IMG/VR virus record: IMGVR_UViG_3300044949_001773
Coordinates: 1-64,000 of that record
Origin: a virus
Reading direction: 5' to 3' (one strand)
Length of the DNA: 64,000 bases
The translations under genes were made by a program, and so were the position numbers. How positions within the stretch are numbered: position 1 is the stretch's first letter; each line of letters starts with the position of its first letter. This document shows positions 1 to 64,000 of the stretch, in pieces. The notes beneath the pieces were generated by a model. It did not search any database. It was not told where the DNA came from and saw nothing but the letters and a program-made list of their open reading frames with translations.

Positions 1-2
1 TT

Positions 3-671
3 TCTATGTTTAATGATAAGAAAAAAGTAGTATTCTTTGATGAGTTTGATGGGACAACTAATGATGTGATGCTTTGTCTTCGTGGAGTGATTGAGCAACT
101 TCACAATAATGTATGCTTTATTTTTACCTGCAATAATCTTAATAAAATTATTGAACCAATTCAATCAAGGTGTGTTGTTCTTAAATATACTCCCATTCCA
201 AAGAATGAAAAACCTGAGTTGATGGTATCTATTTTTAATAGAATGTCTCACATTCTTGACGAGGAAAATATTGAATATGATAAAAAAGTTGTAGCAGAAC
301 TTATCAAAAACTATTTTCCAGATACAAGGCAACTACTCAATACTCTTCAAAGGTATTCTACAGGGGGAAAAATTGACTCTGGAATTCTTGCTACGTTCTC
401 TGATGTATCTGTAAATGAACTCATTAAAAACCTTAAAGAGAAAAACTTCACTGAAGTACGAAAGTGGGTGGTCTCCAACTTGGACAACGATTCTTCTGTC
501 ATTTTGCGCAGGGTTTATGACTCCCTTTATGATCATCTTGTCCCCTCTACTATCCCTTCTGCCGTTCTTATTATTGCTAAGTATCAATACCAAATTGCGT
601 TTGTTGCTGATCAGGAAATTAACCTCTTAGCAGCATTGACTGAAATTATGTGTGAGTGTGAGTTTCAATGA
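3..671 (+). CDS. gp44: Clamp loader large subunit (gp44), 5'-truncated by the window edge
   Basis: AAA+ Walker B-like FFDEFD, FIFTCN sensor and SRC motif; C-terminal AFVADQEINLLA typical of cyanophage gp44; followed by gp62 and regA. Confidence 0.93.
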   Translation, partial: SMFNDKKKVVFFDEFDGTTNDVMLCLRGVIEQLHNNVCFIFTCNNLNKIIEPIQSRCVVLKYTPIPKNEKPELMVSIFNRMSHILDEENIEYDKKVVAELIKNYFPDTRQLLNTLQRYSTGGKIDSGILATFSDVSVNELIKNLKEKNFTEVRKWVVSNLDNDSSVILRRVYDSLYDHLVPSTIPSAVLIIAKYQYQIAFVADQEINLLAALTEIMCECEFQ

Positions 672-880
672 ATCCTTATAAAATTGATTATAAATCCCTT
701 AAAGAATATCCTATAAAAACTACTCCAGAAAACGTGAAAGAAGCAAATGAAGGTCTTTTTCGTGCTAAAATGACTCTTCCCGCAGCTGCCAAGCATTGTG
801 GTATGACTCAAAAAGAAATGAAATTGACTTTTTTTGAATACTTAAAATATCATAAACCAGACTATACTATTGGATCTTAA
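668..880 (+). CDS. Small hypothetical protein, possible HTH (UPF0175-like)
   Basis: ATGA overlap with gp44; MTLPAAAKHCGMTQKEM resembles a helix-turn-helix. Confidence 0.6.
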   Translation: MNPYKIDYKSLKEYPIKTTPENVKEANEGLFRAKMTLPAAAKHCGMTQKEMKLTFFEYLKYHKPDYTIGS

Positions 881-886
881 TTGAAT

Positions 887-1255
887 ATGGAATTAAAAGA
901 CTGGTTAAATTCAATTAATTTTACAAAGGAAGATTGTTCAGAAAATATCAAAGATTATCCTCCATTTATTATTAATAAGTGTTTATCTGCGCATATTGAT
1001 TGTTTAATATTCTCAAATGAAATGAATATGAATCATCATATAGATAAAGACATGCAATATTCGTTTTATATAAATACAATTAGGAAAAAGAAGAGATTTT
1101 CTCCTTGGATCCGTAAAGATAAGGTCGCAGATTTGGAATGCGTTAAAAAATATTATGGATATAGTAATGAAAAGGCATTACAAGCTCTAAAAATTTTATC
1201 AAAAGAACAAATTAAATTTATTAAAGACAAACTTGATATTGGAGGATTAACATGA
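887..1255 (+). CDS. gp62: Clamp loader small subunit (gp62)
   Basis: MELKDWLNSIN, YPPFIINKCLS, RKKKRFSPW and YYGYSNEKA motifs; synteny; ATG 887 preferred over TTG 881. Confidence 0.92.
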   Translation: MELKDWLNSINFTKEDCSENIKDYPPFIINKCLSAHIDCLIFSNEMNMNHHIDKDMQYSFYINTIRKKKRFSPWIRKDKVADLECVKKYYGYSNEKALQALKILSKEQIKFIKDKLDIGGLT

Positions 1256-1692
1256 CTACTACGGTAGAACCTGAAGTGCATTGGTCACAAGATCAGATGG
1301 TTGAGGTGATTCTCAATGAACCTGATGATTTTTTGAAAGTTCGTGAGACTTTAACACGGATCGGGGTCGCTTCTAGAAAAGAAAAAAAATTATATCAATC
1401 TTGTCATATTCTTCATAAGCAAGGTAGATATTTCATTGTCCATTTTAAAGAACTTTTTGCTCTTGATGGAAAACACGCAAATCTGACCGTCAACGATGTT
1501 CAGCGCAGGAATAGAATTATCAGGCTTCTAGTTGATTGGGGATTGATTACTCTTGTTAATAATGATGAAGCCACTGATATTGCCCCATTAAATCAAATTA
1601 AAGTTATATCCTATAAAGATAAAGGTGATTGGGTGCTTGAGCAAAAGTATAATATTGGCAAAAAGGGGAAAGCAGTTCAGAAAGAAGAATGA
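1252..1692 (+). CDS. regA: Translational repressor RegA
   Basis: DDFLKVRETLTRIGVAS and LYQSCHILHKQGRYFIVHFKELFALDG signature. Confidence 0.97.
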   Translation: MTTTVEPEVHWSQDQMVEVILNEPDDFLKVRETLTRIGVASRKEKKLYQSCHILHKQGRYFIVHFKELFALDGKHANLTVNDVQRRNRIIRLLVDWGLITLVNNDEATDIAPLNQIKVISYKDKGDWVLEQKYNIGKKGKAVQKEE

Positions 1693-1744
1693 ATAAATAA
1701 GTATGAGACTTTCGTGCGGTCTCTACAAAAGTTCGGAACACCCT

Positions 1745-1780
1745 AAAAAGAGGTTCGGTTTTTACCGTTCCTCTTTTTTT
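1745..1780 (+). terminator. Intrinsic terminator after regA
   Basis: aaaaagaggttcggt..accgttcctcttttttt hairpin with U tract. Confidence 0.7.
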
Positions 1781-1855
1781 CGTTTCTTGTATAATTAGTA
1801 TTGGATGCCGAAAGGGTCCACACAATACAAACTCGCTTTTAAAGGAGCTACAATA

Positions 1856-2290
1856 ATGACTAACCTAATGAAATATCAAGCTGCGGATCTTCCTGCTTTG
1901 CTGGAAAGAATTAATCGCAACACGATTGGTATGGATGAGTATTTTGATCGTATTTTTAAAATTCACGAAACAACTTCCAATTATCCTCCATATAACTTAG
2001 TTCAGGTAAGTAATGTAGAATCTAGACTTGAACTTGCACTTGCGGGATTTAAGAAAAAGGAGGTTTATGTCTATACGCAAGATGGAAAATTATATGTTGA
2101 AGGACAAAAGGATGATAAAGAATCTGATGCCAACTACGTCCATAAGGGATTGGCTAAACGATCTTTCAAGAGAGCATGGACAATGGCAGATGATACCGAA
2201 GTATCAGATGTATCCTTTGAAGATGGACTCCTCTCTATCAACTTGAAAAAAATTGTTCCTGACCATCATAAGCGTAAAGATTACTTATAA
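1856..2290 (+). CDS. hsp20: Small heat shock protein Hsp20
   Basis: NYPPYNL, LELALAGF and DGLLSINL alpha-crystallin motifs; SD aaggag before ATG 1856. Confidence 0.95.
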   Translation: MTNLMKYQAADLPALLERINRNTIGMDEYFDRIFKIHETTSNYPPYNLVQVSNVESRLELALAGFKKKEVYVYTQDGKLYVEGQKDDKESDANYVHKGLAKRSFKRAWTMADDTEVSDVSFEDGLLSINLKKIVPDHHKRKDYL

Positions 2291-2394
2291 ATATAATTGA
2301 ATATCGTCGGCGCATGAGGAGCACCTGGCAAAATCCAGGTTGACTCCTCCTTTTTTTATGATAGAATATAGATTGAAGTAGTGTGTTGATTTAA

Positions 2395-2691
2395 ATGGCC
2401 ATAAAACTGATTAAATTGAAAAGTGGAGAAGACATTATAACAAATATTGAAGAGATGGTTATTGAAGACAAGACTGTAGGGTATTTTCTAACAAAACCAT
2501 GTTCAATAAAATTAAAAGAATATAATGATGAATCTGGTGAAAGGAAAGGTTATAAAATCCAATTATTTACATGGGTCCCTTTATCTAAAGATGAGGTTAT
2601 TCCAATTCCTTTGGATTGGACCATCACCATTGTTACTCCTGTAGAAGAGTTGCTAGAAATGTATACAAAAGACGTTCTTAAAAAGTCATGA
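2395..2691 (+). CDS. Conserved hypothetical protein (T4-like phage, upstream of the polymerase)
   Basis: IKLIKLKSGEDII N-terminus; typical position between hsp20 and gp43. Confidence 0.75.
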   Translation: MAIKLIKLKSGEDIITNIEEMVIEDKTVGYFLTKPCSIKLKEYNDESGERKGYKIQLFTWVPLSKDEVIPIPLDWTITIVTPVEELLEMYTKDVLKKS

Positions 2692-2957
2692 TAAAAATTA
2701 TACTGTTAGTAAATAACATGTTACTGATATCTGGAATAGAAGAAATTCCCTCAGAACTTGGAGAGCCAGATTGTAAGTTAGTTAAACCATATTTGATAAA
2801 GTCTCCTCAAATTGAAGGATTGTCAAAAGTTTTAGAGCCATTCTTGATTGGCGTTACTGAGCAAGATTCTTTTATGATTAGTTCGGATAAAATCTTAACA
2901 TTATCCGAACCTACCACAACACTTCTTGAAAAATACCAAACTTTTACTAAAGAATGA
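2688..2957 (+). CDS. Conserved hypothetical protein
   Basis: ELGEPDCKLVKPY motif; ATGA overlaps at both ends. Confidence 0.75.
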   Translation: MIKIILLVNNMLLISGIEEIPSELGEPDCKLVKPYLIKSPQIEGLSKVLEPFLIGVTEQDSFMISSDKILTLSEPTTTLLEKYQTFTKE

Positions 2958-5449
2958 AATTTTATACAAATATCCAAATGATCGGAAATAAGTTTCTGGT
3001 TCGTGGTTATGACAATGGAAAACATGTAATGTTTAAGGATGAATTTTATCCAACACTTTATGTAAAATCTAATAAAGAAACAAAATATAAAAATCTTGAA
3101 GGAGATTTTGTAGAAGAAATAAAACCAGGAACTGTAACTGATTGTAGGGAGTTTTATAAAAAATATGAAAATGTTGATGGGTTTGAAATATATGGAAATG
3201 AAAGATATATTTACCAATACATATCCGAAAAATATCCAGAAGATGAAATTAAGTTTGATATTTCCAAAATCAAATTAGTTACTCTTGATATTGAGGTTGC
3301 TTCAGAAAATGGATTTCCAGATCCGAAGAATTGTGATGAAGAGATTCTTTTGATCTCGATTCAAGATTATACTACTAAAGAAATCATCACTTGGGGGGTA
3401 AAACCATTTGCTAACAAACAAAAAAATGTTAAATATATTCTTTGCGATTCGGAATATCATCTTTTAAACTGTTTTTTGAGTTATTGGGAAAATAATATTC
3501 CGGAAGTAGTCACAGGATGGAATATTCAATTTTATGATATACCTTATATTTGTGGGAGATTGGCTAGAGTTCTTGGTGAAAAAAGAATGAAGAGTTTCTC
3601 TCCTTGGGGATTAGTTACTCAGAAAGAAATTTTTCTCAATAACCGAAATCAAATTTGTTTTGATGTTGGTGGAATCACCCAACTGGATTATTTGGATTTG
3701 TATAAGAAATTTACATATACTGCCCAAGAATCTTATAGACTTGATCATATTGCATCTGTTGAACTTGGTCAGAAAAAATTAGATCACAGCGAATTTGATA
3801 CATTTAAAGATTTTTATTCCAAAGGTTGGCAAAAGTTTGTTGAATATAATATTATTGACGTTGAACTTGTTGACCGTCTAGAGGATAAAATGAAATTGAT
3901 TGAATTGGCAATTACTATGGCATATGACGCCAAAGTTAATTATGCCGATGTATTCTATCAAGTTCGCATGTGGGATACTATCATTTACAATTATTTGAAA
4001 GGCAAAAATATAGTCATTCCCCCAAAAGTAGATTCTTCAAAAGATGAAAAATATGCTGGAGCTTATGTAAAAGAACCTATTCCAGGACGTTATGATTGGG
4101 TTGTTAGTTTTGACTTAAATTCTTTGTATCCTCATTTGATTATGCAGTACAATATAAGTCCCGAAACTCTTTTAGAAAAAAGACATCCGACTATTAATGT
4201 AAGTAAAATTCTTAATAAAGAACTTTCCTTTGAAGATTATATCAATAATTCGATATGTGCTAATGGGGCAATGTATCGTAAAGATGTGCGTGGATTTTTG
4301 CCAGAGTTGATGGAAAAGATTTACAATGAACGTGTTATTTTTAAGAAGAAAATGCTTGCGGCTGAGCAAGAATATGAGAAAACAAAAAACAAAGAGTTGA
4401 TTAAAGAGATTTCGCGCTGTAATAATATTCAAATGGCACGTAAAATTCAACTTAACTCTGCTTATGGTGCTATTGGTAATCAATATTTTCGTTACTATAA
4501 ACTTGCGAATGCTGAGGCGATTACTCTTTCTGGCCAAGTATCAATTCAGTGGATTATGAATAAGATGAATTCTTATTTTAATAAAATTCTTAAGAGTGGA
4601 GACGTTGATTATGTTATTGCTTCAGACACTGATTCTCTTTATATTAATATGGGTCCTTTGGTTGAAACTATATTCAAAGGCAGAGAGAAAACTACTCAAA
4701 GCATTGTTTCGTTCCTTGATAAGATCTGTTCGGTGGAACTTGAAAAGTATATTGAAAGTTCTTACAAAGAATTGGCTGAGTATGTAAACGCATATGCTCA
4801 GAAAATGGTAATGAAAAGGGAATGTATTGCTGAACGTGGTATATGGACTGCGAAAAAGAGATACATTCTAAGTGTGTGGGATAGTGAGGGTGTTCGTTAT
4901 GAAGAGGCTAAACTAAAAATTAAAGGTATTGAGGCGATTAAATCATCCACTCCAGCACCATGTCGTAAAATGTTAAAAGAATCATTTAAAATTATGATGA
5001 GTGGGAGCGAAGATGACATGATTAATTTTATTGAATCGTGTCGTAAGGAATTTAAAAATCTTTCCCCAGAGGAAATTGCGTTTCCGAGAACAGTTTCCGA
5101 TGTTCAAAAATATTATTCGTCTTCTACAATATACAAAAAATCAACACCAATCCATGTTCGTGGAGCATTACTATTCAATCATTATATAAAAAATAATAAA
5201 TTGAATAGTAAATACTCACTAATTCAGAATGGGGAAAAGATTAAATTTGTTTTTTTGAAAACGCCAAATATTATTCACGAAAACATTATTTCCTTTATTC
5301 AAGAATTTCCAAAAGAACTTTCCCTTGACAAATACCTAGATTATGATTTACAATTTGAGAAAGCCTTTTTGGAACCCTTGAAAATTATTTTGGATTGTAT
5401 TAATTGGAATGTGGAAAAAACAACAAGCCTTGATTCATTTTTTCTATGA
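2954..5449 (+). CDS. gp43: Family B DNA polymerase (gp43)
   Basis: Exo motifs DIE and GWNIQFYDIPY; Pol motifs SFDLNSLYPH, KIQLNSAYG and ASDTDS. Confidence 0.98.
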   Translation: MKFYTNIQMIGNKFLVRGYDNGKHVMFKDEFYPTLYVKSNKETKYKNLEGDFVEEIKPGTVTDCREFYKKYENVDGFEIYGNERYIYQYISEKYPEDEIKFDISKIKLVTLDIEVASENGFPDPKNCDEEILLISIQDYTTKEIITWGVKPFANKQKNVKYILCDSEYHLLNCFLSYWENNIPEVVTGWNIQFYDIPYICGRLARVLGEKRMKSFSPWGLVTQKEIFLNNRNQICFDVGGITQLDYLDLYKKFTYTAQESYRLDHIASVELGQKKLDHSEFDTFKDFYSKGWQKFVEYNIIDVELVDRLEDKMKLIELAITMAYDAKVNYADVFYQVRMWDTIIYNYLKGKNIVIPPKVDSSKDEKYAGAYVKEPIPGRYDWVVSFDLNSLYPHLIMQYNISPETLLEKRHPTINVSKILNKELSFEDYINNSICANGAMYRKDVRGFLPELMEKIYNERVIFKKKMLAAEQEYEKTKNKELIKEISRCNNIQMARKIQLNSAYGAIGNQYFRYYKLANAEAITLSGQVSIQWIMNKMNSYFNKILKSGDVDYVIASDTDSLYINMGPLVETIFKGREKTTQSIVSFLDKICSVELEKYIESSYKELAEYVNAYAQKMVMKRECIAERGIWTAKKRYILSVWDSEGVRYEEAKLKIKGIEAIKSSTPAPCRKMLKESFKIMMSGSEDDMINFIESCRKEFKNLSPEEIAFPRTVSDVQKYYSSSTIYKKSTPIHVRGALLFNHYIKNNKLNSKYSLIQNGEKIKFVFLKTPNIIHENIISFIQEFPKELSLDKYLDYDLQFEKAFLEPLKIILDCINWNVEKTTSLDSFFL

Positions 5450-5574
5450 TAAATTTACCAATAACTCTTAACGAATTGGACAAAATACTTTTTGCCTTAA
5501 AATATACTCAACCGAGCTTATATGCCAAGCTTTGGGCTTATAAAATAAACACTTTAACTGGAGATGAAAAATAA
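5446..5574 (+). CDS. Small hypothetical protein (42 aa)
   Basis: MINLPITLNELDKIL...; overlaps the gp43 stop and the uvsX start. Confidence 0.55.
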   Translation: MINLPITLNELDKILFALKYTQPSLYAKLWAYKINTLTGDEK

Positions 5575-6590
5575 TGGATTTTCTTAAAGATATTGTAAAG
5601 GAAATAGGTGACGATTATACTAAATTAGCATCAGACATTGACGAAACAGAAACTTATGTTGATACGGGTTCATACATTTTTAATGCACTGGTCTCAGGTA
5701 GTATATTTGGCGGTGTATCTGGGAATAAGATTACTGCTATTGCTGGAGAGTCTTCTACTGGAAAGACTTTTTTCTCTCTCGCCGTGGTTAAGAACTTTCT
5801 TGATACTAATCCCGATGGTTACTGTCTCTACTTTGACACTGAGGCTGCTATCACTAAATCTCTTTTAGAAAGTCGTGGAGTTGACACATCTCGCTTAGTT
5901 GTTGTTAATGTTGTAACTATTGAAGATTTTCGTGGCAAGGCTCTTAAGGCAGTTGATATTTATCTTAAAAAACCTGTGGAGGAGCGCAAACCATGCATGT
6001 TTGTGCTAGACTCTTTAGGAATGCTTTCTACCGAAAAGGAAATTACTGATGCACTAAATGATAAGCAAGTTCGTGATATGACTAAATCTCAACTTGTTAA
6101 AGGTGCATTCCGAATGCTCACTCTTAAACTAGGTCAAGCAAATATCCCAATGATAGTTACTAATCATGTATATCAAGTTATTGGTTCATATGTTCCTACG
6201 CAAGAAATGGGTGGTGGGAGTGGCCTCAAGTATGCTGCTTCTAGTATTATTAGTCTTGGAAAGAAAAAAGAAAAAGATGGAACAGAAGTCATTGGAAATA
6301 TTATTAAGGCAAAGAGTCTCAAGTCGCGTTTAAGCAAAGAAAATAAAGAAGTTGAAGTTCGTTTGTATTATGATGAAAGGGGACTTGATAGATATTATGG
6401 ATTATTGGAACTTGGAGAGCTAGGTGGTCTTTGGAAGAATGTTGCCGGTCGTTATGAAATAAATGGAAAGAAAATTTATGGAAAACAAATCTTAGCAAAC
6501 CCTGAAGAATATTTTACGGAAGATATAATGCAAAAACTTGATGAAATTGCTAAAAAAGAGTTTTCTTATGGGTTAAAAAATGATAAATAA
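5574..6590 (+). CDS. uvsX: RecA-like recombinase UvsX
   Basis: Walker A GESSTGKT, YFDTE, LDSLG and GGGSGLKYAAS. Confidence 0.96.
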   Translation: MDFLKDIVKEIGDDYTKLASDIDETETYVDTGSYIFNALVSGSIFGGVSGNKITAIAGESSTGKTFFSLAVVKNFLDTNPDGYCLYFDTEAAITKSLLESRGVDTSRLVVVNVVTIEDFRGKALKAVDIYLKKPVEERKPCMFVLDSLGMLSTEKEITDALNDKQVRDMTKSQLVKGAFRMLTLKLGQANIPMIVTNHVYQVIGSYVPTQEMGGGSGLKYAASSIISLGKKKEKDGTEVIGNIIKAKSLKSRLSKENKEVEVRLYYDERGLDRYYGLLELGELGGLWKNVAGRYEINGKKIYGKQILANPEEYFTEDIMQKLDEIAKKEFSYGLKNDK

Positions 6591-6612
6591 GTATGGTTAA
6601 TAACCATACTTA
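6588..6612 (+). promoter_or_regulatory. Perfect 12-bp inverted repeat at the HNH gene initiation region, overlapping a late-promoter-like TAAATA
   Basis: taagtatggtta-a-taaccatactta, ending 2 nt before ATG 6615. Confidence 0.65.
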
Positions 6613-6614
6613 AA

Positions 6615-7175
6615 ATGTTTGTAGATATACACCATATAATTCCAAAATATGAGGGTGGAACTGATCATCCATCTAACTTAGTAAAACTTCCTAGACGACT
6701 TCACCAAGAAGTTCATCATCGCCGTTGGCTTGTATATAATACAATTTCAGATTTGTATGCTTTTCAACTTCTTGGAGGAAATTTGACTGATGATGAGTTG
6801 TCTACAATATATGAGGATCAGGTTAAACGATGTAAAAGAGATCAAAAAAAGCTTACAGCTGCTAGACTAAACTCTGATAAATGGAGGCAATCTCATCAAA
6901 CTGAAGAATATAGACAGCGGAAAAGGGAGCAAAGTATTCTTTTAAATAAACTTGGAAAAATTAATTCTAAAGAAACTTCTAAACTTATAAGTGAAAGAAA
7001 AAAAGCGGTTAAAAATTATAATTCTAAGTATATTTTTGTTTATGGTAAAATATGGGAAGATGCTGTAAAATGTGTAGGAGCTGGAGAATCTATGGGATTG
7101 ACCGTAAGACAATTGAGATATAGGGCAAAAAATAAAAATTATCCAGACATATATTACATTGAACGTGAGGATTAA
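6615..7175 (+). CDS. Free-standing HNH homing endonuclease
   Basis: HHIIPKYEGGTDHPSNLVKL..H...H HNH motif; basic linker; C-terminal HTH-like segment; inserted between uvsX and gp41. Confidence 0.85.
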   Translation: MFVDIHHIIPKYEGGTDHPSNLVKLPRRLHQEVHHRRWLVYNTISDLYAFQLLGGNLTDDELSTIYEDQVKRCKRDQKKLTAARLNSDKWRQSHQTEEYRQRKREQSILLNKLGKINSKETSKLISERKKAVKNYNSKYIFVYGKIWEDAVKCVGAGESMGLTVRQLRYRAKNKNYPDIYYIERED

Positions 7176-7177
7176 TT

Positions 7178-8551
7178 ATGGAGAAAGTTGAGTTTCTAAT
7201 TCTTAGAAACCTATTACATGATGAAGAATATTTAAGAAAAGTATTGCCATTCATTAAAAATGAATATTTTGAAGATTCTGACCAAAAAATAGTATTTGAA
7301 GAAATTTCAAAGTTTGTATTGGAATATAATAATATTCCTACTAAAGAAATATTATGTATTGAAATTGAAAAAAGAGTAGACATAAATGAAGATCAATTTA
7401 AAAAATTAATTCATTTAGTATCACATCTTGAAAGTATTGTAGTAGAAAAGAAGTGGTTATTGGATACTACAGAAAAATGGTGTCGTGATCGTGCCATTTA
7501 TCTGGCACTCATGGAATCTATTCATATTGCTGATGGTGATGATAAAAAATCACCAGATGCTATTCCTTCAATACTTCAAGATGCTCTTTCAGTAAGTTTT
7601 GATAATCATGTGGGTCATGATTATCTTGGGGATTATGAAAAACGTTATGAATCGTATCACAAAAAGGAAGAAAAAATTGAATTTGATCTTGAATACTTTA
7701 ACAAAATCACGAAAGGTGGTCTCCCTAACAAAACTCTTAACATCGCTCTTGCTGGTACGGGTGTCGGCAAGTCTTTATTCATGTGCCATGTGGCTAGCTC
7801 CGTCTTGCTCCAAGGGAGGAACGTTCTGTACATTACGTTGGAAATGGCAGAAGAACGTATTGCTGAAAGAATTGACGCAAATCTCTTAAATGTTCCAATT
7901 CAAGAGATTGTTGATCTGCCAAAACAAATGTTTGAAAACAAAGTAACAAACTTGGCAAAGAAAACTCAAGGAACTTTAATTATTAAAGAATATCCAACTG
8001 CTTCGGCGCATTCTGGGCACTTCAAATCTCTTCTTAATGAACTTTCTCTTAAAAAGTCATTTAAACCGGATATCATCTTTATCGACTATTTGAACATTTG
8101 TGCTTCCAGTAGGTATAAGGGAAATAGTAGTATTAACTCTTATACTTTTGTAAAGGCAATTGCCGAAGAACTTCGTGGACTTGCAGTGGAGTTTAATGTT
8201 CCTATTGTAAGTGCTACTCAGACAACTCGTTCTGGATATGGTTCTTCTGATGTGGAACTGACTGATACCTCGGAATCATTTGGTCTTCCTGCGACTGCTG
8301 ACCTAATGTTTGCTCTGATTTCTACGGAAGAACTTGAAGGACTTGGACAGATTCTTGTTAAACAACTTAAGAATCGTTATAATGACCCTACCATTCATAA
8401 GCGTTTTGTGATTGGTATTGATCGTGCTAAAATGCGTCTTTATGATTGCGAACAATCTGCTCAACAGGATATCCTTGACAACGGGAAAGATGAAGAGTAT
8501 GATTACGAAGAAAAGAAACCTAAAAAAACATTTGAGGGATTTAAATTCTGA
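7178..8551 (+). CDS. gp41: Replicative DNA helicase (gp41)
   Basis: AGTGVGKS Walker A, ITLEMAEE, IDYLNI, SATQTTR and KQLKNRY. Confidence 0.97.
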   Translation: MEKVEFLILRNLLHDEEYLRKVLPFIKNEYFEDSDQKIVFEEISKFVLEYNNIPTKEILCIEIEKRVDINEDQFKKLIHLVSHLESIVVEKKWLLDTTEKWCRDRAIYLALMESIHIADGDDKKSPDAIPSILQDALSVSFDNHVGHDYLGDYEKRYESYHKKEEKIEFDLEYFNKITKGGLPNKTLNIALAGTGVGKSLFMCHVASSVLLQGRNVLYITLEMAEERIAERIDANLLNVPIQEIVDLPKQMFENKVTNLAKKTQGTLIIKEYPTASAHSGHFKSLLNELSLKKSFKPDIIFIDYLNICASSRYKGNSSINSYTFVKAIAEELRGLAVEFNVPIVSATQTTRSGYGSSDVELTDTSESFGLPATADLMFALISTEELEGLGQILVKQLKNRYNDPTIHKRFVIGIDRAKMRLYDCEQSAQQDILDNGKDEEYDYEEKKPKKTFEGFKF

Positions 8552-8970
8552 TGACTGATAAAAAAGTAATTGATTCTGACAAATACATTGATTTTGTTCG
8601 TCAAACTACAAGCCCAGCAAGTAGCGATTTTGCTCAACTTCTTTCAAGAATGACTGAACTTGAAGCTCAACATGATGCCGATGTTCCTCGTCTTTTGACT
8701 GCTGCTCTTGGTATGAGTGCTGAAGCTGGGGAGTTTACTGAGGTGGTAAAAAAGATTATTCTCCAAGGTAAGCCTTATACTGAAGAAAATGTATTTCATA
8801 TGAAGCGTGAGCTTGGTGATATTTGTTGGTATATTGCTCAAGCTTGTATGGCACTTGGTACTAATTTCCGTGAAATTATGGAAATGAACTATGAGAAACT
8901 AAGTGCTCGTTACCCAGAGGGTGCATTTGATGTTTATCGTTCTGAAAATCGTGTGGAGGGAGATCTATGA
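8551..8970 (+). CDS. mazG: MazG-like nucleotide pyrophosphohydrolase
   Basis: EAGEFTEVVKK, KRELGDICWY and NYEKLSARYP. Confidence 0.93.
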   Translation: MTDKKVIDSDKYIDFVRQTTSPASSDFAQLLSRMTELEAQHDADVPRLLTAALGMSAEAGEFTEVVKKIILQGKPYTEENVFHMKRELGDICWYIAQACMALGTNFREIMEMNYEKLSARYPEGAFDVYRSENRVEGDL

Positions 8971-9146
8971 CTAAAGAAAATCAAGTAACACTTAATATGA
9001 ATATTCGTACAGCAGCAGCAGTTCGTCAAGTTTTATTTGAATCTCAGAAAGGATATACGAATGATGTTACCACAGTACCTCCTCGTATTTTTGAAATTCG
9101 TGAAGTGATTGCTGATCTTGATGATAATATTGGAAAAGTTGTTTAA
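8967..9146 (+). CDS. Small hypothetical protein (59 aa)
   Basis: ATGA overlap with mazG; SD ggaggg; MTKENQVTLNMNIRTAAAVRQVLF... Confidence 0.65.
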   Translation: MTKENQVTLNMNIRTAAAVRQVLFESQKGYTNDVTTVPPRIFEIREVIADLDDNIGKVV

Positions 9147-9151
9147 TAACT

Positions 9152-9179
9152 GACCCTTCGGGGTCTTTTTTTATAAATA
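9152..9179 (+). terminator. UUCG-loop intrinsic terminator fused to T4 late promoter TATAAATA
   Basis: gaccc-ttcg-gggtc-ttttttt, then tataaata at 9172-9179. Confidence 0.8.
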
Positions 9180-9199
9180 TCTAAAATACTCTTAGTTAG

Positions 9200-9697
9200 A
9201 TGAAGACATATTCGGAGTTTATTTTAGAAGCTGAAATTAAGTGGAATACCGCAAGATTGGGGGGAAGTGGTAAAAGTCCAGCAGATACGGCTAAGCAAAA
9301 ATTGACCAATGTATCAAAACAAATGACAGCTAGAGGCACTACTCCTCAACAAATGGTTAATATTGCTGGTAGGATCAAAAGAATGAAAGCTGGCATTGAT
9401 AAAGCTGATGAAAAGTTCAAAACAAAAGATCCAAGACCAGAAACTAGAGCAACTACTGCTCAACGAACTGGTAGAATGAGAGTCAATACCGGATATGCTT
9501 CTAAACCAGCAGACACTAGAGGAAGTACTGGGAGTCTTTCTGGAATTGCGTCTCCAGCAGGTGAGGGAAGTGGTAGTAGAGTTGCTGGAAGATATGGTGA
9601 TCTTAGAAAAGGTTCCTCAAATAATATTGGATCGACTCAAATTAATACTGGAAGAGGGTATACTGGAAGAAAATTTGGAAGGAGTGGTAATTTATAA
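9200..9697 (+). CDS. Putative internal head protein with a capsid-targeting leader and basic Gly/Arg-rich body
   Basis: N-terminus MKTYSEFILE resembles the T4 IP capsid-targeting sequence MKTYQEFIAE; late promoter upstream. Confidence 0.7.
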   Translation: MKTYSEFILEAEIKWNTARLGGSGKSPADTAKQKLTNVSKQMTARGTTPQQMVNIAGRIKRMKAGIDKADEKFKTKDPRPETRATTAQRTGRMRVNTGYASKPADTRGSTGSLSGIASPAGEGSGSRVAGRYGDLRKGSSNNIGSTQINTGRGYTGRKFGRSGNL

Positions 9698-9732
9698 ATA
9701 TATTATAGAAATCAATTCAAAAAAGTAAGAAT

Positions 9733-11061
9733 ATGGATTCTTTACATGTTAGAAATTTGATGGAAGCTTATGTTTCTGTCTACGACGAAGACCTAAGACA
9801 AGAGTTGTCATATATTGATGAAGATCTTTCATTTGTTGATGATCTTTCTGACAATGAGCTTGTTCAAATCATGGAAGAGATTCTTTCGGAAGAGGAAGTA
9901 ACTCTCCAAGAATGTCTTGATATTTTTGAAGGAGAACTTCTAAGTGAAGCAAGAGTTGATATGGCTGCTCGTGCTAAAGCAAGAAGAGAGTATGCTGTAT
10001 CATCCGAAAAGTCTGCTAGTGAAGCAAGAAAAAGATCCGCATCAGCACAGGCCGCAGCAGAAAGAGAAAAAACAGCTGAGCGTGGAAGAGTTGCTAAAAA
10101 GCATGCAATGAAGAGACTTCAAGTTGCTGCTACCAAAGCTGGCAGAAACATTCAGGATAAGGCTCAGAAAGCAAAAACTTTAGGTGCTGGAGCAGCTTCA
10201 GCTGTTGCTGGTGGTGCTGCTGAAGTAGGACGTAAACTAAGTTCTGCTAAGGAAAAAATTAAAGGTTTCCTCAAAGGAGCTAAGAAGGCAGCTACAAAAG
10301 TAGTAGATAGAATTAGTGGAAAAGAGGCTAAGCGCACTGCAATTAAAAGAACTGCTTTCAATAAGAGAAAGGAAGAAAGGGCAGCAGCTTCTAAATCAAT
10401 GGCTAAAAGATCATTTGATAAGCCATCAAGTGAAGCTCCAAAATCAACATGGAGAGCTGGTGGCGAAAATGTAAAGCGTACTTTCCAATCTTCAGCTTCT
10501 TCATCTTCTTCTAAAACTTCTTCAAAGGAAGCTCCAAAATCAACATTGAAACCTAATGTTCCTGGAAGAAAGGAAAGGGTATCTGGTGGTGGTATTAAAT
10601 CAAAAACAGTATCTGCCAATAGTGGTGGTCCCTCCTCAACTGGTAGATTACTTCCTCCAGTAGGTGCTGCTTCAGCAACTCCATCAGGTAAGCCTAGAAG
10701 AGAATCTCAAAGAGAACTTGCTATGAGTAGAGCTAAATCTAGAGGAAGAAAACTTTTAAATCAGGGCGATTTTGATCTGTTTACTGATATGATTGCTGAA
10801 GAGCTCATGTTTGAAGGCTATGCTTCTAATCTTTGGGAAGCATATGATATCATCTTAGAAATGGATGATTTTGATCTTGATGATATTGTAGAAGCTTTTG
10901 AAGAGTATCTTGTTGAAGAAGTAGAAGGTGAAGATTATGTAGATGCTTATGATGTAGTTCTTCAGCATTTACTTGATGAAGGTTATGCTGATAGTGTTGA
11001 ATCTGCGGAATCAATCATGGCAAACATGAGTGAAGAGTGGAGAAGTAGCATTCTTGGCTGA
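9733..11061 (+). CDS. Putative prohead-processed protein with acidic ends and a basic Ala/Lys core
   Basis: TATAAATA at 9693; acidic aa 1-72 ending LLSE, basic aa 73-345, duplicated acidic EGYA module at the C-terminus. Confidence 0.7.
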   Translation: MDSLHVRNLMEAYVSVYDEDLRQELSYIDEDLSFVDDLSDNELVQIMEEILSEEEVTLQECLDIFEGELLSEARVDMAARAKARREYAVSSEKSASEARKRSASAQAAAEREKTAERGRVAKKHAMKRLQVAATKAGRNIQDKAQKAKTLGAGAASAVAGGAAEVGRKLSSAKEKIKGFLKGAKKAATKVVDRISGKEAKRTAIKRTAFNKRKEERAAASKSMAKRSFDKPSSEAPKSTWRAGGENVKRTFQSSASSSSSKTSSKEAPKSTLKPNVPGRKERVSGGGIKSKTVSANSGGPSSTGRLLPPVGAASATPSGKPRRESQRELAMSRAKSRGRKLLNQGDFDLFTDMIAEELMFEGYASNLWEAYDIILEMDDFDLDDIVEAFEEYLVEEVEGEDYVDAYDVVLQHLLDEGYADSVESAESIMANMSEEWRSSILG

Positions 11062-11142
11062 TAGTTAATTTCAATTTTATTCTTAAGAGGGCTACATGCC
11101 CTCTTTTTTTATATCTAAATAATTAATAAATCTAGGAGAAAA

Positions 11143-11577
11143 ATGCCTAGAAAATATAGTAAAATACCAAAGGGAAAGGTTCAATCTTTTTTAGTATCTC
11201 AAAGAGAAAAATTAGAGAAACAAAAAGAAGAAAAAACTAGAATTGAAATTATAAAAGAAAGGATAAAATTTCTAACTAATCCGGAAGATATAATGGTGGA
11301 AATCATTGATGTTTTAAAGGATGTTGAAATAATTCCAAATGTCGGTGATTATTATACCTTTATATACAATGCCAAGACACCAAATATAGTATATGATCAG
11401 CATCCATTAATAGCAACATTCTCTATTCATGAATGGGGATTTTCTGGGTTTAATTTTCACTGGAATAAAATGAGAAATTATACATGGCAAGAAGTTGCTG
11501 GAAATCTTCATGTAGTAAATAATGATGAAATAATTGAAATGAGAAATATTGATTATGCTAAATTTTTGAGGAAATGA
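11143..11577 (+). CDS. gp2-like (DNA end protector family) protein
   Basis: YYTFIYNAKTP..YDQHPL..GFNFHW resembles the gp2 core motif. Confidence 0.55.
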   Translation: MPRKYSKIPKGKVQSFLVSQREKLEKQKEEKTRIEIIKERIKFLTNPEDIMVEIIDVLKDVEIIPNVGDYYTFIYNAKTPNIVYDQHPLIATFSIHEWGFSGFNFHWNKMRNYTWQEVAGNLHVVNNDEIIEMRNIDYAKFLRK

Positions 11578-11611
11578 TAATAAAATAAATAAAGATATAT
11601 TAATAAATAAA

Positions 11612-12814
11612 ATGAAAAAATTCTCAATCTTTTTAAAAGAAGCATCATTATCTCAAGCATCTATTAAGGCCAAGCAGATGGGTCTTAAAGCAGATGGGCA
11701 TGGTGGATGGTACAATGCTCAGGGAGAATTTGTTGCGAAAACGATTGGGGGAGAGTTAAAATTTTATACCAAAGGACAAAAAGTTGGTGAAAAGGATGCT
11801 CCAAATGCTCGCAAACCGGTTGAAGCCGGTGCTCAAAAACAAGCGGCTGTTGTTCAGCAACCAACTTCAAAAAAAGAAACTCAAAAAACATCAAGAAAAC
11901 TGACAGTAGTTTTTGGAAAATTTAATCCTCCTTCAAAAGACCATAAGAAGATATTTGATTTTGCTAAAACGAAATCAGTGGGATCTGATTTTAAAATTTA
12001 TCCATCAAGATCTCAGGACCCAAAAGCAAATCCTATGGACCCTGATACTAAAATTAAATATATGAAAAAAATGTTCCCAGAGTATTCTGATTATATTATT
12101 AATGACGAAGAAACTGGAACTATTTTTGATGTTTTACAGTCTGCAGAAGCTGATGGTTATGGGCAAGTTTTGATTGTAGTTGGATCAGATAGAGTTGCTG
12201 AATTTAGATCGTTAGCAATTAAACATAATGGAAGTCTTTATAATTTTGATGATATTCAAGTGATTCCTGGAAGTGAAAAAGATATTGATTCAAACCGACC
12301 ATCTGAAAGTATGTCTGCTAAGATGCGTCAATCCGCATCAAAAGATGATTTTGCTACTTTTAAAACGGGTGTAACTAAAGAATTAACAGATAAGGACAAA
12401 GAGCAGTTGTATAAACTTGTCCGTAAAAATATGTCAGAGTCTTATGAATTATGGGAAATATCTCCAAAGTCTGATTATAGAAATTTAAGAGAAAACTATA
12501 TTAAAGAGCGTATATTTAAACTTGGATCAATTGTTGAAAATGTAAATACTGGCCTTATTGGCAAGATTATTCGTAGAGGAACAAATTATTTAATCTGTGT
12601 AACGGAAGATAACATTATGTTCAAATCTTGGATTACTGATGTTGTAGAAAAAAAACAATTTACAAATATTTCTGGTGTTTCTTCGGATCAAAGAAAGGTT
12701 GGAACAACATCACTTACTAAGTATGCTATGAAAATGGCCGGTGTTAATAGTATTAGAAATTTTATAAATAAGTATAAAGTAATAGACAGACATCATACTA
12801 ATGACGAAGTATAA
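11612..12814 (+). CDS. Cyanophage cytidylyltransferase-like protein with a capsid-targeting-like leader
   Basis: TVVFGKFNPP, IVVGSDRV and MSAKMR Rossmann nucleotidyltransferase motifs; N-terminus MKKFSIFLKE. Confidence 0.8.
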   Translation: MKKFSIFLKEASLSQASIKAKQMGLKADGHGGWYNAQGEFVAKTIGGELKFYTKGQKVGEKDAPNARKPVEAGAQKQAAVVQQPTSKKETQKTSRKLTVVFGKFNPPSKDHKKIFDFAKTKSVGSDFKIYPSRSQDPKANPMDPDTKIKYMKKMFPEYSDYIINDEETGTIFDVLQSAEADGYGQVLIVVGSDRVAEFRSLAIKHNGSLYNFDDIQVIPGSEKDIDSNRPSESMSAKMRQSASKDDFATFKTGVTKELTDKDKEQLYKLVRKNMSESYELWEISPKSDYRNLRENYIKERIFKLGSIVENVNTGLIGKIIRRGTNYLICVTEDNIMFKSWITDVVEKKQFTNISGVSSDQRKVGTTSLTKYAMKMAGVNSIRNFINKYKVIDRHHTNDEV

Positions 12815-14363
12815 AACTATCACTCAAATTTATTTTGAGGAAATCGCTCTTTCAGAAGCAAAGAAAAAAGCAAAACTTGATCCAGTTGGTAAAGAAGATT
12901 CTGATATTGATAATGATGGGGTGGAAAACGACGAGAATGATAAGTATATAGAAAAACGCCGAGAAACAATTGGAAAGGCAATCTCAAAGAAAAATTCTAA
13001 AAAATGCGAAGAGTGTGGAAAATCTCCTTGTGAGTGTGAAGATGTGAATGAGGAGAAAAATGTTCATGGAGAAATTGAAGTTCCATCAAAAAATCTTTCT
13101 AAATTAATAAAAAAAGCAGTAAAAAGAATTGATACTGATGTAGATGGCGATGTGGATAAGAATGATCCAAGCGCTGGAGATTTTGGCGAATTTGTTCCAT
13201 CAGTTGATGGTAAAAAAAGAGTTTATACTGCTCTTAAAAATTCTTATGAATATTCAAATTGGAGAGAAGAACTTATAGAGGTAGTATCTTTAGTTGAAAA
13301 AAAAACTCAATCACCAAAAGTAAAAGAAGGAAATGTAAATAATTATTCTTCTTCAGTTGTCAATTTAAAGCCTCAGTTAAAAGAAGCTGTTGAAAACCTT
13401 GGGGGAGTTTTACTTGAAGCAGAAGAACTAGATAACGAACCTCAAGATATTTTTGAGAATGTAACTGATGCCGAAGTATATCTTTTAGATGATTATACAA
13501 TTAATTATGTTGTTGAGAATGTAATTTTTGATTTTCTTGATGAAGGCTATGATATTGATTATATTTGTGATTCTATTATGGAATCTGTAAATTATTCTTT
13601 GGAAGTTTTGAATGAGGCAACTGCTATGAGTTCTAGAGTTGGTGCTGCTGCTCATAATCGTGCTGCTCAAAGAGCAACTCAAAGAGCATCTAGAAGAGCT
13701 TCAAAGGCTAATAAGGTAGGTAATGCGGTGAATGCTGTAAAGAATTTAGTTAAAAGTGGTATAAAGGGAGCAGCTTATGGAACTGGCTACGTTGCTGGAG
13801 CTGGTGTAAGAGCAGCTAAAGGTGCGGTTAAAACTGCCGTAAAGGGAGCTGGATATGTTGCTGGAGCTGGTGTAAGAGCAGCTAAAGGAATTGGTTCACA
13901 AGCATCTACGGGGTATGCTGCTGGCCGTAAAAAGCAAGCGCAAAGTGGTTCTTCAACTACAGATACTTCAGACTCAACACAGTCTGCAGAAAGATTAAGT
14001 GGCTCTCAAACTCCTGCTTCTGGCAGGTATCGCTATGTTCGTCAAGAACCAAAGCAAAAAAATCTAGCTCAAAGATTTGGCGATGGTCTTAGAAGATTGG
14101 TGGCAAGAGGATTGAGATCGGCTTCTAGAGGATCAAGAAATCTTGCTAGAACTATTGATGTAAAGGAAACTTTTATTAATGAAAAGGCTGAAAGTGAGCA
14201 ACAACAAAAACTTTTTGGACTTGCTCTCTCAGTTAAGAGGGGAAAAACTCCAAGATCTGAAGTAAGTCCTGATGTTTTAAAAATTGTCGATTCAATGAGT
14301 GAAAAGGAAATTCGTAAATACGCGGGAACTCCTCATAAAGGAATTCCGAAAAAAAAAATTTGA
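12801..14363 (+). CDS. Large modular late protein (alternating acidic/basic blocks, DxDxDG motifs, C-terminal DUF3008-like domain)
   Basis: TATAAATA at 12763; LSE/VNE/LNE/INE junctions; KAESEQQQKLFGLALSVKRG...MSEKEIRKYAGTPHKGIP. Confidence 0.7.
   Translation: MTKYKTITQIYFEEIALSEAKKKAKLDPVGKEDSDIDNDGVENDENDKYIEKRRETIGKAISKKNSKKCEECGKSPCECEDVNEEKNVHGEIEVPSKNLSKLIKKAVKRIDTDVDGDVDKNDPSAGDFGEFVPSVDGKKRVYTALKNSYEYSNWREELIEVVSLVEKKTQSPKVKEGNVNNYSSSVVNLKPQLKEAVENLGGVLLEAEELDNEPQDIFENVTDAEVYLLDDYTINYVVENVIFDFLDEGYDIDYICDSIMESVNYSLEVLNEATAMSSRVGAAAHNRAAQRATQRASRRASKANKVGNAVNAVKNLVKSGIKGAAYGTGYVAGAGVRAAKGAVKTAVKGAGYVAGAGVRAAKGIGSQASTGYAAGRKKQAQSGSSTTDTSDSTQSAERLSGSQTPASGRYRYVRQEPKQKNLAQRFGDGLRRLVARGLRSASRGSRNLARTIDVKETFINEKAESEQQQKLFGLALSVKRGKTPRSEVSPDVLKIVDSMSEKEIRKYAGTPHKGIPKKKI
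13791..13888 (+). repeat. 32-nt direct repeat with 66-nt period, inside the CDS
   Basis: gttgctggagctggtgtaagagcagctaaagg at 13791 and 13857, encoding VAGAGVRAAKG twice. Confidence 0.9.
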
Positions 14364-14558
14364 AGAGCAAATAGAAGCAACAACTCCTGAGCAAATTGTT
14401 GCCAATCAAAAGTTAGCTGCTGCTCAAAAAATTGTTAATGCCGCAAATGAAAAAGCCTTGAGAAATAAAAAGCAGCAAATAACTAAACCTGAAAATAATA
14501 CTGCTTCTTGATAAATAAAAAATCTAAATAGTTTTGAATCCATTATCCGGAGGTTATC

Positions 14559-14729
14559 ATGGGAGTATTAGTAGAGGTTGTAAAACCACTTCTTTTCGCA
14601 GCAATGAATTCTTGTCACACTAAGCGTCTTGTAGTAGAATTACTTGAGCGTTATGTGAATACTACTGACAATGATATTGATAATGTAATTGCGGGATCTG
14701 TAAGATCAGCACTTCTTAAGGGTTGCTGA
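14559..14729 (+). CDS. Small conserved hypothetical protein (56 aa)
   Basis: SD ggagg; ...KRLVVELLERYVNTTDNDIDN...; TAAATA upstream. Confidence 0.7.
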   Translation: MGVLVEVVKPLLFAAMNSCHTKRLVVELLERYVNTTDNDIDNVIAGSVRSALLKGC

Positions 14730-14829
14730 TAAGCAAAAATATAAACAAAAATATAAGAGACCTTAAAATACAAGGTCTCTTTTTTTATAAATACTCATAG
14801 CAAATAATTTTTTTTTACGGAAGAAAGAC

Positions 14830-15651
14830 ATGGCACTCTGGGGAAATAACGATGCAGTAGGTGCTGGTGGTTTAGTATCGTTAGATTACACCACTGGCGT
14901 TGTTACTGGCAGTGGAACTACTTTTGGTCAAGTTGGAGCAGCTTCTACTGGTGATGTTATTAGATTTGGACTTCGTAATGGTACATATTTTGGTGATGCT
15001 GTAATTGTGGGCATCGCAAGCACTACTCAGTTGAGTATTGGTTCAACCGCTGGATTGAGTGGAGCATCAATTGCTTCAACATCATTTACTGTAAGTCAGC
15101 TTCCAAAATATACTGTAGTAGATAGTCATTATAGCGAAGTTAATACTACATATGATTCTTATGTATATGGCGTTTCTTCCGCTGAAGGAGAAGCTACACA
15201 TTTAACTACATACAATGCAACTCATGGTGGATGGGTTGGAGTAACAACATATATTGATGCTCACGGTAACTTAAGAACAAAGAATGAAGTTCTTGTTGCC
15301 ATGTCAAGCATTATTAATGATGCGGAAGATGACCAAGTATTCCCAGATAGAGTAATTACTATTCTCACTCAGCCCTCTAGTGTAGGTGTAGGAACGACTG
15401 CTCTTGCTACATTTACTGTTCTTGCTAGTGCCACACCAACTGGAGCTCTTTCCTATCAATGGCAATATTCCGCAAATGGAATTACTTATAACCCACTCAG
15501 TAATAATTCCACCTATTCCGGCGTAGCAACTAATAATCTTGTAGTGACTAATACTGACGATTCTTTAGATGGATATTCATACAGAGTTGTTGTTTCTGCG
15601 ACAGATGCGAGTAATGTAACATCTAATGCTGCTGTAATGACAGTTTCTTGA
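14830..15651 (+). CDS. Virion structural protein with a C-terminal Ig-like domain
   Basis: MALWGNND start, HGGWVGVTTY..G.LR.K.EVLVAMS, Ig-like ITILTQP..YQWQ..YRVVV; TATAAATA at 14786. Confidence 0.8.
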   Translation: MALWGNNDAVGAGGLVSLDYTTGVVTGSGTTFGQVGAASTGDVIRFGLRNGTYFGDAVIVGIASTTQLSIGSTAGLSGASIASTSFTVSQLPKYTVVDSHYSEVNTTYDSYVYGVSSAEGEATHLTTYNATHGGWVGVTTYIDAHGNLRTKNEVLVAMSSIINDAEDDQVFPDRVITILTQPSSVGVGTTALATFTVLASATPTGALSYQWQYSANGITYNPLSNNSTYSGVATNNLVVTNTDDSLDGYSYRVVVSATDASNVTSNAAVMTVS

Positions 15652-15657
15652 TAATAT

Positions 15658-16044
15658 ATGATTTTTAATGAACTGAACGAAGATAACTTTCTTTTATTTG
15701 CGATTAAGAATTATGAAAACCCTCAATCAGTCACTAAAGAAGACTTTGAAAAGGATCTGAATAGATTCAAATATATTAAGAGATTATTGAGAAAATATAA
15801 AAAAGAAGGTGATCTTAAAACTCACCTTCTTTTGAACCATTTTATAATTCTTTACAATATATTTGGTGAGGCATCTACTCCAATGCTATTCTATAAGTTG
15901 GAATCTGAGTTGTGGTCTCCTTTAAAAACTTTTTTGTATGTTTTGGATAAAATACCAGAATATCCAAAAACTTTTTTAAATGAAATAGAAATAGATCAAT
16001 ATTGTCTAGATAAATTAAGAAAGATTTACAATGAAGAAGAGTAA
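15658..16044 (+). CDS. Conserved T4-like cyanophage hypothetical protein
   Basis: FLLFAIKNYENP..DFEKDLNRFKYIKRL..LLNHFIILYNIFG. Confidence 0.8.
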   Translation: MIFNELNEDNFLLFAIKNYENPQSVTKEDFEKDLNRFKYIKRLLRKYKKEGDLKTHLLLNHFIILYNIFGEASTPMLFYKLESELWSPLKTFLYVLDKIPEYPKTFLNEIEIDQYCLDKLRKIYNEEE

Positions 16045-16231
16045 AATAGACAGGTTAATTGAATCTGTAAGAAAATTAAAAGAGGAAGGGATTGCTATTG
16101 CAAATACAAGCAATTCTGATTCTTTGGGATTTGACCCAGAAACAGAAACACCTCCGGTAAAAAATAAAAAACGACGAATTTATATGAAGGGTATGAGATC
16201 CTGGTGGAAAAAACTATCAAATAATAAATAA
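16031..16231 (+). CDS. Hypothetical protein
   Basis: ORF overlapping the previous stop; phage-like codon usage. Confidence 0.6.
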   Translation: MKKSKIDRLIESVRKLKEEGIAIANTSNSDSLGFDPETETPPVKNKKRRIYMKGMRSWWKKLSNNK

Positions 16232-16370
16232 TTCTAATAATGTGGCATTATGCCAGATGAAAGGTAAGTCTGTAACTTATTATGATATTTTAAAGATTAC
16301 TAATTCGGTTATAAAGTGGACCGGCATCATAACTTACTTCTGTGTAAAAGAACCATACTGATTTAAGAAA

Positions 16371-16760
16371 ATGCTGTTCGGAAAAGACAAAAGTAACATT
16401 GCTGTATTGGAATCTAAATTCCAAATATACGAAGATTTATCTAAAGAAATGTTGGATAAGTTGGAAAGGGCAGTTGCCACTATCGGTGATAATAGCAACA
16501 GAATATCACTGATACTTGAACGTCATGAAATGAGATTAGAACAGAGCGATAAAGCAGATGAAGCAATACTTAAACTAATTGAAAAGGTAGAACAACAAAT
16601 TAAGGATGTTGAATTAAAAGTAAGTAATCTATCTAGATTTCGTTGGATTGCTGTTGGAATCAGTCTAGCTTTAATTACCGTGATAGAATCCAATGCAATT
16701 TTTGCAAACTTCTTGACACCCAATCCATCTCCTGCTAAAGTTGATCAGTATAAAAATTAA
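16371..16760 (+). CDS. Coiled-coil protein with a C-terminal transmembrane helix
   Basis: Heptad-rich N-terminal part, RFRWIAVGISLALITVI TM; typical gene before primase. Confidence 0.7.
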   Translation: MLFGKDKSNIAVLESKFQIYEDLSKEMLDKLERAVATIGDNSNRISLILERHEMRLEQSDKADEAILKLIEKVEQQIKDVELKVSNLSRFRWIAVGISLALITVIESNAIFANFLTPNPSPAKVDQYKN

Positions 16761-16766
16761 TTTATC

Positions 16767-17735
16767 ATGGACTTTGTTGATATTAAATATGTTAATTTGA
16801 TATCTTCTAAATTGTTAAAATTTAAAAAAATAAAAAATAATCTTTATAATTGCCGGTGCCCAATTTGCGGAGATTCTAAAAAAAATAAAAATAAAGCAAG
16901 AGGGTACTTTTACCAAGTAAAAAATAACACAAATTATAAATGCCATAACTGTGGAGTTAATATATCATTTAATAATTTTTTAAAGGAATTTGATTCATCT
17001 ACTTATAAGCAATATCAGCTTGATAAATTTAAAGAAGGTCATACTGGAAAAAACTTTTCGGTTGAAGAACCTAAATTTGAATTTCAGGTTCCAAAATTTA
17101 AACCAAAACTAGATTTATTAAAGGCTTCAGAAAATGAAGTATCCAGAAACTATCTAGAAAGTAGAAAACTAAACTCTTATAAATTTTATTACGCAGATAA
17201 ATTTAAATCGTGGACAAATTCCCTCAAAAAAGTCTTCGATGATACTAGTAAAGATGAACCTAGGATTGTTATTCCTCTGTTCTATCAAAATACTCTTGTG
17301 GGATTTCAGGGCAGATCACTTGGCCCAAGCAAGATCAAATACATTACCGTAATGCTTAATGATGACGCACCAAAAATCTACGGTCTCGATGAGATTGAAA
17401 AAAGTAAAACTGTCTACATCACAGAAGGTCCATTCGACTCAACTTTCATTCGCAACTCAATTGCTCTTTGCGGAGCTGATGGTGATGTTAGTAAGTGGGG
17501 TATTAGCGATTGTGTTTGGATTTATGATAACGAACCACGTAATGCGGAAATCCACGCAAGAATATCCCGTGCCATTAGTGGCGGACAAAAAGTTGTTATC
17601 TGGCCAACAACAATAAAAGAAAAAGATATTAATGATATGATTTTGTCTGGACTTGATGTTCAATCTGTGATAGAATCAAATACCTACTCAGGATTAGAAG
17701 CAAAACTTAAATTTACCACCTGGAAAAAAATATGA
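16767..17735 (+). CDS. gp61: DNA primase (gp61)
   Basis: CPICGDS and CHNC zinc ribbon; TOPRIM TEGPFDS, YDNEPRN and KDINDM. Confidence 0.96.
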   Translation: MDFVDIKYVNLISSKLLKFKKIKNNLYNCRCPICGDSKKNKNKARGYFYQVKNNTNYKCHNCGVNISFNNFLKEFDSSTYKQYQLDKFKEGHTGKNFSVEEPKFEFQVPKFKPKLDLLKASENEVSRNYLESRKLNSYKFYYADKFKSWTNSLKKVFDDTSKDEPRIVIPLFYQNTLVGFQGRSLGPSKIKYITVMLNDDAPKIYGLDEIEKSKTVYITEGPFDSTFIRNSIALCGADGDVSKWGISDCVWIYDNEPRNAEIHARISRAISGGQKVVIWPTTIKEKDINDMILSGLDVQSVIESNTYSGLEAKLKFTTWKKI

Positions 17736-20029
17736 GCAACGGAACAAAAGTACAAAAACGTGATGGAAGGATTGAATCTCTTGATCTTGATAAAATGCAT
17801 TTGATGGTTAATGAAGCATGTAAAGGACTTGCTGGGGTTTCTGCTAGTCAAGTAGAAATGACTTCTGGAATTCAATTTTATGATGGCATTTCTACCCAAG
17901 AAATTCAAGAAATTCTTATTCGTTCTGCTTCCGATTTAATTGATTTAGAGCATCCTAATTATCAGTATGTTGCAGCACGTCTTCTTCTATTTTCCGTTCG
18001 TAAACAGCTGTATGGAAAAATGAAAGAGCTTCCTCATCTTGAGCAGCACATTTATAATTGTGTTGCTCAAGAAGTTTATGATAATGATATTTTTACAAAA
18101 TACTCTAAAGAAGAAATTGAAAAAGCTAATAGTTTTATTGATCATGATCGTGACTTTCTGTTCACTTATGCTGGTCTACGTCAGGTAGTTGATAAGTACC
18201 TTGTGCAGGATAGGAGCAGTGGTGGTGTGTATGAAACCCCACAATTTATGTACATGATGATTGCTCTGACTATTTTTGCAGAGTATCCAAAAGAAACCCG
18301 TATGTCATATGTTAAGAGGTATTATGACGCAATCTCCAAACACAAAATCAACATTCCCACACCTATCATGGCAGGAGTGCGAACTCCACTTCGACAATTT
18401 GCTAGCTGTGTTCTTGTTGATGTTGATGACACCCTCGATTCTATCTTTAGCTCTGATATGGCAATTGGCCGGTACGTTGCACAAAGGGCGGGAATCGGCA
18501 TCAATGCTGGTAGAATCCGTGGCATCAACAGTAAGATCCGAGGTGGAGAAGTACAGCATACAGGCGTTGTCCCTTTCCTCAAGAAGTTTGAAGCAACTGT
18601 CCGATGCTGCACTCAAAATGGCATCCGTGGTGGATCAGCAACTGTCCACTTCCCAATCTGGCACCAAGAAATAGAAGATATTCTAGTTCTCAAAAACAAT
18701 AAAGGTACCGAAGACAATCGAGTTCGTAAACTTGATTACTCTATTCAAATTTCTAAGTTGTTTTATGAAAGGTTTATCAAAGATGAAGAGATTACTCTCT
18801 TCAGTCCCCATGACGTACCTGGACTTTATGATTCTTTCGGACTCGCTAGTTTTGACGATCTCTATGTTTCATATGAAAAGGATCCGTCCGTTCCGAAAAA
18901 AACTATTAAAGCACAGGAACTCATTCTCAGTCTCCTTAAGGAAAGGGCTGAAACAGGTCGTATCTATATCATGAACATTGATCATTGTAATTCTCATTCT
19001 TCTTTTAAAGATAAAGTTGAGATGAGCAATCTCTGCCAAGAAATTACTCTTCCAACTTATCCGATTCAACATATTGATGATACAAGTGGTGAGATTGCTC
19101 TTTGTATTCTTTCCGCAATTAATGTTGGTAAAGTAAAATCTGATGAAGAACTTGAAGAACTTTGTGACCTTTCTGTTCGTGGTTTGGATGAGTTGATTGA
19201 CTATCAGAAATACCCCGTAGCGGCTGCGGAGATCGCCACCAAGGCCCGTCGTTCTCTTGGTATAGGGTTTATTGGTCTTGCTCACTATTTGGCAAAACTT
19301 GGATTTAATTATGGAGATCAAAAAGCATGGGATGCTGTTCATGGACTTACTGAAGCATTTCAGTATTATCTACTAAAAGCATCCAATCAACTTGCTAAAG
19401 AAAAGGGTCATTGCGAATATTTTGGACGTACTAAGTATGCCGATGGAATTCTTCCAATTGACACTTATAAAAAAGATGTAGACGAAATTACCTCAGTTGG
19501 ATTGGATCATGATTGGGAAACTCTTAGAGCATCTATCTTGGAACATGGTCTCAGACACTCAACATTGTCCGCACAGATGCCATCGGAGAGCAGTTCCGTT
19601 GTGTCAAATGCAACTAATGGAATCGAGCCACCTAGAGATTACTTGTCCGTTAAGAAAAGTAAAAAAGGACCACTTAAGCAGATTGTTCCTCAGTATCATA
19701 CGCTCAAGAACAACTATACGCTTCTTTGGGATATGCCTAACAACACTGGCTATATTAATATTGTTGCTGTAATGCAGAAATTTTTTGATCAAGCGATTTC
19801 AGGTAATTGGAGTTACAATCCAGAAAACTATGAAAATAATGAGGTACCTACTTCAGTTATGGCAAATGACTTTTTGACTACATACAAATACGGGTGGAAA
19901 ACATCTTACTATCAAAATACATATGATATTAAGACTGATGAGGTAGTAGAAGAAAAGCCTAATCTTCAAGATTTGCTAAGTGAGTTAAGTTCAGTAGAGG
20001 AGGGAGAGTGTGAATCCTGCGCAGTTTGA
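17732..20029 (+). CDS. nrdA: Ribonucleotide reductase class Ia alpha subunit
   Basis: ATP cone VQKRDG, QFASC, SNLCQE and C-terminal CESC. Confidence 0.98.
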   Translation: MSNGTKVQKRDGRIESLDLDKMHLMVNEACKGLAGVSASQVEMTSGIQFYDGISTQEIQEILIRSASDLIDLEHPNYQYVAARLLLFSVRKQLYGKMKELPHLEQHIYNCVAQEVYDNDIFTKYSKEEIEKANSFIDHDRDFLFTYAGLRQVVDKYLVQDRSSGGVYETPQFMYMMIALTIFAEYPKETRMSYVKRYYDAISKHKINIPTPIMAGVRTPLRQFASCVLVDVDDTLDSIFSSDMAIGRYVAQRAGIGINAGRIRGINSKIRGGEVQHTGVVPFLKKFEATVRCCTQNGIRGGSATVHFPIWHQEIEDILVLKNNKGTEDNRVRKLDYSIQISKLFYERFIKDEEITLFSPHDVPGLYDSFGLASFDDLYVSYEKDPSVPKKTIKAQELILSLLKERAETGRIYIMNIDHCNSHSSFKDKVEMSNLCQEITLPTYPIQHIDDTSGEIALCILSAINVGKVKSDEELEELCDLSVRGLDELIDYQKYPVAAAEIATKARRSLGIGFIGLAHYLAKLGFNYGDQKAWDAVHGLTEAFQYYLLKASNQLAKEKGHCEYFGRTKYADGILPIDTYKKDVDEITSVGLDHDWETLRASILEHGLRHSTLSAQMPSESSSVVSNATNGIEPPRDYLSVKKSKKGPLKQIVPQYHTLKNNYTLLWDMPNNTGYINIVAVMQKFFDQAISGNWSYNPENYENNEVPTSVMANDFLTTYKYGWKTSYYQNTYDIKTDEVVEEKPNLQDLLSELSSVEEGECESCAV

Positions 20030-21206
20030 TTTTAAAACTTCTTCAATAGAAGAAACAAAAACAGATATTAAAGGAATGACAGTTTTTAATACGGAGCAAG
20101 TTAATACTAAAAAACAACCAATGTTTTTTGGAAAACCACTTGGAGTTCAACGATATGATTCATACAAATATCCTATTTTTGAAAAACTAACGACTCAGCA
20201 ACTAGGGTACTTCTGGAGACCTGAGGAGGTCTCCCTCCAGAAGGATCGTGGAGATTATCAAACACTTCGACCAGAACAAAAGCATATCTATACTTCTAAT
20301 CTAAAGTATCAGATCATGCTTGATTCTATTCAGGGTCGTGGTCCTGGTATGGCATTTATTCCATACTGCTCACTTCCTGAATTAGAAGCATGTATGGAAG
20401 TATGGGGATTTATGGAAATGATTCATTCACGCTCATACACCTATATTATTAAAAACGTCTATTCAGACCCAAGTGAGGTATTTGATAAGATTGTCACTGA
20501 TGAGCGTATTCTAGAGCGTGCTAAGAGCGTTACAGAGTCTTATGATGATTTTATTCAATCATCTCAACAATATGGTGCATCAGATACATGGTTACATAAA
20601 CTTGAAGGGGTATCATACGCAAAAGAAACGATTAATGATGTCAAAAGAAAACTCTACCGTGCCGTTGCTAACGTTAATATTTTGGAAGGTATACGCTTTT
20701 ATGTCTCGTTCGCTTGTTCTTTCGCTTTCGGCGAACTCAAGCTCATGGAAGGTTCTGCCAAGATTATCTCTCTCATCGCAAGAGACGAAAACCAACATTT
20801 AGCTATTACTCAGAATATTCTGAATAAGTGGCGTGATGGTGACGATCCAGAAATGAAGCAGATTATGAAAGAAGAAGAGGAATGGACATATGCTATGTTT
20901 GATCGTGCTGTAAATGAAGAAAAGCGATGGGCAGATTATCTGTTCAAGGATGGAAGTATGATTGGACTTAATGATAAACTTCTTCAGCAATATGTTGAAT
21001 GGATTGCAAATCGTAGGATTAAGGCAATTGGTCTTAAACCACAATATGATATTTCAGCAAATAATAATCCTCTTCCTTGGACTCAGCACTGGATTTCTTC
21101 TAAAGGTCTTCAGGTGGCACCACAAGAAACGGAAGTTGAGTCCTATGTAGTAGGAGGAATTAAACAAGATGTTACCAAAAATACTTTCGCAGGATTCCAA
21201 TTATGA
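20010..21206 (+). CDS. nrdB: Ribonucleotide reductase class Ia beta subunit
   Basis: FWRPEEV, EMIHSRSY, LEGIRFYVSF, RDENQH and APQETEVESY. Confidence 0.98.
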   Translation: MNPAQFDFKTSSIEETKTDIKGMTVFNTEQVNTKKQPMFFGKPLGVQRYDSYKYPIFEKLTTQQLGYFWRPEEVSLQKDRGDYQTLRPEQKHIYTSNLKYQIMLDSIQGRGPGMAFIPYCSLPELEACMEVWGFMEMIHSRSYTYIIKNVYSDPSEVFDKIVTDERILERAKSVTESYDDFIQSSQQYGASDTWLHKLEGVSYAKETINDVKRKLYRAVANVNILEGIRFYVSFACSFAFGELKLMEGSAKIISLIARDENQHLAITQNILNKWRDGDDPEMKQIMKEEEEWTYAMFDRAVNEEKRWADYLFKDGSMIGLNDKLLQQYVEWIANRRIKAIGLKPQYDISANNNPLPWTQHWISSKGLQVAPQETEVESYVVGGIKQDVTKNTFAGFQL

Positions 21207-21355
21207 TGAATGGTGCGAGCAGGAAATCCTAAACGCATATAAAGAAGCAGCAGAATGTGATGATTATTTGTTTGGAGATTATGACTATTGTAAAGAGTGG
21301 ATTGGTATAAGCACCTAAAATATTATAGATATGGGAGAGTAATCTCCCATTTTTT

Positions 21356-21517
21356 ATGCCCAAAAATCAACTTAATAAAGAAGAACTTAAGGTTCGTGTT
21401 TTAAAATTAAAAGATAACCTTTATAAGGATCACATTCGCCCAGAAATGGATATGAAAGGATTAGCGCATAAATATCTGAACGAAGTTCTTGATATAATTG
21501 ATGAGTATAGATATTGA
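21356..21517 (+). CDS. Small hypothetical protein (53 aa)
   Basis: MPKNQLNKEELKVRVLKLK...AHKYLNEVLDII; overlaps the next gene. Confidence 0.6.
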   Translation: MPKNQLNKEELKVRVLKLKDNLYKDHIRPEMDMKGLAHKYLNEVLDIIDEYRY

Positions 21518-21947
21518 CTATGAAAATCCTTGGATCTATAATGGGGAACCTTTTACTAGTTCTGATATTGGGGACAATTTTGGTTTTGTTTATCTCATTG
21601 CCAATAAGCTCAACCAACGAAAATACATTGGTAGAAAATATCTTTGGCAGTTCAGAACACCAAAGGGTAAAAAAAGAAAAGTAAAATCTGAATCTGATTG
21701 GAAAAATTATTATGGATCTTGTCCGGAACTTAAAGACGATATTGTCAAATTTGGTAAACAAAATTTTAGTAGAACTATCCTATCATTACATAAAACAAAG
21801 GGCAAAACTAATTATGAAGAAACGAGACAGCTTTTCGTGAATAATGTTCTTTTAGAATCCCTTGACAACGGACAGCCAGCGTTCTATAATTCCAATGTCC
21901 TCTCCAGGTACTTCCGAAAAGATTATTTTAATCTTCTTGACGAGTAA
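21501..21947 (+). CDS. GIY-YIG endonuclease (Seg/EndoII-like)
   Basis: FGFVYLIAN...KYIGRK, YYGS, E..QL and FYN motifs. Confidence 0.85.
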   Translation: MSIDIDYENPWIYNGEPFTSSDIGDNFGFVYLIANKLNQRKYIGRKYLWQFRTPKGKKRKVKSESDWKNYYGSCPELKDDIVKFGKQNFSRTILSLHKTKGKTNYEETRQLFVNNVLLESLDNGQPAFYNSNVLSRYFRKDYFNLLDE

Positions 21948-21969
21948 TTTTTATCTTTCTTCTTAAAAA

Positions 21970-22317
21970 ATGAACATCTTTAACAGTTTTAAAAAAGTCA
22001 TTCAGTATGCTAAAGAAGGCTATGATGCTGGATATAACGGGTCAAATAGTAGTAATGTCAATGCTGTTAGTAATTTTAAGAAGATGAAGGATGAAAGTAA
22101 AAAAACTACAAATCTGGAAAAAACTACACTTGATAATTCTATGCCATTGACAACTGAAGAACTTGTTTCTAATATTTGCGATTGGTCTGTTGATTTAATT
22201 AATGATCCAAGTACTTCGCAAAAAAACGCAGAATCAATTTACAGTGAATTTGAAGAATGGATTGATCCGGAACATGATGAACTTGATATATTTTATTTGG
22301 ATCTTGACAAATCCTAA
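21970..22317 (+). CDS. Hypothetical protein
   Basis: ORF with IYSEFEEWI motif. Confidence 0.6.
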   Translation: MNIFNSFKKVIQYAKEGYDAGYNGSNSSNVNAVSNFKKMKDESKKTTNLEKTTLDNSMPLTTEELVSNICDWSVDLINDPSTSQKNAESIYSEFEEWIDPEHDELDIFYLDLDKS

Positions 22318-22385
22318 ATATTAACTTATTATGTAAAATCCCTATTATGAGTAGGGTTTTTTGTTATGAGATTTTGAGTGCGATT

Positions 22386-22451
22386 TAGAGCCGTGGGTGC
22401 TGCCCCTGAGAAGGGGAACTTCTCCTTTACCTATACGGATGTAGAGTTCTA
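22386..22451 (+). ncRNA. Putative structured leader RNA upstream of the rlpA-like gene
   Basis: GC-rich nested stems tagagc/gttcta, ccgt/acgg and cccct-gaga-agggg in an AT-rich context. Confidence 0.45.
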
Positions 22452-22460
22452 TTAAAATTA

Positions 22461-22823
22461 ATGCTTTTTAAAACACTTTCAATTCTTGCTATTGCTACTG
22501 TAGGATTGGCACCCCTTCAAGCAAAAGCAGCGAGCGGATGTTCCCTCGCATCACATTATGGAATCGGTGATGGATATCACGGGCAGACAACTGCCAATGG
22601 CGAACGGTATAATGCTTATGGAAAATCAGTAGCACATCGTTGGCTTCCATTCGGAACAAAACTAAGAGTTACAAATCAATCTAATGGAAGATCAGTAATT
22701 GTGCGTGTAAATGATCGCGGTCCTTATATCGCGGGTAGAGACCTTGACCTTTCTTATGGTGCATTCTCTACTATTGCTTCACCAAGTCAAGGTGTTGCTA
22801 CAATTTGCTACTCGCGGGCATAA
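22461..22823 (+). CDS. rlpA: RlpA-like (DPBB) lytic transglycosylase with signal peptide
   Basis: ASHYG..G.TTANGE, AHRWLPFGT, VRVNDRGPY and DLSYGAF. Confidence 0.9.
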   Translation: MLFKTLSILAIATVGLAPLQAKAASGCSLASHYGIGDGYHGQTTANGERYNAYGKSVAHRWLPFGTKLRVTNQSNGRSVIVRVNDRGPYIAGRDLDLSYGAFSTIASPSQGVATICYSRA

Positions 22824-22876
22824 GTGACTAAAAACTGAATAATAAATAGAGGAGAGCGATTGCTACTCCTTTTTTT

Positions 22877-23371
22877 ATGTTTAATTTTAATTTTGGTAAG
22901 AAGAAGCCAGATAAGAAAAAAATAATAATCATAAGTATATTACTTTGCGGCATTGTAGCAACACTTTCACAATGCTCTGGAGTATCTGAAAATGTATTGT
23001 GGGATTTGTTGGACGAAATTCAAAGAAAATATTTCCCGCAAACTATTATTAATGAAATTATTATTCAAGATCCTAACAAAGTAGAAAGAAGAGTACATAG
23101 GGATGTTGATAATGCGATTAAAGAGTATGAACGCTTGACAAAAAATTCAGAACCTCCTATAATAACGTTACCTAAATTTATAGAATCTCCTTTGAATAAA
23201 AATTTGTGCTACACTGAGGAATGTCAATCTTTAGGCGGAGAAATGAGGCTTTGTGCTCCTTGGATTGATACCTGTAAGGACACTTCTGAAACTGGCCAAA
23301 GGTATTTGCCAGAAAATCAAAATTCTGTTAATGTAAGTGAGTGGTTGAGAAACGAACCACTTGAACCTTGA
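22877..23371 (+). CDS. Membrane-anchored hypothetical protein
   Basis: N-terminal TM segment; C-terminal CYTEECQSLGGEMRLCAPW. Confidence 0.65.
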   Translation: MFNFNFGKKKPDKKKIIIISILLCGIVATLSQCSGVSENVLWDLLDEIQRKYFPQTIINEIIIQDPNKVERRVHRDVDNAIKEYERLTKNSEPPIITLPKFIESPLNKNLCYTEECQSLGGEMRLCAPWIDTCKDTSETGQRYLPENQNSVNVSEWLRNEPLEP

Positions 23372-23385
23372 AAACTTAACATAAT

Positions 23386-23466
23386 GCCCCTGTGGTGAAA
23401 TGGTAAACACAGTTGACTCAAAATCAACCGCCTACGGGTTTGTCGGTTCAAATCCGACTGGGGGCA
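23386..23466 (+). tRNA. tRNA-Leu(CAA)
   Basis: Cloverleaf with gttga-ctCAAaa-tcaac, long variable arm and GGTTCAAATCC. Confidence 0.92.
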
Positions 23467-23467
23467 C

Positions 23468-23496
23468 TTGACTATCATAGAATCTTGTTTTATAAT
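23468..23496 (+). promoter_or_regulatory. Sigma70-type promoter
   Basis: TTGACT-17-TATAAT. Confidence 0.75.
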
Positions 23497-23508
23497 AGTC
23501 TTGTTCAA

Positions 23509-23596
23509 GCGAGTGAGACTTGGTAGTCAGAGAGGTCTTATAAACCTTTTCCGCCAGATTAGCGGCTTTGACCTGGTTCGAATCCAGGCACTCGTA
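23509..23596 (+). tRNA. Atypical tRNA-like gene with anticodon TAT (Ile?)
   Basis: Acceptor gcgagtg/cactcgt and T arm cctgg-ttcgaat-ccagg; tiny D arm, 6-7 bp anticodon stem, long variable arm. Confidence 0.7.
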
Positions 23597-23600
23597 CCTT

Positions 23601-23673
23601 GCTCGTTTAGCCATCTGGTGAAGGTAGCGTTCTCATAAAGCGCCTCAGGAGAGTTCGATCCTCTCAACGAGCA
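23601..23673 (+). tRNA. tRNA with CAT anticodon (elongator Met or Ile2)
   Basis: gctcgtt/aacgagc and gcgtt-ctCATaa-agcgc; lacks initiator features. Confidence 0.85.
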
Positions 23674-23715
23674 CTTGACAATCTGAGATTTCTGCCTTAT
23701 GATTGTCTTATAAAT

Positions 23716-23787
23716 GGTTCTGTTGCTTATTGGTTAAAGCCTACACCTTATAAGTGTAAGAAGAGAGTTCAATTCTCTCCAGAACCA
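23716..23787 (+). tRNA. tRNA-Ile(TAT)
   Basis: ggttctg/cagaacc, tacac-ctTATaa-gtgta and gagag-ttcaatt-ctctc. Confidence 0.85.
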
Positions 23788-23791
23788 CCTT

Positions 23792-23864
23792 GCCCGTGTA
23801 GTCCAGCGGAAGAGACAAACGACTTAAAATCGTTCCAGGGTCGGTTCGAATCCGACCACGGGTA
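23792..23864 (+). tRNA. tRNA-Leu(TAA) with a short variable loop
   Basis: gcccgtg/cacgggt, aacga-ctTAAaa-tcgtt and GGTTCGAATCC. Confidence 0.88.
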
Positions 23865-23979
23865 TTTGACAATCTTTGTCAAATATGATATAAATTATCT
23901 TATGGGCATCAAAGGTCCAAACTTTGAGTAAGTCCTACCCCTCCTATGCCTCTCAACGATGCACAAACCTGGAGGCCTT

Positions 23980-24051
23980 GGGCTCATAGTTAAGCGGATA
24001 TAACTACCGCCTTCTAAGCGGTCGTCCCTGGTTCGATTCCAGGTGAGCCTG
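23980..24051 (+). tRNA. tRNA-Arg(TCT)
   Basis: gggctca/tgagcct and accgc-ctTCTaa-gcggt. Confidence 0.92.
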
Positions 24052-24093
24052 TTCTAACATTATGTTAGATTTTATAATTAACAAAAAATTGAT

Positions 24094-24276
24094 ATGCCTA
24101 AAAAACAAGTTGTAAACACTTCTTACGATCTTGGTTATTCTTCTAGAAATGAAAACCATGATACGATTCGTGACATTAGAATTAATTTTGAAAATCCTGA
24201 TGATGAGTTTCTCATGGAAAATTTGAACACCTGGCTTCGTGCTATTGGGGTTAATCTTGAAGTCATTCAAAAATAA
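24094..24276 (+). CDS. Hypothetical protein
   Basis: 60-aa ORF between tRNAs. Confidence 0.55.
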   Translation: MPKKQVVNTSYDLGYSSRNENHDTIRDIRINFENPDDEFLMENLNTWLRAIGVNLEVIQK

Positions 24277-24284
24277 TATAAAAC

Positions 24285-24313
24285 TTGACAATTAAACTTA
24301 AATAGTTTATAAT
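24285..24313 (+). promoter_or_regulatory. Consensus sigma70 promoter
   Basis: TTGACA-17-TATAAT directly upstream of tRNA-Gly. Confidence 0.85.
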
Positions 24314-24323
24314 TGTCTTATAT

Positions 24324-24395
24324 GCGGGGTTAGTTCAGCGGTAGAACGCTATCCTTCCAAGTTAGATGTCGTCGGTTCGATTCCGATACCCCGCT
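24324..24395 (+). tRNA. tRNA-Gly(TCC)
   Basis: gcggggt/accccgc, anticodon loop ctTCCaa, U73. Confidence 0.92.
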
Positions 24396-24422
24396 CTTGG
24401 AGTTTATCTCCATATATAAAAG

Positions 24423-24479
24423 TGATAGAGGGTAAGCCTCTGTTATATCCTTATGAGGTATATTACGCTTACTCCATCA
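24423..24479 (+). ncRNA. Hairpin RNA, possibly the abiF motif
   Basis: gggtaagc/gcttactc outer stem and cct-tatg-agg apical stem; family assignment is from memory only. Confidence 0.4.
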
Positions 24480-24509
24480 TAAACACACACAAACACACAA
24501 GGAGTAAAA

Positions 24510-24707
24510 ATGACACCTTACGAATTACGCTTTGAGATTTTTAAACAAGCATATGCCCATGCTAATGATGAATATTTTGCGAGATATAATATAGTTGATA
24601 ATCATAATAAGAATGCTGGAAGTAAATGGGAATATCCTTCATTTCCTTCTTATGAAAAGATTGAAGCACTTGCAGAGAAAATCAACAATTTTGTAAGTTC
24701 TAAGTGA
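24510..24707 (+). CDS. Conserved small phage protein
   Basis: SD aaggag; MTPYELRFEIFKQA...FPS...AEKINNFVS. Confidence 0.75.
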   Translation: MTPYELRFEIFKQAYAHANDEYFARYNIVDNHNKNAGSKWEYPSFPSYEKIEALAEKINNFVSSK

Positions 24708-24738
24708 TTTTATTGGGCGGAAACGCCCCTATTAGTAT

Positions 24739-24810
24739 TCCCCTGTAGCTCAGCGGTAGAGTCGTCGGCTGTTAACCGATTTGTCGCAAGTTCGAATCTT
24801 GCCGGGGGAG
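24739..24810 (+). tRNA. tRNA-Asn(GTT)
   Basis: tcccctg/cggggga, gtcgg-ctGTTaa-ccgat, G73. Confidence 0.92.
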
Positions 24811-24812
24811 TT

Positions 24813-24960
24813 GGAAGGTCTGGAAATGTCTGGGTCTTCCATAAGAGTCGGGATCATCATATCCGACTCACTAAATCCTAAGTTTTCTTAGGTCGGGGAC
24901 TTGATCACCCCCGCTCGTTGCGGAGAGTGTCTTCCGCTGGTGATGGGCACTCATCACCTT
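24813..24960 (+). ncRNA. Multi-hairpin RNA between tRNAs, probably the manA RNA motif
   Basis: Six hairpins; complementary loop pairs gatca/tgatc and gagtgtc/ggcactc; tRNA-adjacent, as described for manA. Confidence 0.65.
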
Positions 24961-24962
24961 TC

Positions 24963-25035
24963 GCCCTTGTAGCTCAGTTGGTAGAGCACCGCTTTTGTAA
25001 AGCGGTTGTCGCAAGTTCAAGTCTTGTCGGGGGCT
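24963..25035 (+). tRNA. tRNA-Thr(TGT)
   Basis: gcccttg/cgggggc and ccgct-ttTGTaa-agcgg. Confidence 0.92.
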
Positions 25036-25072
25036 TTTATAATGTAATAAATAAAGAAAATGATATGTCATC

Positions 25073-25330
25073 ATGGAAAATATTAAGGTAAGATGTAAGA
25101 ATTGTAATAGAGAGTTGGAAGGTCATCCTACAAAAACTGTAACTTGTGGGTGCTCAAACATGACTACAATAAGAGGGGAAAAAATAACAGCTATTGATCT
25201 TTCAAATGTTGTTATGTTGAATTCCTATAAAGAAAAAGTTAAAAAAACTTTTTTAACTAACGAAGATATTGCCTGGCAAGAAGCAAGAAGACAGCGCAAA
25301 GTTCGTAAATTGGACTTTGAAGTTCGTTGA
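25073..25330 (+). CDS. Zn-ribbon hypothetical protein
   Basis: CKNC...CGC; C-terminal RKVRKLDFEVR typical of cyanophages. Confidence 0.7.
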   Translation: MENIKVRCKNCNRELEGHPTKTVTCGCSNMTTIRGEKITAIDLSNVVMLNSYKEKVKKTFLTNEDIAWQEARRQRKVRKLDFEVR

Positions 25331-25338
25331 TTAGAATT

Positions 25339-25421
25339 GGAAGGAGTCCGGTTGGTCGAGGACACCGCCTTGAAAGCGGCTGGGGGTAACACCTTCGCAG
25401 GTTCGATTCCTGTTCCTTCCG
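25339..25421 (+). tRNA. tRNA-Ser(TGA)
   Basis: ggaagga/tccttcc, accgc-ctTGAaa-gcggc, long variable arm, G73. Confidence 0.9.
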
Positions 25422-25545
25422 TTACAATAGATACTAATTTAACATTTTGTTCAGATTTTTGTATAGTAGTGTTACAAAATGCTGACATTTGATTGACATT
25501 GGAATTTCTTTGATTAGTATATAGTAGTAATACGAATAATGTTTT

Positions 25546-25710
25546 ATGGACCAACACACCTACAATAATTGGGTCCGTATCAAAGAAACTTTCGAGTCTT
25601 CTGGAAATACAAATAATATGTTTTATAAAAGAGCTTGTGAAATAGTGAAGACTAGAAAGGATCCTATGGATAAGTTTTTCACTAGAATGGACGAGGAATT
25701 TTTTATTTGA
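25546..25710 (+). CDS. Small hypothetical protein (54 aa)
   Basis: MDQHTYNNWVRIKETFESSGNTNNMFYKRA... Confidence 0.65.
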   Translation: MDQHTYNNWVRIKETFESSGNTNNMFYKRACEIVKTRKDPMDKFFTRMDEEFFI

Positions 25711-25719
25711 GGTATCTAT

Positions 25720-25911
25720 ATGACTCCAGAAGAAATTCGAGAAATGATTGATCAGTCTATAGCCGAGGCAATAAGAAAACATAATAGAAATGCCTCTATA
25801 ATTAGTATGTGTGTTGGTTGGGTAGTTCTTGCCTTGTTTGCTGAAGGTCTTTTAAGACTTGTTGGAGTAATACCGCCTTTATTGCCATGGCTGGACATTA
25901 CCCTGAAATAA
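25720..25911 (+). CDS. Small membrane protein
   Basis: RKHNRNASIISMCVGWVVLALFAEGLL TM segment. Confidence 0.65.
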   Translation: MTPEEIREMIDQSIAEAIRKHNRNASIISMCVGWVVLALFAEGLLRLVGVIPPLLPWLDITLK

Positions 25912-26066
25912 TAGCTATTGTTTTTTTGCTGATATTTGCCTTTACAATGTTCTATCAGGGAACATGCATTATAAAAGGTAAAAGGGGTTATTCTATTAGA
26001 GATTATCTTAATCAAGATAGTACCAACATGCGTAAAAGGATAGAAGAATTATTAAAGGACAAATGA
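25887..26066 (+). CDS. Small membrane protein (59 aa)
   Basis: EIIAIVFLLIFAFTMFYQG TM; overlapping chain of small ORFs. Confidence 0.55.
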   Translation: MAGHYPEIIAIVFLLIFAFTMFYQGTCIIKGKRGYSIRDYLNQDSTNMRKRIEELLKDK

Positions 26067-26376
26067 TCGTTTTAACCGAAGAGGATTTAAAAGAACTTCA
26101 AGAAAAAGTATTTAAGCAAAAAATGGTAGAATTATTTGAAGAACCATCTACTTATGAAGACGATTATGATGACGATGACGGACTGGTTGATTTTTATTGA
26201 ATTTGCTTCGCACATGTTGTATATGCTTGTAGCGTTCATGTGTGGAGTAATTATTGGATATATAGTTGGAATTAGAAGTTGAGAAGTATTATGAGTAATC
26301 TAGTATTTTCTACTTTTTGTATTTTTAGCCTAATCGTAATTCTTGTATTCTGGGGACTTCAAAACGCTTATCCACA

Positions 26377-26586
26377 ATGAAAGATTCTAAACATTTATGT
26401 TGGCATTTTGTAATGTCTTCTTTATCAAGAATATATGGAGTTAATAAAGTAAAAAATGAAGAAAAGTTTCATGCCTTCGCTTTAGAATGGTGTGATGAGC
26501 ATAATTATCATTGTAATATACATCTTGACAGTTTATCAAAAGTAGATGTATATTTTAAACAACAATACGAATCTTGGGAGCAATAA
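26377..26586 (+). CDS. Hypothetical protein
   Basis: 69-aa ORF abutting gnd. Confidence 0.6.
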   Translation: MKDSKHLCWHFVMSSLSRIYGVNKVKNEEKFHAFALEWCDEHNYHCNIHLDSLSKVDVYFKQQYESWEQ

Positions 26587-27630
26587 ATGAAGGTAGGATT
26601 AATTGGTTTGGGGAGAATGGGAGAGGGAATGTCTCGTCGTATGATGAGTGCTGGTATTGAAGTTTGGGGTTATAGGAGGAACTATGAAAAAGCACAAGAA
26701 GCATATCAAAACGGATATGTTAATGGCATTACACCTTCTATTCAAAGCCTTGCTCAAGTAGTAAAACATACGCAGAGTGGAGTATCTGACAAATATGGAC
26801 CGGGAATTTTCCAGTTAGTAGTTCCTGCCGAAACAGTGGAGGAGACAATTAATGAGTTACTACGATATTGTGACGAAGGAGATATTATTATTGATCATGG
26901 CAATAGCAATTTTAAAGACAGTCGGAAGAGAGCAGAACGTCTGGCAAAACTTGGCATCCAATATATTGATTGCGGCACTAGCGGTGGTGTTTACGGTTTG
27001 GATCGTGGATACTGTCTTATGGTTGGTGGCGGAAGTACTGCGGTCGCCACTTGTGCGAGTATTTTTGATGCCCTCGCCCCAGGAATCAATGCTGCCTCAA
27101 GGACTCAATTTGACTCAGATGTAACATCCGCAGAGTTTGGGTGGTTACATTGTGGTGGTCCTGGAGCTGGACATTTTGTAAAGATGGTTCATAATGGTAT
27201 TGAGTATGGTATAATGCAGGCATATGCTGAGGGATTTAATATTATTAAAAACGCAAACGCAGGCGCAAAGTATGTCAGAGAAGGAGATGCTGAGGTTGCC
27301 CCAATGGCGGATCCCGAAAGTTATTGCTATGATATTGATGTTTCTGAGATTGCTGAGTTATGGCGTCGCGGTAGTGTTGTTGGTAGTTGGTTACTTGATC
27401 TTACTGCTGATGTGTTACGCCGCGATCCTGAACTTAAACAGTTCTCTGGAGGCGTATCCGATAGTGGTGAGGGTCGCTGGACAGTTACTGCCGCTGTGGA
27501 TTTGGGGGTTCCCGCTCCTGTCATTACCACTGCTCTTTATGAAAGATTTAATTCTCGCGGTTTGGGTGCTTTCGCGTCCAAAGTTCTAAATGGGATGAGA
27601 TTTATGTTTGGGGGTCATCATGTTAGGTAA
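26587..27630 (+). CDS. gnd: 6-phosphogluconate dehydrogenase (decarboxylating, short type)
   Basis: GLIGLGRMG, IDHGNS, DCGTSGG, GAGHFVKMVHNGIEY, DSGEGRW and RFMFGGH. Confidence 0.97.
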   Translation: MKVGLIGLGRMGEGMSRRMMSAGIEVWGYRRNYEKAQEAYQNGYVNGITPSIQSLAQVVKHTQSGVSDKYGPGIFQLVVPAETVEETINELLRYCDEGDIIIDHGNSNFKDSRKRAERLAKLGIQYIDCGTSGGVYGLDRGYCLMVGGGSTAVATCASIFDALAPGINAASRTQFDSDVTSAEFGWLHCGGPGAGHFVKMVHNGIEYGIMQAYAEGFNIIKNANAGAKYVREGDAEVAPMADPESYCYDIDVSEIAELWRRGSVVGSWLLDLTADVLRRDPELKQFSGGVSDSGEGRWTVTAAVDLGVPAPVITTALYERFNSRGLGAFASKVLNGMRFMFGGHHVR

Positions 27631-27739
27631 AATATTGTTGTTGGTTTCAATCCCATTTTCTTTAATAACACTTTACTTTGGAACTCGTTGTGGATATTAT
27701 GATTCTGATGATTACTATGGAAATGGCACATCACACTAA
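27620..27739 (+). CDS. ndhP: NDH-1 small subunit NdhP homolog (39 aa)
   Basis: MLGKILLLVSIPFSLITLYFGTRCGYYDSDDYYGNGTSH matches the NdhP pattern TM + FGTxxGxYDSDxYxGNGxxH. Confidence 0.85.
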   Translation: MLGKILLLVSIPFSLITLYFGTRCGYYDSDDYYGNGTSH

Positions 27740-27857
27740 TTTTATTTTTCAAATAGTAGAATTACTTGCTGCAAATCCATTTTTCCTTTTTCTCTGTGGG
27801 TGTGGGTTGACAATCGTACCATTTGCTGGTATTATGTTTATACATAGAGATAAGTAA
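27723..27857 (+). CDS. Small membrane protein (44 aa)
   Basis: NPFFLFLCGCGLTIVPFAGIMFIH hydrophobic stretch. Confidence 0.55.
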   Translation: MAHHTNFIFQIVELLAANPFFLFLCGCGLTIVPFAGIMFIHRDK

Positions 27858-27929
27858 CGGGGTGTAAGTCAGCGGTAGACGGCTTGCTTTGGGAGCAAGA
27901 AGACACTGGTTCGATCCCAGTCACCCCGA
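27858..27929 (+). tRNA. tRNA-Pro(TGG)
   Basis: cggggtg/caccccg, cttgc-ttTGGga-gcaag, A73. Confidence 0.92.
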
Positions 27930-27944
27930 CTCATAAAATATTTT

Positions 27945-28178
27945 ATGAAAATGAATCAAGAATTAAACGAACTTCAATCATTTACAATAGAAGAATTTCA
28001 ATTAAATTTTGACAATTTAATGAATAGAGTCGAGGAAGGCGAATCATTTATTATTACAAGCAAGGATGGAAATGCTGTAATAGTTCCATATAAAGAAATT
28101 GTTGATATATGCGAAGATGCAAATGTGGATTTTGAAGAAATAATTAAAATCCATACCGATCATGAAGAAGGTTCTTGA
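27945..28178 (+). CDS. Phd/YefM antitoxin-like protein
   Basis: FTIEEFQLNFDNLMNRVEEGESFIITSKDGNAVIVPY matches the Phd/YefM N-terminal pattern. Confidence 0.6.
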   Translation: MKMNQELNELQSFTIEEFQLNFDNLMNRVEEGESFIITSKDGNAVIVPYKEIVDICEDANVDFEEIIKIHTDHEEGS

Positions 28179-28250
28179 GACACTATCAAAATTGTCCACT
28201 TGACATCTTCATATTAACCCCTTATAATACTAAGGTCAACATTTAAAACA

Positions 28251-28466
28251 ATGACACTTACTTCTAAATTCAAAAAAGATATTCAAACCCTTCGTGGTGC
28301 TGCCAATGGTGAATTTTACCTTGATGTGAAAAATCCAAAACTTTTTAAAAAAGTTGTTAGGTACTATGAAAATAATGGAGTAGTATTTTCTGGAGATCCT
28401 GAAGATGATTATGAAATGCTGATTGATTATCTTTATGAAGACTTAGAAATGTCTGAAGTTGCTTGA
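28251..28466 (+). CDS. Conserved cyanophage hypothetical protein
   Basis: LDVKNPKLFKKV.RYYE..GVVFSGDP.DDY; TTGACA-17-TATAAT upstream. Confidence 0.75.
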   Translation: MTLTSKFKKDIQTLRGAANGEFYLDVKNPKLFKKVVRYYENNGVVFSGDPEDDYEMLIDYLYEDLEMSEVA

Positions 28467-28570
28467 TTTAAGACATGGAGAGTCTATAAAAACCCTGGTC
28501 GGAAGCGTTTCCCCTTCTTTAGTCACGGAGAGACTTTAAAAGTACTGGTGGAGTCAAATATGACCCTGTT

Positions 28571-28668
28571 AGGTTTCTTGCCTTTCCTTAAAAGGCAAGT
28601 GGTGCGGATGGAGATTACTCCCGCCGAGTTTCCAATTTTCTCGTAATCAAAATTGGTGGCGAGCCTGA
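28571..28668 (+). ncRNA. wcaG RNA motif
   Basis: Two units: cttgcctt/aaggcaag-TGGTG-cgg and ccaatttt/aaaattgg-TGGCG; upstream of an NAD-dependent epimerase. Confidence 0.75.
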
Positions 28669-28675
28669 GTTACAT

Positions 28676-28705
28676 AAGAGGGGTTTACATGACCCCTCTT
28701 TTTTT
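28676..28705 (+). terminator. Intrinsic terminator
   Basis: aagaggggt..acccctctt plus U tract. Confidence 0.75.
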
Positions 28706-28737
28706 GTATAATATATAATAGGAGTTTAATGTAATCT

Positions 28738-29781
28738 ATGAGTGATTATAAGAAAACAGCACTTGTGCTTGGTGCTGGTGGCTTTATCGGAAGTCATATG
28801 GTAAAAAGACTTCGTTCTGAAGGATATTGGGTACGTGGAGTTGATCTTAAACGTCCTGAATTCTCTGAAACCAAAGCGCATGAATTTATTCAGGGAGACC
28901 TGCGAGACATAAATTTTGTAAGTAAATGTATTAAATATGCTGGACCGTTCAATAACTTCTATACATCTATTGTAGATAAATTTCTTGAACCATTTGATGA
29001 AATCTATCAGTTTGCTGCTGATATGGGAGGAGCTGGATTTGTTTTTACTGGAGATAATGATGCGGATATTATGCATAATTCCGTCACAATTAATCTCAAT
29101 GTATTAGAGTCTCAAAAAAAGTGGAATGATTTTAAAGGCGTAAATAAAACCAAAATTTTCTATTCTGGATCTGCTTGTATGTATCCAGAGTATAATCAAC
29201 TTGACCCGGATAATCCAGATTGTCGTGAAGAATCAGCATATCCCGCAGCACCCGATTCTGAATATGGTTGGGAGAAATTGTTCTCAGAGCGGTTGTTTTT
29301 CGCTTATCATCGTAATTATGGGATCCCTGTTCGGGTTGCTCGGTACCATAATATCTTTGGACCAGAAGGAACTTGGGAAGGTGGTAGAGAAAAAGCACCA
29401 GCAGCAATCTGTCGTAAAGTGGCATATCTTCCCAAAGAGGGCGGAGTGATTGAAGTTTGGGGTGATGGAAAGCAAACAAGATCATTTTTATACATTGATG
29501 AGTGTATAGAGGCTACCCGAAGATTAATGGATAGTGATTTTATTGGTCCAATTAACATTGGATCTGAAGAAATGGTCACTATAAATGAGCTTGTTGATAC
29601 TGCGGCTAAAGTAGCCGGAAAAGAGGTAAAGAAAAATCATATTGATGGACCTCTTGGTGTTCGTGGTCGCAATTCTAATAATGATTTGATTCGTGAAAAA
29701 TTGGGTTGGGATTATTCACAAACACTTGAAGAAGGTATTCTTAAAACTTACAATTGGATTTTGGAGCAAATGAAGAAATGA
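28738..29781 (+). CDS. NAD-dependent nucleotide-sugar epimerase (GDP-mannose 3,5-epimerase-like, WcaG family)
   Basis: GAGGFIG, FAADMGGAG, SACMYP, YGWEK and RYHNIFGP. Confidence 0.93.
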   Translation: MSDYKKTALVLGAGGFIGSHMVKRLRSEGYWVRGVDLKRPEFSETKAHEFIQGDLRDINFVSKCIKYAGPFNNFYTSIVDKFLEPFDEIYQFAADMGGAGFVFTGDNDADIMHNSVTINLNVLESQKKWNDFKGVNKTKIFYSGSACMYPEYNQLDPDNPDCREESAYPAAPDSEYGWEKLFSERLFFAYHRNYGIPVRVARYHNIFGPEGTWEGGREKAPAAICRKVAYLPKEGGVIEVWGDGKQTRSFLYIDECIEATRRLMDSDFIGPINIGSEEMVTINELVDTAAKVAGKEVKKNHIDGPLGVRGRNSNNDLIREKLGWDYSQTLEEGILKTYNWILEQMKK

Positions 29782-30350
29782 CTCAAAAAAAACTTACTTT
29801 TTCTGAAAGATATTTGGAAGGTGGATATAATACTGATAAGTATCAATTGGGATATTATGAACATTTTTATGAAAAGAATTTTAAAAAATATTTGAAGAAG
29901 CCAATTAATATTTTGGAGATTGGAATTAGAGGTGGTGGATCTATTGAAATATGGAGAGATCATTTTCATCCAGATTCAAATGTTTATGGAGGAGAGATTG
30001 AAAACTTTACTCCTATTGAAAACACAACATGTTATAAAATGGACATGTATTCTCAAGAAGCTTTGAATTTGTTTGAAGATTCTTATTTTGATATTGTAAT
30101 TGATGATGGGCCTCATACATATGAATCATTCGTATCTGTAATAACCAAATACTACTCTAAGATTAAAAAAGGAGGAATTCTAGTCGTTGAAGATGTGATT
30201 GATACCGCTTGGGTAGATCCTTTAATTTCTTTGTCTAACTCTATAGGATATTCTAAATCCGAATATTTTAATATGTCTGGTAAACAGAAATATCAAGATT
30301 TGTTGGATCGTTGGAAAGATGGATTATATATTTTAAAACTTACTAAGTAA
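29778..30350 (+). CDS. Class I SAM-dependent methyltransferase
   Basis: ILEIGIRGGGS, FDIVIDDGPH and GGILVVED. Confidence 0.85.
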   Translation: MTQKKLTFSERYLEGGYNTDKYQLGYYEHFYEKNFKKYLKKPINILEIGIRGGGSIEIWRDHFHPDSNVYGGEIENFTPIENTTCYKMDMYSQEALNLFEDSYFDIVIDDGPHTYESFVSVITKYYSKIKKGGILVVEDVIDTAWVDPLISLSNSIGYSKSEYFNMSGKQKYQDLLDRWKDGLYILKLTK

Positions 30351-30351
30351 T

Positions 30352-30945
30352 ATGGCACACAGTACTCAACAAGATTTTATCTCATATGTTAGGGGTAAGT
30401 TTCCCGATTTCTTTAAGAATAAAAAAGTTTTGGAAGTTGGAAGTCTGGATATTAATGGCAGCATGAGATCATTTTTTTCTGAATGTGAATATATTGGTAT
30501 AGATGTTGGTGAGGGAAATGGTGTAGATGTAGTTTGCCAAGGTCAAGAATATGATGCTCCCGATCAATCTTTTGATGTATGTGCATCTGGAGAATGTTTT
30601 GAGCATAATCCATATTGGGCAGAGACGTTTTCAAATATGGTGAGGATGTGTAAGTCTGGTGGATTAGTATTTTTTACATGCGCAACAACTGGGAGAAAAG
30701 AGCATGGTACTACTAAATCTGATGTGGAATCATCTCCATTGACTGTAGAAATTGGGTGGGATTATTATAGGAACCTTGATGAAAATGATTTTAGATACTC
30801 TTTTGAAGAATCTTTTGACGATATATTTGAAGAGTATGAATTTCATAGCACAGAAGATTATGATAATCCCACTGAGTTTATTAAAAATATGAGAACTTAT
30901 ATTACTCCTTGCGAAGACCTTTATTTTTGGGGAATTAAAAAATGA
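30352..30945 (+). CDS. Class I SAM-dependent methyltransferase
   Basis: VLEVGSLDING, GIDV, ECFEHNPYW and KSGG. Confidence 0.85.
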   Translation: MAHSTQQDFISYVRGKFPDFFKNKKVLEVGSLDINGSMRSFFSECEYIGIDVGEGNGVDVVCQGQEYDAPDQSFDVCASGECFEHNPYWAETFSNMVRMCKSGGLVFFTCATTGRKEHGTTKSDVESSPLTVEIGWDYYRNLDENDFRYSFEESFDDIFEEYEFHSTEDYDNPTEFIKNMRTYITPCEDLYFWGIKK

Positions 30946-30963
30946 ACTTACAAAATAACAAAA

Positions 30964-31911
30964 ATGAACTTAATTGATGGAGTAAAAATTTCTGATCTTT
31001 GTGATTATTCTTTTGGAGATCAGTCTGGTAAATTTGGAAATGTTTTTGGCCATTTTATGAAATCGGCAAATCTTTTAAATTTAGAATTTGTTGAAAAGGT
31101 TTTATTGAATAATAAAAAGTATATGACACTTTTTATTGATAATATACGATTGTATAAAAGAGATATAGAAAAAGTAAAACCAGAAGATAAATCATATGTC
31201 AACTCTTTAATGGAGAAAAATGATCTCTTAAGTTTATGTTCTAATTTTCCCAATACTAACTTTATTATCTTTACAAATTTAGAAGATACTCCAATTGATG
31301 AGTTTATTTTTGAAAAAATACCAGAGAATGTATTGAGTATTAATGCAGTAAATGCTTTAAGCTTTGGTGGAAAAGTGAATCCAATTCCTTATGGTCTTCA
31401 AAGAAAGTTGAATCATAGTGACAACAGAAGCGAAATTCTTTTAGAATTTATGTCTCATAATAATTGCCAGATAGAACAACTTCTTTATGTAAATCATAGC
31501 GTTAATACAAATGTTGAAGAAAGGTCTGGGATAAATGAATTATTTTTGGACAAGTCTTGGGCAGAGGTTGAAGTTAAATCAGTCAATTATATTGAATATC
31601 TTTCTTCATTAGAAAAATCTAAATTTATGATATGTCCGATGGGGAATGCTGTAGATTGTCATCGTAATTGGGAATGTCTTTATATGAAAAGAGTTCCTGT
31701 TATGAGAAAAAATGAATATTTGGAATATCTTATGAAAGACTATCCTGTTCTTTTTGTAAATGATTATTCAGAAATTACTGAAGAACTTTTGATTTCAAAC
31801 GAACATCTTTTCGATGAAATTCAAGAATTTGATCTTAATAAATTGGACGTACTTAATTTTTATGATAGAATAGTTAAAAATACAATCAAAAATAATGATA
31901 AATCTGCCTGA
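30964..31911 (+). CDS. Exostosin/GT47-like glycosyltransferase
   Basis: SKFMICPMGNAVDCHRNWECL..VPV C-terminal motif. Confidence 0.7.
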   Translation: MNLIDGVKISDLCDYSFGDQSGKFGNVFGHFMKSANLLNLEFVEKVLLNNKKYMTLFIDNIRLYKRDIEKVKPEDKSYVNSLMEKNDLLSLCSNFPNTNFIIFTNLEDTPIDEFIFEKIPENVLSINAVNALSFGGKVNPIPYGLQRKLNHSDNRSEILLEFMSHNNCQIEQLLYVNHSVNTNVEERSGINELFLDKSWAEVEVKSVNYIEYLSSLEKSKFMICPMGNAVDCHRNWECLYMKRVPVMRKNEYLEYLMKDYPVLFVNDYSEITEELLISNEHLFDEIQEFDLNKLDVLNFYDRIVKNTIKNNDKSA

Positions 31912-32569
31912 TATAACTCTTATTTGCATTTCTTCAGTAAATCTTCCTCAAACCTATTTTGCTTTTCGCAAAAGTGTTAAAGGTATTAATTTCGGTGCGG
32001 TAAAATTAGTTACTCATGAAAAGCCAAATGATTTGCCAGATTTTATTGAATACTCTGAAGGATACAAAATTAATAATATTAACGAGTACAGTTATTATTG
32101 TATTTACAATTTAACAAATCATGTTGATACTTCCCATTGTTTATTAATACAAGCTGATGGATTTGTCATTAATCCTGAAAAATGGGATAATTCCTGGTTA
32201 GATTATGATTATATTGGAGCACCTTGGGAATATACTGAAAATGCTTATGTTGATCCTTTTGGCAATCATCAAAGAGTTGGAAATGGTGGATTTAGTTTAA
32301 GAAGCAAAAAATTACTGGATGTTCCTAAAAATGAATATGTGGAATGGAACGTTAATCAAGGTGATTTTTACAAGCACATGAACGCGAATAATTTCGCAGA
32401 AGATGGAAATATCTGTGTTCACAATAGGCATATATACGAAAGATGTGGATGTAAATTTGCTCCAATAGAAGTTGCGGCCAAATTTGCTCACGAAAAACCT
32501 ATCAAAGAAACTGAGGGAATAGTCCCCTTTGGATTTCATTATCATTTACCAAAAAATACAAAATTATGA
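31895..32569 (+). CDS. DUF5672-type putative glycosyltransferase
   Basis: IQADG, YDYIGAPW, VGNGGFSLRS, AED and PFGFH. Confidence 0.8.
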   Translation: MINLPDITLICISSVNLPQTYFAFRKSVKGINFGAVKLVTHEKPNDLPDFIEYSEGYKINNINEYSYYCIYNLTNHVDTSHCLLIQADGFVINPEKWDNSWLDYDYIGAPWEYTENAYVDPFGNHQRVGNGGFSLRSKKLLDVPKNEYVEWNVNQGDFYKHMNANNFAEDGNICVHNRHIYERCGCKFAPIEVAAKFAHEKPIKETEGIVPFGFHYHLPKNTKL

Positions 32570-33354
32570 TTGGATTTAATCACATTGGTCGTCATGGACG
32601 GCTTGGAAATCAAATGTTTCAATATGCGGCACTTAGGGGAATTTCGGAATTAAAGGGATATGAGTTCTGTATTCCAGAGTCTAATTTTAAAAATGAATGG
32701 GAAGATCATCAATTATTTGAGGCATTTACTCTTAATAATTTAAAAAACAAAAAATTTCTATCGGCCAATTATTATCAAGAAAAGCAATTTAATTATTCTC
32801 AAGAATATATTGATGAGTGTCCTGATAATGTAAATTTATTTGGGTATTTTCAAACTGAAAAATACTTTTCGCATATTTCAGATAGTATTCGTGAAGATTT
32901 TACATTTAAAGATGAAATTTTAAATCCTTGTAAAGAAGCTTTTGATTTTGATCAAGTAATTTCTTTACATGTCAGACGAACTGATTATATTGAAAAATCG
33001 GATGATCATCCATTATGTCCAATGAAATATTATGAAAAAGCACTATCTGAATTTGATCAAACTCTTCCGGTTCTTATTTTTTCAGATGATGTTGAATGGT
33101 GTAAAAATCAAGAAATTTTTAAACCGGATAGATTTATGATTTCGGAATCTGGTTGGAACTTGGTTGATATGTGCTTAATGTCAATGTGTACTCATCATAT
33201 TATTGCAAATTCTTCGTTCTCTTGGTGGGGAGCTTGGTTATCTGGATCAAACGATGTCATTGCCCCTTCAAAATGGTTTGGTGATTCTGGATATACTTCA
33301 ACTCATAATACTGATGATATTGTACCTGAACGGTGGAGAAAAATAAATGTTTGA
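32566..33354 (+). CDS. Alpha-1,2-fucosyltransferase (GT11)
   Basis: GRLGNQMFQYA, GYFQTEKYF, HVRRTDY and IIANSSFSWWGAWL. Confidence 0.92.
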   Translation: MIGFNHIGRHGRLGNQMFQYAALRGISELKGYEFCIPESNFKNEWEDHQLFEAFTLNNLKNKKFLSANYYQEKQFNYSQEYIDECPDNVNLFGYFQTEKYFSHISDSIREDFTFKDEILNPCKEAFDFDQVISLHVRRTDYIEKSDDHPLCPMKYYEKALSEFDQTLPVLIFSDDVEWCKNQEIFKPDRFMISESGWNLVDMCLMSMCTHHIIANSSFSWWGAWLSGSNDVIAPSKWFGDSGYTSTHNTDDIVPERWRKINV

Positions 33355-35038
33355 TATATCAATTGCTATACCGACATATGATAGGGGAAAAAATGGTGTT
33401 TTATGGCTCAGAGAGCTTTTTGATTCTTTGAAAACACAATCATTTAAAAATTTTGATATTTGTGTTTCTGATCAAAGTAAAAATGATCTTAATTTAAATA
33501 TTTGCTTAGAATATCTACATGAATTGAATATTAAACATGTATACAATAATGAGTCTGGAATTTGTAATAATATTAATAACGCAATAAAAAATTGTTCTTC
33601 AAAAATAGTTAAAATATTATTCTCTGATGACTTTATATTTGATGAAAATTATCTTGAATCTGTATTAAATGAATTTAAAAATACAAACAAACGCTGGTTA
33701 GTTTCTGCTTGTAATCATACTGATGGAATTAATCATTATCGAGATTTTTATCCAAAATGGAATGAAAATATTATTATCAATAACACCTATAGTTCTCCAT
33801 CCTCAATTTCTGTGGTCAAAGAATACTTTGAAGAATTTGATAATAATTTGAAAATGCTATTGGATACTGATTTTTATTATAGGATGTACCATATTCATGG
33901 AGAACCAATTTATTTAAATGCGGTAAAAGTTTCAAATAGAGAGCATGATCAAAGAATAAGTTCGGTTATGCAGTCTAGCGATGATTATCAAGAAGTATTA
34001 AAAAAAGAAATAGAGTATTGTTATACAAAGAATCAAAAAATTTATTTTGAGTATCTTAAAAACCAGTCTAAGATATCTGAGTATTATCTAAACTATAAAA
34101 TTGATAGATGTGGTCCTCCTTGGTTTGGTGCTTGTATTTCTTGGATAACTGCCATGTATTCTTTAGCTCTTATTAATGGAGCAAAATTTTATATGGCAGA
34201 TAATGATAATTGGAGAATGGTTTCTGAATCTGAACCTCATAGGAATTGGCACAACTATTTTGAGTCATTTGAACTTTCTGAATGGAAAGAATCTGAAAAT
34301 GATTTGGGTACTGGTCAATATTCTATTAGATTTGAAGATAAGCTTTTTAAACAGCTTGGAAGAAAAACGGAAAGTGGTAAAGAAGATCAAACTATTATCG
34401 GAAATCCTCTGACATTTTGTCCTGAAGAATTTTCTAATCCAAATTTAACTCCAGAGCAAAATCTTTCTTTGTTCAAATCTTACTGCCTCAAAGAAGTGTA
34501 TAAGCCAAAAAAAGAATATATTGGATTATCTGATCAACTATTGAATGGAATTGGGGATTATATCTCGGTACATATTAGGAGAGGAGATAAAGTTAAAACA
34601 TATTTAAAAGAGGGTAACTTTATACCAACCTCAGTATATTTTGATAGCTGCGTTTCTATATCGGAAAATACGGAAATCAAAAATATTTTTGTCTGTTCCG
34701 ATTCTGATGAAGCAATTCAAGAATTTATAGAATGTAACCAATCTAGTGGATCTTGGTTTAATATTATGTATGATAAAAATGAATCAAGGCATGATGGTTA
34801 TCCGTATAAAATATTGATGGGCGAAATAAGTGAATGTGAAAATTCTAAAAATGAAATGATAACCGCATTTAAAAATATTGAAATATTAACAAAATCTTCG
34901 TATATGGTCGGAACTCCTTCTTCTTGGTTTTTTAGAATTGCTCAACTTCTTAGAATTTCTCCCTATAATGTACATGGAAATTGTATCAATGTGGAAGAAG
35001 GAAAAGAAACTTATTTGCCAACATTTTATCATTGCTGA
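33347..35038 (+). CDS. GT2 glycosyltransferase fused to a fucosyltransferase-like (GT23/NodZ-type) domain
   Basis: N-terminal SIAIPTY..VSDQS..LFSDD; C-terminal SVHIRRGDK, FVCSD and VGTPSS. Confidence 0.75.
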   Translation: MFDISIAIPTYDRGKNGVLWLRELFDSLKTQSFKNFDICVSDQSKNDLNLNICLEYLHELNIKHVYNNESGICNNINNAIKNCSSKIVKILFSDDFIFDENYLESVLNEFKNTNKRWLVSACNHTDGINHYRDFYPKWNENIIINNTYSSPSSISVVKEYFEEFDNNLKMLLDTDFYYRMYHIHGEPIYLNAVKVSNREHDQRISSVMQSSDDYQEVLKKEIEYCYTKNQKIYFEYLKNQSKISEYYLNYKIDRCGPPWFGACISWITAMYSLALINGAKFYMADNDNWRMVSESEPHRNWHNYFESFELSEWKESENDLGTGQYSIRFEDKLFKQLGRKTESGKEDQTIIGNPLTFCPEEFSNPNLTPEQNLSLFKSYCLKEVYKPKKEYIGLSDQLLNGIGDYISVHIRRGDKVKTYLKEGNFIPTSVYFDSCVSISENTEIKNIFVCSDSDEAIQEFIECNQSSGSWFNIMYDKNESRHDGYPYKILMGEISECENSKNEMITAFKNIEILTKSSYMVGTPSSWFFRIAQLLRISPYNVHGNCINVEEGKETYLPTFYHC

Positions 35039-35040
35039 TT

Positions 35041-35856
35041 ATGATAGATTTAACTAATTCCACTTTTATAATCCCTATAAGAATAGAAAGTGACGATAGG
35101 CTAAGAAATGTAATAACTACTTTATGCTATTTGCTATCAAATTTTAATACAAATATTATTATTAAAGAGGTTGATAGTAAATCTATATTTTTAGATTCTG
35201 CTCTCCCTCAGATAGAAGAATTTTGTGAAAGGAAAATTGATATTAATCATATTTTTGAAAAATCTGATGATCCTTCATTTCATAGACAAAGGGTCTTAAA
35301 TGATATGCTTATGGAAGTTGAAACTGATATTGTGATCAATTATGATTGTGATATATTACTTCCTAAAAAATCGTACATAGACGCTTACGATATGATTTCA
35401 TCTGGTAATTTTGATTTAGTGTATCCTTATGGAGATGGGATTTATCAAAAACAAATTTTTGCTACCGATGAATTGGTATCTGACTTTTTAAATAACGATT
35501 TTGATTTTAATATTCTGGAAAAAAGATCAAAGGATTATGATGCCAAATATGGATTCTGTCAGTTCTTTAATAAACGGGTTTACATTGATGGCGGCATGGA
35601 GAATGAAAATTTTGTAGCATACGCTCCAGAAGACGTTGAAAGATACTATAGATTTGATAAGTTGGGATATTCTATAGGTAGAATTGACTCAACAGTTTAT
35701 CATTTAGAGCATGTAAGAACTCATAATTCTTGGTTTAATAATCCATTTATGCAATCTAATAATGAAGAATGGGATATAATTCAAAAGATGGATTCTGATA
35801 CTTTAAGAAATTATATTTTAAACCTACCATATTATAGGAGAAGAATATATGGATAA
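35041..35856 (+). CDS. Glycosyltransferase (GT7 C-terminal-like)
   Basis: YDCD, GGMENENF..ED and YHLEH. Confidence 0.75.
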   Translation: MIDLTNSTFIIPIRIESDDRLRNVITTLCYLLSNFNTNIIIKEVDSKSIFLDSALPQIEEFCERKIDINHIFEKSDDPSFHRQRVLNDMLMEVETDIVINYDCDILLPKKSYIDAYDMISSGNFDLVYPYGDGIYQKQIFATDELVSDFLNNDFDFNILEKRSKDYDAKYGFCQFFNKRVYIDGGMENENFVAYAPEDVERYYRFDKLGYSIGRIDSTVYHLEHVRTHNSWFNNPFMQSNNEEWDIIQKMDSDTLRNYILNLPYYRRRIYG

Positions 35857-36646
35857 AAACAAATCAACTTATAAATTAAAAAATTTTGGCCCAGTTTATT
35901 GTTTGAATCTTGATGATCAACCTGAAAGATGGGAGTATATGGAAAATCAATTTAAATATTGGGAAATAGAAAACTATACTCGCATTTCTGGTTATGATGG
36001 TAGAAATGATGATCTGAGTGATATTATTAAAGGAAGGTATCCTGAAATGATGTCATCTGGAGAAATTGGATGTACTACATCTCATCTAAAAGCAATCAAA
36101 TACTGGTATGAAACTAGTGATTCTCCGTATGCTATAATTATGGAGGATGATTGTAATTTGGATATTGTAAAATACTGGAATTTTACTTGGTCAGATTTTA
36201 TATCAAGAGCGCCTTATGCTTGGGATGTAATCCAGTTGGCAATTATTTGCACTGGTAATATTATTGTCCCAATTCATACTAGATTTGTAAATGATTTTTC
36301 TACGGCATGTTATGTAATAACAAGGCATCATGCTGAGAAATTATTAAAATATCATATTCGTGGTGACAAATATAAACTTGATAATGGAGTTAAACCTCGT
36401 CCAGTTGCTGATGATTTGATTTATAATTCGGGAATGACTTATGCTGTCCCACTATTATTATATAAAATTGAATTGGGGTCTTCAATACATCCTGATCATA
36501 TTGATACATTTCACAGAAGTAGTCATGATGGAATACTTAATTTTTGGAAACAAAATGGCCCTGATTTGACTATAGAACAAATAACAAATTTTGATCCTTA
36601 TCTTGGTCGGGTTTCCGATCCTTCTCCCTTAGTAGAGAGTACTTGA
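35849..36646 (+). CDS. GT25 (LPS/LOS) glycosyltransferase
   Basis: CLNLD..ER, GEIGCTTSH, IMEDD and TACY. Confidence 0.85.
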   Translation: MDKNKSTYKLKNFGPVYCLNLDDQPERWEYMENQFKYWEIENYTRISGYDGRNDDLSDIIKGRYPEMMSSGEIGCTTSHLKAIKYWYETSDSPYAIIMEDDCNLDIVKYWNFTWSDFISRAPYAWDVIQLAIICTGNIIVPIHTRFVNDFSTACYVITRHHAEKLLKYHIRGDKYKLDNGVKPRPVADDLIYNSGMTYAVPLLLYKIELGSSIHPDHIDTFHRSSHDGILNFWKQNGPDLTIEQITNFDPYLGRVSDPSPLVEST

Positions 36647-36738
36647 CAATTCTTAAAGTCTCTACTACACTAAATAAGTACTTAAGAATTCTGTTGTAAT
36701 TCTTAATCTTTTTGTCCTATAGTACAAACAAAGAATTT

Positions 36739-38211
36739 ATGAAATTTTTTCAACAACTGATGCTTGCACCTGTTGCTCTCGGAATGGTTGCTCCTGTTGC
36801 TGCGAATGCCGCAGACCTTAATATGGCAGCAGTCAATCAGTACTCTTCAGAACAGGTTACAAGCGTCGCACAATTTTCTGATGTCCAACCTACAGACTGG
36901 GCATATCAGGCACTCAGCAACCTCGTAGAGCGTTATGGTTGCGTTGCTGGTTATCCTAACGGCACATTTGGTGGTGGTAAAGCGATGACTCGTTATGAGG
37001 CAGCAGCACTTCTGAATGCTTGCCTTGATCGTGTGACTGAAGTTACTGATGAACTGAAGCGTCTTCAGGCAGAATTTGCACAAGAACTTGCTGTTCTTCG
37101 TGGTCGTGTAGAAAAACTAGAAGCACAAGTCACTACACTTGAGGCACAACAGTTCTCCACGACTACTAAACTTCGTGGTGAAGCAAACTTCGTAATCGGT
37201 GGTGTTGATAACTACCAGACCAAAGATGGTGATATCACTCACACCGCATTCAACTATGATCTGCGTCTGAACCTGGATACTTCGTTTACTGGTAAGGATC
37301 TTCTTCGTACTCGTCTGCGTTCATCTAACTTCAGCAGCAATCCTTTTGGTTCTAGTTCTTCAATTTTCAAACTGGACAAAGCAGACAACACTGTAAGTGA
37401 AGTTGGTAATAACGTAGTTATCGACCGTCTGTACTACTCATTCCCTGTGTTCAATAACACTACCACTCTTACTGCTGGTGCTCTGGTTCGTAATACTGAA
37501 ATCGCTTGGATTCCTTCGGCATATGAATCCAAGATTCTTGATTTCTTCCAAGTAGCAGGTGCTCCTGGGGTTTATAACAAGGCAGTTGGTTCTGGTTTCG
37601 GTATCCAATACGGTAAGAAGACAGGTCTTGTTGCTGGTTTAAACTACGTTGCTCAAAACGGTAGCGATAGTGCAACTGGTGAATTTGACCGTTCTGGCGC
37701 TCTCAATACCCTGGCACAAATCGGTTATCGTGGTACTAACTGGGGTGCTGCATTTGGTTACCGTTATGGTACTGAAGGCACCCGTGTCCGTACCTATAAC
37801 GGTCTGAACGGTGCTTCTGGTACTCTGGTTCCTGGTCAAACCTCTAACGGTTATGCTATCAACGCATACTGGCAACCCACTCAATCTGGTTGGGTTCCCT
37901 CCATCTCTGGTGGTTACGGTTGGAACACTGTAAGTGGCGCCCAAAGTGATGCTACTAACAGTCAGTCCTGGTTTGCTGGTCTAACTTGGGATGATGTATT
38001 TGTTGATGGCAACTCTGCTGGTGTTGCTATCGGTCAGGCACCTACTGGAGAAAATCTTGAGAAGTCCACTCTTCTTGAAATCTTCTACAAGTATCAAGTG
38101 TCTGATAACATCAGCATCACTCCTGCTATCATCTATGGTAGCGACAACCAACGTCTTGCTGGTAACTCCTCTAATTGGGGAGGAGTGGTGCAAACCACCT
38201 TCAAGTTCTGA
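36739..38211 (+). CDS. Cyanobacterial outer-membrane porin (SLH + OprB type)
   Basis: Signal peptide; FSDVQPTDWAYQAL..RYGCVAGYP SLH domain; QFSTTTKLRGE; terminal TTFKF. Confidence 0.93.
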   Translation: MKFFQQLMLAPVALGMVAPVAANAADLNMAAVNQYSSEQVTSVAQFSDVQPTDWAYQALSNLVERYGCVAGYPNGTFGGGKAMTRYEAAALLNACLDRVTEVTDELKRLQAEFAQELAVLRGRVEKLEAQVTTLEAQQFSTTTKLRGEANFVIGGVDNYQTKDGDITHTAFNYDLRLNLDTSFTGKDLLRTRLRSSNFSSNPFGSSSSIFKLDKADNTVSEVGNNVVIDRLYYSFPVFNNTTTLTAGALVRNTEIAWIPSAYESKILDFFQVAGAPGVYNKAVGSGFGIQYGKKTGLVAGLNYVAQNGSDSATGEFDRSGALNTLAQIGYRGTNWGAAFGYRYGTEGTRVRTYNGLNGASGTLVPGQTSNGYAINAYWQPTQSGWVPSISGGYGWNTVSGAQSDATNSQSWFAGLTWDDVFVDGNSAGVAIGQAPTGENLEKSTLLEIFYKYQVSDNISITPAIIYGSDNQRLAGNSSNWGGVVQTTFKF

Positions 38212-38276
38212 TAAACTACTCATAACTTGAGTGAAGGCACCCCTTTTTGGGGTGTTTTTTATTAGGCAATCAAAAC

Positions 38277-38306
38277 CTTAACCAAATCTTAGTGGACTTT
38301 AAGATG
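38277..38306 (+). promoter_or_regulatory. Putative Pho box upstream of pstS
   Basis: CTTAACCA-3-CTTAGTGG-2-TTTAAGAT resembles the cyanobacterial PyTTAAPyPy repeats. Confidence 0.5.
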
Positions 38307-38357
38307 GTCTTCTGATATTATTGATCATGAAGTCAATTCACTTCCAAAAAACTTTTT

Positions 38358-39320
38358 ATGAAACTTAAACAAATTTTTGCTGTTGGTCTAGTTGCTGCTC
38401 CTACTGCTGCTCTTTCTGGGCCTACTATTAATGGTGCAGGTGCTACTTTCCCTGCTCCAATTTATCAACGATGGTTCCAAGATTATGCACGAACTACTGG
38501 GAATAGGGTTAATTATCAGTCCGTTGGTTCTGGTGCTGGTGTTCGTCAATTCATTGCGGGCACAGTTAACTTCGGGGCAAGCGACGAATCAATCTCAGAA
38601 TCAGACGCTGCCAAAGTAAAGCGTGGTGTCGTTCAAATTCCTATGGTGGGTGGAACGATTGCTGTCGCTTATAACAAACCTGGATGCTCTCTGAAACTGA
38701 CTCAGAAGCAAACTGTAGATATTTTTTCTGGTCGCATTAAGGATTGGAAAGCACTTGGATGTGCTGCTGGTCCTATTCGTACCGTATATCGTGCAGATGG
38801 TTCTGGAACCACTTATGCATTTACTAATTCCCTAGATGCTTTTGGTGGATGGAAAGCAGGTGTAGGTAAGTCTGTAAAGTGGTCTACTGGTATTGGTGCT
38901 AAAGGTAATGAAGGTGTTTCTGGTAGTATTCGCCAAACGCCAGGTTCCATCGGTTATGTGAACACTGGATTTGTAAAGGCAAACAAACTCCAAGCAGCAG
39001 CGATCCAAAATAAGGCAGGTAAGTTCGTTCTTCCTACTGCTGCTTCTGGTTCTGCCGCACTGAATGGCATTAAACTGGATGCAAATCTTGCGGGAGAAAA
39101 TCCAAATCCTGCTGGAGCAACTGCATATCCAATTTCAACTCTGACTTGGGTTCTTGCGTATAAGACTGGTAATGGTGCTAATGCCGATGCCATTCGTAAA
39201 GCACTCAACTATGCTTTAAGCACTAAGGCACAATCACTTGCCGATGATCTTGGATATGTGCCTTTGAGTGGGTCTATTCTTAACCGAGCACGAATCGCCG
39301 TAAACCGAATCGGTCAGTAA
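38358..39320 (+). CDS. pstS: Phosphate ABC transporter substrate-binding protein
   Basis: GAGATFPAP, YQSVGSGAG, FGASD, RADGSGTT, GNEGV and YPI. Confidence 0.97.
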   Translation: MKLKQIFAVGLVAAPTAALSGPTINGAGATFPAPIYQRWFQDYARTTGNRVNYQSVGSGAGVRQFIAGTVNFGASDESISESDAAKVKRGVVQIPMVGGTIAVAYNKPGCSLKLTQKQTVDIFSGRIKDWKALGCAAGPIRTVYRADGSGTTYAFTNSLDAFGGWKAGVGKSVKWSTGIGAKGNEGVSGSIRQTPGSIGYVNTGFVKANKLQAAAIQNKAGKFVLPTAASGSAALNGIKLDANLAGENPNPAGATAYPISTLTWVLAYKTGNGANADAIRKALNYALSTKAQSLADDLGYVPLSGSILNRARIAVNRIGQ

Positions 39321-39415
39321 ATCCTAACAAAATTAAGTATAAATTACTACTAGGGGTGCTTGACACCCCTTTCTTTTTGCTATATAATTGTGTAACAATT
39401 CGTAATAAAACGAAA

Positions 39416-39625
39416 ATGACTGTAACAACTAATGATCGTGGACAACAAAATATGTGGGCAATTGAACCGCCTGTTTACATTTCTGATGAAGACGCAAAAA
39501 AGTACGGGATGAAGAGTTATGCTGAACGAGCCGAATCTGCTAATGGTCGCTGGGCTATGCTTGGGATCGTGGCTGGTTTTATCTCTTACGCATTGACTGG
39601 CCATCTGTTTTTTGGTGTAATCTGA
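39416..39625 (+). CDS. hli: High-light inducible protein
   Basis: AESANGRWAMLG motif; GQQNMWAIEP N-terminus. Confidence 0.92.
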   Translation: MTVTTNDRGQQNMWAIEPPVYISDEDAKKYGMKSYAERAESANGRWAMLGIVAGFISYALTGHLFFGVI

Positions 39626-39634
39626 GACTTGACA

Positions 39635-39721
39635 ATGACTTCACTTTTCCTTACAATAACATCTGTTGCCTTTTTTATTTTACTGGCAGCATCTGTAGAA
39701 AAACTTTGTGAGACTTACTAA
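39635..39721 (+). CDS. Tiny membrane peptide (28 aa)
   Basis: [28 protein letters not shown]; stop overlaps the petF start. Confidence 0.5.
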
Positions 39722-40014
39722 TGACTGTTTTTAACATCACTCTTCAATCTCCCGATGGCACTGAAACTACTATTGAGTGCCCTGATGACCAATACATTCT
39801 CGAAGCTGCTGAAGAAGCAGGTGTAGATCTTCCTTCTTCATGTAAAGCTGGTGCTTGCTCTGCTTGTGCTGGTAAACTGATCAGCGGCACTGTAGATAAT
39901 GAGGAACAATCGTTCCTTGATGATGACCAACTCGCTGACGGTTGGGTGCTCACCTGTGTGGCATATCCCACTAGCGATTGTGTCATCTTGACTGAACAGG
40001 AAGAGAACCTGTGA
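39721..40014 (+). CDS. petF: Plant-type 2Fe-2S ferredoxin
   Basis: [13 protein letters not shown]...LTCVAYP. Confidence 0.97.
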
Positions 40015-40223
40015 GCGCTAATATGTTAGGGCAATTTAACCTTGCCCTTCAAGAGTTGATTGATAGCGGTGTCTGGGATCGAGATGTAGAACTAGAAGTT
40101 AAGATCGCAGGCACTCTTAAGAATGATAAGTTTATTGTTATTAAACCGATTAAAGAAAGAATGGTCTGCAACCCAGACCCAGAATTAAAACAAAAACATT
40201 TATATCAAGGAGAAAAGAAATGA
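40011..40223 (+). CDS. Hypothetical protein
   Basis: GTGA/ATGA overlaps with its neighbours. Confidence 0.6.
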
Positions 40224-40339
40224 ACAAAATTTTTACTGAAACCGCAGAACGTTGGAATGGGCGACTGGCAATGCTGGGATTTGTAATTGCGGTTGGGACT
40301 TATCTTACTACTGGACAAGTAATTCCTGGTGTATTTTGA
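40220..40339 (+). CDS. hli: High-light inducible protein (39 aa)
   Basis: [22 protein letters not shown]...TGQVIPGVF; SD aaggag; not in the ORF track. Confidence 0.93.
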   Translation: MNKIFTETAERWNGRLAMLGFVIAVGTYLTTGQVIPGVF

Positions 40340-40350
40340 TGGAGGTTTCT

Positions 40351-40878
40351 ATGCGTAAAGAAGGATATCAAGTTCCTCAAGTGGAATTTGTATTTCGGGA
40401 GAATGGTGAATTTGTAAATCGTACATCATCTGAACTTTTTGATGGGAAGCGCGTTGTCATTTTTAGTCTGCCTGGTGCTTTCACTCCTACTTGCAGTGCC
40501 TATCAGTTACCTGGATTCGAAGAGAAATACGAAGACTTTATTGGTAGTGGCATCGACGCTATTTACTGCATCTCTGTTAATGATGGGTTTGTAATGAATG
40601 CTTGGGGACAAGATCAAAACATTAAGAATATTCAACTCATCCCTGATGGCAATGCATATTTCACTCGTTCTATGGGACAACTAGTAATGAAGTCCAATCT
40701 TGGTTTCGGTGAGCGTTCTTGGCGTTATGCTGCTGTGATTGATAATGGTATGATTGAAAAACTGTTTGAAGAACCGGGTAAATGTGATAACGCAAAAGAA
40801 GACCCTTATGGAGAAACGTCTCCAGAAAAAGTTCTTGAATATGTAAAGTCTACTGTTCGTGAACCAGTAGCAGTATGA
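40351..40878 (+). CDS. Type II peroxiredoxin (PrxV/redoxin family)
   Basis: LPGAFTPTCS, SVNDGFVMNAW, PDGN and RSWRYA; SD ggagg before ATG 40351. Confidence 0.93.
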   Translation: MRKEGYQVPQVEFVFRENGEFVNRTSSELFDGKRVVIFSLPGAFTPTCSAYQLPGFEEKYEDFIGSGIDAIYCISVNDGFVMNAWGQDQNIKNIQLIPDGNAYFTRSMGQLVMKSNLGFGERSWRYAAVIDNGMIEKLFEEPGKCDNAKEDPYGETSPEKVLEYVKSTVREPVAV

Positions 40879-40936
40879 GTAAAGGAGGGTTATTAACCCT
40901 CCTTTTTTAATAAATATAGTACAGGGTTTGGATACT

Positions 40937-41638
40937 ATGATGCTTATAGACCTTCATAACTTTTTTAAATATTACGACGAAAAAAATCCAAAACATATTG
41001 CTGCCGTAGAGCAATTTGAAAAAGATTTGCTTTTGAAAGCCCAAGAGCTGATGCAGGATGATGCTAACTGGGTGAAAATTTTTAGAACTAAAGAAGATAA
41101 ACCGCAAGCAACTATTTTACCTGTTCCCTTTTATCCACAAACAGATAATTATAGGGATGCGAACAGAACTTGTAACTCTTCTGCTTGTGCGATGTGCCTT
41201 GAGTATTTCAAACCCGGTACCCTAAAAGGACCTAAAGGCGATGATGCCTATGTACAAAAAGTTTTTTCAATCGGCGACACAACTGATCACTTGGTTCAGA
41301 CCAAGGTTCTTGCGTCATACGGTATTAAATCCAGTTTTTCCTACAGCCTTTCTTTTGCTGATCTTGATAGAGAGCTTGCCGCTGGTAGACCTGTTGTTAT
41401 TGGTATTCTTCATCGCGGCCCTTTATCTAACCCCACCGGAGGGCACATGGTAGTTGTAATTGGTAAGACTCCATCTGGAGATTATGTTGTCAACGATCCT
41501 TATGGTTCGTTGAATGATGGATATACTGGTTCGGTAAATAATGGTAAGAGTGTTGTATACAAGCGTAGTGAGCTTTCTCGTAGATGGGTTCCTGGGGTCA
41601 ATGATGGATGGGGTAGAATTTTTGAAGTAAAAAAGTAG
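40937..41638 (+). CDS. C39-like cysteine peptidase (N-terminal part of a putative frameshift fusion)
   Basis: VPFYPQTDN..RTCNSSACAM, GGHMVVVIG and VNDPYG (Q-C-H-D catalytic motifs). Confidence 0.85.
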   Translation: MMLIDLHNFFKYYDEKNPKHIAAVEQFEKDLLLKAQELMQDDANWVKIFRTKEDKPQATILPVPFYPQTDNYRDANRTCNSSACAMCLEYFKPGTLKGPKGDDAYVQKVFSIGDTTDHLVQTKVLASYGIKSSFSYSLSFADLDRELAAGRPVVIGILHRGPLSNPTGGHMVVVIGKTPSGDYVVNDPYGSLNDGYTGSVNNGKSVVYKRSELSRRWVPGVNDGWGRIFEVKK

Positions 41639-41678
41639 AGTCAACGCCACAATCTAAAATCCCTCAATGTGGCGTTGA
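41629..41678 (+). other. -1 programmed ribosomal frameshift signal
   Basis: In-frame A_AAA_AAG, 5-nt spacer, perfect 11-bp stem tcaacgccaca/tgtggcgttga. Confidence 0.8.
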
Positions 41679-42117
41679 TTTAATAAAAGAATTCGAGGGA
41701 TGTCATTTAAATGCTTATCCTGACCCATTGACTGGAGGACTTCCGATCACAATTGGCTGGGGTTCTACTAAAGATTTTAACGGAACTTCATTTAAACTTG
41801 GAAGAAAAATAACTCAAGAATATGCTGACAAATTATTAATGTTTGACCTTGAGCAAAGATTTCTTCCTTCACTGCAAAAAATCCCACACTGGAATGAGAT
41901 GACAGATGGAAAAAGAGGCGCTTTGCTCAGCTTTGCTTATAATCTTGGTGCCGGTTTTTACGGTGGCGATAACTTTAATACTATTACTAAACGCTTGAAG
42001 AATAAAGAATGGAACTTAGTTCCCGATGCGTTATATCTATACAGAAATCCTGGTTCAAATGTAGAAGCAGGACTTTCTCGTAGAAGAATTGCTGAAGGAA
42101 AACTTTGGAATTCTTAA
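41635..42117 (+). CDS. GH24 (phage lysozyme) domain in the -1 frame, lacking its own start codon
   Basis: GVDLIKEFEGCHLNAYPDP..ITIGWG, ALLSFAYNLG and GLSRRRIAE. Confidence 0.85.
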   Translation, partial: VESTPQSKIPQCGVDLIKEFEGCHLNAYPDPLTGGLPITIGWGSTKDFNGTSFKLGRKITQEYADKLLMFDLEQRFLPSLQKIPHWNEMTDGKRGALLSFAYNLGAGFYGGDNFNTITKRLKNKEWNLVPDALYLYRNPGSNVEAGLSRRRIAEGKLWNS

Positions 42118-42446
42118 TCGCTATCTTCTACTCTTGTTCTTAGTGCAATTACTGTAGTAAGAATAGTTAATAAAGTTTCATACCCTCTTCTTTCAGATTC
42201 TTTGCAATCTAAAGGTGGAGGGTTTTTTAATTTTCCATTTGCGTTTGCTTGGTTCATAGAACCTGGAAGCATAAAATTACATGAAATAAAATTTACTCCA
42301 ACAAATGTAATTATGGCACAGCAGATAATGAAGATTAATTTATTCAATAATGAACCGTGCTTTTTTCCTACCTCTTTTGGCAGGTCTTCTAATGAATCTG
42401 ATGACTTCTGCTGGTTGTCTTTTTGGTTGAGGTCTTCTTCCTTCAT
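42114..42446 (-). CDS. Membrane protein convergent on the lysozyme
   Basis: SD aaggag; TM LIFIICCAIITFVGVNFI and a hydrophobic C-terminus. Confidence 0.65.
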   Translation of the reverse strand: MKEEDLNQKDNQQKSSDSLEDLPKEVGKKHGSLLNKLIFIICCAIITFVGVNFISCNFMLPGSMNQANANGKLKNPPPLDCKESERRGYETLLTILTTVIALRTRVEDSD

Positions 42447-42506
42447 TGAATACTCCTTCGTTAGTTATTAATCTCATAACTAATACTCCAAGGAGAAGTG
42501 TGGATT

Positions 42507-42698
42507 TCATTTTCTTTCCTGTTTATGGATCCAAGTTTTAAGTTCGTGTAAATAATTTCTCAACATGTCCGCTTTTTCTAAATGCCATTTATCACCACTC
42601 TTGAAGTACTCTTGAGTGTGATTGTCAATTGCTTTTAGTGTGTTATGTATGGGGGCATTCCAAGGTTCTCTTATTGGAGTATTCCATTCCCTAGGCAT
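42507..42698 (-). CDS. Conserved hypothetical protein
   Basis: MPREWNTPIREPWN...LKAIDNH; TAAATA upstream on the - strand. Confidence 0.65.
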   Translation of the reverse strand: MPREWNTPIREPWNAPIHNTLKAIDNHTQEYFKSGDKWHLEKADMLRNYLHELKTWIHKQERK

Positions 42699-42771
42699 TT
42701 GCGGGAAAGCAGTTTTAATTATTTATCCGATTAGGTAAATAATAAATATAATTATAAGCCCAATAAGAGAT

Positions 42772-43107
42772 ATGAAATCTTATACTCAATTTATTTCGGA
42801 AAGTGTAAATATATCTGGAAATGCTTCTGTTGGTACTATCATTGTAAATGGACCATCAGAACAAGATGTTTCCCCAATCGGAGAGCAATTTTGTGCCGAT
42901 TTTGTTTGGGAAGGAAACATTTATCGGGTCAAATTTAACTCAGATTCTAATAGAATTCCCACAAGAGAAGAATTGTCTGAGCAGATTCAAGGACAATATC
43001 CTGGAGCAATAGTACATAACATTTATCCATTTATAGAAACTAACAGTCGCTATAAAATGGAAGATATAAAAAGATATCACCCATCAAAACTAGAGTGGAT
43101 TAACTGA
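42772..43107 (+). CDS. Hypothetical protein with a capsid-targeting-like leader
   Basis: MKSYTQFISE; late-promoter-like AATAAATA upstream. Confidence 0.7.
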   Translation: MKSYTQFISESVNISGNASVGTIIVNGPSEQDVSPIGEQFCADFVWEGNIYRVKFNSDSNRIPTREELSEQIQGQYPGAIVHNIYPFIETNSRYKMEDIKRYHPSKLEWIN

Positions 43108-43109
43108 TA

Positions 43110-44414
43110 ATGGCTATTTGGAATAAGATTGATCAAGATTATTTAAATCAAGAAAGAAGTCTCTTTGAAGTTTATATGCGTGCCGACAGGCATGGAGTCA
43201 TTTATGATGAGCTGGGGCAGGGTTTTAGTGGAGATTTATTTGGAAGATTAAAAACATCACAACCTTATACTCTTTTTGATTCATCTCATAGATATTCTCA
43301 GGATGGAGATTTTAGTGATGTTATTCTTGGAGCTGGATCTACTGTAGGAATTATTACAGCGCAAAGCACAGCAACCTTAAGTATTGGAACAACTGCCGGA
43401 TGCTCTTATATTCGTGAAAGTAAAAGAGTATTTTCATATCAACCGGGAAAGTCTTTACAAGTTCTTCAAACATTTGTTTTTAATCCCGCAAAGGAAAATT
43501 TAGTACAAAGGGCCGGATACGCATCATCCGAAAATGGTATAATGTTGGAACTTGATGGTTCTCAGCTTAATATTATCAAAAGAACTGCAATTTCTGGAGT
43601 TGGAACAACTGTAACAGTTCCACAAGCTGAATGGAATTTAGATACTCTTGATGGAACTGGATTCAGTACAAGTAATCCAAGTGGTATTGAACTAGACATA
43701 TCTAAAGCGCAAATTCTTTTCACAGAATATGAGTGGTTAGGAGTTGGTTCTGTTAGAGTTGGATTTGCGATCGATGGGAAGTTTATTCCTGTCCATCAAT
43801 TTAATCATGCTAATCATATAGAGTCTACCTATATGACAGCAGCAACCCTTCCAATTCGTTATGAAATTTTGAATACAGGAATTACCACGTCTTCTTCTAC
43901 AATGAAGCAGATTTGTGTTTCTGTGATTTCTAATGGTGGTTATGAAAGATTGACGAGGAGAGATGTGGCAAGAACAACAACAACAGTTTCTGTAGGGTCT
44001 ACGTCTTTTGTTCCTTTGATAAGTATTCGACTCACTCCAGGAAGAGAAGACGCAATTATTCTTCCAAAGTCTTTTTCATTTTTAGGAAGTTCTGCGAATA
44101 CATCAATTTTAGAAGTCGCTTGGATTCGAAATGGAACTGTTAATGCAGAAAATTGGCAAACCTTAACTGGAACACCAAATGCTCAACTGAATACTGATGC
44201 GACTACGATTACTGGGGGAACTATTATCTTGAATGATTTTGTTTCTTCTGCGAATAAATCGGCCACGCCATTAAATGTAGAAAGTACTTATAACTGGGAT
44301 TTACAATTGGGGAGAACACAAGCAAAGGTGAGTGATACGATTACATTAGCAGCAAGAGCAATTACTGGTGGTGCCGATTGTATTGGATCTATTACTCTTT
44401 ATGATTTAACTTAA
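43110..44414 (+). CDS. Putative virion structural protein
   Basis: DLFGRLKTSQPYTLFD, YQPGKS, EWLGVGSVR and LPIRYEI motifs of a phage structural family. Confidence 0.75.
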   Translation: MAIWNKIDQDYLNQERSLFEVYMRADRHGVIYDELGQGFSGDLFGRLKTSQPYTLFDSSHRYSQDGDFSDVILGAGSTVGIITAQSTATLSIGTTAGCSYIRESKRVFSYQPGKSLQVLQTFVFNPAKENLVQRAGYASSENGIMLELDGSQLNIIKRTAISGVGTTVTVPQAEWNLDTLDGTGFSTSNPSGIELDISKAQILFTEYEWLGVGSVRVGFAIDGKFIPVHQFNHANHIESTYMTAATLPIRYEILNTGITTSSSTMKQICVSVISNGGYERLTRRDVARTTTTVSVGSTSFVPLISIRLTPGREDAIILPKSFSFLGSSANTSILEVAWIRNGTVNAENWQTLTGTPNAQLNTDATTITGGTIILNDFVSSANKSATPLNVESTYNWDLQLGRTQAKVSDTITLAARAITGGADCIGSITLYDLT

Positions 44415-44461
44415 TCTACAATCCAAATACATAAATATTATTAAAAACAAGATATCTTAAT

Positions 44462-45766
44462 ATGTCTAAGCAAATTGTAAATATTGGCTCAGCTCCAAAT
44501 GATGGAACAGGAGACTCTATAAGAGTCGGAATGAATAAAATTAATTTAAATTTTAATGAGATTTATTCCGCTATTGGTAATGGAACAAATGTAAGTGATA
44601 TTCAAATATCTAATGCCTCTGCTTCTGGAAATGGGTCAATAGGATATGCGAATAGAACTCTTACGTTTACGCCGCCGGATTTATCTGGTTATTTGACATC
44701 TGTTCAAGCATCTAATTTAAATTCTATTTCTATTAATGCTTTATCTGACGTTGATACTGTTTCAAGTGCTCCATCTAATGGTCAGGCACTGGTATGGAGT
44801 ACAAATAAATGGGTTCCTCAAACTATTTCATCTGGTGGTGGGTCTGGAATTGGTATCAGCTATAGTGATTTAAGTGTAAGTTATTCTGCGGCTTCAGGAG
44901 TAGGTACACTTACATATAATAATACTAATGGAACCTTTACCTTTGCTCCTGCTGATTTCTCTGGATATTTAACTGGCATTGGGACAATTAGTGGGCATAC
45001 TGATGTTCAGGTAAGCAATCCTCAAGTTGGTGAAGTATTAAAGTGGGACGGGGTTAATTGGGTTAATGGCACAGATTCTACCGGAACAGGAGGGGGAGGT
45101 GGAATTGCGGGAGTAACAGTTTTAGATAGTGGTAGTAGTGTAGGAACTTCTGCAACTTTTGATTTTGGATCTAATTTGACTGCTACTCTGTCAAGTGGAA
45201 CTGTGACAATTAATGCTACAGATACAAATACTACTTACAGTCAATCTGCAGTTTCTTCTGGATCAAATGTCAATCTAAGATTGTCTGGTTCTGATTCGGT
45301 AAATGATGACATTTTAGTTACCGCCGGAACTAATATTTCAATCAGTAATGTAACTGCTGCTGGATTTACTGTAAATTCTTCGGCATATTCAAGAACAACA
45401 GGAAATGCTACGACAGCATCTATTGGTGTTGGTCAGGCTGCTGATTTGGCAATTAGTGCTGCTAAGACTTACGTGTTGTATTCTGTTCAAACTAATTATC
45501 CTGCTTGGGTCACATTATATGTTGATACTGCTAGCAGAACTGCTGATGCAAGTAGATTAGAAAATACAGATCCGCTTCCTGGTTCTGGAGTAATTGCTGA
45601 AGTTATTACTACTTCTGGTAATTTAACACAATTAATTACTCCAGGAACTATTGGATTTAATAATGATGGAACACCATCAGCTAATGTTTATGCCAAAGTT
45701 GTTAATAAAGATTCTCAATCTAGAGCAATTCAAGTGACTCTTAAGTACCTTAAGTTAGAGGACTGA
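44462..45766 (+). CDS. Tail fibre/baseplate-associated protein
   Basis: NIGSAPNDGTGDSIR..KIN.NF.EIY N-terminus; LSDVD..NGQAL.W fibre repeats; Ser/Thr/Gly-rich. Confidence 0.8.
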   Translation: MSKQIVNIGSAPNDGTGDSIRVGMNKINLNFNEIYSAIGNGTNVSDIQISNASASGNGSIGYANRTLTFTPPDLSGYLTSVQASNLNSISINALSDVDTVSSAPSNGQALVWSTNKWVPQTISSGGGSGIGISYSDLSVSYSAASGVGTLTYNNTNGTFTFAPADFSGYLTGIGTISGHTDVQVSNPQVGEVLKWDGVNWVNGTDSTGTGGGGGIAGVTVLDSGSSVGTSATFDFGSNLTATLSSGTVTINATDTNTTYSQSAVSSGSNVNLRLSGSDSVNDDILVTAGTNISISNVTAAGFTVNSSAYSRTTGNATTASIGVGQAADLAISAAKTYVLYSVQTNYPAWVTLYVDTASRTADASRLENTDPLPGSGVIAEVITTSGNLTQLITPGTIGFNNDGTPSANVYAKVVNKDSQSRAIQVTLKYLKLED

Positions 45767-45769
45767 TAA

Positions 45770-47554
45770 ATGTCAGAACTTAAAGAATATATTGTAACTC
45801 TTCATCGTCATGAAGACCTTGAAGGTTTTTATGAGGACATGGAGACTCCTGGTGGAAATCTGTACATTCCCGATAGAGAAGTAGAAATTCGTGCTAGAAG
45901 AGAAACGAGTAGAAACACTCATTATATGCTTAGTGAAGATGAGGTAATGATTCTTAGAGAGGATCCAAGAGTTTGGGATGTTGAATATTTTGACCAATTT
46001 GAAAAGAGAAATTTTCAACCTTTTAGAGACATAACCTCAACACAATGGAGTAAAGTATGGGAAACTCATACTGAAGGTGATATAAACTGGGCACTTTTGA
46101 GATGTACAGAAGGGACAAATAGATCAAACTGGGGAAGTGATGGAACAACTACTGTTTCTGGCACTGCAGTTTTAACTAGCACTGGAAAAAATGTTGATGT
46201 TGTTATTTTGGATACTGGCCACGGCGATCCAAATAGTCCAGAATTTGCTGTAAATACTGATGGAACTGGAGGAAGTAGATATGTACAGTACAATTGGTTT
46301 CAACATGCTTCCAATGCTACTGGAGGTATAAAAGCAAATCAAACTTATACGTATCCAACTAATACGACTACTGGGTCTAGTTTATATAACTTCAATGAGG
46401 CAACAGCTTTAGACCATAATCATGCGTATCATGTAACAGGAACAGCGTGTGGAAATACTTTAGGATGGGCAAGAGATTCTAATATATATGGATTTGATAT
46501 AAATGGTATTTTTGGTGATGGTAGTTATGTTCAAGCTTACATATTTGATTTTATAAAGCAATTTCATATTAATAAGTCAATAAATCCTGATACTGGAATA
46601 AAAAATCCAACTATAGTAAATTGTAGTTTTGGTGATTTTTATAACGTTCCTGTAGCATCTATTACATCAATTAATTATAGAGGTGCTACATACAGTGCTT
46701 CTACTTATGGATCTGATGCTGGTAAGTTTACTAAAGAAGATTTAGAAAAATACGGTATTGTAAGATTTCAAGGAACAACTACTGCAAATATTTTGAAAGT
46801 ATCTGCGTCACATTCTGCTGATATTTTAGATTGTATTAATGCTGGTGTAATTTTTGTCGGTGCTTCTGGAAACGATTATTATAAAATTGATGTAAGCACT
46901 GGTATTGATTATAATAACTATGTAACTTGGAATGGTGTTAATTATTATTATCACAGAGGATCTTTTGGGGCTGCTCATAATTGTGTTTGTGTATCAAATG
47001 TCGCAAATCAAGTAAGTCAAGAAAGGGCGCATAGAATTCAAACTGGACCGAGAATAGATGTTTTTGCTCCCGGTGTAGCAATTATGTCCACCGTTCATAC
47101 TGAATTATATTATTATGATGGAGTCACTCCTCCAGATGGATTTGTTACTTATGGAACGACAAATGACACTAGACCAAATGGTAAAAAATTAGCCAAGTGG
47201 TCCTTTACCGGTGAGGGTGCAACAAGTATGTCAACCCCCCAAGTTACTGGAGTTTTGGCATGTTTATTGGAACATTATCCAAGAATGACGCAACAAGATT
47301 GTAAAGATTGGATTATTAATAATGCTAAATTAAATCAAATAGGTGGGATTACTGCTGATGCCGCTGATCCTATTTACACCACTCCTGGCAACCCTAACGT
47401 AAATTGGTTAGATGATGAATCTTTATATGGGGCGGAAAATAGATACTTATATTATAAAAAGCAAAGAGAAACTCAAGGATATGTAACTGCTCAACTTACT
47501 AATAATGTAAGAAAAACATCAGGTATGATGTTCCCCAGAAGAAGACATATTTGA
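45770..47554 (+). CDS. Subtilisin-like (S8) serine protease, probably virion-associated
   Basis: VVILDTG (D), HAYHVTGT (H), ASGND (N) and TSMSTPQVTG (S). Confidence 0.88.
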   Translation: MSELKEYIVTLHRHEDLEGFYEDMETPGGNLYIPDREVEIRARRETSRNTHYMLSEDEVMILREDPRVWDVEYFDQFEKRNFQPFRDITSTQWSKVWETHTEGDINWALLRCTEGTNRSNWGSDGTTTVSGTAVLTSTGKNVDVVILDTGHGDPNSPEFAVNTDGTGGSRYVQYNWFQHASNATGGIKANQTYTYPTNTTTGSSLYNFNEATALDHNHAYHVTGTACGNTLGWARDSNIYGFDINGIFGDGSYVQAYIFDFIKQFHINKSINPDTGIKNPTIVNCSFGDFYNVPVASITSINYRGATYSASTYGSDAGKFTKEDLEKYGIVRFQGTTTANILKVSASHSADILDCINAGVIFVGASGNDYYKIDVSTGIDYNNYVTWNGVNYYYHRGSFGAAHNCVCVSNVANQVSQERAHRIQTGPRIDVFAPGVAIMSTVHTELYYYDGVTPPDGFVTYGTTNDTRPNGKKLAKWSFTGEGATSMSTPQVTGVLACLLEHYPRMTQQDCKDWIINNAKLNQIGGITADAADPIYTTPGNPNVNWLDDESLYGAENRYLYYKKQRETQGYVTAQLTNNVRKTSGMMFPRRRHI

Positions 47555-47576
47555 ATTTCTGATCAGTGATTTTTCA

Positions 47577-47638
47577 GAGCCCCCTTGACAGGGGGCTTTT
47601 TTAGTGCTATTATAAATAGGTAAACAAATGTTACGAAA
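47577..47638 (+). promoter_or_regulatory. Terminator overlapping dual sigma70 and late psbA promoters, plus an HLR1-like site
   Basis: agccccct/agggggct hairpin containing TTGACA; TTGACA-17-TATTAT; TATAAATA at 47611; gtaaacaaatgttacgaa. Confidence 0.65.
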
Positions 47639-47657
47639 TCAACATATTTCTTAACAT

Positions 47658-47737
47658 TTACCCTCTTCCTAACCGAGACCTATGGGGAGGTAAAACACAG
47701 TCTCTCATACCCACACTGGAGGGTGGTGTGGGATATA
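47658..47737 (+). ncRNA. PhotoRC-II RNA motif
   Basis: Hairpin with gagac loop pairing to downstream gtctc; second hairpin cccacac/gtgtggg; in the psbA leader. Confidence 0.75.
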
Positions 47738-47784
47738 ATGTACTCGTTCAGTTCCCCCTGAGCATTACTTACCCTTTAACGAAA

Positions 47785-49125
47785 ATGACTGCTTCTATTG
47801 CTTCACGCCGTTCTGGCGAAAACCTCTGGGAACAATTCTGTTCCTGGATAACTTCAACTGATAACCGTCTTTATGTCGGTTGGTTCGGAGTCCTTATGAT
47901 TCCTTGTTTGCTTGCTGCAACAACATGTTTCATTATCGCATTCATCGGTGCTCCTCCTGTGGACATTGATGGCATTCGTGAACCCGTTGCTGGTTCACTT
48001 ATGTACGGAAATAACATCATCTCTGGTGCTGTTGTTCCTTCGTCCAACGCAATTGGACTGCACTTTTATCCTATCTGGGAAGCCGCCTCTCTGGATGAGT
48101 GGCTCTACAACGGTGGTCCTTTCCAACTGGTTGTGTTCCACTTCCTGATTGGTATCTATGCTTACATGGGTCGTGAGTGGGAACTTTCCTACCGCCTAGG
48201 TATGCGTCCTTGGATCTGTGTTGCTTACAGCGCACCTGTTGCTGCTGCTTCTGCTGTATTCCTGGTCTATCCTTTCGGTCAAGGTTCTTTCTCTGATGCG
48301 ATGCCTCTGGGTATTTCTGGTACGTTCAACTATATGCTTGTGTTCCAGGCAGAGCACAATATCCTGATGCACCCCTTCCATATGCTTGGAGTTGCTGGTG
48401 TGTTCGGTGGATCTCTTGCATCAGCCATGCATGGATCTCTCGTGACTTCTTCTTTGGTTCGTGAAACAACCGAAAACGAAAGTCAAAATTACGGATACAA
48501 GTTCGGTCAAGAAGAAGAGACTTATAACATCGTTGCTGCTCACGGTTATTTCGGTCGCCTTATTTTCCAATATGCTTCCTTTAATAACTCACGTTCACTG
48601 CACTTCTTCCTTGCTGCATGGCCCGTTGTAGGCATCTGGTTCACTGCTCTTGGTGTTTCTACGATGGCTTTTAATCTCAATGGTTTTAATTTCAATCAGA
48701 GCATTATGAGTTCTGAAGGTAAAGTTATTAACACTTGGGCTGATGTTCTGAACCGTGCTGGTCTCGGCATGGAAGTGATGCACGAAAGGAACGCTAGATT
48801 TGTTGGTGTTCTTGCCTAGTAATAGGCATTAGTAAAATCGGGTTAAACGGGGAAACTCTCTATGAGACAATCCCGTACCAAGTCAGAAAGGGTTTAAGTT
48901 TTCTGAAAGGTCTAACGACTAGGTGGTGAGTCCCAACAATAATCCACCCACGAATGCCCGACTCCTTAATAAACATAAGGATGAAGAGATAGTCTGAACT
49001 TACTGGCGACAGTAAGAAGTAAAGAATAAAGAGTCTTTACGGTAACATAATTGCACAATTTCCCTCTTGACCTTGCTAGCGTAGAAGCAACTCCTGTTGC
49101 TCTTACTGCTCCTACAATTGGTTAA
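47785..49125 (+). CDS. psbA: Photosystem II D1 protein, join(47785..48795,49054..49125)
   Basis: Full D1 sequence; exon 1 ends HERNA; exon 2 encodes [23 protein letters not shown]. Confidence 0.97.
48796..49053 (+). mobile_element. Group I intron (258 nt, no ORF) in psbA
   Basis: Exon ends in U and intron ends in G; P1 aggaacgcu/ggugUUCUU with U.G at the splice site; core motifs aacgacta and aagagatagtct. Confidence 0.93.
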
Positions 49126-49139
49126 GATGTGATATAATT

Positions 49140-49171
49140 AAGAGACCTTCGGGTCTCTTTTTTTATAAATA
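49140..49171 (+). terminator. Terminator followed by late promoter
   Basis: aagagacc-ttcg-ggtctctt plus U tract; TATAAATA at 49164-49171. Confidence 0.8.
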
Positions 49172-49184
49172 GTTATGGAAAGTT

Positions 49185-49775
49185 ATGAGCAACCTTATGG
49201 ACTTGCATAATCTGGTAATAACTGAATGTAAAAGAAGAGGGTTGGAATTAATCCACCTACCAGAAAAACTTGTTCGTCGTTCTACTGATGTGATTGTAAG
49301 ATGCCCTTGTACGGGTCAACGAAATATGAGTATAAGAAACTTTATTGTTACTTATGAGAAAGGTGGAGAGGCATTCTGCTGTAAGAGAAAATCAAAAGTT
49401 GGAAAAAATAATCCTGCATTTGGAAAACCAACTTGGAATGCTGGAACTGTTGGTGTATCAAAGAGTTATGGATTTTTTGGTTTTAAAGAAGAATGGTCTG
49501 ATAGAGAAGATTACTTATACTTTATTGAGACCATTTATGGAACTTATAAGATAGGAAGGTCTTTTCACGGAATAAAATATCGTTTTACAGAAACTATAAA
49601 GGAACTTGGTGAATGGAAAGCAACTCATAAAGAAGTATTTGATTGTGAGAGATATATTTTGGATACATATAAGCAGTATCAAAAAAAGATTGATGGTATA
49701 ATTGGTGGGTCTGAACATTTCACAAAAGAACTACCAATAAAAGAAATTATAGAATATGCAAATAGTTGTTTGTAG
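49185..49775 (+). CDS. Putative free-standing homing endonuclease (Cys-rich + NUMOD3-like + GIY-YIG/T5orf172-like)
   Basis: CPC..CC, GKNNPAFGK and YLYFIE..YKIGRS..R..E..EHF. Confidence 0.65.
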   Translation: MSNLMDLHNLVITECKRRGLELIHLPEKLVRRSTDVIVRCPCTGQRNMSIRNFIVTYEKGGEAFCCKRKSKVGKNNPAFGKPTWNAGTVGVSKSYGFFGFKEEWSDREDYLYFIETIYGTYKIGRSFHGIKYRFTETIKELGEWKATHKEVFDCERYILDTYKQYQKKIDGIIGGSEHFTKELPIKEIIEYANSCL

Positions 49776-49937
49776 TAAAACCAATGTCTCATAATAATCA
49801 ACACGAACCTATGCCGAACTGGGTGATCTGGGCAGGCGTAGGTATGATGGTATTCACAGTTCTTGTGTTTGTTTTATTCACTCTTGGAGTAATTTATGGA
49901 TAAGTGAAAGATAAATAATCAAAAAGTATTAATATAA

Positions 49938-50282
49938 ATGAAGACATTTAACCAATTTATATTAGAATCTAAGTCTAGAAATTATCAACACTCTGGGGAT
50001 GATTCATATAGGTCAATGCATGATCCAGAAAGTGGAGTGACATTTAATAGTTTCAAAGGGGATAATAATACTCATCATGTTTCATTTGATTCTGATGAAA
50101 CTAAAGATCCAAAAACAAGAAGAAGAAATGCTTTAAGAGCAAGAGAAATGGGAAAAGAATTTATTAAACAGCACCCAAAAGGATCTACTATAGAAGTCAG
50201 TCCTAATAGTGAAAAATTGAGGAAAATTTATGTCAAGCATGGATTTTCTGATACTCGTCCTTTCATGAGATTACAGAGATAA
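49938..50282 (+). CDS. Hypothetical protein with a capsid-targeting-like leader
   Basis: MKTFNQFILE; ATAAATA at 49911. Confidence 0.7.
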   Translation: MKTFNQFILESKSRNYQHSGDDSYRSMHDPESGVTFNSFKGDNNTHHVSFDSDETKDPKTRRRNALRAREMGKEFIKQHPKGSTIEVSPNSEKLRKIYVKHGFSDTRPFMRLQR

Positions 50283-50463
50283 AATGCTATTAATTCTCAC
50301 ATTCTTCATAATCTTCGGTTTCTTTATGTTTATAATGTCCATAACACAAGATCTATGATATCGTCCACAACTCCATATAAACTGGCAGAAATTATTCGTG
50401 ATACTTGGCCTGGTCTTTACAATCCACTAAAACCATCTTATAATAACCAAAAGGACACTCATA

Positions 50464-50736
50464 ATGAACGAATATTGGATAGTAAAAAGCCATAAAACTG
50501 GAAGAGTTATTGCACATTGCGGTGATATCAATGATGCTATTATGATGGTAAGTTTTGACCCTCATAATAGATCTTATAGTCGTCACCGTTTTCTTAGTGA
50601 CCAAGTGATTGATGTTTTTTCTACAACAGATAAACAACTTCCCGGTCAAATTGGATTACCTTCTGGAAAAATAGAACAACTTAATTCCTATATGGAAAAA
50701 CTTCCTGAAGGTGTTGGTGATCCAATAATAGTATGA
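50464..50736 (+). CDS. Hypothetical protein
   Basis: 90-aa ORF. Confidence 0.6.
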   Translation: MNEYWIVKSHKTGRVIAHCGDINDAIMMVSFDPHNRSYSRHRFLSDQVIDVFSTTDKQLPGQIGLPSGKIEQLNSYMEKLPEGVGDPIIV

Positions 50737-50930
50737 ATCATAGAAAACATAAGCAAGCGAGAAATCAAAAGAAGAAAAAGATGTATACTCCCGAGGGATA
50801 TCTTCTAGATCCTCCAGATGCCGTTTGTCCACATTGTGGAAAAAAGAATAAACCTTGTTCTTATGTAAATAGTTTAAGTCGTTCTTGGGCGAGAAATGCT
50901 TGTGCTAAAAAGAATTCAAAACTTTCTTGA
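50733..50930 (+). CDS. Small basic Cys-containing protein
   Basis: CPHC..C..C; ATGA overlap. Confidence 0.55.
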   Translation: MNHRKHKQARNQKKKKMYTPEGYLLDPPDAVCPHCGKKNKPCSYVNSLSRSWARNACAKKNSKLS

Positions 50931-51041
50931 AAGAGATCAAGACATTACAGTGTATGATGAGTGGCATTATATTTACATCACTATAAAAGAACTCATTAAA
51001 ATCTTAATCACTAAATAAAAACAATAACAATTTATTTTTAT

Positions 51042-51278
51042 ATGAAATTTACAATTTATTCAAAGGATGGATGTCCGTATTGCACTAAAGTTCAACAAGT
51101 GCTAGAATTGACAGAACTTCAGCATGTAGTCTATAAACTTGGCGTTGATTTTACCCGTGAAGAATTTTATTCTGAATTTGGACAAGGATCAACATTCCCT
51201 CAAGTTATTGTAGATGAAAAACATATTGGAGGATGTACGGATACGGTTCAATATCTCAAGGAGCAGAATCTAGTTTAA
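51042..51278 (+). CDS. nrdC: Glutaredoxin
   Basis: CPYC, TFPQV and IGGCTD. Confidence 0.95.
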   Translation: MKFTIYSKDGCPYCTKVQQVLELTELQHVVYKLGVDFTREEFYSEFGQGSTFPQVIVDEKHIGGCTDTVQYLKEQNLV

Positions 51279-51643
51279 TGGACAATAATTTCTACGAGGT
51301 CTATTACGATGTTGAGCGAGCAATTGATTTGGCATTTGATGGACATTTTGTTCTAAAATTTTATGATTATCTGAAGATCAAAAATGCCAAAAAGAAAGAA
51401 GTTGATGAGTTTATTGAAAGTAAAACTGCCGAAAATATCAATAATGTAGTATTGGATCTTGAAGAATATTTAAAAGGAGGATCTGACGAAGAGCATAAAC
51501 AGTTAAGGGAAGCCTATGGATTTGTATCAAAACCAGAAGCCAGAAAAATAAAAAATTATCTTTTTAATATTTTACAAGATGCGTCGAGATATAGTAAAGA
51601 AAAAAGACCGGGAAGAAAACCCAAACAGGTTTCAAATAAATAA
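51278..51643 (+). CDS. Conserved cyanophage hypothetical protein
   Basis: HKQLREAYG..KPEARKIKNYL. Confidence 0.75.
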   Translation: MDNNFYEVYYDVERAIDLAFDGHFVLKFYDYLKIKNAKKKEVDEFIESKTAENINNVVLDLEEYLKGGSDEEHKQLREAYGFVSKPEARKIKNYLFNILQDASRYSKEKRPGRKPKQVSNK

Positions 51644-51803
51644 AGGTGTGGAGTTAATGCTCCGAAATAAAAATAAAAAGGGAGAAGAACAGCAAACCAA
51701 CTTTAAAGTTGAATTTGGAAAAATGATCTCTCTTTTTAAATGGGAGTTTCATTTTCTGTTTAATTTTTCAATATTAAACAAATAAACTCTCGGAGGTAAT
51801 CTC

Positions 51804-52034
51804 ATGGAATCTGCTTTTATGGTCTCATTTGCTATAATGCTCACTATACTATTTTTTTTAGTTGGTGGAGTTATTGGTTGGTTAGCTAATAGGCATCTTA
51901 TAGAAACATCTCCAAAGTTTATGCATCCTGAATTTATGGATGAGAATGGGAATATAATTCCTGACGAAATACTTGCTGTACGATTCGAAAATGACTATGA
52001 CGACTACGACTACGAAAACGAAGAAGAAGACTGA
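51804..52034 (+). CDS. Small membrane protein
   Basis: SD ggagg; TM followed by HPEFMDENGNIIPDEILAVRFEN. Confidence 0.75.
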   Translation: MESAFMVSFAIMLTILFFLVGGVIGWLANRHLIETSPKFMHPEFMDENGNIIPDEILAVRFENDYDDYDYENEEED

Positions 52035-52590
52035 TACTGTAAATGATCAAATAACGATCCCGGATCTTCCTCCAAATCCTTTTATCTTTGAAGTATTGGA
52101 GCTTGCATCTAAGCAAAGAACAAATACTAAAAAAGTTGAGGTTCTTAAAAAATACGAAGATCCTTCTATTAAATCAATTTTTATCTGGAATTTTGATGAA
52201 AGTGTAATTACTTTACTTCCACCTGGAGATGTTCCTTATGCTTCTACTGATGAGCAGACTTCTTACAGTGGGACTTTAAGTGAAAAAATTAATGATGCTG
52301 TTTCTAAGATGAGTGAACTTAGAAGCAGTTCTTTGGGATCTTCTGATCAAGGAAGATCATCTATTAGATCAGAATACAGAATGTTTTATAATTTTATAAA
52401 AGGTGGTAATGATACTCTTAGTTCTTTAAGAAGAGAGACTATGTTTATCAACATTCTTCAAGGACTTCATCCTAAAGAAGCGGAGATTTTAGTTCTTGTG
52501 AAAGATAAAAGGTTGACGGATAAGTATAAAATTTCTTTTGAGATTGTAAAGGAATCCTATCCAGATATTACTTGGGGAAACCGTTCATGA
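51991..52590 (+). CDS. Conserved T4-like hypothetical protein
   Basis: WNFDESV..LPPG.VPY and RRETMFINILQGLHPKEAE. Confidence 0.8.
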   Translation: MTMTTTTTKTKKKTDTVNDQITIPDLPPNPFIFEVLELASKQRTNTKKVEVLKKYEDPSIKSIFIWNFDESVITLLPPGDVPYASTDEQTSYSGTLSEKINDAVSKMSELRSSSLGSSDQGRSSIRSEYRMFYNFIKGGNDTLSSLRRETMFINILQGLHPKEAEILVLVKDKRLTDKYKISFEIVKESYPDITWGNRS

Positions 52591-52922
52591 GTGTTGTTCT
52601 GGAGAAACCTATGGCGAAATATGATGGACCAAAAATCAATCCAACTCCTTCGGAGTATGGATGTGAGGTCCTTTTAGAAAAAACTACTTTAGATAAAGTA
52701 AAAGATCCATCATACCCCAAAGATGCTCATATTGTAAAATATGTAGTAAATAACGAAGAACATATGGATCTTTGTAGAAGTGGTAAGATGGTCAATATAT
52801 TTGATTTCTACTACGATAAGTATGGACCAAACTCTGTCCGAAGTATTGAATGGGGATATGGAAAACTAAATCCAAAATTATGGGGGTATAAAGCTCCTAG
52901 TAGCAAGGGGAGAAAAAAGTGA
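52587..52922 (+). CDS. Hypothetical protein
   Basis: IFDFYYDKY..WGYGKLNPKLWG. Confidence 0.7.
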   Translation: MSVVLEKPMAKYDGPKINPTPSEYGCEVLLEKTTLDKVKDPSYPKDAHIVKYVVNNEEHMDLCRSGKMVNIFDFYYDKYGPNSVRSIEWGYGKLNPKLWGYKAPSSKGRKK

Positions 52923-53137
52923 ATAAGGGATTTGGTAAAAACAAAAAAAAATTTAAAAATCTGGAAAATATAAACGATGAGCTTTCTGTTGTAAAAGTAA
53001 ATTACAATGAAGTAGATGTTATACTAAAGAAATATAAAAAATTAAGAAAGTATATGAATACTTCTATTTTTGAAATAAAAACCATGGACGGAACTGAAAC
53101 TATTATAAATGATTTATTAGCTGAAAATAATGACTAA
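52919..53137 (+). CDS. Hypothetical protein
   Basis: GTGA overlap with SD aaggggag. Confidence 0.6.
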   Translation: MNKGFGKNKKKFKNLENINDELSVVKVNYNEVDVILKKYKKLRKYMNTSIFEIKTMDGTETIINDLLAENND

Positions 53138-53464
53138 ATGGGAAAACATTATCTTTTAAACCTTTACGGTTGTTCTTTTGTTCTTTTAAACGACGAAAAA
53201 GCTTTAATAGATTTGCTTGAAAATGCAGCAATAGCTAGTGGAGCAAATGTGATTCAAACAATCTCAAAAAAGTTTGATCCTCAGGGAGTTACTGTAATTT
53301 GCTTATTGTCAGAAAGTCATATAAGCATTCATACTTGGCCTGAAGATGGAAAAGCCGCTGTAGATGTATATACCTGCGGTGATTGTAATCCAAAAATTGG
53401 ATGTGATATGATTATCCATCAACTTTACGCTCAAAATCACACTTTAAGTTATATTGAAAGGTGA
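53138..53464 (+). CDS. speD: S-adenosylmethionine decarboxylase proenzyme
   Basis: MGKHYLL, KFDPQGVT, LSESHISIHTWPE and DVYTCG. Confidence 0.96.
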   Translation: MGKHYLLNLYGCSFVLLNDEKALIDLLENAAIASGANVIQTISKKFDPQGVTVICLLSESHISIHTWPEDGKAAVDVYTCGDCNPKIGCDMIIHQLYAQNHTLSYIER

Positions 53465-53494
53465 ATGCTAAATAATCTTATCTGGAGAACACAT

Positions 53495-53812
53495 ATGCTT
53501 TCTACACAATATAGACTTCGCCTTGAGGAAATTTGCGATAAAATTTCAAAAGGAGAATCTGTTGAACTAAGCGATATGATTTGGGTAGAAAAACTCGCAA
53601 AAGCAAATAGATCTGCCGCTACTATTTTGAGACAGGCAAGACGAAGAGCTTCTAATCCTAATATGCAAGAGGGTAGCCTGGATCATTTTATGAACGCCTT
53701 AGATCTTGGTGATCCGGATCCATCTAATCATAAGACTGGATTTCAAGGTCCTGATGATATTTTAGATTTCTTTACCCAAGATAAGCCGGACGATTGGAGA
53801 CAAAGAGATTAA
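53495..53812 (+). CDS. Conserved cyanophage hypothetical protein
   Basis: MLSTQYRLRLE..., LGDPDPSNH and DWRQRD. Confidence 0.75.
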   Translation: MLSTQYRLRLEEICDKISKGESVELSDMIWVEKLAKANRSAATILRQARRRASNPNMQEGSLDHFMNALDLGDPDPSNHKTGFQGPDDILDFFTQDKPDDWRQRD

Positions 53813-53816
53813 AATT

Positions 53817-53830
53817 GTAACAAAAGTTAC
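53817..53830 (+). promoter_or_regulatory. NtcA-type binding site
   Basis: GTA-acaaaagt-TAC (GTA-N8-TAC) upstream of TTGACT-18-TATAGT. Confidence 0.65.
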
Positions 53831-53875
53831 AAAAGTACTTGACTATATAATCTGAATGGGTCTATAGTGACCTCA

Positions 53876-54092
53876 CGTTCATCCCACATGGGACGGAAGT
53901 AAGCCGACTCGGAACGGATCGTTCATCTATGGAAACACTTTTATTGACTTGTTTGCAGGCGCAATTTATGATTGCCCGGGTAGATATGAATAAAAATATT
54001 ACTCCTAAAATTAGGAACGATATTGTTTGGGAAATTAAACAAGTTACTAAAAAAGGTTGTTTCCAAGACGCAAAAGCCGACTGAAGGAACGC
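53876..54092 (+). ncRNA. Tandem glutamine (glnA) riboswitch aptamers
   Basis: cgttcatccc..gggacggaagtaagccgactcggaacg, then cgttcatct..agacgcaaaagccgactgaaggaacg. Confidence 0.8.
53929..54084 (+). CDS. 51-aa ORF embedded in the second riboswitch aptamer
   Basis: METLLLTCLQAQFMIARV...IVWEIKQV...DAKAD*; open across the whole P2 insertion. Confidence 0.6.
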   Translation: METLLLTCLQAQFMIARVDMNKNITPKIRNDIVWEIKQVTKKGCFQDAKAD

Positions 54093-54124
54093 TCTTTAAC
54101 CTAAAAAACTAAGGAGAAAACCTA

Positions 54125-54262
54125 ATGTCTAAAGTAGTATATCGCGGTGTTGAGTATGATACTCAAAAGCGTTTAGAGTATCAACATCAAATGATGCAGC
54201 AACCACAACAATACAACGAAACTTATCGTGGAGTTAAGTTTGTAAAGGAGGGACATAAGTGA
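54125..54262 (+). CDS. DUF4278-like peptide (YRGV motifs)
   Basis: SD aaggag; MSKVVYRGVEY...TYRGVKF; typical of genes downstream of glutamine riboswitches. Confidence 0.8.
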   Translation: MSKVVYRGVEYDTQKRLEYQHQMMQQPQQYNETYRGVKFVKEGHK

Positions 54263-54442
54263 TGAAAAAACTTAACGTCCTTCAATTAATAAAAGAGCAA
54301 AAACAAAAAGAAGACCGTCGTTATCAGGCACAACTAGCACAGTTAGTTGGGTCAAAATAATGATAATTATTGCACAAATTACAATAGCTTCTGCTGCAAC
54401 TATTGCTTTATTGTCATTATATATTCAGTGGTTATATAAGTA

Positions 54443-54610
54443 ATGGATTACCATTACCACTGGGATGATATGGATAAGAATAGCAGAGATCCTGCTTGTT
54501 ATCAATTAACATATCGAGGATGTAAATACTGGTCTTGTTACAGAATACATTTACGAGAGTGGTTTGAACAAATTTTGGATATTGATCCAATTTATAACAA
54601 GAGGGGTTGA
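54443..54610 (+). CDS. Small protein with a DUF4278-like LTYRG motif
   Basis: ...CYQLTYRGCKYW...; followed by a terminator hairpin. Confidence 0.55.
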   Translation: MDYHYHWDDMDKNSRDPACYQLTYRGCKYWSCYRIHLREWFEQILDIDPIYNKRG

Positions 54611-54832
54611 CGATCCCTCTTTTTTTATGTAAAATGAAAAAAGAAATCTATGAGTAATGAATCAACAAAAAGTAAATTTAATAATTCAAAACATTGAAAC
54701 CTTATTGGATTTGTTAAAACTTGAAGTGAAAGATCCTCTTCATGAGGAGTCAGATAACATTATTAAATTGGGAGACTTAATAAAAGGTCCAATAGATGAT
54801 TATGAACCAAACTATTATGAGGAAGAAGACTA

Positions 54833-55021
54833 ATGTATGAAGAATTAACAGCATTTGAAAGAGCACTTGCTCGATTTGGAGATAAAGTTCAATATATTGT
54901 TGGGCTTGAAATATCAAATAAAATGAATCCCGAAATGGCGTATCAAGAGATTAAAGATATGATGAGGGAACTTAAAAAACTTCGTAAAAAAGAAAAGAAT
55001 AGTTGGGAGGCTGCAGAATGA
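54833..55021 (+). CDS. Conserved hypothetical protein
   Basis: FERALARFGDKV...AYQEIK. Confidence 0.7.
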   Translation: MYEELTAFERALARFGDKVQYIVGLEISNKMNPEMAYQEIKDMMRELKKLRKKEKNSWEAAE

Positions 55022-55770
55022 AACCAATTAAAGCAAAAGATCTTCTTGAAATCGATAAAAATCTTGAAGTCGTAATGCTTCAATGCTATACACTTCCTGA
55101 GCAAGTAATTTATCAGGCAGGAAAATGCGATTATTCAGAAACCCCTATTCATGATCAAAAAATTCCTTTTCCATCAGAATGCGGTAAGTGGGTAGTAGAC
55201 CGTCTCTTAAGCAACGAGAAAGGGCACTGGGGGCCTCTGGAACACCCCTCAATCACATTTTCTGTTTCTGGGTATGTTCATAACGTAATCGTTCAAGCAA
55301 GGACTCATAGAGTGGGTGTTAGCTTTGATGTTCAATCTCAAAGGTATACTGGAAAAAGAGTTGTTAAAGTTGCGAATGGAGAATTGAATCCTGAAGATGT
55401 TTTCTATGTACGTCCTCCTGGATTTTACACAAATCGTTACGGTAAAAAATATGATTGGACTGAAGAAGATTATCGGGATGAATTGAATTGGATTTTGGAA
55501 GGTTGTAAACGATACGCAGTAAAATATGAGAAAGGAATGTGCGAAGAGCACATTCGTGATTATCTCGCTCAAGCAATTCGTCAAAATTTTGTAGTTTCAT
55601 TTAATCTTCGTTCAGTCTTGCATTTGATGGATTTAAGAGCAAAAATGGATGCTCAACTTGAAATTCAAGCTCTATGTGAACAACTTGCTCCTCATCTTGA
55701 AAAATGGTCTCCAAATGTTTGGAAATATTATGAGGAAAAACGCCTACATAAAGCTAGGTTGTCTCCTTAA
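55018..55770 (+). CDS. thyX: Flavin-dependent thymidylate synthase
   Basis: GHWGPLEH, QARTHRVGVSFDVQSQRY, NLRS and AQLEIQ. Confidence 0.93.
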   Translation: MKPIKAKDLLEIDKNLEVVMLQCYTLPEQVIYQAGKCDYSETPIHDQKIPFPSECGKWVVDRLLSNEKGHWGPLEHPSITFSVSGYVHNVIVQARTHRVGVSFDVQSQRYTGKRVVKVANGELNPEDVFYVRPPGFYTNRYGKKYDWTEEDYRDELNWILEGCKRYAVKYEKGMCEEHIRDYLAQAIRQNFVVSFNLRSVLHLMDLRAKMDAQLEIQALCEQLAPHLEKWSPNVWKYYEEKRLHKARLSP

Positions 55771-55959
55771 ATAAATGAAGACTTACTGTGTTAAAGATCA
55801 TTTAACCGGACATGTATTTAAAGTTCTTTTTTCAGAAAAAGAACTTCATGACTTTTTAGAAAAGTACCCTGATATTAAAGAATGCGTTGATTGCATAGAG
55901 TGTGAAGATGCTCCTTCACTTTATATAGAATAAATATTACAAAATATTAAAGAATCTTG

Positions 55960-56202
55960 ATGGCAATTTACCCTATTATTAACAAAGATACTGGCGAAAC
56001 TAAAACTATAGAAATGAGTGTTCATGAAATTACACAATGGTATATTGACAATCCTGATTGGAAACGAGATTGGTCTCAAGGATGTGCCACTCCTGGAGAA
56101 GTCGGAGAGTGGAAAGATAAATTAGTCCAAAAACATCCTGGGTGGAATGATGTTTTGCGAAAAGCATCACAAGCCCCAAAATCTCAAGTAAAACCAATCT
56201 GA
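55960..56202 (+). CDS. Conserved hypothetical protein upstream of phoH
   Basis: MAIYPIINKDTGE..NPDW..PGWNDVL. Confidence 0.75.
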   Translation: MAIYPIINKDTGETKTIEMSVHEITQWYIDNPDWKRDWSQGCATPGEVGEWKDKLVQKHPGWNDVLRKASQAPKSQVKPI

Positions 56203-56207
56203 ACGAT

Positions 56208-56963
56208 ATGCCAAAAAGAAAAAGAGACACATCACCAATCGTCCCATTTGGAATGAGTAACCGACAGATGAAAAGAAAAAAACCAATTAATCTTGATGTA
56301 ATCAAGGAAATTGAACCTCTTACAGATAATCAGGAAAGATTATTTGAACGTTACAGATTGGATCAAAACATAGTTGCTTATGGGTGTGCTGGAACCGGAA
56401 AAACTTTTATTACTCTTTACAATGCCCTAAAAGATGTTTTAAATGAAAGAACACCTTACGAAAAAATTTATATCGTTAGGTCTTTGGTAGCAACCAGAGA
56501 AATTGGATTTCTTCCTGGAGATCATGAGGATAAATCTTCTCTTTATCAAATTCCTTATAAGAATATGGTAAAGCATATGTTTGAGATGCCTACTGATACT
56601 GATTTTGAAATGCTTTATGGCAACCTTAAAACTCAAGGCACTATTAGTTTCTGGAGCACTTCATTTATTCGTGGTACTACTTTAGATAACGCAATTATTA
56701 TTGTAGATGAATTTCAAAATCTTAACTTCCACGAACTAGATTCAATTATTACTCGTGTTGGAGAAAATAGTAAGATTATGTTCTGCGGAGATGCCATGCA
56801 GAGTGATTTGGTAAAAACCAACGAAAAGAATGGTATTGTTGATTTTATGAAGATCTTGCGTATTATGCCATCTTTTGATATAATTGAGTTTCAACCAGAA
56901 GACATTGTTCGTTCTGGTCTATGTAAAGAATATATTATTGCTAAGCACGAACTGAATCTGTAA
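56208..56963 (+). CDS. phoH: PhoH family ATPase
   Basis: GCAGTGKT, IGFLPG, RGTTL, DEFQN, GD..QSDL and IVRSG. Confidence 0.96.
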   Translation: MPKRKRDTSPIVPFGMSNRQMKRKKPINLDVIKEIEPLTDNQERLFERYRLDQNIVAYGCAGTGKTFITLYNALKDVLNERTPYEKIYIVRSLVATREIGFLPGDHEDKSSLYQIPYKNMVKHMFEMPTDTDFEMLYGNLKTQGTISFWSTSFIRGTTLDNAIIIVDEFQNLNFHELDSIITRVGENSKIMFCGDAMQSDLVKTNEKNGIVDFMKILRIMPSFDIIEFQPEDIVRSGLCKEYIIAKHELNL

Positions 56964-57652
56964 TGTTTAATCATGTAAATTTAGATCTTCCTAAACTTCA
57001 AAGAGAAGTAATTGATGGGGTTCGCTATTATAAGATCGGAGATAACTCCGATCCATTTAGAGCCGTATCAATTACTTCCGTTATTAGTCATTATAATAAA
57101 GAAATTTTTGAGAAGTGGAGAAAAAGAGTCGGTAATGAAGAAGCCGATAAAATTACTAGACAAGCGACTAGTAGGGGGACAGATGCTCATACTCTAATTG
57201 AGTATCATCTTTTGAACAAAGATCTTCCTCAAGTTCAGCCAATTTCTGAGTACTTATTTAAAATTGCTAAACCGGAGTTAAATCGTATAAATAATATTTA
57301 CTCCCTTGAAGGTTCTCTCTACAGTGAATTCTTTGGAATCGCCGGAACTGTTGATTGTATCGCAGAATTTGATGGAGAACTATCAATAGTAGATTTTAAA
57401 ACATCAAAAAGTCCTAAACCAAGAGATTGGATTGAACATTATTTCGTACAGTGTTGTGCGTATGCTTGCATGTTACATGAATTAACCGGGTTGTCGGTTA
57501 AGAAATTTGTTATTATTATGACATGCTTAAATGGAGAAGTTGTCGTTTATGAAGAAAGGGACAAAGAAAAATATATTCGTCTTTTGACAAAATATATTAA
57601 AAAGTTTGTACAAGATAAACTAATCTCAAATGACAACAGAAATAAAAACTAA
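56963..57652 (+). CDS. PD-(D/E)XK exonuclease
   Basis: SITSVI, RGT..H, GTVDC, IVDFKTS and Q..AY. Confidence 0.88.
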   Translation: MFNHVNLDLPKLQREVIDGVRYYKIGDNSDPFRAVSITSVISHYNKEIFEKWRKRVGNEEADKITRQATSRGTDAHTLIEYHLLNKDLPQVQPISEYLFKIAKPELNRINNIYSLEGSLYSEFFGIAGTVDCIAEFDGELSIVDFKTSKSPKPRDWIEHYFVQCCAYACMLHELTGLSVKKFVIIMTCLNGEVVVYEERDKEKYIRLLTKYIKKFVQDKLISNDNRNKN

Positions 57653-57899
57653 ATTACAAGATGAATTTGATAAAAAATTTATGTGCTCTGAAAAATTTGC
57701 TCGTGATATTGAAGACATTGTAAAAAATGATGAAGATATGGACTATATTAGTGCCATAGTTTATTATTGTGATATTAACAGTATTGATGTTGAGTCCGTA
57801 CCAAAACTAATATCAAAACCACTTAAAGAAAAAATTAAGTGGAACGCAATGGAATTAAATTTTCTTAAAAAAACATCTAGAGCTAAACTTCCTATTTGA
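57630..57899 (+). CDS. gp33: Late transcription coactivator (gp33)
   Basis: YISAIVYYC..I..E...KLISKPLKEKI...LNFLK. Confidence 0.9.
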   Translation: MTTEIKTKLQDEFDKKFMCSEKFARDIEDIVKNDEDMDYISAIVYYCDINSIDVESVPKLISKPLKEKIKWNAMELNFLKKTSRAKLPI

Positions 57900-58505
57900 A
57901 TGATTAAAATGACTCCGATTGAAGTCTATAAGACTTATGTATCTTTGAAAAATCATTTTACTAAACTTGATTATGATTACATAAAATATAATGGGAAAGT
58001 CAGGGCCAGTGAAAGTTCTTTTTATAAAAGAAAAGATAGGTTTTGGTTTGAAAAGTTAAGTAGGCAGAAAAAGGATGAGGAGATTGTAAATTTCTTCATC
58101 TCTAATTTTGCGTTAATTGATGATCCTCAGCAAGTCTGGATCGGAGAAATAATTAAAAATGGGGAAGATAATTATAAAGAATGGCAAAAAAGAATTCAAT
58201 CTCTATCTTACTTTTTCCGAGAAGAGATTGAAACTACATTTTTAAATGAAAATTTTGATAATGTATTTTATATTTCTGGATCAAAGCATCCTAAAATTTT
58301 AAAATTATTTTTGTCTAAAAAGGTTTCATTAGAAACACTAATTATCCTTGATAAAATTTTAGGATACAAAAATAACTTTGATGCTAAACTTAAAGATCCT
58401 ATTTGGGAATTGGTTTCAAATAAAATATACAAATACTCCCCATTTCTAAATATTGATATCTCAAAATACAAAGAGATATTAAAACAAACGGTAATACCTA
58501 AATGA
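57900..58505 (+). CDS. gp59: Helicase loader (gp59)
   Basis: YKTYVSLKNHFT..YDY.KY.GK, RKDRFWFEKL and SLETL. Confidence 0.9.
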   Translation: MIKMTPIEVYKTYVSLKNHFTKLDYDYIKYNGKVRASESSFYKRKDRFWFEKLSRQKKDEEIVNFFISNFALIDDPQQVWIGEIIKNGEDNYKEWQKRIQSLSYFFREEIETTFLNENFDNVFYISGSKHPKILKLFLSKKVSLETLIILDKILGYKNNFDAKLKDPIWELVSNKIYKYSPFLNIDISKYKEILKQTVIPK

Positions 58506-58834
58506 AATTTTTTGATTCTGAAATAGTAAAAAAAGAGCTTGAGGAAATACAATTTCTTCAAGAAAGAATTTATAACAAAATTTTCTCCCTTTCTTCTATG
58601 GACAGGGAAGAAAAATTAGATCATATACAAACGCTACAAGATTTGTTGGAACGTCAAAAAATTCTTTATACAAGATTGAAACTTTCCGACGATGAAGAGG
58701 CAATCCGAATCAGAAAAAAAATAGAAGAATCAGCCATGACTATGGGTATGCCGGAAAATTTTGATATGAATGTCGTTTTCAATAATATGAGCAATATTAT
58801 TGAAACTATGAAAAACACCATAGAGAGGGCTTGA
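58502..58834 (+). CDS. DUF1825-like protein
   Basis: FFDSEIV..E, Q.ILYTRLKLSDD.EA. Confidence 0.75.
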   Translation: MKFFDSEIVKKELEEIQFLQERIYNKIFSLSSMDREEKLDHIQTLQDLLERQKILYTRLKLSDDEEAIRIRKKIEESAMTMGMPENFDMNVVFNNMSNIIETMKNTIERA

Positions 58835-58905
58835 CATCCCTTCTTCGCTTTGCTAAGATAAAGTCGTCCCAAAGGCCAAATACTAAAATCTAAAGAGGTA
58901 ATCTA

Positions 58906-59874
58906 ATGTCTTTTGAAAATCTTAAAAAGCAATCCCGTCTTGGATCTCTGACTAGTAAATTAGTCAAGGAAGTTGAAAAGATGAGTTCCAACTCCAGTTC
59001 ATCTGATGATCGTCTATGGAAGCCAGAGATGGACAAAACTGGAAACGGATTTGCTGTTGTTCGTTTTCTTCCGGCTCCAGAGGGAGAAGATCTGCCATGG
59101 GTAAAACTGTATAGTCATGCATTTCAAGGACCTGGTGGATGGTATATTGAAAATTCTCTGACAACTATTAATCAAAAAGATCCAGTTTCAGAGTATAATC
59201 GTGAACTCTGGAATACTGGCAACGAAAAGGATAAAGATACAGTTCGCAAGCAAAAGCGTAAACTATCGTTCTACAGCAATATCTATGTTGTAAAGGATCC
59301 TGCCAATCCTCATAACGAAGGAAAGGTATTTCTATTCAAGTATGGTAAAAAGATCTTTGATAAGATCATGGAAGCCATGCAACCAGAGTTTGAAGATGAA
59401 ACTCCAATCAATCCTTTTGATTTTTGGCAAGGTGCTAATTTCAAAATCAAAATCGTAAAGAAAGATGGTTATTGGAATTATGACAAATCCGAGTTTGGTT
59501 CTATTGAACCTCTTCTGGATGACGACGATGCTCTAGAATCACTTTGGAAAAAGGAGTATTCTCTAAGTGCTCTAATCGCAGATGATCAGTTCAAGTCTTA
59601 TGATGATCTTGAGAAGCGTCTCAAGTATGTTCTCGGTCAAAAAGAATCAGCTCGTAAATCATCAATTTCTGAGGAGGATGAATACGAAGAGTATACTGAA
59701 TCACAAAGTTCAACCAAGAATGTAATGGATGAACTAGAGGAATCGTATATTAAGAGCAAAACACCTCCTGTTCCAGAGAACCTGAAAAAAGAACTAAATG
59801 CTCTGAGTTCAGATGTTGATGAGGATGAAGATGATGCTTTATCTTACTTCTCTAAGCTAGTTGATATGGATTGA
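58906..59874 (+). CDS. gp32: Single-stranded DNA-binding protein (gp32)
   Basis: DDRLWKP, AVVRFLP, GWYIENSLTT and acidic tail DDALSYF. Confidence 0.97.
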   Translation: MSFENLKKQSRLGSLTSKLVKEVEKMSSNSSSSDDRLWKPEMDKTGNGFAVVRFLPAPEGEDLPWVKLYSHAFQGPGGWYIENSLTTINQKDPVSEYNRELWNTGNEKDKDTVRKQKRKLSFYSNIYVVKDPANPHNEGKVFLFKYGKKIFDKIMEAMQPEFEDETPINPFDFWQGANFKIKIVKKDGYWNYDKSEFGSIEPLLDDDDALESLWKKEYSLSALIADDQFKSYDDLEKRLKYVLGQKESARKSSISEEDEYEEYTESQSSTKNVMDELEESYIKSKTPPVPENLKKELNALSSDVDEDEDDALSYFSKLVDMD

Positions 59875-60888
59875 TCACTGATATAATCTAATATTATCAG
59901 CTCTTTTTAAGGTTTCGGACACATATTGTTCGGAACCTTTTTTATAGGTCATAATTTCATCCATATCATTAAAGACGATATTTAGGTATTGTCTTTTTAG
60001 GATATAGATATTTCTTTTTTCATTTTCCAATTCAGATTCATATTGATAGTTTGTAATTGGAGTTAAAAAAGTATTTGATGATATTCTTTCAACCAATCCT
60101 AACGAATTATCAAGATACTCGTAATAATATTGATTTGTTGATATATCTTCTCCGCTTGGAAAAAACTCTACATACTCATTTCCAGTCAATTCTATAATTA
60201 TGTCCTCACTAGATGAATAGTTTACTTCATACTTAATGGTTGAAACTTTACCACTAGAGTAATCTTCATTTATAGAGTTGACTACAAAGTTGCCATTAAA
60301 TATTGAATTATCAACACCAGAAACGGTAAACTCACTCTGAACTCTTATTCCATCTATTGGAGTCAAAAATGAGATTTCAATCAAATTACTATCTGATCTG
60401 TAAATGATTGAAACAATATTCTTTTCTCTTCTTGTGGATATGAAGTTTCCGCTTTCTCTCCAATTTGTATTAATTTTTATTCCAGAATTCAATACAATTT
60501 CTCCTCTAGAATTTCTAACTTCCTCTGTTTCATAATGATGAATACCTGAATATAGATTTTCGTAAGTATCATATTTTTCAAGCATTAAAGAATCAAAAAT
60601 ATTTTGAGGAAGTGGCCATTCATTCTGTATATTTAATATATTGTTTGATAATAAAATGACCCAATCTAAAGTCGCATCTCCATAGACTTTATATGCAACA
60701 TTATCTGGTCTATCATCACCCACAATAGAATACTTTTCAAAGTATGATAAGTTTTGAAAAATATCTTCCCTTAACTTTCCTCTTTTAAATAAGTTTTTTA
60801 CAGCTACATAATCAGAAATACTTTTTGAATTTTTATCTCTACTGACATATTCAAAATTAGGTAGTTGTCTGAAATACGGATTTGCCAT
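59875..60888 (-). CDS. gp53: Baseplate wedge protein (gp53)
   Basis: YFRQLPNFEY, RPDNVAY..YG..LDWVILL.N, IHHYET and TNYQYE..EN..KRNI. Confidence 0.9.
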   Translation of the reverse strand: MANPYFRQLPNFEYVSRDKNSKSISDYVAVKNLFKRGKLREDIFQNLSYFEKYSIVGDDRPDNVAYKVYGDATLDWVILLSNNILNIQNEWPLPQNIFDSLMLEKYDTYENLYSGIHHYETEEVRNSRGEIVLNSGIKINTNWRESGNFISTRREKNIVSIIYRSDSNLIEISFLTPIDGIRVQSEFTVSGVDNSIFNGNFVVNSINEDYSSGKVSTIKYEVNYSSSEDIIIELTGNEYVEFFPSGEDISTNQYYYEYLDNSLGLVERISSNTFLTPITNYQYESELENEKRNIYILKRQYLNIVFNDMDEIMTYKKGSEQYVSETLKRADNIRLYQ

Positions 60889-60890
60889 TT

Positions 60891-62141
60891 TTAGTAACCC
60901 ATTGTTGAAGTGTCTGTATCGTCAAAATCTGTATTATAAATTGGTTCTAATTCTGAGAATGTTAATGATAGTTGATAAGAAGTCATTGAACCATCCTGAT
61001 ATGTCATATAATTTTGGCCAGGAGTATAATCAACATTTAAACTTGTTAATGCACACATTTTTATTTTATTCAAGAATGGGTGCTGATTGCCTGTTTTTCC
61101 AAAAATATATTTCAATTTAAATACGCTCGGAGTTTTTAAAAATAAATTAGTATCTTTGACTGCTGCCATATTCCTCTTAAGTAAGAGTATTATATTTTTA
61201 ATTTCAGCAGCTTCTTCATTATCTCTTGGAGTCATTAAATAATTATAAGAAAAAGATCTTAAATTTGGACCACCAAATAATAGTTCTAGATTTGGATTGA
61301 CTACCAATCCACTATTTCTTGTTACTAGATTTGCGCCAACAGCTTGTCCGGCAAAATATTGAATAATATAATTTTTTAAATCGTTATTTCCAGCAGCTTG
61401 TCCTCCCGCATTTAATACATTATCAATAAATTGGGTGGCAGCCTGCATATAATTTCCAGTACTTATGCTTTGAATTGCCTGTCCCGCTTGACCAGCAAAA
61501 AATGTTTGAATTGGATTTAATGAATCGGGTCCCCAATTAACACTATTGGCTTCCGAAATTCCAGGTTGCATTGGTAGGGTTATTGTTTCCTTTGCTGATT
61601 TTATTCTATTATCCACTGATTCTGGAGAAAAAAATGTATTCGGATCTGTAAAATTTGCCGAATTCTTTCCAACAGGCACATACTCATATCTGGTTATCTG
61701 TAAATAATCGTAACCATTATTTACTTTTAATGGATACCTATAATTACTTTTATCGCTTGATATTGGATTAGTTCCAGATGCTGGATTTTGTGTAGACCCA
61801 GACTGCTGACTTCCAGCTTCTGAATTTTCACTAGTAATTCCATTTCCAATTATTCCTGGAGTAAATATATTTTCTTGCCAGAATTTATTTCTTACATCTG
61901 CTGGAAGGTCATTTATTATGCTAGTAGTATTTTGGGTGAGATCATATGAATAATTTTTTAAAAATGATTCAGTATTTGAACCATCTTTAAACACTGTATC
62001 TGATTTTACATCCCAAACATTGTTGGAGGAATTCCATTCAGTAAAGGTAGATTCTCCTACTTTAGATACTCTTGGAGACTCTAAATTATCATAGCCAGCT
62101 ATTTCAAGTAAATTTCCTCCGACTATTGTTCTTTTTGCCAT
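60891..62141 (-). CDS. gp48: Baseplate tail tube cap (gp48)
   Basis: ITLPMQ, NPNLELLF.GP.LRSF, CALTS..VDYTP and LTFSELEPI. Confidence 0.88.
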   Translation of the reverse strand: MAKRTIVGGNLLEIAGYDNLESPRVSKVGESTFTEWNSSNNVWDVKSDTVFKDGSNTESFLKNYSYDLTQNTTSIINDLPADVRNKFWQENIFTPGIIGNGITSENSEAGSQQSGSTQNPASGTNPISSDKSNYRYPLKVNNGYDYLQITRYEYVPVGKNSANFTDPNTFFSPESVDNRIKSAKETITLPMQPGISEANSVNWGPDSLNPIQTFFAGQAGQAIQSISTGNYMQAATQFIDNVLNAGGQAAGNNDLKNYIIQYFAGQAVGANLVTRNSGLVVNPNLELLFGGPNLRSFSYNYLMTPRDNEEAAEIKNIILLLKRNMAAVKDTNLFLKTPSVFKLKYIFGKTGNQHPFLNKIKMCALTSLNVDYTPGQNYMTYQDGSMTSYQLSLTFSELEPIYNTDFDDTDTSTMGY

Positions 62142-62175
62142 TAAAATGACCTATTAATAGTTACTTTTTTAGTAT

Positions 62176-62619
62176 TTATTTGATTCCCAGTTCATCTTCT
62201 GTAATAATCTTAAATTCTATTAATCTATCATCGCACCATTCTTTTGCTGCATTCCATTTCGCTTGATTTACAGCATAAGTTTTTGCTTCATAAAGATAAT
62301 TTTTAGTAGTTCTTGATTTCTTTACTGGCGGCACTGTTTGCTTTTTTGGCTTGACTTCAATTACATAAGTTTTTATTTGTCCACTTGATTCTTTAACTTT
62401 AATAATAAAATCTGGAAAGTACTTATGAACTCTTCCATCAACCGGCGACTTATATGGAATAAAGAATTCTTCAGAACCCCAAGAAATTATATTCTCATTC
62501 AAATCGCACCAATGACAAAATTTTCTCTCCCAACTACTTCTACAAATAATATTATTTGGATCGCCTGTATATTTTTTTGGATTTGATGGTTTGTATTTTG
62601 ATTTTAGACTTTCCGCCAT
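62176..62619 (-). CDS. gp4: Head completion nuclease (gp4)
   Basis: PSNPKKY.GD, RSSWE, W.SEE, YFPDF, IEVKP and KW.AA. Confidence 0.93.
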   Translation of the reverse strand: MAESLKSKYKPSNPKKYTGDPNNIICRSSWERKFCHWCDLNENIISWGSEEFFIPYKSPVDGRVHKYFPDFIIKVKESSGQIKTYVIEVKPKKQTVPPVKKSRTTKNYLYEAKTYAVNQAKWNAAKEWCDDRLIEFKIITEDELGIK

Positions 62620-62650
62620 ACATAATATATAAACTAAAAGATATTTATAA

Positions 62651-63505
62651 ATGTCTGCTGGAAACCCTAGAAGTTATACCGTAAGTGAATTAAAAACTAG
62701 ATTTCTTAATATTGCTCAAAATTCAATATACCATATTAAGTTTGGTGTGCCACCTTCTGTAAGTTCTTTTTTATCAACTAGAAGCATAAGCTTTCAAAAT
62801 ATTTCTAATATTGAACTTCTTTGTTCTGAAACTGCTTTGCCAGGAACATCTTTAGCTACACATGAAGCTACAAATGATTATCATGGCGTCACTGAAAAAA
62901 TGGCATATAGGAGAATGTATGATGATACGATTGATTTGACTTTTTATGTGGATAGGGATTATAGAGTCATTGAGTTTTTTGATAGTTGGATTGATTATAT
63001 AACAGGACAAGGTACGACATTTTCTAAAGAAGAATACAAAGAAAAAACAGCTTACTATAGGATGAATTACCCTGAAACGTATAAGAGTGATATATTTTTA
63101 ATGAAATATGAAAAAGATTATGGACAATCCATGCAATACACGTTTGTAAATTCTTTTCCTATTAATATCATCTCAACTCCAATAAACTATGAAGCTAGTC
63201 AATTATTAAAATGTACCGTATCATTTTCTTATATTAGATATGTAAGAGAAAGAAAAGGTACAAGCTTTACTGGAACCATTCCCAATCCAAAATCTCCAGG
63301 AATAACTGAATTTAATTCTTTTGATTTTTGGAGAAAATCGCCGATTGTGCAAGATTTTGATTATAGTAAATTAGAAAAAGTACTTTCTAATGAGTATTAT
63401 AATAATGGAATTTTAAGACTATACAAAGAAGGAAATATTGATTTTAGACAAACTTTCGGAGACCCTCTTCAAGATGCCACAAACTTTGGACGCGGTATTG
63501 GGTAA
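62651..63505 (+). CDS. Baseplate tail tube initiator/gp19-like protein (gp54 family)
   Basis: LLCSETALPG, AYRRMYD..IDLTFYVD, FPI.I.S and TVSFSY. Confidence 0.75.
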   Translation: MSAGNPRSYTVSELKTRFLNIAQNSIYHIKFGVPPSVSSFLSTRSISFQNISNIELLCSETALPGTSLATHEATNDYHGVTEKMAYRRMYDDTIDLTFYVDRDYRVIEFFDSWIDYITGQGTTFSKEEYKEKTAYYRMNYPETYKSDIFLMKYEKDYGQSMQYTFVNSFPINIISTPINYEASQLLKCTVSFSYIRYVRERKGTSFTGTIPNPKSPGITEFNSFDFWRKSPIVQDFDYSKLEKVLSNEYYNNGILRLYKEGNIDFRQTFGDPLQDATNFGRGIG

Positions 63506-63537
63506 TAAATATTAATAACTGATTTTTTTGAGAGATC

Positions 63538-64000
63538 ATGCCTTTACCAACCATTGCGACTCCTACTTATGAACTTGAGTTGCCATCCACAGGAAAAACG
63601 ATTAAATATAGACCATTCCTAGTAAAAGAAGAAAAACTTTTAGTTTTAGCACTAGAATCGGAAGACATTAAAGAGATTTCTAATGCTATTACTGCTGTAT
63701 TGAAATCTTGTATTCAGACAAAGGGCGTAAAGGTAGAGACTTTACCCACATTTGATATTGAATTTTTATTTTTAAATATTCGCGCCAAATCTGTTGGTGA
63801 AGAAATTGAAGTTAATATTACAGCGCCTGATGATAATCAAACACAGGTTTTAGTAAAACTTAATGTTGATGATATAAAAGTACAGAAGAGTAAAAACCAT
63901 AATAAAACAATAAAACTTGATGATAGTCTAATGATGGACATGAAATACCCATCATTAGATCAATTCATTAAAAACAACTTTGACTTTACGGGAACTTCTT
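63538..64000 (+). CDS. gp26: Baseplate hub protein (gp26), 3'-truncated
   Basis: MPLPTIATPTYELELPSTG..IKYRPFLVKEEK and FDIEFLFLNIRAKSVGE. Confidence 0.92.
   Translation, partial: MPLPTIATPTYELELPSTGKTIKYRPFLVKEEKLLVLALESEDIKEISNAITAVLKSCIQTKGVKVETLPTFDIEFLFLNIRAKSVGEEIEVNITAPDDNQTQVLVKLNVDDIKVQKSKNHNKTIKLDDSLMMDMKYPSLDQFIKNNFDFTGTS

Follow-up and report, generated by a model that had tools for sequence, protein, structure and literature searches.

A small-protein gene nested in the P2 stem of a glutamine-I-type riboswitch aptamer in T4-like cyanophages

Results

Layout of the locus

The DNA analysed here, hereafter the window, is a stretch of 64,000 nt covering positions 1 to 64,000 of the IMG/VR virus record IMGVR_UViG_3300044949_001773. 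Its source is a T4-like cyanophage, with a tRNA array and the wcaG and PhotoRC-II RNAs present, and the nearest records are Kyanoviridae from lakes and reservoirs. The region of interest carries the following features:

53839-53868, + strand: sigma-70-like promoter candidate (TTGACT, 18-nt spacer, TATAGT; 10 of 12 consensus matches)
53874-53920, + strand: aptamer 1 of a tandem glutamine-I-type riboswitch; RF01739 match; compact, with a P2 of 4 bp and a loop of 4 nt
53920-53925, + strand: P1 5' strand and junction A of aptamer 2 (CGTTCA), paired with 54087-54091 in the MFE structure
53926-54068, + strand: expanded P2 of aptamer 2, 143 nt; closing helix formed by 53926-53937 with 54058-54068
53929-54084, + strand: nested gene of 51 aa, phrog_504 family; ATG at 53929, TGA at 54082-54084; invariant Cys8 and Cys44
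54067-54091, + strand: conserved 3' half of aptamer 2; the identical 25-mer occurs in compact aptamers above the Rfam gathering score
54092-54116, + strand: expression platform; CTCTTTA (54092-54098) pairs with the Shine-Dalgarno sequence TAAGGAG (54110-54116)
54125-54262, + strand: downstream regulated gene for a 45-aa YRG-repeat peptide, DUF4278/IF17-like (weak PF14105 match, phrog_5049)

The sequence-only reading of this stretch had placed a whole open reading frame inside P2 of aptamer 2, with its ATG in the 5' arm and its TGA in the conserved 3' strand, and this layout holds. It also described P2 as expanded to about 145 nt: the expansion is there, its length being 143 nt. We call this hairpin P2 since it follows junction A, in keeping with the nomenclature of the solved glutamine-I structure as given in PMC6698751.

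The two functions interlock at both ends of the insert. The nested AUG lies 4 nt from the three-way junction, in the 5' strand of the P2 closing helix and adjoining P1; between the preceding in-frame stop and this codon there is no ATG, GTG or TTG in frame. It has no Shine-Dalgarno sequence, the preceding 8-10 nt being the P1 strand. At the other end, the 3' half is made up of the final two P2 pairs, the junction, mini-P3, GAAGG and the P1 3' strand (GGAACG), and the last five codons of the nested gene together with its TGA fall within this core.

A transcript starting from the promoter candidate would begin roughly where aptamer 1 does. The region holds five promoter-like sites against 4.5 expected from shuffles, so the candidate is weak evidence. 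An NtcA-type GTA-N8-TAC box is also present, 15 or 32 nt from candidate -10 hexamers; the canonical spacing is 22 nt, and we make no claim of NtcA-type control.

The nested frame is a protein-coding gene

Exact-pattern scans of IMG/VR returned at least 119 loci with the 5' arm and, separately, at least 120 with the 3' half. In the full element set (IMG/VR, phage isolates and the window) the 3' half occurs at 172 places or more: among the matches listed, 13 are too close to a contig end, 18 are compact and 141 expanded. Because the samples were retrieved with exact patterns, the invariance of motifs in them is partly given by construction.

Among these matches, all 141 expanded aptamer-2 elements have an ATG 8-10 nt after GTTCA, within the closing helix, and 138 have an intact frame. 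It runs uninterrupted from the 5'-arm ATG to the core TGA in 134; three more (L150, L176 and L186) end at TAA or TAG in the 3' arm, 3 nt ahead of the core, and one (L189) reads through the core in another frame. Stops or frameshifts in homologous inserts would have spoken against the sequence-only reading. Premature stops occur in 3 of the 141 listed elements (L044, L108 and L111), and 125 of 126 unique ones have ATG and TGA in a common frame, with indels in multiples of three. Across 119 unique intact elements the frame contains no stop, while each of the other five frames contains 181-615; put by element, 119 of 119 are stop-free in the frame of the gene and 0-25 in the others.

Substitutions follow the same frame. 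For the interior codons (leaving out the first 3 and the last 8), dN/dS by the Nei-Gojobori method is 0.14-0.23 in all 8 length groups, and 662 of 662 pairs fall below 1. Isolates at about 70% DNA identity keep the frame as well: DSL-LC03 (51 aa), S-SRM01 (55 aa) and DSL-LC02 (50 aa) have it with numerous synonymous changes and an in-frame indel of 3 nt, under the GenBank label 'hypothetical proteins'. The nested frame is thus a real protein-coding gene under purifying selection.

The encoded protein matches phrog_504 (E 1.9e-6, profile positions 10-52 of 53). A six-frame search of the window's own 131,809-bp record gives a single phrog_504 match, the nested frame (E 6.4e-7); in this record and five isolates there is exactly one match per record, always in the nested position. 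HMM searching of the family yields 271 cluster representatives at E <= 0.001, and the two cysteines are invariant in 25 members with less than 60% mutual identity. AlphaFold2 predicts a two-helix hairpin (pLDDT 85.4; helices 8-20 and 26-39), in which the C-terminal DAKAD tail encoded by the aptamer core has low confidence and appears disordered. Searches of Pfam gave no match and Foldseek against the PDB none at E <= 0.001; the ESM Atlas returned only an unnamed cluster (score 0.80), and all 75 sequence homologues are 'hypothetical' or unnamed. Five family members carry unrelated C-terminal tails (P0149, P0158, P0167, P0219 and P0224): no related locus was found in IMG/VR for P0167 and P0224, and tblastn against phage records found nothing for P0149 and P0167.

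The interior of the insert

Could the insert instead be a structured non-coding extension of the RNA, with an open frame by chance? The window's insert does fold somewhat better than shuffles (z = -2.7), and the sequence-only reading had seen two long-range pairings in it, the closing helix and, further in, ACTTGTTT with AAACAAGT. The closing helix is retained in relatives and covaries (see below). The inner pairing forms in the window's MFE structure but lacks support in relatives: counted over 37 of them, the window's interior MFE helices have 68.0% of their cells paired, compared with 67.5% in shuffled alignments, and 47 of 500 shuffles reach the observed value, and the interior covariation score is equalled by 106 of 500. 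These helices do exceed slid controls, as expected of any structure derived from one of the aligned sequences, and RNAalifold on the relatives predicts nothing inside the insert. We therefore rejected a conserved interior RNA structure. Together with the dN/dS values, the indels in threes, the stop-free frame and the confident AlphaFold2 fold, the absence of interior covariation makes a non-coding extension barely credible, and the interior of the insert is best read as coding sequence only.

Aptamer 2 as an RNA

In the window, Rfam matched aptamer 1 only, to RF01739 over the full model (1-53) at 34.3 bits, with a gathering score of 35 and an E of 1.1e-5; its homologues in relatives score 35.6, 34.2 and 28.9 bits. 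Aptamer 2 gave no match to RF01739 even at E <= 10 and so stays below the gathering score of 35 bits; the covariance model cannot span an insertion of 143 nt. Nature provides the comparison without the insert: 9 distinct compact aptamers (P2 of 15-20 nt) have the identical 25-nt 3' half, and 7 of these loci reach the RF01739 gathering score at 36.9-40.1 bits, the position of the hit on the motif being verified for 6 of the 7 (L195 is the exception). The other two, L153 and L155, have no RF01739 match.

Both strands of P1 are kept. Among the matches listed, all 159 3' halves with sufficient upstream sequence have CGTTCA at most 300 nt ahead of them. The strands 53920-53924 and 54087-54091 pair in the MFE structure, including the terminal C:G pair through which P1 of this class contacts glutamine, and both are invariant in 37 of 37 aligned relatives, the 3' strand being part of the retrieval pattern. 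A retrieval by the 5' arm alone, which leaves the 3' side free, yields GAAGGAACG at the expected place in 83 of 89 unique segments among the matches listed; two of the remaining six carry a variant of it and four are unrelated chance matches. All 85 true elements of this set keep GGAACG past the stop codon, and conservation drops right after it. As this P1 3' strand lies beyond the nested stop, coding cannot account for its conservation.

The closing helix, TCT-A-TGGAAACA (53926-53937) with TGTTTCCA-AGA (54058-54068), is present in the MFE and in the centroid structure alike, and the window's isolated element is equalled in folding by 1 of 200 shuffles (z = -2.7). Covariation in this stem, which the sequence-only reading had put forward as a check, is present. 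Relatives have it as TCTATGG/ATAGA, TCCTTATG/TAAGGA, TCCCATG/TGGGA or TCCTCATG/TGAGGA, with a mean of 6.6 contiguous pairs across elements. The 58 types of arm pair form 6.05 pairs on average versus 3.87 +/- 0.23 with permuted partners, a value that none of 2000 permutations reaches, with the reservation that the elements are related in sequence and such permutation tests overstate their independence. Within the 3' arm, at least 90% of 37 sequences have T as the third base of the Cys44 codon; at the corresponding base of the Cys8 codon, T and C are about equally frequent.

The core itself is translated in different ways: aptamer 1 gives GRK-stop, aptamer 2 either DAKAD-stop or ETQKPTEGT. Since different members read it in different frames, the RNA dictates the protein tails and not the reverse. 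These patterns of conservation and covariation indicate that both halves of aptamer 2, together with its closing helix, are under selection at the RNA level.

The insertion might nevertheless have inactivated aptamer 2 as a sensor and left aptamer 1 alone to sense glutamine, the halves persisting as a leader and start context for translation, as C-terminal codons and as the leader of the next gene. Besides going unscored by Rfam, aptamer 2 has ACGCAAAAG as its J2/3, where the family consensus is ACGGAAGUA. It thereby deviates from the E-loop strand of the consensus, half of the E-loop signature being missing, and a loop of 143 nt should slow folding. Aptamer 1, for its part, is without GAA on the strand opposite the E-loop, which also counts against the locus. 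In aptamer 2, ACG and the opposite GAAGG are present; the compact aptamers with the ACGCAAAAG strand are the ones that pass the gathering score in 7 of 9 loci, and the glutamine-II consensus likewise has CGC at the place of J2/3. Such a relic also sits poorly with a closing helix that covaries, with GGAACG kept in 85 of the 85 listed elements ahead of variable sequence, and with a core read in three frames in different members, so that coding cannot explain its conservation. We regard an inactivated aptamer 2 as improbable. That a real gene is nested in a real aptamer, on the other hand, we hold to be highly probable.

In the MFE structure of the whole leader, the P1 5' strand of aptamer 1 finds its partner in aptamer 2, namely in the P1 3' strand there. 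As both aptamers have the same P1 strands, we give this cross-pairing no weight.

Downstream gene, expression platform and RNA data

The 45-aa YRG peptide begins 33 nt past P1 of aptamer 2. It matches phrog_5049 at E 1.3e-10, and PF14105 (DUF4278) at E 0.0019 with 18.9 bits, under the cut-off of 25.3. Directly after P1, the anti-Shine-Dalgarno hairpin of the platform forms in the MFE and centroid structures. Among unique downstream tails, 148 of 151 have a Shine-Dalgarno sequence and an ATG, the former being paired in the MFE structure in 84 of these. Glutamine riboswitches in front of DUF4278/IF17 genes are described as ON switches that free the ribosome site (PMC6212724, PMC6698751).

Contigs from lake metatranscriptomes cover the leader and the DUF4278 gene; coming from RNA libraries, they are no proof of transcription and are silent on transcript starts, strand and translation. 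The four RNA runs contain just 4-5% of the sampled words, and no meaning attaches to stretches that their contigs leave uncovered. Other contigs, from close relatives, have a hairpin of 17-20 nt in place of exactly 53927-54067: one of them has a 20-nt hairpin between flanks that match the window over 39 nt without a difference and over 164 nt with 7 differences.

One lake contig of 176 nt spans 53903-54078 gap-free and is taken to cover the whole nested frame.

The arrangement is widespread in T4-like cyanophages

The split layout with an open frame is found in well over a hundred related phage sequences, and its recurrence in 138 of the 141 expanded elements listed goes beyond chance. Among isolates, P-HM1 and P-SSM4 have a frame in both aptamers and P-RSM6 in the second only. 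A scan with the 3' half of aptamer 1 gave at least 207 places; among the matches listed, 124 are compact, 73 are expanded and 10 lie too close to a contig end. Every one of the 63 unique expanded aptamer-1 elements listed holds a frame of 59-72 aa that starts in the 5' arm, its ATG placed about 9-11 nt past GTTCA (offsets of 10-12 when counted from the C of CGTTCA); 27 of these frames end at the core TAA and 36 at 4-16 nt before it. The aptamer-1 and aptamer-2 protein families are homologous, Cys to Cys (hhalign 96.4%, E 1.2e-9). The combinations of the two aptamers, from a pattern-biased sample whose counts are lower bounds and not frequencies, are as follows (places among the matches listed):

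Aptamer 1 compact, aptamer 2 compact: 11
Aptamer 1 compact, aptamer 2 expanded: 73
Aptamer 1 expanded, aptamer 2 compact: 9
Aptamer 1 expanded, aptamer 2 expanded: 54

In 185,579 prokaryote genomes, an exact-match search with this variant of the aptamer-2 3' half hit two contigs only. One, of 189,106 bp in a Prochlorococcus single-cell assembly, is probably phage: an IMG/VR virus contig of equal size has the motif. The second match lies in a lake MAG, on a contig of 3.7 kb. The arrangement is thus widespread in T4-like cyanophages, in either aptamer or in both; the sequence-only reading had called such dual coding unusual, which it is not in this group.

How did a gene come to lie there? It may be a passenger: a small-protein gene carried in a loop that tolerates insertions, with no selected interplay between gene and RNA, the aptamer working whenever ribosomes are absent and its halves perhaps acting as homology arms for swaps of P2. 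Frames in the peripheral loops of phage group I introns offer a precedent. Compact and expanded aptamers are met in all four combinations, close relatives have a 20-nt hairpin for exactly 53927-54067 between near-identical flanks, the interior of the insert is without conserved RNA structure, and one protein family occupies either aptamer. This pattern of presence and absence is explained equally well by a dispensable cassette. The position of the gene within the RNA is less easily accommodated. Its ATG is inside the closing helix in 141 of 141 aptamer-2 and 63 of 63 aptamer-1 elements among the matches listed, without a Shine-Dalgarno sequence of its own; its stop is almost always in the core or the 3' arm; and it never appears as a free-standing gene with its own spacers. 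Interlocking of this kind, shared by no fewer than 24 clusters with under 60% identity, suggests something beyond tolerance, although compaction of the genome could also yield it. A mere passenger seems to us a doubtful account of the locus, if one to be taken seriously.

Discussion

Proposed mechanism

Our main reading, to which we assign a probability of roughly 0.6, is that a tandem glutamine-I-type riboswitch heads a micro-protein operon of a cyanophage and that P2 of its second aptamer is expanded around a phrog_504 gene for a two-cysteine helical hairpin, such that translation of the gene and glutamine-bound folding of the aptamer would oppose each other.

A bound 30S subunit covers roughly -20 to +15. 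For one to sit on the nested AUG, P1 and P2 of aptamer 2 would have to be unpaired, and probably the 3' strand of aptamer 1 too. A ribosome terminating at the UGA would cover the P1 3' strand and reach the anti-Shine-Dalgarno element 8 nt downstream. As the initiating subunit and the terminating ribosome would occupy P1 and P2, a copy that is being translated could not be a folded aptamer; conversely, an aptamer stabilised by glutamine would hide the nested AUG. Judged by this geometry, initiation of translation and folding of the aptamer look mutually exclusive.

The simplest model would be a reciprocal output, in which low glutamine gives the nested protein and high glutamine the IF17-like peptide. 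It follows from the hidden AUG combined with the known ON behaviour of glutamine riboswitches. Two features would complicate it. Transcription reaches the 3' half about 140 nt later than the AUG, so a first round of translation would escape control; and a ribosome at the UGA would also open the anti-Shine-Dalgarno hairpin 8 nt downstream, which would blur reciprocal control. For functional antagonism or a reciprocal output, which we infer from the layout, we judge the odds to be somewhat short of even.

More speculatively, expanded aptamers at large may be switches with two outputs, where a single fold turns the downstream peptide on and the gene in its own P2 off, placing phage effectors under the glutamine level of the host. 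The phrog_504 proteins and their relatives in aptamer 1 might then form a host-manipulating class encoded essentially only in aptamers, and the aptamer halves might double as recombination handles. We consider this unlikely as a whole, and offer it as a conjecture.

Comparison with known systems

The locus shares with the glutamine-I riboswitch (glnA RNA, RF01739), as far as published accounts of the class go, the CGUUCA...GGAACG P1, a P2 right after junction A, the ACG junction, mini-P3 followed by GAAGG, the tandem form, a downstream DUF4278-like peptide and a platform that sequesters the Shine-Dalgarno sequence. In cyanobacteria this riboswitch lies upstream of gifB/DUF4278 genes (Klahn et al. 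2018, PMC6212724; Weinberg et al. 2010, PMC2864571), and its structure, solved by Ren et al. 2015, is described in PMC6698751. Unlike in the known members, P2 has 143 nt here instead of a loop of 4-10 nt and houses a conserved gene that starts and stops on nucleotides of the aptamer, and J2/3 is ACGCAAAAG in place of ACGGAAGUA.

Frames that overlap a regulatory RNA have been met in leaders. The mgtL frame is reportedly a leader ORF in the Mg2+ leader of Salmonella mgtA. Translated uORFs are described in the platforms of mycobacterial B12 riboswitches (10.1101/2022.06.01.494293, 10.1101/2024.07.19.603033). In both cases, and by our model here too, the frame overlaps an RNA whose refolding sets downstream expression, and ribosome and structure compete. 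Leader ORFs are, in the accounts we have drawn on, short sensors placed in the platform or between stems and unconserved as folded proteins; the family described here has 50-72 aa, is under purifying selection and lies inside the ligand-binding aptamer itself. In a leader-peptide attenuator such as mgtL or trpL, the peptide sequence is unimportant apart from the sensor codons, and a dN/dS of 0.14-0.23 with a predicted fold is at odds with that.

A closer likeness in architecture is found among phages. In the group I introns of phage T4, ORFs for homing endonucleases are looped out, and translation into the core disturbs folding. Common to both are a protein gene in a peripheral loop of a structured RNA, a T4-like phage, polymorphism in presence and absence and a conflict, predicted in our case, between ribosome and folding. 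Here, unlike in the introns, the host RNA is a predicted small-molecule sensor of about 50 nt and not a ribozyme, and the frame does not encode a nuclease and has its ends fused to the RNA core instead of lying free in the loop. SgrS/SgrT and RNAIII/hld are dual-function RNAs in which the coding and base-pairing parts are mostly separate. The present locus likewise combines an RNA function and a coding function on one transcript segment, but differs from them in that its start and stop codons are conserved positions of the aptamer.

The riboswitch class, its tandem form, its occurrence in cyanophages and the DUF4278 partner were already known; we found no paper that links them to nested ORFs. 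The article texts covered, which include PMC12379486, PMC9964418, PMC9004378, PMC6212724, PMC2864571, PMC6698751, PMC9602691 and PMC7760959, nowhere describe a glutamine aptamer with an ORF inside it.

Biological meaning

Riboswitch aptamers are usually treated as non-coding. Gene callers and Rfam each catch one half of this locus, the former as 'hypothetical proteins' and the latter by missing the split aptamer. Censuses of riboswitches accordingly miss the members that bear an insert, and the phrog_504 family has a regulatory context that has been hidden. If the expanded aptamers bind glutamine, a ligand-binding fold can carry a whole selected gene in one of its helices. The locus would then be a natural overlap of selection at the RNA level and at the protein level, measurable site by site, and possibly a switch with one sensor and two outputs through which abundant marine and freshwater cyanophages may read the nitrogen status of their hosts.

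Sequence elements flanking the tandem leader

The leader, in which a compact glutamine-I-type aptamer (aptamer 1) is followed by a split one (aptamer 2), lies between several short elements of the window:

53817-53830, palindromic GTA-N8-TAC (NtcA-type) box, shortly 5' of the promoter-like TTGACT (53839)
54259-54610, chain of tiny ORFs of 33, 27 and 55 aa, 3' of the DUF4278-like gene
54599-54621, terminator-like hairpin closing this chain

The GTA-N8-TAC box is separated from the candidate -10 hexamers by 15 or 32 nt, whereas the canonical spacing for NtcA is 22 nt; the window as a whole holds 17 copies of this pattern, where 8.4 would be expected. In the downstream chain, stop and start codons overlap or abut (GTGATG at 54259, ATAATG at 54360, TAATG at 54443).

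Another structured RNA is found apart from the leader:

23940-23976, abiF RNA (RF03085, 47.6 bits), within the tRNA array

The account of phage S-CREM1 (PMC9964418) likewise places an abiF RNA within a tRNA array.

Possible alternative pairing between the two aptamers

In the minimum free energy fold of the whole leader (53860-54125), the 5' strand of aptamer 1 P1 pairs with the 3' strand of aptamer 2 P1, and the inter-aptamer GGAACG-GAT-CGTTC is also able to form a hairpin. As the P1 strands of both aptamers are identical, alternative pairing registers between them are possible.

Variable gene content of the aptamers

Aptamer 1 of the window itself is compact, unlike that of some freshwater relatives: among the IMG/VR matches listed, L008, L009, L010, L017 and about 30 more loci carry there an ORF of 66-72 aa with two cysteines and a signal-peptide-like N-terminus beginning MTKALLLLAWVPLLS. 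These ORFs end 12-16 nt 5' of the conserved 3' half of the aptamer (the core), in a varying register; in one additional member, L242, the distance is 4 nt. Five members of the protein family of the nested gene, the 51-aa ORF inside aptamer 2 P2, have C-terminal tails derived from neither aptamer core (P0149, P0158, P0167, P0219 and P0224), and their genes may be housed by further variants of the aptamer or may lie away from any aptamer.

In metatranscriptome contigs of close relatives, a hairpin of 17-20 nt substitutes exactly for the nested-gene stretch (53927-54067), while the flanks are almost identical to those of the window. Together, the exact replacement and the near-identical flanks suggest that the P2 borders are a site of recent cassette-like gain, loss or swap.
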